Positions 1 to 31,118 of a stretch of DNA of 31,118 nt are shown one piece after another (position 1 is the stretch's first letter; each line of letters opens with the position of its first letter). This DNA is from an uncultured Acidobacteriota bacterium (GTDB taxonomy: Bacteria > Acidobacteriota > UBA6911 > RPQK01 > JAPXNP01). Position numbers and translations under genes: made by a program. The stretch spans positions 1 through 31,118 of the forward strand of contig CAZOGT010000002.1 in NCBI GenBank assembly GCA_964579015.1. The letters run 5' to 3'. The notes below the pieces were generated by a model. That model searched no databases, had not been told where the DNA came from, and saw only the letters and a list, made by a program, of their open reading frames with translations.

Positions 1-1129
1 TGATCATCGAAGACCTGGTTTTGTCCGTGGTCAACCCGTGGCAGTGGGAATCGGGACTTCCCGCTCTCTGGTAATAGACCCGGTACCCTCCGTCCCCAGA
101 GTCGAAGGAAATGGGGTCCCATGAAACCAGCACCCGGTTTTCCCCGGTTCCTTCGTAGAAAACAGTTTCAGCCGTGATATTTTCAGGCGGGAGGGTCTGG
201 GTGGAGATGAACATGTTATTGTTTTTTTCTTCAACTGCAGCCAGCACCGCGGGATCGGTTGCGTGCAGACAGTTATAAAGCAGGCTCAGTGACGGCGGGG
301 GATCAGCCAGGAAGGCGGGCAGGTCACCGGTCAAGGAATTTCCCGACAGGATCAAATATTCCAGGTTTGCCAGGTTACCCAGCTCCGGGGGAACAATTCC
401 GGAAAGGTTGTTCTGTTGAAGGTGAAGTAGTGTAAGGTTGATAAGGTTCCCCAGTTCCGGCGGTATGGGTCCGATCAGATTGTTTGCGGACAAGCTCAAC
501 TTTCTCAGCCCGCTGAGGCCGCCGAGTTCCGGGGGGATGGTCCCGGTCAGCTTATTGTTGTACAGATAGAGGTATGTAAGCTTATTCAAGGCGGAGATCC
601 CCGGGGGAATTTCACCAGTCAACTGGTTACCGTAAAGGTAGAGGACCTCAAGGTTGGACAGGTTCCCCAGTTCCGGGGGGATCGAGCCTGATAAATCGTT
701 AATATCGAGGTACAGTTTACGAAGGATGGGCATGCTGCCGAGTTCCGGAGGGATGGTCCCTGTCAGCTTATTGTTGAACAGATAGAGGAAGGTAAGCTTA
801 TTCAAGGCGGAGATCCCCGAGGGGATGGTCCCTGTCAGGTTGTTGGTGCCGAGATGGATTGAATTGACATGTCCCTCCTCAACGGTGATTCCGTACCAGT
901 CCTCTGCCGGTTCCCCTGACAGCCAGTTGGTGTTGTCGGTCCATTGGTCACCGCCGGTACTGTGGTAGATCGCATGCAGGGCATCGCACTCCGTGTCCGG
1001 AATACCCCCGCAGGTATAGGCCAGTCCGGGGGTTGCCGTAGCGAGGGCTATGGCAAAAAGCAGGGCCGGGATCCTGGAATTGATTAACGGGGGGAAAAAC
1101 ATAACCTTCGAAAAAACTCCGCTCCACAT
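1..1129 (-). CDS. Secreted leucine-rich repeat protein (plant-type 24-aa LRRs) followed by an FN3-like domain; partial, runs off the window start
   Basis: Absent from the ORF track because there is no stop in the window; translated by hand. ATG at 1129 with AGGTGA SD at 1135-1140. Hydrophobic signal (IPALLFAIALATATPGLA), N-cap (CDALHAIYHSTGGDQWTDNTNWLSG..DWYGITV), about 8 LxxLxLxxNxLTGxIPPELGxL units, then TQTLPPENITA..VLVSWDPI..GGYRVYY (FN3-like). Confidence 0.9.
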   Translation of the reverse strand, partial: MWSGVFSKVMFFPPLINSRIPALLFAIALATATPGLAYTCGGIPDTECDALHAIYHSTGGDQWTDNTNWLSGEPAEDWYGITVEEGHVNSIHLGTNNLTGTIPSGISALNKLTFLYLFNNKLTGTIPPELGSMPILRKLYLDINDLSGSIPPELGNLSNLEVLYLYGNQLTGEIPPGISALNKLTYLYLYNNKLTGTIPPELGGLSGLRKLSLSANNLIGPIPPELGNLINLTLLHLQQNNLSGIVPPELGNLANLEYLILSGNSLTGDLPAFLADPPPSLSLLYNCLHATDPAVLAAVEEKNNNMFISTQTLPPENITAETVFYEGTGENRVLVSWDPISFDSGDGGYRVYYQRAGSPDSHCHGLTTDKTRSSMI

Positions 1130-1306
1130 AATTATCACCTTTCAGCAGCCTGCGGATACGCAGGGAGAGGCGTCCATTCAGGAGGAAAAAATCAATATTC
1201 AGTGGTCCTCCACACCAAATTTTTATTTTAGACTAGGCAGTTGAGGATTACCATAAAAATCGGATATTTCCCGCCGCGCCTTCCCGGCCTTTTCGTCCGG
1301 AAGCTG

Positions 1307-1416
1307 CGTCCGTGGTGACCGTCCGTGGTGACTGTCCCCTGTAGCTGCCCTGCAGCTGCAATGGTGACTGTCCCCTGTAGATTTGCTGCAGCTGCAATGG
1401 TGACTGTCCCCTGTAG
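1307..1416. repeat. Intergenic tandem array: 3 x 19-bp core TGGTGACTGTCCCCTGTAG at 36-bp period, preceded by a 13-bp direct repeat
   Basis: Cores at 1326-1344, 1362-1380 and 1398-1416. The 17-bp linkers share CTGCAGCTGCAA. CGTCCGTGGTGAC occurs twice (1307-1319, 1320-1332). Confidence 0.95.
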
Positions 1417-1430
1417 ATTTGGCTGGTTGT

Positions 1431-1470
1431 TGTCCCTTTGGTCCCTTCAGTCCCTTTGGTCCCTGTCCCT
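1431..1470. repeat. 9-bp-period GTCCC microrepeat tract
   Basis: GTCCC at 1432, 1441, 1450, 1459 and 1465 (tgtcccttt ggtcccttc agtcccttt ggtccct gtccct). Confidence 0.85.
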
Positions 1471-1481
1471 CAAGCTCCAAG

Positions 1482-2237
1482 CTACATCCTCGGGACAACA
1501 ACCGGGTACCCGTCAACCTTCTGGATGGTGACGTGCACCTCGTAGACCTCCTCGATCATCTCGGGTGTGATTTCCTCGATATGCCCGGTGGCAAAGACGC
1601 GGTGGTCCTTGAGCAGGAGAAATCTCTGGGCGTAGCGGAGGGCGGTGTTCAGGTCATGCATGGTCGTTACCGCGGCGATGCGGTGTTCGTCCACCACCCT
1701 CCGCAGGATTTTCAGGATTTCGATCTGGTTTTTCAGGTCGAGGAAGCTGGTCGGCTCATCCAGGAGAAGAAGGTGGGGTTCCTGGACCAGGGCCCGGGCC
1801 ACTGAAACCTTCTGCAGTTCCCCGCCGCTTAGCTGGGTGACGTAGCGGAGAGAAAGATCATTGAGATGCAGCCTTCTCAGGGCCGCCTCCACGATCTTCA
1901 GGTCTTTGTCGCTGATTTTCCATTTTATGTGCGGCTTGCGCCCCATCAGCACCGCGTCGAACACGGTCAGCCAGGCCGCCTCGCTCCGCTGGGCCACGTA
2001 GCCGATGCTGCGGGCAATCTGGTTGGGCGTCATGGTCAGCACATCCCGCCCGTCCACCAGGATCCGGCCCGAGGCAGGGCGGTGAATGGCATTGATGCAT
2101 TTCAGCAGGGTGGTCTTGCCTACCCCGTTGGGACCGAGGATGGCCATCAGCTCACCGGCTGCCGCGGTAAAGCTGATATCGGCCAGGGCTGGGCGGTTGT
2201 TATAGAAAAAATTGATATTCTTGACGTCCAGGATCAT
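1482..2237 (-). CDS. Iron-siderophore/cobalamin ABC transporter ATP-binding protein (FecE/BtuD-like)
   Basis: Walker A GPNGVGKT, signature LSGGELQKV, Walker B LLLLDEPT, H-loop TMHDLN; directly downstream of the FecCD permease. Confidence 0.95.
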   Translation of the reverse strand: MILDVKNINFFYNNRPALADISFTAAAGELMAILGPNGVGKTTLLKCINAIHRPASGRILVDGRDVLTMTPNQIARSIGYVAQRSEAAWLTVFDAVLMGRKPHIKWKISDKDLKIVEAALRRLHLNDLSLRYVTQLSGGELQKVSVARALVQEPHLLLLDEPTSFLDLKNQIEILKILRRVVDEHRIAAVTTMHDLNTALRYAQRFLLLKDHRVFATGHIEEITPEMIEEVYEVHVTIQKVDGYPVVVPRM

Positions 2238-2248
2238 GTTTTAATAGC

Positions 2249-3319
2249 CTAATGTCTGTAACCCCTGATGATCAGGTAAATGAACACCGGGGCTCCGAGG
2301 AAAGCGGTCAGTATTGAAACCGGTACCACCTGCGGGGAAATGACCAGCCGGGCCGCGGTGTCGGACAGAAGCAGGAGGAGGCCTCCTCCCATTACCGAAG
2401 CGGGAAGCAGGAAACGGTGATCGGCCCCGATTATCCTCCGTACCATGTGCGGAATCACCAAACCCACAAAACCGATGATGCCGAGAAAGGAAACGATCAC
2501 CGCGGTCAGGAGTGAAGCCGAAAGCATTCCGATTATCCTGATGCGGTTGACCGGAACCCCGAGGGAGCGGGCGGTCTCGTCCCCGGTGTCAATGGCATTG
2601 TAGTTCCAGGCATTTGCGAAAAAGTAGATGCTGACCAGGACTGTCACCGCGGCGGCTATGCCCAGCTCACTCCAGTCGGCCCGCGCCGTGTCACCAAAGG
2701 TCCAGTAGACCATGGAGGCCAGTTCAACATCATCGGCAAAAAACTGCAGGAACATGGTGCCGGCGGTAAAAAGTGAGCCCATGGCAATGCCTGAAAGCAC
2801 CATGACTTCAGGAGTTGCGCCCCTGGTTTGGGAGATCATGATGATCACCACTGCGGCCAGGATACTCATCACGAAAGCCGCAAAGGTGGTCAGGTAGGAT
2901 GACCAGATGCTGCTTCCGGTTCCTGTCCCCAGGGCTTCAAGGAAGCCGCCCTGCAGCATCACCGACAGGGCCGCGCCAAAGGCGGCGGCATTGGATATGC
3001 CGAGAGTGAAAGGGGATCCCAGGGGATTGCGGAGGATTGACTGCATCACCGCGCCGGACACCGCCAGGGCGGCTCCGGCGATAATCGCGGCCAGGGCCTG
3101 GGGAAGGCGGATGTTCCAGATGATGGCGTCAAAGCGGGCTGACTGAGAAAACCCAAGCAGGGTTTTTGCCACTTCCGGCAAGGAAATTCCCGCGGCTCCC
3201 AGGGATACGGACAACATCAGAGCCGCCAGCAGAGCTAAAAAGGTCAGTCCGATAAAGACCAGTTTCCTGCCGGTATACTGCTTGTACTCCTCGGGGATCT
3301 GACCGTCATCAAAATGCAT
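2249..3319 (-). CDS. FecCD/BtuC-family ABC permease
   Basis: Multiple TM segments, with IWNIRLPQALAA, QSILRNPLGSPFTLGIS, GDETARSLGV and GIIGFVGLVIPH family motifs. Confidence 0.95.
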   Translation of the reverse strand: MHFDDGQIPEEYKQYTGRKLVFIGLTFLALLAALMLSVSLGAAGISLPEVAKTLLGFSQSARFDAIIWNIRLPQALAAIIAGAALAVSGAVMQSILRNPLGSPFTLGISNAAAFGAALSVMLQGGFLEALGTGTGSSIWSSYLTTFAAFVMSILAAVVIIMISQTRGATPEVMVLSGIAMGSLFTAGTMFLQFFADDVELASMVYWTFGDTARADWSELGIAAAVTVLVSIYFFANAWNYNAIDTGDETARSLGVPVNRIRIIGMLSASLLTAVIVSFLGIIGFVGLVIPHMVRRIIGADHRFLLPASVMGGGLLLLLSDTAARLVISPQVVPVSILTAFLGAPVFIYLIIRGYRH

Positions 3320-3336
3320 ATCTTGTGTCTTCTTAT

Positions 3337-4446
3337 CTAATCCAGGGGGATCCTGGAAAAAGCCAGTCCCCTGAACATTTCATTCATTTTATCGAACACC
3401 GGCTCGTTGACCAGGAAACTGTAGATTTCGTCAGCCTTCTCCATGGGATCTATTTCCGCGAACACCTCAGGATAGAGCAGCTTTCCGACGAAATAGCAGT
3501 CCGCAAGAATTGACCCGTAGTTCTTGGTAATCCAGGTGTAGGGCAGCACTCCGTATACATTTCCGTTTTTCACGGCCCTGAGAGTCTGGTACCCGGGATC
3601 GGTTTTCAGCTCGTGAAGGCCGCTGGTGTCGGGGGTGAGCTGGAGGGTGGAGAGGTCAAGAAAAAGGTAGTCCGGGTCCCATTCCAAAATCTGTTCCTTG
3701 GCCACCACGGCATGGCTCGTTGGCTGCAGCAACCTTGTCGACAATCCGGCGACATTCTTCACCTTAAGCAGACTGAAGGGGGGGTAGTCCGGTTCGGTCG
3801 ACTGAAAGCCGTGGGCCCCGCTATATGCAATTCCGCCGACATAGGCCGAGGGCCGGGCAGCATGTTCGATCTGGGAGACCTTTTCCTCCAGAAAGGTGAA
3901 ATGCTGTTCAAAGAAATCAATTACCTCCTCGGCCCTGGCCCTGCTGCCTGTCACATCACCCATGGTGCGAAGGGTCTGATAGAGATCGCCACGCTTGTCC
4001 GGAAGCAGGCCTCCATATTCCAGGGTAACTACCGGGATCCCGGTCTTCTGCTGCAGTTCCACCGGATCATACCCTGATCCGGGATAAGTCCTCAGAATCA
4101 CCTGGGGCTGAGGCTCAAGGGTAAGGATAACCTCCGGGTTGTCCCTGCCCCCCTGCAGCCCTGTCATCGGCAGTTCTCTGAGCCAGGGATTGGCAAAGGC
4201 GTAGGGACGGGCATCGAATACCCTCTTCCGGGTCTCTCCTTCATCCACTCCTACCAGCATGTGCTGTACCTGGAGATAGGTGAGCAGGCGGGGGCATCCT
4301 GATCCGGAGCAGACCAGGTGGGTTATCTGGTCCGGCACCTCAACCTGCCGCCCCAGGGCATCGGTGATGGTCCGGCCCAGGGCGGGCAGTGCCAGAGAGG
4401 AAAACACCAGGCCCGCGAAAAGCAGGGACATGTAGGTTTTCCTCAT
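3337..4446 (-). CDS. Periplasmic iron/cobalamin-type substrate-binding protein
   Basis: Likely start MRKTYMSLLFAGL at 4446 (the ORF-track extension to 4575 looks non-coding). Signal peptide, then RTITDALGRQVEVP, NPEVILTLEP, EQILEWDPD and AVKNGNVYGVLPY motifs typical of class III SBPs. Confidence 0.9.
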   Translation of the reverse strand: MRKTYMSLLFAGLVFSSLALPALGRTITDALGRQVEVPDQITHLVCSGSGCPRLLTYLQVQHMLVGVDEGETRKRVFDARPYAFANPWLRELPMTGLQGGRDNPEVILTLEPQPQVILRTYPGSGYDPVELQQKTGIPVVTLEYGGLLPDKRGDLYQTLRTMGDVTGSRARAEEVIDFFEQHFTFLEEKVSQIEHAARPSAYVGGIAYSGAHGFQSTEPDYPPFSLLKVKNVAGLSTRLLQPTSHAVVAKEQILEWDPDYLFLDLSTLQLTPDTSGLHELKTDPGYQTLRAVKNGNVYGVLPYTWITKNYGSILADCYFVGKLLYPEVFAEIDPMEKADEIYSFLVNEPVFDKMNEMFRGLAFSRIPLD

Positions 4447-4475
4447 ATAGTTTTTATATTTAAACATGTGATTCA

Positions 4476-4492
4476 GATAATCATACATTATC
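4476..4492. promoter_or_regulatory. Candidate Fur-family operator upstream of the metal ABC operon
   Basis: Perfect inverted repeat GATAAT-CATAC-ATTATC about 30 bp upstream of the SBP start. The half-sites equal the Fur hexamer, but the spacer is 5 bp rather than the classical 7. Confidence 0.45.
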
Positions 4493-4561
4493 CACAGCAC
4501 AGGATGCTTGTGAGAAATACGACCGACCTGCCACCTTGCCCAGTATCCATAAGCAGGATGC

Positions 4562-6997
4562 TTATTCCACGTCAATCGTCAATCCCTTCAGCCATTCGTC
4601 AGTCACCTTCCTGCCCAGCAGGAAATGCTTCCTGTCCGGGTACCAGATGACCCTGGTGCCGTCTTTTTCAGTCAGGCTGGGGTACATGGCAATGGAAGCT
4701 GTTCCCTTGGGCCCGAACACCACCCCCTCCGTATCGGCAAACATCTTCGGCCGGCTGAACCAGACCGGCTGGTGGGCCCCCGGCCGGAATTCACCGACTG
4801 AGATGAAAGAGGGGTTCCGGAGATGGTTGGACTGGTTCCGGTCCCAGTTACGGCGGAATTGGTTGTACTCTCCCTTGATTCCCGGATTGTTATTAAAGAG
4901 CAGCAGGAACCTCCCGTCTTCCAGGGCATAGATCGGGGCCGGGGCCATCGGGTGTTCCAGCGGAAGGCCGCCATCCCGGTAGCGAAGAGGCTCCGGTTTC
5001 CTCCAGGATTCCCCGTCGTCACCTGAAACAGAGTAGTAGATATAACCGGTCATGGTTCGCATGATGGTGAAGAGACGACCGTCCGGGAGCAGGGCCAGGG
5101 CCGGCTCCTGGGCCACGGAGATTTCGGGATACACCTTATGGGCGACTTCCAGGCCGGACCCGTCTTCGGGAAGCCACGTAAGTTTGAGTTCGGCAGGGTC
5201 CGGCCCTTCCGCTATATTCTCAAAGCGGATGAATGCCGACCTGCTGTCCCGGTCCAGCCAGTTTTTGTTGGGCTGGGGGATTTTAGCGTTGCTGGAGGTT
5301 CTGGTGTAGCCGACGATCCAGCGCCCGCGGCTGTCCCGGACCGGCTTCTGCCACACAATCCAGTTGGGAGGCACTTCCGGATCAGGATGGTCATACCTTT
5401 CATCCCTGGGAAAGGGGATATCTGGGCCTTCAGTCCATTCGAAACCATTGTCATCAGAGTAGAGAACGCCGATGGTTCCGGATCCCTGTCTGATGTCATA
5501 GTTTTCGATTTCCTTGGTGAAAAAGACAAAGATCCGGCCATTGTCGGCGACTACCGGGAATCCCCAGCTGGCCTGTTTCCCTTCCTTTCCGGCCGGGCAC
5601 CCGGCCAGGGTAACCGGGTCGCTCCAGCGCTCCTGGTCATAACTGCGCGCCAGGACCAGGCGGTTGTCGCCGTGGCCTTCAACACTGCTCTGGGTCCAGA
5701 GCGCCAGCAATTCGTCTGACCCGGGAGCTTCAAACACCAGAAAATGCTCATTGTCTCCGTCATGGTACCCGGTGGGAAGGAAAACGGTTATATCGGGATT
5801 GCTCCTTTTCCATTCTTCGCTCATCAGGGCCGATTCCTCTGCGGGGAGCAGCACCGGCCTCAGGATGTCGAACATGGCCCGGGCCTGGCGCATGAATCCG
5901 AGGTCTGTGGGGTGGGAGGCGTCCACGGTTCCTTCGTTATCGTGTCCGAGAAGCAAATTGCCTTCCAGGTAATAGAGTTCCCGAAAGCCCTGGTCTAGCA
6001 GGGATTGGAAGGCCTTTCGGTACTCGGCCTGGCTCTTGATGTTCCTGGCGCGCTTTTCAGGAAAGAGGTAGGCATTGGAGTATTCACGGTCCTCGACCAT
6101 CAGGATCGGGGTTTCGGGGTGTTTTTCCCTCAGTTTTTTTACGAAGGGTTCAGTACGTTCCCTGACCATTTCCCATTCCATGTTGGGCAGGCAGTCCAGC
6201 ACAAAGACCGCCGGGTCCAACTCCGCTACCAGGTCCGCCATCTCCGGCTCCATTCTTCCATTACCTGAAAATCCGAGGTTGATAAGGGGCATGTTGAACC
6301 AGCGCTGCAGGATGGAGGGGTGGCACATCCCGGGGCGGGAAGCGCTGGCCCCGTGAGTAATGGAGGTCCCGTAAAAAAGTATCGGCTTCTCCCCTTTTTC
6401 TCGCCAGGGGCCGGCTTCCCATAACTCAGCCCCTTCATTGAGGCCCAGTTCGACCCGGCTGACTCCGTTGTAGAGAGGCAGGTAGAGGAGAAAAGTCCTC
6501 CTGGCCGGAGAGAGGCCTTCGGCCAGCGAGGCGGTATTGACCGGGAACTCACCAGGCTTGGTCGCTGCAACCCATCGCCAGCTCTGGTCCTCCATCTGCA
6601 TGTAGAGGTCCAGGCCGCTGACGCTCGCCGGGTTCATGTGGGGCATACCCAGGCTTTCCCTGGTGAGGGTCCAGCGGGCCCTGATATCAGAGGCGTCGGT
6701 TATGAACCTTACGCACATGCCGGCGCTCTGCAGGCTCAGGTTCCAAACCGCTTCCCTGACAATACCCTCAGCCCGGGCAGGAAGGCGGTTGTAGAATTCC
6801 GGAGTATCGTCCCAGCCCCGGCCCTCTACGTTCAGGGACCGTATGTCGTGCCAGAGGACCCTGTCATCGCCGGTTTCCCCTGCAGTCGGGAGGGCCTGCC
6901 GGTTCGAGGATTGAGCTGTTGCGGGCGAAGCTGCCCAAGGCTGTACCATGAGCAGGATCATAACGGGAAGAAAATTTACTGATGAAATTTTACGCAT
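4562..6997 (-). CDS. SGNH/GDSL esterase (with GxDLY N-terminal domain) fused to a C-terminal BNR/Asp-box (sialidase-like) beta-propeller; secreted
   Basis: GGAGG SD at 7008-7012 favours ATG 6997. Signal peptide. SGLDLY; SGNH blocks YGTSIT, GFSGNG, LDCLPN, DASHP. Asp-boxes SYDQERWS, SDDNGFEW, SGDDGESW. Confidence 0.85.
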   Translation of the reverse strand: MRKISSVNFLPVMILLMVQPWAASPATAQSSNRQALPTAGETGDDRVLWHDIRSLNVEGRGWDDTPEFYNRLPARAEGIVREAVWNLSLQSAGMCVRFITDASDIRARWTLTRESLGMPHMNPASVSGLDLYMQMEDQSWRWVAATKPGEFPVNTASLAEGLSPARRTFLLYLPLYNGVSRVELGLNEGAELWEAGPWREKGEKPILFYGTSITHGASASRPGMCHPSILQRWFNMPLINLGFSGNGRMEPEMADLVAELDPAVFVLDCLPNMEWEMVRERTEPFVKKLREKHPETPILMVEDREYSNAYLFPEKRARNIKSQAEYRKAFQSLLDQGFRELYYLEGNLLLGHDNEGTVDASHPTDLGFMRQARAMFDILRPVLLPAEESALMSEEWKRSNPDITVFLPTGYHDGDNEHFLVFEAPGSDELLALWTQSSVEGHGDNRLVLARSYDQERWSDPVTLAGCPAGKEGKQASWGFPVVADNGRIFVFFTKEIENYDIRQGSGTIGVLYSDDNGFEWTEGPDIPFPRDERYDHPDPEVPPNWIVWQKPVRDSRGRWIVGYTRTSSNAKIPQPNKNWLDRDSRSAFIRFENIAEGPDPAELKLTWLPEDGSGLEVAHKVYPEISVAQEPALALLPDGRLFTIMRTMTGYIYYSVSGDDGESWRKPEPLRYRDGGLPLEHPMAPAPIYALEDGRFLLLFNNNPGIKGEYNQFRRNWDRNQSNHLRNPSFISVGEFRPGAHQPVWFSRPKMFADTEGVVFGPKGTASIAMYPSLTEKDGTRVIWYPDRKHFLLGRKVTDEWLKGLTIDVE

Positions 6998-7054
6998 TGT
7001 ATTGAGTCCTCCGGACAAAACTTCGGAAATTGGAAAATGGAACCGTTAACCCTA

Positions 7055-7083
7055 TTTATAGCCTCTGCTTCCCTGGCAGTAAA
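7055..7083 (-). promoter_or_regulatory. Possible sigma70 promoter for the SGNH-BNR gene
   Basis: TTTACT-N17-TATAAA on the minus strand, about 60 bp upstream of the start. Confidence 0.35.
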
Positions 7084-7177
7084 GAAGGAAATAGTGCTGC
7101 AGCCGAAGTCGCCCGGAAAGATTATTGATGAAATTCTCCGGGCAATCGAATAACATTCCTGCTACAGGAGGATTTTT

Positions 7178-9268
7178 ATGGTGTCAGAAATGCGTTCATG
7201 GATTCATAAAACCATTCTTTGTTTGTTCGCCTTGATTCCTGCGGTTCTGGCCTTCCAGGCCTGCGGAAAGCCGGATCATGCCGTGATCAGGGGCGACAGC
7301 CTGGTGATTGAGTTTAACCAGGCCATGCAGAGCAGGCTGAAGTCAGTGGATGCAGAAGCCGAGGGGGTACTGGGGGACTACCAGGACTCTGAACGGCTGC
7401 TTCTCGGGGAGGGCCAGTCGCTGGAATTTGTCCTTTCGAAGGTCAAAACCGGTGCCTTCAGGGATGATCTTGGTTCCGGCACCCGGACCATAATCGAAGG
7501 TGAGGCTGTTTCAGAGAACAGCAGTGCTGCCAAGTCCATATCTGTCAGCATTTATGAAGGATTTCCTGACATGGCTGTATTTGGGGTGACCTACACCAAC
7601 ACCGGAGAGGCTCCCCTTGAGATCCAGGGGTGGGAGAACAACAGGTATCACCTGCAGCCCCTGTCAGGCCCCGAAGCCGATGAGCCTGCCTTCTGGGCCT
7701 ACCTGAGCGCTTCCCACCGGGACCGGCGGGACTGGATTCTGCCCCTGGAGCCGGGGTACAGCGAAGAAAACTACCTGGGAATGAATGCCCCTGACTATGG
7801 CGGGGGCACCCCGGTTATTGATGTCTGGAACCGGGAACGCGGAATCGCAGTCGGGCACCTGGAAATGGAGCCCAAGCTGGTAAGCCTGCCTGTAGAGACT
7901 GATGAAAAGGGACATGTGACCCTGGGGGTTCTTCAGAAGGAGAAGAGCATCATTGAGCCGGGTGCTGAGCTTTCCACTTTACGGACCTTTGTGTCCCTTC
8001 ATCGAGGCGATTTCTTTGCCCCGCTGGAACAGTACCGTAAGTTTATGATCAGGCAGGGGATAACCTTTGACCCTTATCCTGACTCCGCATATGAGCCGAT
8101 CTGGTGCGCCTGGGGCTACGGAAGGGACTTCACCATGAATCAGATCTACGGGGCACTTCCCAAGGCTGAGGAGCTGGGATTCAAGTGGGCGGTACTGGAT
8201 GACGGCTGGCAGACAGCGGAAGGAGACTGGTTCCTCGACCCGGGCAAGTTCCCGAACGGGGTCAAGGACATGAAGCGCTTCACCGATACAATCCGTGAAG
8301 CCGGGCTGAGGCCCAAGCTCTGGTGGGCGCCGATGGCGGTCGATCCCGGCACCGAACTGCTTGAGGAGCATCCGGATTTTGCCCTGATAAACAAGGACGG
8401 GGAATACCAGAAGATCAGCTGGTGGGATGCGTATTACATTTGCCCGGCCTGGGAGCCGGCCCGGGAGCATACGGCAGAGCTGGTGAGGGTTATTATGGAG
8501 GACTACGGGTATGACGGATTGAAGATTGACGGCCAGCATCTGAACGCCGCTCCCCCCTGTTACAATCCTGCTCACAACCATGCCCGTCCCGAGGAATCCG
8601 TGGAGGCGGTTCCCGATTATTTTAAGCTGATCTATGACACTGCCCTGGAGATAGTCCCCGACGCTGTGGTGGAGATCTGTCCCTGCGGGACATCCTACAC
8701 ATTCTTCACCATGCCCTACATGAACCAGCCGGTCTCCTCGGACCCGCTCAGCTCCTGGCAGATCCGGCTGAAAGGGAAGACCATGAAGGCCTTGATGGGC
8801 AGGGATGTGCCCTATTATGGAGACCACGTTGAATTAAGCGATGATGGAAGCGATTTTGCATCGACCATCGGCATCGGCGGGGTGCCTGGAACCAAGTTCA
8901 CCTGGCCGGTGGGCAGCCATAGCCGGCCGAGAAACGATTTGACGCCCGAGCGGGAGCAATCAATGAAGCAATGGCTGGAGGTTTACCAGGAGCATATGCT
9001 ACCCAAGGGGAACTACCGCGGGGAACTCTACGACATTGGATATGACCGGCCGGAAGCCCACGCCGTGCAGAAGGATGGGGCTATGTATTATGCCTTCTAT
9101 GCCGAGTCCTTCAGCGGAGAACTGGAGCTTAGAGGACTCGAGGAGGGGAAGGCCTACGAAGTACGCGATTATGTGAATGATGCAGCCCTGGGCAAAGTGA
9201 CCGGCCCGCGGGGCAAACTGCAAGTGGAATTCGAAGACAGCCTGCTGATCGAGGCGGTGGCGGAATAA
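7178..9268 (+). CDS. Alpha-galactosidase, glycoside hydrolase family 36; probable lipoprotein
   Basis: AGGAGG SD. Signal ending FQAC. GH36 motifs CAWG, VLDDGW..GDW, LWWAP, LKIDG (nucleophile), VEICPCG and SSDP. Confidence 0.85.
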   Translation: MVSEMRSWIHKTILCLFALIPAVLAFQACGKPDHAVIRGDSLVIEFNQAMQSRLKSVDAEAEGVLGDYQDSERLLLGEGQSLEFVLSKVKTGAFRDDLGSGTRTIIEGEAVSENSSAAKSISVSIYEGFPDMAVFGVTYTNTGEAPLEIQGWENNRYHLQPLSGPEADEPAFWAYLSASHRDRRDWILPLEPGYSEENYLGMNAPDYGGGTPVIDVWNRERGIAVGHLEMEPKLVSLPVETDEKGHVTLGVLQKEKSIIEPGAELSTLRTFVSLHRGDFFAPLEQYRKFMIRQGITFDPYPDSAYEPIWCAWGYGRDFTMNQIYGALPKAEELGFKWAVLDDGWQTAEGDWFLDPGKFPNGVKDMKRFTDTIREAGLRPKLWWAPMAVDPGTELLEEHPDFALINKDGEYQKISWWDAYYICPAWEPAREHTAELVRVIMEDYGYDGLKIDGQHLNAAPPCYNPAHNHARPEESVEAVPDYFKLIYDTALEIVPDAVVEICPCGTSYTFFTMPYMNQPVSSDPLSSWQIRLKGKTMKALMGRDVPYYGDHVELSDDGSDFASTIGIGGVPGTKFTWPVGSHSRPRNDLTPEREQSMKQWLEVYQEHMLPKGNYRGELYDIGYDRPEAHAVQKDGAMYYAFYAESFSGELELRGLEEGKAYEVRDYVNDAALGKVTGPRGKLQVEFEDSLLIEAVAE

Positions 9269-9332
9269 AATATTAGATTGCAGGTGAATATTGTCCAGTA
9301 AATGACTAAGGGCCACGGGCCCGATAATCCCG

Positions 9333-9372
9333 GGCCATGCAGTCCATGCAGTCCACCAGGTCCATCACGCCC
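9333..9372. repeat. 9-bp-period GTCCA microrepeat tract between convergent genes
   Basis: ggccatgca gtccatgca gtccaccag gtccatcac gccc; units start at 9333, 9342, 9351, 9360 and 9369. Confidence 0.7.
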
Positions 9373-9418
9373 GTGTGGAACTGGTGCAGGATGATCCAGG
9401 CCCCATCCCTGAAAGGTT

Positions 9419-10600
9419 TCAGGCCGGAACAATCTTGTAGGCCCGGTCCCTGCGCCGCAGCTTGACCGGGCTGGCAAAAGTCACGATATTTCCCTGGTGG
9501 CGCTCGATTTGGTCGATGGTGATCCGGACGCTTCCTGTCAGGTTCCCCTGCACGTAGATTTCATCACCCTCGTGGAGTTCTCCGGAATAGAGCTCCATTT
9601 CCGCCACCTGGTTTTTCCGGTAAAAGTTGGTAATCCGCCCCAAGGTTTCCTTGCGCTCGGCGGCCTGGCTGTCTCCGCTGCGGGTCCACCCTTCAGAACC
9701 GGGCCTTCCAAAAAGGAAGCCATCGGAGAATTTTCGGTTATAGACTTTTTTCAAGTCCTCCATGAGTCCAGCACAGAGATCCGGAGAGTAGGTCCCCTCT
9801 TTCAGGGCGTCGAGGGCCGTGCGGTAGGCCCGGGTCACGGTCGCAACATATTCGGGACTGCGGCTGCGCCCTTCGATTTTGAGGTAGTCGATCCCGGTTG
9901 CGGCAATCCGATCAAGGAGATGGATCGTACAGAGGTCCCTGGGGCTGAGCAGGTGCCCTTCATTGACCAGCAGTTCCTTGTCATCTTCCTCGATATCGAT
10001 GATCCGGTAAGAACGGCGGCAGGGCTGGTCGCACTCACCCCTGTTGGCTGAACGGCAGCTCAGGAACTGGCTCAGATAACAGCGGCCTGAAACAGACACA
10101 CACATGGCCCCGTGACCAAATACCTCCACCTTGATCCCGGTGTCGGCCCTGATTTCAGCGATCTGTTCCAGGGTCAGCTCCCGGGCCAGGACAACGCAAT
10201 CAGCTCCCAGTTCCTTGTAGAAGTTCACAGCCTTTGAGTTGGAGATATTCGCCTGGGTAGACACATGGAAGGGAATGCCCTTTTCCCTGCAGAGCTGCAT
10301 TATTGCCAGGTCCTGGCAGATGACTGCGTCAACCTTGGCGTCCCTGCATGCGTCCAGCAGGCCTGAGACCCGGCCCATCTCCTGATCATAAACGATAACG
10401 TTCAGGGCCACAAAAACTTCAATGCCCTTCAACCTGGCCTGCCGTGTGATTTTTTTCAGGTTCTCCGGTTCGATTCCGGCGCTTGATGCCCTCATGTTGA
10501 GCTCTCCGATACCCAGGTAAACGGCATCCGCCCCGTTACGGAGAGCAGCGGCAAAGGAGGCTTCATTTCGCACCGGTGAGAGCAAAGCCGGAATCTTCAT
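9419..10600 (-). CDS. U32-family protein (TrhP/RlhA/PrtC-like, probable Fe-S RNA hydroxylase)
   Basis: GADAVYLG, HVSTQANISN, LARELTLEQI, HGAMCVSVSGRCYLS, ANRGECDQPCR, LSPRDL and LKIEGRSR motifs. Confidence 0.92.
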   Translation of the reverse strand: MKIPALLSPVRNEASFAAALRNGADAVYLGIGELNMRASSAGIEPENLKKITRQARLKGIEVFVALNVIVYDQEMGRVSGLLDACRDAKVDAVICQDLAIMQLCREKGIPFHVSTQANISNSKAVNFYKELGADCVVLARELTLEQIAEIRADTGIKVEVFGHGAMCVSVSGRCYLSQFLSCRSANRGECDQPCRRSYRIIDIEEDDKELLVNEGHLLSPRDLCTIHLLDRIAATGIDYLKIEGRSRSPEYVATVTRAYRTALDALKEGTYSPDLCAGLMEDLKKVYNRKFSDGFLFGRPGSEGWTRSGDSQAAERKETLGRITNFYRKNQVAEMELYSGELHEGDEIYVQGNLTGSVRITIDQIERHQGNIVTFASPVKLRRRDRAYKIVPA

Positions 10601-10670
10601 GGGAATAATGATAGCAGCAGCGGCGGACCTTCAGCCCGCTGACCCTCTTTTCTGGAGTAGGAAGCTCCAG

Positions 10671-12554
10671 CTAATTCACCGCCCCCCACTTTTCCAGCAA
10701 TATGCCTGAGGCCCGGGTGTCGTAATCCCGGTTCTCCGGGTCCTTGCGCCGGTAGACCTCCTGGACGGCGTCTTTCAGGCGAATGCCTTCATCCATGTAA
10801 TCGAGGGCATTCAGGGCGTAGACCACCTCCATGGTGTTCCCCTCCTCCAGGACGCCCCTGATGATTTCCAGGGCCTTCTCCTTTTTCCCGGAGTAGTAAA
10901 GGATCTCGGCAGCTACGGAACGGGTATCCAGGCACTCGTCCTGCGCCAGCTTTTCTATTTCCGGCATGATGGAGACTGCATCTTCACCAAGCCGCAGGAT
11001 TCCGGCAGCCCCCCAGTAGCGGACTGCACTGTCCGGGTGCCTGAGAAGCCCGGAAAGCTTCCCCAGGTCAGATGGCCCGGCTGAAACAGCCATCCTCGCC
11101 GCCGAAGCTGCGTTCTCCTGGCTGTATTCGTCGCTTCGCAGGAAGTCATAGACGGTGGTTTCCGCGGCTTTTCGAAGCAGCTGGCCTTCCGAAATGAATC
11201 CGGAATCAATGGTTTCGAGCATCTTTGTATCCAGCGCCTTTCTCATCCTTTCCAGGACCTCGTTATATTCAGGGTTCCCGGCCAGGTTGCTGACTTCCCA
11301 GGGGTCACTCACTGCGTCATAAAGTTCTTCAACCGGCCTCGGTTCGAAGAAGCGGGACTGAACCTCGTTGCATTCACCAGCCTGATAAGCTTCTTCCCAG
11401 GAAGCCATTGAAGGGGCTCTCCAGAGGTATTCCAGTTTCTGCAGGGCCGGTCGCCATGGCATATAGTTGCGGATGTATCGGAACCGGTCATCCCGGACCG
11501 CTCTCGACATGTCAATGCGCTCGTCCATTCGGCCCCGGTAGAGGAAGGCATATTCGGGGCCTTCGGTCATTTGCTCACCGAGAAAAGCTTTCCCCTGCAT
11601 GTAGGAAGGGACCTCAATTCCGGCCAGGCTGAGCAGGGTCGGGGCCAGGTCCACGAAGCTGACGATTCGTTCCTCCGTGGAGCCGGCGGGGGCCGGTGCA
11701 AGGTGCCGGTATTTTTCCGGGAAATGTATGATCAGGGGGACCCGGGTCCCGGTCTCGTAGATATACCTTTTGCTTCTTCCCACCACGCCGCCGTGATCGG
11801 AGTAATAGAAAACAATGGTATTTTCAGCCAGGCCGTCTTTTTCCAGCTGTTCCAGGAATTCGCCGATCTGACGGTCCAGTTCCGAGACCTTGTCATAGTA
11901 CTGGGCCCAGTCATGCCTCATTTCCGGGGTGTCGGGGTGGTAGGGGGGCAGCTTTACTTCAGCCGGATCGTGATTTAATTCCTCCACCGGAACCCACTGG
12001 TGCAGGGAGCTTTCATGGGACACCCCGAAATTCTGGACATGGAAAAAAGGTGCTCCTCCGGGGCGGTTCCGGTAGGATGCCTCCTGGCTCGACTCATGCC
12101 ACCCCTTGAATTCCCTGACCGTGTTGTAGTCTTCCTTGGCGCAGTTGGTGCAGTAATAGCCTGCATCCCTGAGGTATTCCGGAAGGAACCTGATCTTCTC
12201 GGGAATGGGGTTGGTACTCCTCATGGGCAGGGTTCCGAGTGAGGATGCATAGCAGCCGGTAATGATTGTGGAACGGGCCGGCGCGCATACCGGGGCATTG
12301 GCAAAGGCCCGGGTGTACCTGACTCCTTGAGACGCCATCCGGTCCAGGTTGGGTGTAACGGCAAAATCGTCTCCGTAACACCCGAGGATCGGGCTGTTGT
12401 CCTCGCTGACCAGCCAGACGATATTGGGAGGCCCGGCATCACCTGTGCCGCATCCTGAGAAAACGGGGAGACTTATTAAAGCGATCAGAGCCAGGGCCCT
12501 GATTGCCAGCCGGGGAAAAAACAAGGTATCCATGGTGACGGGATTGGTGATCAT
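10671..12554 (-). CDS. Cys-type sulfatase with C-terminal HEAT-like repeats; probable lipoprotein
   Basis: PNIVWLVSED, TPNLDRMA, CAPARSTIITG (CxPxR formylglycine motif), YYSDHG and GTRVPLI. Lipobox FSGC. C-terminal VRYWGA / RSVAAE helical repeats. The start may be the ATG at 12533. Confidence 0.92.
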   Translation of the reverse strand: MITNPVTMDTLFFPRLAIRALALIALISLPVFSGCGTGDAGPPNIVWLVSEDNSPILGCYGDDFAVTPNLDRMASQGVRYTRAFANAPVCAPARSTIITGCYASSLGTLPMRSTNPIPEKIRFLPEYLRDAGYYCTNCAKEDYNTVREFKGWHESSQEASYRNRPGGAPFFHVQNFGVSHESSLHQWVPVEELNHDPAEVKLPPYHPDTPEMRHDWAQYYDKVSELDRQIGEFLEQLEKDGLAENTIVFYYSDHGGVVGRSKRYIYETGTRVPLIIHFPEKYRHLAPAPAGSTEERIVSFVDLAPTLLSLAGIEVPSYMQGKAFLGEQMTEGPEYAFLYRGRMDERIDMSRAVRDDRFRYIRNYMPWRPALQKLEYLWRAPSMASWEEAYQAGECNEVQSRFFEPRPVEELYDAVSDPWEVSNLAGNPEYNEVLERMRKALDTKMLETIDSGFISEGQLLRKAAETTVYDFLRSDEYSQENAASAARMAVSAGPSDLGKLSGLLRHPDSAVRYWGAAGILRLGEDAVSIMPEIEKLAQDECLDTRSVAAEILYYSGKKEKALEIIRGVLEEGNTMEVVYALNALDYMDEGIRLKDAVQEVYRRKDPENRDYDTRASGILLEKWGAVN

Positions 12555-12572
12555 GAGACAGATATTGACACA

Positions 12573-12599
12573 GAAAAAAGAGGTTTTCCAGACCTTTCC
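12573..12599 (-). terminator. Weak intrinsic terminator after the PAP phosphatase
   Basis: Minus strand GGAAAGGT-CTGGAAA-ACCTC-TTTTTT: a short imperfect stem followed by a U-tract. Confidence 0.35.
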
Positions 12600-12614
12600 G
12601 GTCCCGTTCCCGGT

Positions 12615-13625
12615 CTACGCGGCGCTGAGCGCGGAAATCACCCGGGCGTGAAGGTGTCCGTTGGTGGCCGCCACTCCCCGGTTTTTTTCCAGAAGCCTGC
12701 CGCAGCTGAAATCCAGGGGATTTCCGGAGATGTCGGTAACCATTCCTCCTGCTTCCTCGACCAGGAGTTTGCCGGCGGCGTGGTCCCAGATTTTTTCTAC
12801 ATAGCCGGGAGAAGAGGAAGAAGGTATGCGCAGGTAAATATCTCCCCTCCCCAGTGCCAGGAGTGCATATTTGACCTGGCTGTCGATCCGCAGCGGCTCT
12901 GGGGTGATCCCGAGGCGATCGGCAACCCGGTCGATATCTGTGACGTTGGTATGCCCGGACTCAAAGGACCTGAGGACCACCGCTTTGGAGGGGTCGCTGT
13001 TACCTGAAACCCTGAGGCGGGTCCATTCCGAATCACCCTCGTTCAGCCAGTAAGCGCCTTCCCCTTTTACAGCCAGATACAGGGTGCCCATTTCAGTTGT
13101 CCCGGCTTCAGCAGGTCCGGCAGGCGTAAGCCTGGGGCAGGCTAGTGCTCCCAGTCTCACCTTTCCCTTGCGCAGGTAGGCCAAGGCCACCGCGTACTGG
13201 TCGCCCCGCAAGAAACCCTTGGTTCCGTCAACAGGGTCCAGGACCCAGCAGTTTTCCTTGGCCCGCCCGGTCCCGTAGTCAAGTAAAGCTCGAAAACTCT
13301 CTTTTCGGAATCCGGGGACAGCATTGGAAACGAATTCAGCAGCGGCTGCCACCAGGTTCCTTCCCGCTTCACCGCAGAGCATTGAGGAAGATTCCTCGGC
13401 AATCAGGGCGGCCCCGGGAATTCTCTCGCTCAGGTGGTATCCCAGGAGGGCCTGGACTGCGATATCAGCCACCGTAACCGGGGACCTGTCACTTTTTTCC
13501 AGGGCTGGATTTACCATTTCATCCTGGATTTTTCTGGCCATGGTCGCGGCCTCACTCAAAAAATTCAGGGCAAATGCTGCTTCAGGAGCCATCTTGTCGA
13601 AACAATTCATAAAACCATTATACAT
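12615..13625 (-). CDS. 3'(2'),5'-bisphosphate nucleotidase (PAP phosphatase), HAL2/SAL1-type, inositol monophosphatase superfamily
   Basis: KSDRSPVTVAD, AEES, WVLDPVDGTKGFLRGDQYAVALA, RIDSQVKY and EKIWDHAAG. The start is uncertain (13625, 13610 or 13592). Confidence 0.9.
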   Translation of the reverse strand: MYNGFMNCFDKMAPEAAFALNFLSEAATMARKIQDEMVNPALEKSDRSPVTVADIAVQALLGYHLSERIPGAALIAEESSSMLCGEAGRNLVAAAAEFVSNAVPGFRKESFRALLDYGTGRAKENCWVLDPVDGTKGFLRGDQYAVALAYLRKGKVRLGALACPRLTPAGPAEAGTTEMGTLYLAVKGEGAYWLNEGDSEWTRLRVSGNSDPSKAVVLRSFESGHTNVTDIDRVADRLGITPEPLRIDSQVKYALLALGRGDIYLRIPSSSSPGYVEKIWDHAAGKLLVEEAGGMVTDISGNPLDFSCGRLLEKNRGVAATNGHLHARVISALSAA

Positions 13626-13647
13626 CTTCTTTTCAGGTCCTCTGCCC

Positions 13648-13738
13648 CGGGACCTGGTGACTGTCCCCTGTAGCGGGACCTGGTGACTGTCCCCTGTAGC
13701 GGGACCTGGTGACTGTCCCCTGTAGTGGTCCCCTGTAG
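13648..13738. repeat. Intergenic tandem array: 3 x 26-bp unit CGGGACCTGGTGACTGTCCCCTGTAG plus one deleted copy
   Basis: Units at 13648-13673, 13674-13699 and 13700-13725. TGGTCCCCTGTAG at 13726-13738 is the core missing GACTGT. Same 19-bp core as 1326-1416. Confidence 0.95.
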
Positions 13739-13745
13739 TGTAGAG

Positions 13746-15170
13746 CTAATTCCCTGGCAGGTGTCCGGCAGGCGGCAGCATGTCCTCGACCGGTCCATGG
13801 ACCACCCGGAGTTTCTTCCATTTGCCGGTACGGTACCTGAGGAAAAAGACCAAACTGAAGGTCATGAACACCAGGATCACGCATCCCCAGGCTGTTATCA
13901 CTGAATATCCAAGTACATTCATGACCACCAGGGGAATGGGCAGCAGCATCCAGTGAAGGATGACCGAGGCTCCCATGGTCCAATAGGTATCTCCGGCTCC
14001 CCTCAGGACGCCGATAAAAATGACGATAACGGCCTCAATCATCACGTAGAGGGATGCCATCCTGAGCATGGTGATGGCCAGTGGCTCTGCCTGCGCAAAA
14101 AGCGGGGTATCCTTGACGGGGCTGAATACGTTGACCAGCACTTCGGGCATGAACACAAAGAATACCAGGACTACTGAAGAGTAGATCCACCCGACCTTCA
14201 ATCCGGACATCGCTGACCTTTGGACGATATCAGGCCTTCCTGCTCCCATGTAGCGGCCGGAGATGCTGATCATCCCGATTTCAAGGCCTATCAGGGGAAC
14301 ATAGGAGACCATGTCCCAGTTGAAAACAATGGTGATAGCCGAGGCCACCACCAGCCCATGGGAGTAGAAGGCCATGATCAGCCCGGTAAAGGCGATGAAA
14401 TTGAGAAACATTTCCACTCCCATGGGGCTTCCGAAGCGCAGCAGCTTTCCCATGGTTTCGGACTCAAAACTGCAGCAGCCAAAAACACCGAATTCACGAC
14501 GGTTCGCCCTGGAAAAATAAGCGGCAGACAGGATCACAAGTCCGCAGAGGCTTCCGAGGATCGTCCCGTAGCCGGCACCCCGGATGCCGTAGGCTGGAAA
14601 CCCGAGTTTCCCGAAGATCAATACGTAATTGCTGATAACGTTGACTGCCATGGCCGCCAAAGCCGAAATCATGATTACCCGGGTCCTGCCTATACCGGAG
14701 AAGAAGCAGCTGAGAACATGGCGGAAAAGACCTATCAGGCCCGCATAGATGACCAGGTTGAAATAGATCTTCTGCAGGGCCAGTTGTTCCGGGTCAATGC
14801 CGAAGAAATCCATCAGGTAGCTGGCCAGGGGAAGCAGCAGTATTACCAGGGCGCCGGAGACCAGAGCGATGCCGAAAGCCTGCACTACTACCACGCTGCA
14901 GCGGCTCTTCCTTCCTGCCCCCAGGTACTGGGCTACCAGGGCCGTGGAAAAGCCGATCAGGCCCATGAAAAATGAAGTCAGCGTGAAACTGGCCAGCCAT
15001 CCTCCCATGGAGGCGCTCATATGTTCCGGACCGAGCCGCGAGAGAAAGAGGCGGTCAGTAAAGGTCATGAAAGTTTCACAGGCGCTGGAAACCACCATGG
15101 GAAAGGCAATGTAAAGAAGCTCGCCGACACTTCCCGGCCCACCCTTCAATCTGCTGAAACCTTTGAACAT
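13746..15170 (-). CDS. MATE family efflux transporter (NorM/DinF-like)
   Basis: IAFPMVVS..TDRLFLSRLG, AQYLGAG, GIRGAGYGT, GVLRGAGDT; about 12 TM segments. GGAAGG SD supports ATG 15170, although the frame stays open to 15365. Confidence 0.92.
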   Translation of the reverse strand: MFKGFSRLKGGPGSVGELLYIAFPMVVSSACETFMTFTDRLFLSRLGPEHMSASMGGWLASFTLTSFFMGLIGFSTALVAQYLGAGRKSRCSVVVVQAFGIALVSGALVILLLPLASYLMDFFGIDPEQLALQKIYFNLVIYAGLIGLFRHVLSCFFSGIGRTRVIMISALAAMAVNVISNYVLIFGKLGFPAYGIRGAGYGTILGSLCGLVILSAAYFSRANRREFGVFGCCSFESETMGKLLRFGSPMGVEMFLNFIAFTGLIMAFYSHGLVVASAITIVFNWDMVSYVPLIGLEIGMISISGRYMGAGRPDIVQRSAMSGLKVGWIYSSVVLVFFVFMPEVLVNVFSPVKDTPLFAQAEPLAITMLRMASLYVMIEAVIVIFIGVLRGAGDTYWTMGASVILHWMLLPIPLVVMNVLGYSVITAWGCVILVFMTFSLVFFLRYRTGKWKKLRVVHGPVEDMLPPAGHLPGN

Positions 15171-15451
15171 AGGTCCTTCCACGAACAATAATGGATCTAT
15201 TCCTGGCTCAATTTCCTGTTTTCTCAGGATGATGACTTTTACGGCTCCTGCTTCGTCTCCTCCGCAAGTGTCCCCGCAAGAAAAGCAAAAGTGGAAAACC
15301 AGGCCATTCCGGCTTACCCGGTGGCGGTTTGGATTTGATTTACAGCAAAACTGCCGGATCATCACCTGAACGGATCAGGCAATCTACAATATATCAGATA
15401 AACCTGGAAACTTCCCGTTGTGGATGTATTGCAGGCGGCAGCCGGAATCCC

Positions 15452-16603
15452 TCAGCGTTCGGGCTTCTCTCCGGCGGCATCAAGGGCAATCATGATTGAA
15501 GGGCGGTGACGGTTGAACTCGTAGCAGTCAACGCAGAGTTCAGGCGGATTGCGTTCGATCATTGCCTGGCGAAGGCCTTTGGCTTCCGGTCCGTTCCAGA
15601 TCTCTTCAAAACCCCTTTCATAGAGGTTTCCCAGAACCGGACTTTGATAGCAGCATGGACGTACTTCTCCATCCGGTTCCACGTAGAGGCTGGTCCATGG
15701 TTTCATGCAGGTGGAAGGGTCGGTTGGAAAATCCTCAGGCTCTTCCCGGCGGAAAAGCCTCTTCAGGGGGTTTCCCCGGTTGATGTAAACCATCCTCAGG
15801 TTATTGATCAGCTTGACTCCCAAATCTTCTGCCAGTCTTTCAGACTCCATGGCAATTTTCCGGGTCAAATCCGGAAAGCCCAGCAGAGATTCAGCAAGCC
15901 AGTCCTCCCTGTAGACCTGACCGGGAGATGCTTGCAGTTGGTGGATTCCGTTGGCTGCGGCGAACTTTACAAAATAAGGAAGTTCATGGATGTTGCGACG
16001 AAAGAAGGTAGGGGTGATGTTGATTCTGGGCAGGTCCGAGCCCCGGCGTTCTTTCTCATCTTTAATGTATTTGATTCCCCTCAGCGCCTTGTGCAGCTTC
16101 CCGTTGACTCTCAGTTGGCTGTAGGTTTCCGGATCCAGGCTGTCCAGGGAAATCGAGACCTCTGTCAACCCGCAATCCAGAAAGATGTTGGTCAGGCGCT
16201 GGTTGATCAGGACACCGTTGGTAGTCACCACCATTTCGCAGCTGGATTTCTCGCGGACCAGCCTTATAACCTGGTCGATCTTCGGGTTAAGCAGCGATTC
16301 CCCGGGGCCGGTCAGGGAAAGAAATTTCCAGTATGGCATCCAGGGGCGGAGGGACTGGAATAGGTTCAGCGGGTTTTTTCTTATTTTCTGGTCCTGCAGG
16401 TGGACCAGGCCTTTCCGGCGGTAGGCGTCTGCCAGGCAAAAGGGGCAGCGAAGGTTGCAGCGGTTATCCGCCCCGATCTGGATATGCCAGGGGTAACTGT
16501 CAAGTTCAGTCTTCCGGGCAAGGTATTCCTGACTGTTTCTCTCCTGGTTGGCTTCCGCCCGGCTGGGAAAGCCGGATTCGTAACCGGTTGCCGCCTTTTC
16601 CAT
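15452..16603 (-). CDS. Radical SAM protein with SPASM/twitch domain
   Basis: CNLRCPFC (CxxxCxxC), TGPGESLLNP, TTNGVLI and SLDS. C-terminal CMKPW..PDGEVRPCC..GNL..IWNG..CVDC. Confidence 0.92.
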   Translation of the reverse strand: MEKAATGYESGFPSRAEANQERNSQEYLARKTELDSYPWHIQIGADNRCNLRCPFCLADAYRRKGLVHLQDQKIRKNPLNLFQSLRPWMPYWKFLSLTGPGESLLNPKIDQVIRLVREKSSCEMVVTTNGVLINQRLTNIFLDCGLTEVSISLDSLDPETYSQLRVNGKLHKALRGIKYIKDEKERRGSDLPRINITPTFFRRNIHELPYFVKFAAANGIHQLQASPGQVYREDWLAESLLGFPDLTRKIAMESERLAEDLGVKLINNLRMVYINRGNPLKRLFRREEPEDFPTDPSTCMKPWTSLYVEPDGEVRPCCYQSPVLGNLYERGFEEIWNGPEAKGLRQAMIERNPPELCVDCYEFNRHRPSIMIALDAAGEKPER

Positions 16604-16713
16604 GTTCCGCCTTTCTCTACAGGAGACTATTTTAACGAATTTTTACTGAAGGGTTCACATTTATAACCCGGATTCAGGAGGCCTGCTCAGGTGGCATGTT
16701 CCGGGAAAGTGTT

Positions 16714-18222
16714 TTATTCGGACTCATTGCCTCGCTCGCACCGTGGAAGAAGAATTCTGAAGGTGGTAAATTCACCGGGCTCACTGAAAACGTAGATAAA
16801 GCCGTTGTTCTGCTTGACTATGCCGTAGACGATCGGGAGCCCGAGGCCGGTCCCTTCCCCTTTTGACTTGGTGGTAAAAAAAGGCTCGAAAATCGTATCA
16901 ATGATTTCTTTATCAATTCCATGTCCGGAATCCGTTATTTCGAGTGCAACATAGTATCCGGGAGCCAGACCTGGGCAGCCGAGGCATGACTCACTGTTGA
17001 TCCTGGAATTGCTGGTTTTGATTGTTATTGTTCCCCTCCCCCTGATGGCGTCACGGGCGTTCACGCAGAGATTGGCAAGGACCTGGTCAAGCTGGCTGGA
17101 GTCCATTTTCACCTTCCATAAATCATCTCCCGGGACCCAGGAAAGGCTTATTTCTTCACCTATCAGCCGTTCCAGCATTTTCAGCATTCCGTCGACTGTG
17201 GCATTAAGGTCCAGTACTTCGGGCGCAACTTCCTGTTTACGGGCAAAGGCCAGGAGTTGCCGGGTAAGGGCAGCGGATCGAGAGGCGGCATTCTGAATCT
17301 CAAGGAGCGCCTCCTCGATCTCTATTGAAGGATCCATCTGGTCCAGAACAATCTCTGAATATCCGAGGATGACTCCAATCATGTTGTTGAAGTCATGGGC
17401 TATCCCTCCTGCCAGGCGGCCTACCGCCTCCAATTTCTGGGCATGCAGGAGCTGGGCTGTCAGTTGGTTGCGTTCGGTGACATCCCGGTCGACTCCCCTG
17501 AAACCGGCAGCCCTTCCTTCGGCATCAAGGATTGGAACAGCATTGCTTTCCATCTCCTTCCAGCTGCCATCTTTGTGCTTCCACCTCACAACCTGGCTCT
17601 TCCATCCTCTTTTTGCCCGGACCATCCCAGGCAGGAATTTCTTGAACCTTTCATGGTCCTCCGGGTGCATGAATTCCGCAAACAGCCTTCCCTTGATCTC
17701 TCCAGGGCTGTACCCCAGGATTTTTTCGAGGGCCGTATTGCTGTACGTGAGCCTTCCTTCTGAATCAGACGCCCAGATCAGGTCCCGGGAGGCGTCAATT
17801 ATGTCTTTGACAAACTCCTGTTCTTTCTTCAGGCGCAGCTCAGTCTTTCGATATTCCGTCACGTCTTCGGCAATACTTACGGCCCCGATTACGTTCCCAT
17901 CCCTGTTACGAATAGGCGAAGCCTTAACAACCCAGGAGTTGCTGTCTTCCAGGGGTCGGACATCCTCATCCAGCAGCACCTCGTTTTCGGAGGGAAGTCC
18001 GGTCCTGAACACTTCTTCGACCGGACAGTTCCTGCAAGGTCTGGAATAGCCCTTCAGGAAGTAGCATTTCAGTCCTTCAATGTCTTCCAGGGACTTCCCT
18101 CTGTGATCGCAGGAGGCCCTGTTCATCCAGCGGATCCTGTAATCAGTGTCATGGATGGATATATATGCCGGAAACTCATCCAGGAGTTCCGCCAGGAAGG
18201 GGTTCTCAGTCAGATTCTTCAT
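16714..18222 (-). CDS. Cytoplasmic PAS-PAS sensor histidine kinase (CckA/NtrB-like), no receiver domain
   Basis: Two PAS/PAC domains. H-box [10 protein letters not shown]-box [33 protein letters not shown]. No TM segment. Confidence 0.92.
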
Positions 18223-18299
18223 TCAATTTGTCCTTGTTGAGCGGCATCCGATTTGGTGGTGTTCTGACTTAAAATTTTTTTCTGTATAAAAGTTTAATC

Positions 18300-18328
18300 A
18301 TCATATCAGCCGAAAAAACCAGTCGCAA
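18300..18328 (-). promoter_or_regulatory. Sigma70 promoter for the histidine kinase
   Basis: TTGCGA-N17-TATGAT with a TGn extended -10, in an AT-rich region about 80 bp upstream of ATG 18222. Confidence 0.6.
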
Positions 18329-18418
18329 GACCCTTATTTGCAGAAATATCAAAATACCCTGATTCCGGGGCTGGAAAGAACCAGGGAAGCCCGTCATCCC
18401 GGCCAGGGTTTCCGTCAG

Positions 18419-18910
18419 TCACTCGTTGGAATCAGGCCCGGAACCGGAATCAGGGAGGAGGGATTGTTCATGTTTTTCGCGGCCTGGATTAGAGCCACCA
18501 AGCTTGGCATTATGCAGATTGGCTTTTTCCAGGACGGCGCCACGGAGGTCTGCCCCCTGAAGATCGGCTTCTTCAAGATCAGCAAGCTGCAGAACAGCTC
18601 CACGCAAATCGGCATTGTTCAGGTGAGCCCGTCTGAGCGTGGCTCTCCGCAGCAAGGCCTGCCGTAAATCGGCCTGCTGCAGGCAGGCCCCTGCAAGGTC
18701 AGCTTCCTGGAGATATGCGCCCTTCAGGTTGGCTTTTCTCAGGTCGGCCCTCCTGAGAACGGCTCCCTGGAGGTTGGCGCCCTCAAGGTCGGCACCTCCC
18801 AGAACCGCGCCTTCGAGCCTGGCCTTCTTGAGATTCCATCCCCGGAAAACGCCTCTCTTCCCGAATTTTTTAACCCGCCATTCAGTCAGCCTCATCCTCA
18901 ACGGAAACAT
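18419..18910 (-). CDS. Pentapeptide-repeat protein, with a possible frameshift near the C-terminus
   Basis: More than 20 A(D/N/x)LxX repeats (ARLEG AVLGG ADLEG ANLQG...). AGGA SD supports ATG 18910 over the ORF-track start at 19087. Confidence 0.85.
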   Translation of the reverse strand: MFPLRMRLTEWRVKKFGKRGVFRGWNLKKARLEGAVLGGADLEGANLQGAVLRRADLRKANLKGAYLQEADLAGACLQQADLRQALLRRATLRRAHLNNADLRGAVLQLADLEEADLQGADLRGAVLEKANLHNAKLGGSNPGREKHEQSLLPDSGSGPDSNE

Positions 18911-19064
18911 GATTCCTATTCTACATCCAGAGGGTCGCGCTGTTGGGAGGGAATTTCCAGGCAGCGTGCCGGTAAGCAAAAAATTGTCCCTGAACCAGGC
19001 CGGTCCCGGCGCGGTTTCGGATTTAATTCCGAATCTTTTAGGTTTTTTCACGTATAAAGGAGTA

Positions 19065-21191
19065 ATGAGGGTACGGACGCAACTCATTCTGGCATTCTTT
19101 TTACTTGCGGTTATCCCGTTAAGCGGGCTGACCCTCTACTCCTACTGGACATCCGTCAATGCCTTCAAGAAGGCTGCTGAAGCCGAGGCCGTGGAATTCT
19201 CTTCAGAGCTTGAAAGTAGGTTCCAGAGGATTACCCGGGTCATCAACGAGGAAGTCGAAAATGTGGTAAGGCTTCATTATGATGAACTGCTAAGCGGCGA
19301 ATCAGACCAGTTTTCTCCTGAGACCGAGCGGGCCATCTCAAGATTTCATCAGGATATCAACAGCCTGGCCCCCTACATCAGGTCGCTTGAGATTGCCGTC
19401 CCCGGAGAAGCGGAAGGAGAAAGCCTCTCTGGGACAGGAGGGCAGGCGCCCTCCGGCAGCAGGAGGCCTTCTTCCATGATCCTTTCCTTCGCGGACCTCG
19501 GGGCAGAGGCGGAGGCAGGCAGACAGAAGGCAGAGGCCCTGGCAGGCTCCGGCAGCAACGGCTACCGAAGCGCCGCGGAAAAGCCGTTTTTCCTCCGTGC
19601 CCGGCCCGAAAACAATCTCCCTCCGGGAAACGGGGAAGACCCTCTTTCTGGAATGGCCGCTTCCCCCGGCAGGGAGAACCCCAGGGAATTTATACGGGAA
19701 CTGGTCTTCAACCGGCTTAGTGAAAACCGTTCCCCCAGCTGGGGGAACGGGAATGGCACGGGAAATGAAAAGGGTATTCCTGAACTGTATGTTTCCCCCT
19801 TGGAACCGGCCCGGCCTGAATCAAGCTACATCACCAGGAACCGGGAACTTAATTTTGACTCCCCCCTCTACTTCGGAGACGACATGGGGGGTCTCCTTAA
19901 AGCCAACATCAACGGCCCTGTATTAATGAGGGAAGTCATGCAGGCCACGATGAGAGAGGGGGACATACCCTTTGTCCTTGACAGGGAAGGAGTGGTCATT
20001 ACTACCAATGAGAGTCACCTGGCCCTTCTCAACAGGATCTCCCTGGAAGCAGGAACCTACACCAAGGTTGATGAAACAGCCGGGGAATACATGATTTCAG
20101 CCAGGCAGATCCCCCGCAGCGGCAGGACCATCGGGATTCTGCGCCCGCTCAGCGGAGAACTGCAGGCCATCAAGAAGACCGCGCTGATAAACTCGTCATT
20201 CGGGGTTGCGGCCTGTATCCTGGCTTTGCTTGCCATTTATCCCCTGAGCAAAAGTTTTACCCTCCAGCTGGGAGAACTGATGAACGGTGTCAGAAGCCTC
20301 TCCATGGGGAACCTTGATATCCGGGTCCCTGTGACCACAAAAAATGAATTCGGCCGGCTTGCTGAATCCTTCAACCGGATGGCCGTTGACCTCAAGCTCA
20401 ACCAGGATGAAAAGCTTAAACATGAAGGCCTGAAAAGGGAGCTGGAGCTCTGCCGCGAAATCCAGCAGAGCCTCCTGCCCGGATCACCGCTGAAAATCAA
20501 CAGGGCTGAACTCCAGGGCGTATCCATTCCGGCCCGGGAGGTAGGCGGAGACTTTTTCAATTATTTTCCGCTTCCCGGGAACAGGACCGCCCTGTTGATC
20601 GGGGACGTTTCCGGCAAGGGTGTTCCCGCCGCCCTGATGATGGCCAATATCCAGGCCAAGCTGCAGGCCAAGCTTCCGCTGGGCACCAGCCTGGCCACGA
20701 TGGCTGAGGAGCTTGATGACGACATCTTCAATTCGACTCTCCCGGAAAACTACCTTACACTTTTCGCGGGAATCCTCGATTATGAAGGAGAGCTCCTGAA
20801 ATGGGTCAATGCCGGACACAACACCCAGTACCTTCTGCGCAGGGATGGCAGCATGGAACAACTGGGGTCAACCGGCAGGCCTCTGGGGCTGCTTCCGGGC
20901 GGGGGTTACGGCGAGGTTGAAACCAGGCTGAGGGAAGGAGATACACTGTTGCTGTTCACCGACGGGCTGGCCGATGCTGAAAACGATGAAGGAGAGTTTT
21001 TCGGAGAGGAGAGGCTCGAACAAATCTTCGCCCGGCAAGCCGGAAGGTCAGTCAACGAGATCCTTATAGCCGTTGAAAAAGCCATCAGGGACCACAACGG
21101 AAAAACCCTGGCAAGTGACGATGCCACGATGCTGGTCCTGAGGATTGCGGGCCCCGCGGAAGGTGCAGGGCCGGTGCGGGGCAGCGATTAA
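19065..21191 (+). CDS. Membrane-bound HAMP + SpoIIE/PP2C phosphatase (RsbU-like)
   Basis: TM1 (LILAFFLLAVIPLSGL), periplasmic region, TM2, HAMP (NEFGRLAESFNRM). ELELCREIQQSLLP, PAREVGGDFF, IGDVSGKG, NAGH, GRPLG, FTDGL, DDATML. AAAGGAG lies just upstream; the ORF-track extension to 18639 is antisense to the pentapeptide gene. Confidence 0.92.
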   Translation: MRVRTQLILAFFLLAVIPLSGLTLYSYWTSVNAFKKAAEAEAVEFSSELESRFQRITRVINEEVENVVRLHYDELLSGESDQFSPETERAISRFHQDINSLAPYIRSLEIAVPGEAEGESLSGTGGQAPSGSRRPSSMILSFADLGAEAEAGRQKAEALAGSGSNGYRSAAEKPFFLRARPENNLPPGNGEDPLSGMAASPGRENPREFIRELVFNRLSENRSPSWGNGNGTGNEKGIPELYVSPLEPARPESSYITRNRELNFDSPLYFGDDMGGLLKANINGPVLMREVMQATMREGDIPFVLDREGVVITTNESHLALLNRISLEAGTYTKVDETAGEYMISARQIPRSGRTIGILRPLSGELQAIKKTALINSSFGVAACILALLAIYPLSKSFTLQLGELMNGVRSLSMGNLDIRVPVTTKNEFGRLAESFNRMAVDLKLNQDEKLKHEGLKRELELCREIQQSLLPGSPLKINRAELQGVSIPAREVGGDFFNYFPLPGNRTALLIGDVSGKGVPAALMMANIQAKLQAKLPLGTSLATMAEELDDDIFNSTLPENYLTLFAGILDYEGELLKWVNAGHNTQYLLRRDGSMEQLGSTGRPLGLLPGGGYGEVETRLREGDTLLLFTDGLADAENDEGEFFGEERLEQIFARQAGRSVNEILIAVEKAIRDHNGKTLASDDATMLVLRIAGPAEGAGPVRGSD

Positions 21192-21220
21192 CCCCAGCCT
21201 TTCCTTGCCGGTGCGTCCTG

Positions 21221-22372
21221 TTACCAGTTGACTCCCAGGGACGAAACCAGCCCGTAATCGTTTTTAACGGCACCGGCGGACGGGGGCTTGCTGTTATAGC
21301 TGTCAAAAAAGGAGACCCCGAGGAAAATATTCCTGGCAAGCATCAGGTTGACTCCGGTCCTGGACTCCAGCCGGAAGCGGTCAAAATCCCCGGGCCTGGG
21401 GTACAGGAAGGTCTCCGCTGTCATGCTGAGCTTCGGGGAATCGAGTTCAAAGGCTTTCAGCTTCAGTCCGAAAACAGTTTCGAGATCGCTGTGGTCCTCA
21501 CCACTCTCGTACTTTTCACTGACAAACCCCAACCCGGCCAGAACCTGGAGGGTAGCAGTGTCACTGCTGATTATGTCCTTACCCAGGGCGGCATTGAAGT
21601 TGTATCTGAGATCCAGTTCCAGAGCATCGTTCCGGGTGGTGTTGAACATTCCTGTGAAGAACCAGTCCCTTGGAAGGGGTCTCTGGTAGAGAGCGTTCAG
21701 GTAATCGCGGTCGTTGCGCCCTGAGGCGTTGTCAGTAGAATACAAGGCGTTGTAGGATGCCTCGGTATAATAGCTGTCAGCCGTATAGGAGCCTTTCAGC
21801 CCCAGGCTGAACTGCCTGGTTTCCCTGGCTTTGAGCAGGGTAAGGCCGAAGCTCACATTCCCTTTGAACCTGTCCACCGGAGGCTTGTTCACGGTTTCTA
21901 CGAGGGCCAGCCCGGTCAGGTGCAATCTTACCCTGTCATCTCCCGTGTCCACGGTCAGGGTTTCATCGTCCGCCGGTTCCTTGCGCAGGCTCCCCCGGTA
22001 TTCAGTTTCGTCAAGGAGAGTAAACAGAAGAGGAGTCATCCCCTCGAGGCGTTCCACGTTCTCCCATTTGACTTGGATACTGCCGGCCAGTTCACTCTTA
22101 AGGTGCAGCACTCCGTTTTCAAGCTTCGTTATTTCTCCGCTCACCCGGTCACCATTTACCAGGTAGATTACGTCTTTCTTTTCAGTTCCTCCGGGCTCCT
22201 CAGTTCCGGGCAGGGCCGCAGCCATGCCCGGCAGCGTGACCAGGAAGAGCAGGGCTGACAGAACGACAGTCAGTCTCCCTGAACCGGGGACATGCAATAT
22301 GTTCTTTCCTGCCGGTTCGGCGGCTGGTGCGGACAGGGGGTTGGAATTCAGATCTACTGGCATCGTGCTCAT
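21221..22372 (-). CDS. DUF481/YdiY-like outer-membrane beta-barrel protein
   Basis: Signal-like hydrophobic segment, N-terminal DVIYLVNGDRVSG module, alternating beta-strand pattern, and C-terminal ...DYGLVSSLGVNW aromatic beta-signal. Confidence 0.75.
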   Translation of the reverse strand: MSTMPVDLNSNPLSAPAAEPAGKNILHVPGSGRLTVVLSALLFLVTLPGMAAALPGTEEPGGTEKKDVIYLVNGDRVSGEITKLENGVLHLKSELAGSIQVKWENVERLEGMTPLLFTLLDETEYRGSLRKEPADDETLTVDTGDDRVRLHLTGLALVETVNKPPVDRFKGNVSFGLTLLKARETRQFSLGLKGSYTADSYYTEASYNALYSTDNASGRNDRDYLNALYQRPLPRDWFFTGMFNTTRNDALELDLRYNFNAALGKDIISSDTATLQVLAGLGFVSEKYESGEDHSDLETVFGLKLKAFELDSPKLSMTAETFLYPRPGDFDRFRLESRTGVNLMLARNIFLGVSFFDSYNSKPPSAGAVKNDYGLVSSLGVNW

Positions 22373-22485
22373 TTGATAACTCCCGTCATTTTTTGATCCT
22401 GCTTATTATGAGGAAATATTCCCCGACAATGCGACTTTCGTCCCGGCTCCCCCAAAAATATCCATGCTGATAATCAGTTGCAGGT

Positions 22486-22549
22486 TTAGCCCGCATTGCT
22501 CACCAGCCTGCTGCTGCGCTTGGGAAACCGGTGAGAAATGCGGGGCTAG
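22486..22549. mobile_element. MITE-like miniature inverted-repeat element (~56 bp) with TTAG/CTAG flanks
   Basis: Left arm CCCGCATTGCTCACC (22490-22504) and right arm GGTGAGAAATGCGGG (22530-22544) match as inverted repeats at 14/15. Flanked by TTAG (22486-22489) and CTAG (22546-22549). An 18-bp part recurs at 28575-28592. Confidence 0.55.
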
Positions 22550-24906
22550 GGCCTGTCAGTCAACAATTCACGCATCTCTCCGGCCTTCCGGCTGAAGTAA
22601 TCTCTCTCTCCCGGATTCAGTCCCGGCAGGTCCAGGGCCTGAACGTACACTTCCCCGGCCCTTGCGTAGCTGCCGGATTCCTCAAGCATGCTTCCCAGCA
22701 GCGGATAGGCTGCGGCGTAGGAGGGATTCCTGGCGAGCAGGGCTTCCAGGATTTCCATTGCTTCATTTTCATCACCCTTCTGGTGCAGAAAAAAGGAAAG
22801 GGTGTAATTGTATCTTGGATTATCTGGGCTTGTCCTGGCTGCCAAACGGCTCATGCCAATGGCTTCATCCAGGCGCTCTGCAGATATCAGGACCGCCAGG
22901 TTATGGGCGGCCTCAGCCATGTCCGGATCAGCCCTCAATGCTTCCCTCAAAAAATGCTCCGCCTCTCCCGACTTACCCTGTTCCGCTAAAAGCAGGCCCA
23001 GATTAAAGCATGCTGCCTCGTTTCCAGGTTCAATTCTCACGGCCTCTCTCAGCAGGCGTTCAGCGTTTTGGTTATCCCCTGTACGTGCGTGTACCATCGA
23101 TTGATTCACCAGCACGGGAACTTCTTCCGGTCGGAATTCGGCAGCCTTTCGGTAGGCTTCCAATGCCTCCTGGTAGAGGCCCCGTCCGGCATAGAGGTTG
23201 CCCAGGTTATAGTGAGATGACCAGTCATCCGGCCGGGAAGCAAGGGATTCCTCCAGCTCGTCAAAACTCCTCCCCACAGTCTCGAGGTCCTGCGGAGAGA
23301 CATTACCATCGAGCGGGAATTCAGCCAGGACAGCCGCCGCCCGCACCCTGACCAGGCGGTAGTCATCCTTCACCGCTTCCAGCATCAGGGAAAGCAGGGT
23401 GTCCATATCAGGATGAGCGGCAACCCCATCCACGGCAGCGGCCCTTACCAGGGGAGATGAACTCTTGACAGCCTTTTCGATTGCCGGCCATTTCCTGGTG
23501 TCGCGGCTGGCCGCCATCAGCCTGATCAGGGAGGCCGTGTACACCTTGTCGCTGTCCGGGTCGGCTATATAATCCAGCATCTGCTCCAGTTTCCCCCATT
23601 CCCCATTTCTGGCGGCCTGCAGCAGTCTGGCCCGATGCATTACTTCAGCCTGGTAATCCTCGCCGTACCATTTCCGTGCCCATTCATCAGCCCACTCTGC
23701 TGACTGATCAGCATGGCAGATATTGCAGGCATTGGGAGATTCGAACTCAATGGTGGCCTGGGGAGTCGGCCCCAGCATCGAATGATCATGGCGGATCATC
23801 CTCGCAAACTCGGTACGGGGCATATGGCAGGAAATGCACCGGCTGCCCTCACTGGAGGCCTCGTGGAAGGAGTGGGCAGACGGATCATTTACCTCCTCGG
23901 CGTGACAGGGGAAGCAGGCCTGGTCAGCATTATCCCCGGTAAACCGGTTGCGGCCGCTGGAAGTGTGGCAATAGACGCAGTCGAGTTCCCCGGAACCCGC
24001 GCAGGGGCTCAAAAGCCACAGTGTGTAGGTGAAATTCTCTCCGAGGTCACGGCCGTCAGGATAAAAATCAACATGTTCCAGGGTATGGATTCCGTAATGA
24101 TCGTACAACCTCTTTCCTGGCTCGTACCCTGGGGACAGAGGATACATCTTGGCATGGCAGGGGGCGCACATTTCACTCCTCTGGAGAGTACTTAATTCTC
24201 TGGTATCAATGATTTTGAGCTCTTCATATGGAGTCCCTTCCTCATAATCGGTGAACGCCTCAATGTGCGCACTTCCCGGTCCATGGCAGGCCTCACAGTT
24301 GATGCCCGGCTCAAGCCAGGTGGTATTGTAGGAATCGGTTTCCGGTTCATAATTGGTGGACAGCTGGCTGACATGGCAGTTGTAGCAGGATGTATTGAAA
24401 GTCAGGGAGCGGTCAGTCCAGTCCACAGCCTCGTCATCCAGGTCGGGGAAATGCCTGACCATGCTGGCTGTTGTGTCATACCACTCCCTGCGGTTGGTGT
24501 CATAGGCAACCGGAAGTACTTGCAGATGGCCCCGTTCCCTTTCAGTAAGGAAATAGAAGACATTTTTGCCCCCCATGGCGTACTTCACTTCATGGGTTGT
24601 GGTCCGGCCGCCTTTCTTCTCGGTTACCTGTCCATCCTCAAACCTGAACTCAGCGCCGTTAACCCTGATGCTGTTAGCCTGGGGGAGCAGGTTCCGGGAG
24701 GGAAAAGCCGGATCTACCTCCTGGAGGGCAAGGCCGTGATAGGAGTCAGCCCAGAGTTCAAAAAAGTCTTCGTGGCAGGGACGGCAGGCTTCCGATCCAG
24801 TGAACTGGGCTGTCTCCTGCCATGGCCTCTCCTCAACCGGGCTGCAGGAAACCAGGCCTGCAAGCAAAGCCGGAAACGCACTGAACAGCAACAATCGATT
24901 TTTCAT
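22546..24906 (-). CDS. Multiheme (8 x CxxCH) cytochrome c with HEAT and TPR repeats; probable lipoprotein
   Basis: Lipobox LVSC. CRPCH, CYNCH, CEACH, CAPCH, CVYCH, CFPCH, CISCH, CNICH. HEAT-like (SPLVRAAAVDG, RLVRVRAA) and TPR (YNLGNLY, FNLGLLLAE, HNLAVL) repeats. Confidence 0.92.
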   Translation of the reverse strand: MKNRLLLFSAFPALLAGLVSCSPVEERPWQETAQFTGSEACRPCHEDFFELWADSYHGLALQEVDPAFPSRNLLPQANSIRVNGAEFRFEDGQVTEKKGGRTTTHEVKYAMGGKNVFYFLTERERGHLQVLPVAYDTNRREWYDTTASMVRHFPDLDDEAVDWTDRSLTFNTSCYNCHVSQLSTNYEPETDSYNTTWLEPGINCEACHGPGSAHIEAFTDYEEGTPYEELKIIDTRELSTLQRSEMCAPCHAKMYPLSPGYEPGKRLYDHYGIHTLEHVDFYPDGRDLGENFTYTLWLLSPCAGSGELDCVYCHTSSGRNRFTGDNADQACFPCHAEEVNDPSAHSFHEASSEGSRCISCHMPRTEFARMIRHDHSMLGPTPQATIEFESPNACNICHADQSAEWADEWARKWYGEDYQAEVMHRARLLQAARNGEWGKLEQMLDYIADPDSDKVYTASLIRLMAASRDTRKWPAIEKAVKSSSPLVRAAAVDGVAAHPDMDTLLSLMLEAVKDDYRLVRVRAAAVLAEFPLDGNVSPQDLETVGRSFDELEESLASRPDDWSSHYNLGNLYAGRGLYQEALEAYRKAAEFRPEEVPVLVNQSMVHARTGDNQNAERLLREAVRIEPGNEAACFNLGLLLAEQGKSGEAEHFLREALRADPDMAEAAHNLAVLISAERLDEAIGMSRLAARTSPDNPRYNYTLSFFLHQKGDENEAMEILEALLARNPSYAAAYPLLGSMLEESGSYARAGEVYVQALDLPGLNPGERDYFSRKAGEMRELLTDRP

Positions 24907-24965
24907 AAAATCCGTTCCGCTTATGCAGTTCCTTTCGTGACTGGCAGCTGAAAAATCTCCAGTTA

Positions 24966-26315
24966 CTATTTACCGACTAACTGCTCAGGCTGGAGGGTTG
25001 AATCAAGCACTCTCTGCCAGGTCTCCCCGGAGGGGTTCAGCTTCTTCCTGGTTTCGGTGGCCAACCTCATGGGTACATGGGTGAACATGTTGTTCCAGTG
25101 CCCTACCAGCATGTTGGTCCTGCCTGAAAGCGCGGCATGAACAGCGTGCTGCCCCAGCACGAGACAGAATCCGGAGTCAGCCGCGTTAGCGGGAAGGCTC
25201 CTGATTATGTAACTGGGATCAATATATTTAATCGTGAAAGCCCAGCTGTTTTTTTCCAGGTGATCCTGGATCTTTTCCTTTAGGAAGACGCCGATGTCCT
25301 TGAGCTTGAGGTTACCTGAAGCATCCGCCCCGGATTCCCCACCACTCTCCAGCAGGTTCTGGCCGGCTCCTTCCGCCACTACCACCACCGCATGATTAGC
25401 CCTGGCCAGTCTTTTTTCCAGGGCATCCAGGAACCCCCCTGTACCTTCGAGGGTGAAAGGCACTTCCGGTATCAGGCAAAAATCGACGTCAGCATTGGTC
25501 AGGGAGGCTTCCGCGGCTATAAAACCCGAATGTCTTCCCATCAGCTTGACCAGGCCGATTCCGTTCCAGGCGGAGCGGGCCTCACTGTGAGCTGCTCTCA
25601 ACACCATTTGGGCATCCTTGACCGCGGTTTCGAATCCAAAACTGCGGGATGTCCACATCAGGTCATTGTCAATAGTCTTGGGAACCCCCACGACGGCAAT
25701 CTTGAGGTGCCGTCTTTTAATTTCTTCATGGATCTCCTGGGCCCCGCGCAGGGTCCCGTCGCCCCCGATTGTGAAAAGAACGTCCACCTTCCATTCCACC
25801 AGGGTGTCGACCATCTCGTCAATGTCCTGGGGGCCCCGGGAGGTCCCGATCAGAGTCCCTCCCTGGTGATGCGCAGTTTCCAGTTTTTCCGGGGTAAGAA
25901 AGATCGGATTCTTCCTGGAATTCCTCGACAGTCCTTCATATCCGTAGCGAAAACCGAGAATACGATTTATCCCGTAGTCATTGGTCAGGGTGATTGTTAT
26001 TGACCTGATAACATCATTCAGCCCAGGGCAAAGGCCACCGCAGGTGACAATGGCGCAGCTGGTCTTTTCCGGATCAAAAAAAAGCTTTTCCCTGGGGCCG
26101 GCAAGCTCGAAATGAGGAATCTCCCGGCCGGCCCTTTTTAACTTCTCCGCCACCAGGGTTTCCGATGTCACCATCACTCCGTTTTCCGGCCCGACAAATA
26201 ATTTTTTCCGATCCTTCAAGGGGGATTCATATCCGGGAGGGCCGAGAACCTCTATCTCCAGGCCCTCCTGGTCGGGGACATTTTTCAACTCAGGGTTTTC
26301 CTGGTCTGTCTTCAT
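24966..26315 (-). CDS. pfkA: 6-phosphofructokinase, PfkA superfamily (probably ATP-dependent, clade X-like)
   Basis: TCGGLCPGLNDVIR, GGTLIGTSRG, GGDGT, PKTIDND, MGRHSGF, AEGAG and YIDPSYIIRS. AGAGGAG SD. Confidence 0.95.
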   Translation of the reverse strand: MKTDQENPELKNVPDQEGLEIEVLGPPGYESPLKDRKKLFVGPENGVMVTSETLVAEKLKRAGREIPHFELAGPREKLFFDPEKTSCAIVTCGGLCPGLNDVIRSITITLTNDYGINRILGFRYGYEGLSRNSRKNPIFLTPEKLETAHHQGGTLIGTSRGPQDIDEMVDTLVEWKVDVLFTIGGDGTLRGAQEIHEEIKRRHLKIAVVGVPKTIDNDLMWTSRSFGFETAVKDAQMVLRAAHSEARSAWNGIGLVKLMGRHSGFIAAEASLTNADVDFCLIPEVPFTLEGTGGFLDALEKRLARANHAVVVVAEGAGQNLLESGGESGADASGNLKLKDIGVFLKEKIQDHLEKNSWAFTIKYIDPSYIIRSLPANAADSGFCLVLGQHAVHAALSGRTNMLVGHWNNMFTHVPMRLATETRKKLNPSGETWQRVLDSTLQPEQLVGK

Positions 26316-26490
26316 TTGATTTTCTCCTCTTCACGATTATACCTGCTCCAGCTGCATGACTGGAAGCAACGCCTTCACCAGGGCCTGCCCGGGCTATGGA
26401 GAACGGGCTGAAGGTCTTGTTAAGGCCTGGATGAATATTGTAGACTCCTAATCTATATCAAGATCAGGCCAAATTCAGGGAATATTTCAT

Positions 26491-28560
26491 ATGCCGACTT
26501 CTGATACCTCACCGGGAGAATGCAGGAAACTCGGGGTCACGGTTACTCCCGAGGGGGTAAATTTCTGTGTTTTCTCCAAGAATGCCACCCGGGTGGACCT
26601 GCTGCTCTTTTCCGATCCGAATTCAAAACTGCCCAGCCGGGAGATCCCGCTTTCGCCGGTCGAAAACCGGACCTTCTACTACTGGCACATAATGGTGTGT
26701 GGACTCAAACCCGGACAGCTTTACGGCTTCCGTGTCCACGGTCCATGGCTGCCGAAAGAAGGGATGAGATTCAATCCGGCCAAGGTATTGCTCGATCCCT
26801 ATGCACGCGCTGTTGTGGGAAACGACATTTATGACCGGGAAGCAGCCTGCGGAAGAGAAGATAATTCCGATAGCTGTATGAAGAGCGTCATCGCACCCAT
26901 TGATGGATACGACTGGGAAGGGGATGCCCCCCTGCACCATCCGCTGGGTGAGACAATCATCTACGAAATGCACGTAGGTGGATTCACCCAACACGAAAAT
27001 TCCGGGGTATCCGATGAAAAAAAAGGTACTTACGCCGGACTGATCGAAAAAATCCCCTACCTGCAGAGCCTCGGCATCACCGCGGTGGAATTGCTTCCGG
27101 TGTACCAGTTCGACAGGTATGATGCCCCGGCCGGGCTTCCCAACTACTGGGGATATGCTCCCATATCATTTTTTGCCCCGCATCGCGAATACAGTTCCGA
27201 CAAATCCACCCTGGGGCCGATAAATGAATTCCGGGATATGGTCAAAGCCCTTCATCGGGCAGGGATCGAAGTGATCCTGGATGTGGTCTACAACCACACT
27301 GCTGAAGGCAGTGAGGACGGCCCGACCCTCTGCTGGAAGGGATTTGAGAATTCTACCTATTACATGCTCGAAAAAGACAAGTCTTTTTACAAGAATTACA
27401 GTGGGACCGGGAATACGGTAAACACCAACCATTCGATTGTGAGAAAAATGATTATCGACAGCCTTCACTACTGGGTGGAGGAAATGCATGTCGACGGCTT
27501 TCGGTTTGACCTGGCATCCGTCCTCTCCCGCGGGGAATCAGGAGAAATGCTGAAAAATCCTCCGATACTCTGGGATATAGAAAGCGACACTATCCTGGCA
27601 AAGACCAAGCTCATTGCTGAAGCCTGGGATGCAGGGGGACTTTACCAGGTCGGAAGTTTTGTCGGGGACCGCTGGCAGGAATGGAATGGAAAATTTCGTG
27701 ATGATGTGCGGAGATTCTTCCGAGGAGACCCGGGAACAACCAGGGATCTGGCCCCCCGGCTGATAGCGAGCCCCGACATCTACGGCCACGAAAAGAGGGA
27801 GCCGGAGCAGAGCATCAACTTCATTACCTGCCATGACGGGTTCACGGTCAATGACCTGGTTTCCTACAACCAGAAGCATAACCTTGAAAACCGTGAAAAC
27901 AATCGCGACGGCACCAGTGAAAACTACAGCTGGAACTGCGGGACCGAAGGACCTGCGGAGTCAATGGAAATCGAGTCCCTGAGAAACCGGCAGATCAAGA
28001 ATTTCCTGGCTGTCACCCTGCTCTCCCTGGGTACTCCGATGATCCTGATGGGTGATGAAGTACGCCGGACCCAGCGCGGAAACAACAACGCCTACTGCCA
28101 GGACAGCGAAATCAGCTGGTTTGACTGGAGCCTCCTTGACCGTCATTCCGACATCTTGAGATTCGTGAGGGAAGTAATTAAGCTTAGATATGACCTGGGC
28201 ATCACCTTCAACACCAGGAAATCGGAACTTAACCGGGTGCTGGCAAGGAACAGGCTGGAATGGCACGGCATCGGGGTTAATAAACCGGACTGGTCGGACA
28301 GCTCCCGCAGCCTCGCATTATCCATCCATAACAGGGCCAATAACAAGCTGATCTATGTAGCATTCAATGCCTATTGGAAACCCCTGAAATTCGAGCTGCT
28401 GCCGGTGGATTCTTCTGAGCCATGGAGAATGGTGCTGAATACCGTAAAGGAATCTCCCAATGATATCAGGCCATTCCAGGAGGCCCCTGAAATTACTGCA
28501 AAACACCTGACAGTCCAGCCCAGATCGGTTATCACCCTGGTGACAAGGTACGGGCCTTAG
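26491..28560 (+). CDS. glgX: Glycogen debranching enzyme (isoamylase, GH13_11)
   Basis: GVNFCVFS, LLDPYAR, IYEMHVGGFT, NYWGY, DVVYNHT, DGFRFDLAS, AEAWD, NFITCHDGFT and GNNNAYCQD. Confidence 0.97.
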   Translation: MPTSDTSPGECRKLGVTVTPEGVNFCVFSKNATRVDLLLFSDPNSKLPSREIPLSPVENRTFYYWHIMVCGLKPGQLYGFRVHGPWLPKEGMRFNPAKVLLDPYARAVVGNDIYDREAACGREDNSDSCMKSVIAPIDGYDWEGDAPLHHPLGETIIYEMHVGGFTQHENSGVSDEKKGTYAGLIEKIPYLQSLGITAVELLPVYQFDRYDAPAGLPNYWGYAPISFFAPHREYSSDKSTLGPINEFRDMVKALHRAGIEVILDVVYNHTAEGSEDGPTLCWKGFENSTYYMLEKDKSFYKNYSGTGNTVNTNHSIVRKMIIDSLHYWVEEMHVDGFRFDLASVLSRGESGEMLKNPPILWDIESDTILAKTKLIAEAWDAGGLYQVGSFVGDRWQEWNGKFRDDVRRFFRGDPGTTRDLAPRLIASPDIYGHEKREPEQSINFITCHDGFTVNDLVSYNQKHNLENRENNRDGTSENYSWNCGTEGPAESMEIESLRNRQIKNFLAVTLLSLGTPMILMGDEVRRTQRGNNNAYCQDSEISWFDWSLLDRHSDILRFVREVIKLRYDLGITFNTRKSELNRVLARNRLEWHGIGVNKPDWSDSSRSLALSIHNRANNKLIYVAFNAYWKPLKFELLPVDSSEPWRMVLNTVKESPNDIRPFQEAPEITAKHLTVQPRSVITLVTRYGP

Positions 28561-28598
28561 CCGCCTCGCTACGAAAACCGGTGAGAAATGCGTAGCGA
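28557..28598. repeat. Stem-loop containing a degenerate copy of the 22.5-kb MITE-like element
   Basis: Perfect 8-bp inverted repeat TCGCTACG (28566-28573) / CGTAGCGA (28591-28598). AAACCGGTGAGAAATGCG (28575-28592) is identical to 22525-22542. Starts at the glgX stop (TTAG). Confidence 0.7.
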
Positions 28599-28647
28599 CA
28601 GGATAAGCCCGAGGTATCGGGATAGAGGGGAATTGAAGATCAGGGCC

Positions 28648-28675
28648 ATGGACAGGCACGGACCAACACGGACAG
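28648..28675. repeat. 10-bp-period (A)xGGAC microrepeat
   Basis: atggacaggc acggaccaac acggacag; GGAC at 28650, 28660 and 28670. Confidence 0.5.
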
Positions 28676-28681
28676 GGCTGC

Positions 28682-29428
28682 TCAATCGAAAAGGTATCCG
28701 TTTTCCTTTCCTGCAAGTTCCCGGTTGATCTCATCAATATTGGGAATAAGCCGGTAGGTCTCAGGGCTGTTGAGCTGCGACACTTCGGGAGAGAGCATTT
28801 TTCTCAAGGCCTTGCGGTCGCAGTACAGGCCGCGGACAGGAAAACATTCCCGGGCTAAACTGGTCATGAAGGACTCCTTCTCCTGCATCGAGTCGCAATA
28901 AAAATCTTCCATCACTATCTCCCGGAAGCTGATTCCCCGGGAGAGGAGAAACTCGCGGTACCACTGGACCTCGGAACGGTACCAGTCGATATTCAACTTC
29001 AGGTTCTCGACATCAAGAGGTTTGAAATTGGTATTGAGAATCTTTTGGCGGTCCCGCCTCCACTCGCGGGCCTGGAAGGATATCTCATTTGAAACCGCCC
29101 TCTTCAGGGCGTTGCGCCTCCAAAGGAACAGAATATTCCGGAATCCGTACTCCAGGAGGCGGCAGTTGAGTTCCCGGGAAAGCTGGCAGTTGAGATGCTT
29201 GACCACATTGATCCCCCGGGAGTAGAGCTCATCCAGCACCCGGAAGAGGTCGTCCTCTCCAGCTATCTCCCTTCCGCGGGCATAGCCGTCCTTCTCGTTA
29301 AAAGGCTCCAGAATTACCTTCACTCTCCAGAACATTCCCAGCCCCTCGGCCAGGGTTGTCGATCCTGTGCGGGGAAAGGCAAACACCAGGACTCCGCTCT
29401 TGCTTGCTGCTCGTCTGAACATATTCAT
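28682..29428 (-). CDS. PAPS-dependent sulfotransferase (Stf0-like)
   Basis: 5'-PSB loop PRTGSTTL, EPFN, and 3'-PB motif LWRRNALKRAVS. Confidence 0.8.
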   Translation of the reverse strand: MNMFRRAASKSGVLVFAFPRTGSTTLAEGLGMFWRVKVILEPFNEKDGYARGREIAGEDDLFRVLDELYSRGINVVKHLNCQLSRELNCRLLEYGFRNILFLWRRNALKRAVSNEISFQAREWRRDRQKILNTNFKPLDVENLKLNIDWYRSEVQWYREFLLSRGISFREIVMEDFYCDSMQEKESFMTSLARECFPVRGLYCDRKALRKMLSPEVSQLNSPETYRLIPNIDEINRELAGKENGYLFD

Positions 29429-29506
29429 AGATGAATTCCAATTGCCCGGTCTTCAGCATTGTTATGCGGGACGGCAATGATCCAGAGATTCCCTGTAATC
29501 AGAGCA

Positions 29507-31118
29507 TTATTTCTCTGCTGCCATCAGGTCCGCATATTCCCACGGGCTGTAATCCGGGGAGGGCCACAGCCCTTCATCCGCCCCGATCACCAGGTAATGA
29601 TATAGGGGATTTATCCCTTTTTTTGCCACCCCCGGATTGGTATTCAGATACCATTTGGAATCAAAATAACGGTTCGGAGACCTGCCTTCATAACCTCCGT
29701 AACGGACAAAATGAAGCAACAGGTCTCCCTCGTATTCGGACAGGTCCTTGTAGGCCTCCCTGTAGAATTCCGGAGAAAACTGCCCGCTCTCCCGTATCTT
29801 CCTGATTGCCCTGGCCTCCCAAAAGTACCTTATGACCGGGAGCCTGGTAAAAACCTTGTATGCGGTTGGTGACTGGAAGCCCTGTCTGCCGAACCGGTTC
29901 CTCCTTAGAATCCTGCCCTCTGAAACCGCAGCCCGCCTTTCCATGTTAGTCAGGAGTTCATTGAGGTAAAAGGACACCTCCACCAGCCTTTTCCTGAGGC
30001 GCTCATTTTCCAGTTTTAAATCGGACAGCTCATCGGGCCTGTCGATTTTATCTGCGCCTGTCCCGGAAAGCCGTTTCTCAATCCCGAGCAATTCTTCCCT
30101 CGTATCTTCATCATTCATCTGAACTCTCCAAATCATGTTCCTGATTTCACCAAATCGCTTGCGGATAAACCTGCAAAGGATATCATCGCCCAAAGCGAAA
30201 ACAATATCTTGCCGGAGAGAGAAGTTTTTCTCCTCCCCTGAACTCTCCAGCATCCTGTCGGCATTCTCCAGAAGATAGGCCAGGTTCCGGCTGTCGTCCA
30301 CCAGCTGCGGTTCACCTGCCACCCTCATTTTTTCTTTCATCAGGCGGGCGGCCGCCTCCAGAATGTCCCTGTTGCAGGTTCCTTTACTGAGCATCCATAT
30401 CAGGTTGCCGATGTGGAAAGCCTTGAATTCTCTCCTGTATCGTTTCAGCCCGAAATGATCTATCCTGGATGAGGTGTCATCCCAAACTCTCCCGTACCTG
30501 TGAATCCGCTCAAGGCTCTGGGGGGAATTGATAATGCTTCCCGGCCTGATTCGATAGGTCAATACTATTTCCTTCAGGTATACTACCTTCTCCGCAAATT
30601 TATACAGAAAAGGGGTAAGGGAAAGGTCTTCGTGCTCCCCCGGACAAAAAGTCAGCCCGGAACGGCGGTAGAGATCTGCGTCTATCAGGATTCCCCAGGG
30701 ACGTACCGGTAAAAACGTCCCGTTGATGCCCAGCCATCTCCTGACCGCCTCATCCCCATCGATCACCCCAAAAGCAGCGGCCTCTCCAAAATCCATGTTC
30801 CGGTCATGGTCTGAAATGGTCCCTTCAAAATCAAGCTGCTCACAGCTCCCGATCACTACGCCGACATGGTCCCTTTCCGCGGTTTCCAGGAGCAGCTTCA
30901 GGGCCCCGGCTTTCAGGAAATCATCAGAATCAAGAAAGAAAATGTACTCTCCCCTGGAATGGCTCACCCCGGTATTCCTCCCGGGGCCGGTTCCCTGGTT
31001 GGTCTCGTGAGAAATAATCCTTATCCTGGAATCATTTTTTCGCAGGTCCTCCGCAATACTGGGAGAGCGGTCAGTGGAAGCATCATTCACCAATACAAGT
31101 TCAAGGTTGCCGTAGTCC
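29507..31118 (-). CDS. GT2 glycosyltransferase with coiled-coil and C-terminal FDxxWY/NPLxHY repeat module; partial, start outside the window
   Basis: The frame is open to the window end (DYGNLELVLVNDASTD). NQGTGPGRN, FLDSDD (DxD) and EHED motifs. C-terminal FSPEFYREAY..LLHFVRYGGYEGRSP / FDSKWYL..NPLYHYL..GADEG. Confidence 0.92.
   Translation of the reverse strand, partial: DYGNLELVLVNDASTDRSPSIAEDLRKNDSRIRIISHETNQGTGPGRNTGVSHSRGEYIFFLDSDDFLKAGALKLLLETAERDHVGVVIGSCEQLDFEGTISDHDRNMDFGEAAAFGVIDGDEAVRRWLGINGTFLPVRPWGILIDADLYRRSGLTFCPGEHEDLSLTPFLYKFAEKVVYLKEIVLTYRIRPGSIINSPQSLERIHRYGRVWDDTSSRIDHFGLKRYRREFKAFHIGNLIWMLSKGTCNRDILEAAARLMKEKMRVAGEPQLVDDSRNLAYLLENADRMLESSGEEKNFSLRQDIVFALGDDILCRFIRKRFGEIRNMIWRVQMNDEDTREELLGIEKRLSGTGADKIDRPDELSDLKLENERLRKRLVEVSFYLNELLTNMERRAAVSEGRILRRNRFGRQGFQSPTAYKVFTRLPVIRYFWEARAIRKIRESGQFSPEFYREAYKDLSEYEGDLLLHFVRYGGYEGRSPNRYFDSKWYLNTNPGVAKKGINPLYHYLVIGADEGLWPSPDYSPWEYADLMAAEK

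Follow-up and report, generated by a model that had tools for sequence, protein, structure and literature searches.

RAYT-like genes flanked by inverted repeats that share the sequence GGGGWSAS were described by Di Nocera, De Gregorio, and Rocco (2013, PMC3733652), who named the enzymes TIRYT and the elements TIRtrons. The TIR families were moderately abundant and "organized as REPs in dimers or clusters," and head-to-tail REP dimers, together with REP clusters reiterated in tandem with flanking DNA, were described in the same work. Most TIRYTs belong to TnpA-Y1 subclass 2.1 (Bertels group 1), in which subclass 2.3 is embedded, and both subclasses are recorded as "REP: no" (Quentin et al., 2018, PMC6006769). 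RAYT group 1, the most widely distributed group, is IS-like and has only a weak association with repeated 16-mers (Bertels et al., 2017, PMC5581495). Our literature search found no biochemistry of any TIRYT.

The DNA analyzed here, a stretch of 31,118 nt that we call the window, is an entire contig (C2) of a 3.27-Mb genome in 507 contigs with 53.7% G+C. It holds two tandem arrays of a 19-mer, which is very probably this genome's version of the TIRYT-type Y1 end repeat (TnpA-Y1 subclass 2.1/2.3, Bertels group 1 RAYT). Because a family of near-palindromic repeats bracketing IS200-like genes had already been described, the element is a new example of a described, little-studied selfish DNA and not a new class. 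An earlier note on this DNA had proposed a candidate novel family of REP-like repeats; that proposal gives way to the match with the TIRYT/TIRtron repeats, GGGGWSAS (PMC3733652), and with the enzymes of subclass 2.1/2.3 (PMC6006769). The head-to-tail arrangement, which the note had regarded as a departure from REPs, has its precedent in the dimers of PMC3733652.

Two tandem arrays and their edges

Six exact copies of the 19-mer were found in the window, all on the plus strand (1326-1344, 1362-1380, 1398-1416, 13655-13673, 13681-13699, and 13707-13725). This agrees with the three copies in the same orientation that had been reported at each of two loci. The window holds no extra copies, even at three or fewer mismatches, and the chance expectation was 0 in 100 dinucleotide-preserving shuffles of the window. 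The arrays and the repeats at their edges are as follows.

1307-1332, plus strand: left partial unit of array 1, two copies of CGTCCGTGGTGAC, 13 bp made of the 5' flank and the first 7 nt of the 19-mer
1326-1416, plus strand: array 1, three exact 19-mers with a 36-bp period and 17-bp linkers containing TGCAGCTGCA
1432-1464, plus strand: 9-bp GTCCC-based repeat GTCCCTTTG, 3.7 copies by Tandem Repeats Finder (TRF)
13648-13725, plus strand: array 2, three perfect 26-bp units, each CGGGACC followed by the 19-mer
13726-13743, plus strand: right partial duplicates of array 2, TG, the last 11 nt of the 19-mer again, and then TGTAG

TRF returned array 1 at 1326-1421 (period 36, 2.7 copies) and array 2 at 13648-13725 (period 26, 3.0 copies, 100% identity). 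The sequence of both arrays confirms the two linkers that had been reported, one of 17 bp with a palindrome and the other CGGGACC, and the linker of array 2 is the same sequence that lies immediately upstream of its copy 1. The partial copies at the array edges (1307-1332 and 13726-13743) and the repeat at 1432-1464 are additions to the earlier description. On the left of array 1, the second partial copy continues into full copy 1 (TRF period 13, 2.4 copies, 1307-1337). On the right of array 2, GTCCCCTGTAGTG occurs twice and is followed by TAG at 13715-13743 (TRF period 13 at 13715-13740), and the partial duplicate keeps a core suffix of 6 nt. The GTCCCTTTG repeat looks like a degenerate, re-copied 3' half of the core plus flank, and its pattern resembles the GTCCCC-plus-flank duplicates tallied in other arrays.

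Both arrays are intergenic, as had been claimed, each in a spacer between minus-strand genes. Array 1 lies between the genes at 2-1138 (LRR protein) and 1482-2237 (ABC ATPase), and array 2 between those at 12615-13625 (inositol-monophosphatase family) and 13746-15365 (MatE); the functions of the genes around both arrays are unrelated. Rfam gave no match at the gathering threshold over the whole window, and promoter and terminator consensus scans at both arrays found none. In two congeners with flanking genes 70 to 80% identical, the orthologous spacers are free of the element at both loci. The earlier note had suggested a search for such empty sites, and we conclude that both arrays were gained in the lineage of the window.

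In Logan contigs from four sediment runs the flanks are covered and the contigs end at the arrays, and the copy numbers given for the window are the assembly's own. The unique flanks of both arrays were recovered at 99% identity in independent runs. One contig of lower identity (X4, depth 3.4) has small indels within array 2, a signal too weak for a polymorphism call. DNA nearly identical to the genome of the window is present in sediment metagenomes. Elsewhere in the window, a 9-bp repeat, CCATGCAGT, lies at 9335-9355 with 2.3 copies and has one unit more in a contig of run X3, a possible population length polymorphism.

The unit and its family in the genome

The 19-mer contains a 13-nt core, GGTGACTGTCCCC, which in the whole genome has 30 exact copies and 73 copies at one mismatch or fewer, at 48 loci on 44 contigs. 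Ten permuted motifs gave 0 to 1 exact copies in the same genome. Exact cores lie outside ORFs of at least 150 aa in 25 of the 30 cases, and such ORFs cover 85% of the bases; many core copies lie at contig ends. These counts bear out the dispersed intergenic family that had been proposed. The earlier note had also named what would speak against it, only two loci and no HUH enzyme; we found 48 loci here and brackets around Y1 genes in many genomes. Several sister types, the core among them, have in common CTGTCCCC with (T/A)GTAG after it. Counted by the 5-mer before CTGTCCCC, these are GGTGA (30), GTCCT (24), GGAGA (12), GAACA (8), and CACCT (6), and CTGTCCCC is followed by TGTAG 25 times and by AGTAG 13 times.

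The constant center of the unit is GGTGAC-T-GTCCCC, in which T versus C is the sole asymmetry. Comparison of the two ends in 11 bracketed elements whose flanks were long enough showed agreement over just 4 to 5 nt past the GGGG tip, which makes the unit one of about 5+13+5 bp, very nearly a palindrome. It is thus a near-palindrome of about 23 bp, with a 13-nt center and outer arms of 4 to 5 bp that vary between genomes; the 3' arm in the genome of the window is (T/A)GTAG. The reverse complement of the core starts with GGGGACAG and fits the outer-tip consensus GGGGWSAS. The imperfect palindrome that had been noted stands as a near-palindromic sequence, but as a hairpin the window copies are weak, with folding energies of -3.2 to -3.8 kcal/mol (z, -0.95 to -1.9). 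Over all copies, flank complementarity is modest (36 to 46% paired versus 27 to 34% expected), and we therefore speak of a near-palindrome and not of a proven hairpin. Flank pairing only modestly above expectation also led us to reject a covarying stem that closes a conserved 9-nt loop. Outside the genome of the window, the two arms flanking the core are often complementary to each other.

Two further kinds of repeat were observed in this genome. A composite unit, in which the GTGG hairpin repeat described below is fused via an 8- to 11-nt linker to a TTATAG-tailed core variant, was found at these sites.

C3:10734-10790
C113:8406-8540
C123:222-512
contig ends of C4, C142, C279, C420, and C465

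It sits within a longer repeat with GACCCCGA-type tracts (two copies lie 272 bp apart on C123) and frequently breaks contigs. The other is a third palindromic family, GTAGCTGGAGC...GCTCCAGCTAC, headed by a true GTAG; it occurs at C103:850-880 and in a congener (G002), where it lies in the spacer orthologous to window 1139-1481 (L194).

Y1 genes bracketed by the unit

A count of the exact core in 30 relatives gave low numbers within the genus and family (0 to 4 copies) and high ones in two same-order genomes of other families, G017 (18 copies) and G024 (11 copies); a control pattern gave 0 to 1. A scan of one genome per species for core-N4-34-core returned at least 116 loci (856 kb) in at least 13 phyla. 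The phyla among the matches listed include Planctomycetota, Pseudomonadota, Acidobacteriota, Myxococcota, Bdellovibrionota, Actinomycetota (with a cultured Streptomyces), Patescibacteria, Spirochaetota, Armatimonadota, Verrucomicrobiota, Hydrogenedentota, Thermodesulfobacteriota, and others. The 13 bases are identical in all these genomes and the neighboring bases depend on the genome, with tails after the core such as TATTT, TTTTC, and GATTT. GTAG after the core is confined to the genome of the window, so that the variable tail does not serve as the defining tag for which it had been taken.

Elsewhere, arrays commonly begin with one inverted copy and continue with at least two direct ones, and partial copies at the array edges recur, including the left-hand partial duplication. 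A single array reaches 19 copies, in a Planctomycetaceae MAG (L087). Arrays with partial copies lie inside closed or long-read chromosomes (G017, G024, and OY764083.1) and in the assembly of the cultured Streptomyces. Single cores at one mismatch or fewer also occur in G017, a closed genome of the same order, in separate stretches with one orientation within each region: 11 over about 24 kb at C1:4043794-4066975 (L010 and L011) and 8 over about 10 kb at 4780618-4789566 (L012). A full-text literature search for the 13-mer or a 12-mer on either strand gave mammalian primer matches only, and the motif is absent from the supplementary files of PMC3733652.

A Y1 ORF was found in about 19 of the at least 116 loci, which had been fetched by the DNA pattern alone. 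In at least 11 of these about 19 loci the gene is bracketed directly, with minus copies on the left and plus copies on the right, on either gene strand, and the GGGG tips of the inverted copies point outward. A protein search added two more core-bracketed Y1 genes, one from a planctomycete and one from a gammaproteobacterium, and at least 13 genes in other genomes are bracketed by the exact core. The tie to HUH tyrosine (Y1) transposases that had been drawn from the letters of the window is thus supported by genes bracketed with the same core in many genomes.

The bracketed proteins carry the signatures of subclass 2.1/2.3, namely, the HUH motif NH[VYF]H, Y[VI]ELNP, and a WSSA tail, and 16 of them are 20 to 66% identical to one another (median, 41%). 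Two forms were distinguished, a short form of about 230 aa and a 2.3-like form of about 325 aa with an insertion of about 45 to 55 aa and a C-terminal extension; the motif table of PMC6006769 (Table 1) fits both. The best NCBIfam match is NF047646, REP-associated tyrosine transposase, below its equivalog cutoff, and the Pfam Y1_Tnp match is weak (22 to 37 bits).

In relatives, the long form is multicopy (up to 10), regularly with GGGGACAG-type sites upstream and, for many copies, with CTGTCCCC arrays downstream. In G017 such upstream sites are present in 7/7 gene copies and such downstream arrays in 4/7, and in G024 both copies of a 311-aa Y1 gene adjoin arrays of the exact core. Core and gene copy numbers are unmatched across relatives: G015 has 10 genes and 0 exact cores, and G022 has 4 cores and no gene. 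In G015, of the same family, at least five long Y1 copies have one in-frame TAA each, with matching alignment spans (e.g., C5:1515766-1516650, C8:325661-326545, and C5:1339973-1340857); the explanation is either amplification of a broken copy or readthrough of the stop.

From the protein side, 80 metagenome loci were fetched by an alignment of the short form. Of 73 assessable genes, 66 are bracketed by inverted repeats of at least 12 nt, mostly 45 to 130 nt upstream and mostly made of GGGGACA(C/G) plus a variable 5 to 6 nt. The exact 13-mer was present in 5/80 of these loci and the rest have other inner 5- to 6-mers, and the 13-mer as a universal constraint of the enzyme family was accordingly rejected. 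In a tree of 92 proteins, members of the TCACC type group together (8 changes versus 14.9 in shuffles; 0/500 shuffles as low); they do not form a single clade, and the type is present on the deepest branches. From this distribution and the 5/80 count, it follows that the 13-mer is one sequence type of the family's end, possibly ancestral.

The genome of the window has three subclass-2.3-like homologues of the G024 gene, with the HUH and Y motifs intact in both full-length genes.

C23:11559-12530, full-length gene: ACCT-type core copies on both sides
C219:1814-2785, full-length gene: GAACA-type copies at 1460 (minus strand) and 4799 (plus strand)
C238:7-303, gene fragment: three GTCCT-type copies, downstream only

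The flanking copies are sister variants of the form N5-CTGTCCCC, and of the three genes only those on C23 and C219 are bracketed. No gene on the assembled contigs of this genome has the GGTGA variant on both sides, and the subclass-2.1-type form of about 230 aa, around which the GGTGA type is found in other phyla, is missing from this genome; for these reasons we only infer the cognate enzyme of the window copies.

Pfam Y1_Tnp finds three genes in this genome (on C74, C482, and C343), which are RAYT-like and of another subgroup; no core copies lie near them. Another hairpin repeat, of the GTGGCATGAGC type, brackets the C74 gene. This second and more abundant family consists of GTGG followed by a hairpin with an 8-bp stem, CATAAGCT-TCC-AGCTTATG, and its variants, with 121 matches at four or fewer mismatches genome-wide, among them 4548-4568 (minus strand) in the window. 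At C74 it occurs at 9451-9503 and 10232-10359, around the RAYT-like gene at 9502-10140 (minus strand), and because the hairpin brackets the gene, the two look like a classical REP/RAYT pair. The family has the same kind of partial tandem duplications and is often flanked by the short repeats ATTGACG and GCCATTC.

Comparison with known systems and alternative explanations

The likeness to the TIRtron/TIRYT system lies in inverted repeats with an outer GGGGWSAS tip that bracket a RAYT-like Y1 gene, in loose copies that occur as singles, dimers, and clusters in moderately abundant families, and in the protein motifs NH(V/Y/F)H, Y(V/I)ELNP, and the WSSA tail. In contrast with the 8-nt consensus that is all the papers give, the unit here is a 23-bp near-palindrome with a 13-nt center identical in at least 13 phyla; it reaches 73 copies in the genome of the window, and its arrays are mostly head to tail with partial edge copies.

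With REP/BIME and REPIN elements and their RAYT (TnpA-REP; Escherichia coli and Pseudomonas), the family shares short extragenic palindromic units that flank a single-strand Y1/HUH gene, tandem clustering together with flanking DNA and, by analogy, a putative spread in trans. It differs in having no conserved 5' GTAG guide and a much weaker hairpin; its enzyme is of another subclass, multicopy and IS-like in relatives (up to 10), and its unit is common to several phyla, whereas REPs are species specific. With IS200/IS605 (TnpA-Y1 class 1), it shares the Y1 HUH catalytic core, imperfect palindromes near both ends, and an asymmetry in the palindromes that could mark the active strand. Here, however, the ends are true inverted copies of one unit and not distinct subterminal LE/RE hairpins around tnpA in multiple identical copies, tnpB is lacking, and units far outnumber genes. 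Tn7/Mu-type multisite transposon ends, integron attC sites, Tn3-type terminal repeats, and sequencing adaptors were set aside, since the arrays run in one orientation, the family occupies 48 loci, and its units bracket Y1 genes.

Each linker is local flank copied again, and this shows that the arrays grow as the unit is duplicated in tandem along with the local DNA next to it. On the right, breakpoints lie at the CCCC tip or inside it; on the left, they follow GGTGAC. Right-hand partial copies keep 0 to 7 nt of the core, with a peak at 2 to 4 (about 150 partial versus 71 full), a range that led us to reject breakpoints exactly at the center of the palindrome. Left-hand partial copies are fewer (about 54 partial versus 67 full). 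The edge duplications may arise by enzyme nicking or by replication slippage.

The recopied linkers and partial edge copies are also what plain minisatellites would show, had they arisen by replication slippage with no enzyme at any stage. The presence of one 13-mer at 48 loci, in at least 13 phyla, and as inverted pairs around a single gene family is beyond what slippage can produce, which makes this explanation extremely unlikely. The earlier statement that the repeats are not simple slippage thus holds for their dispersal but not for the growth of the arrays. The 507 contigs, the many copies at contig ends, and the Logan contigs of four sediment runs that stop at the arrays, with no bridging, might suggest assembly artifacts of a fragmented metagenome bin. 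The chance of this is slighter still, given the same arrays, partial copies included, in the closed or long-read genomes and the cultured Streptomyces and the recovery of the unique flanks at 99% identity.

Two other readings accept the arrays and change their agent. In line with the earlier note, the units could be REPs of the classical GTAG-tagged kind with a canonical RAYT (group 2/3/4 type) as their enzyme, and the TGTAG and AGTAG that follow CTGTCCCC and the other-subgroup RAYT-like genes on C74, C482, and C343 are what such a reading would expect. Nevertheless, it is very unlikely: a classical REP is a stable GC-rich stem-loop with a conserved GTAG at its foot and flanks a group 2/3 RAYT gene, whereas the window units fold at only about -3 kcal/mol, copies in other genomes have variable tails without GTAG, and the C74 gene is bracketed by the GTGGCATGAGC-type hairpin with no core near any of the three. 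Operator- or iteron-like sites that bind a host regulator or nucleoid protein and are retained to control genes, with no propagation by a transposase, would fit a double-strand near-palindrome in tandem, an array (array 2) that ends 30 nt from the start codon at 13625, and the G017 single copies in many consecutive spacers in one orientation. This reading is improbable, if somewhat less so than that of classical REPs, since the flanking genes are functionally unrelated, the corresponding spacers of congeners are without sites, copy number varies and copies interrupt contigs, the arrays show no promoter or terminator consensus, and the Y1 gene is the only recurrent neighbor across phyla.

For the TIRYT-type end repeat, we propose a mechanism modeled on IS200/IS605 and the TnpA-REP of E. 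coli. Full elements consist of inverted units, GGGG tips outward, that bracket the transposase gene, and loose units are spread in intergenic DNA. The enzyme would bind the unit on one single strand, nick beside it, and rejoin, moving or copying units in trans; the strand choice and cleavage site of this putative TIRYT action are likewise drawn by analogy. More speculatively, and less likely than not, group-1 RAYT/TIRYT enzymes may sustain REPIN-like populations in most bacterial phyla; the 13-nt TCACC-type unit would then be an ancestral recognition site that stayed the same as the proteins diverged to about 25 to 40% identity, and the edge-anchored partial duplications may be the footprint of nicking and rejoining at the GGGG tip and not of slippage.

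The family accounts for the poor assembly of this genome and for the content of many of its spacers, and it connects a seemingly orphan repeat with a named family of enzymes. No repeat population has so far been ascribed to the largest and most widespread RAYT group; most of its genes examined here are bracketed by short GGGGACA(S)-tipped units, and one unit type is unchanged from Planctomycetota to Actinomycetota and Saccharibacteria. The unit provides a defined 23-nt substrate for a first biochemical test of TIRYT and a simple sequence marker for locating such elements in metagenomes.
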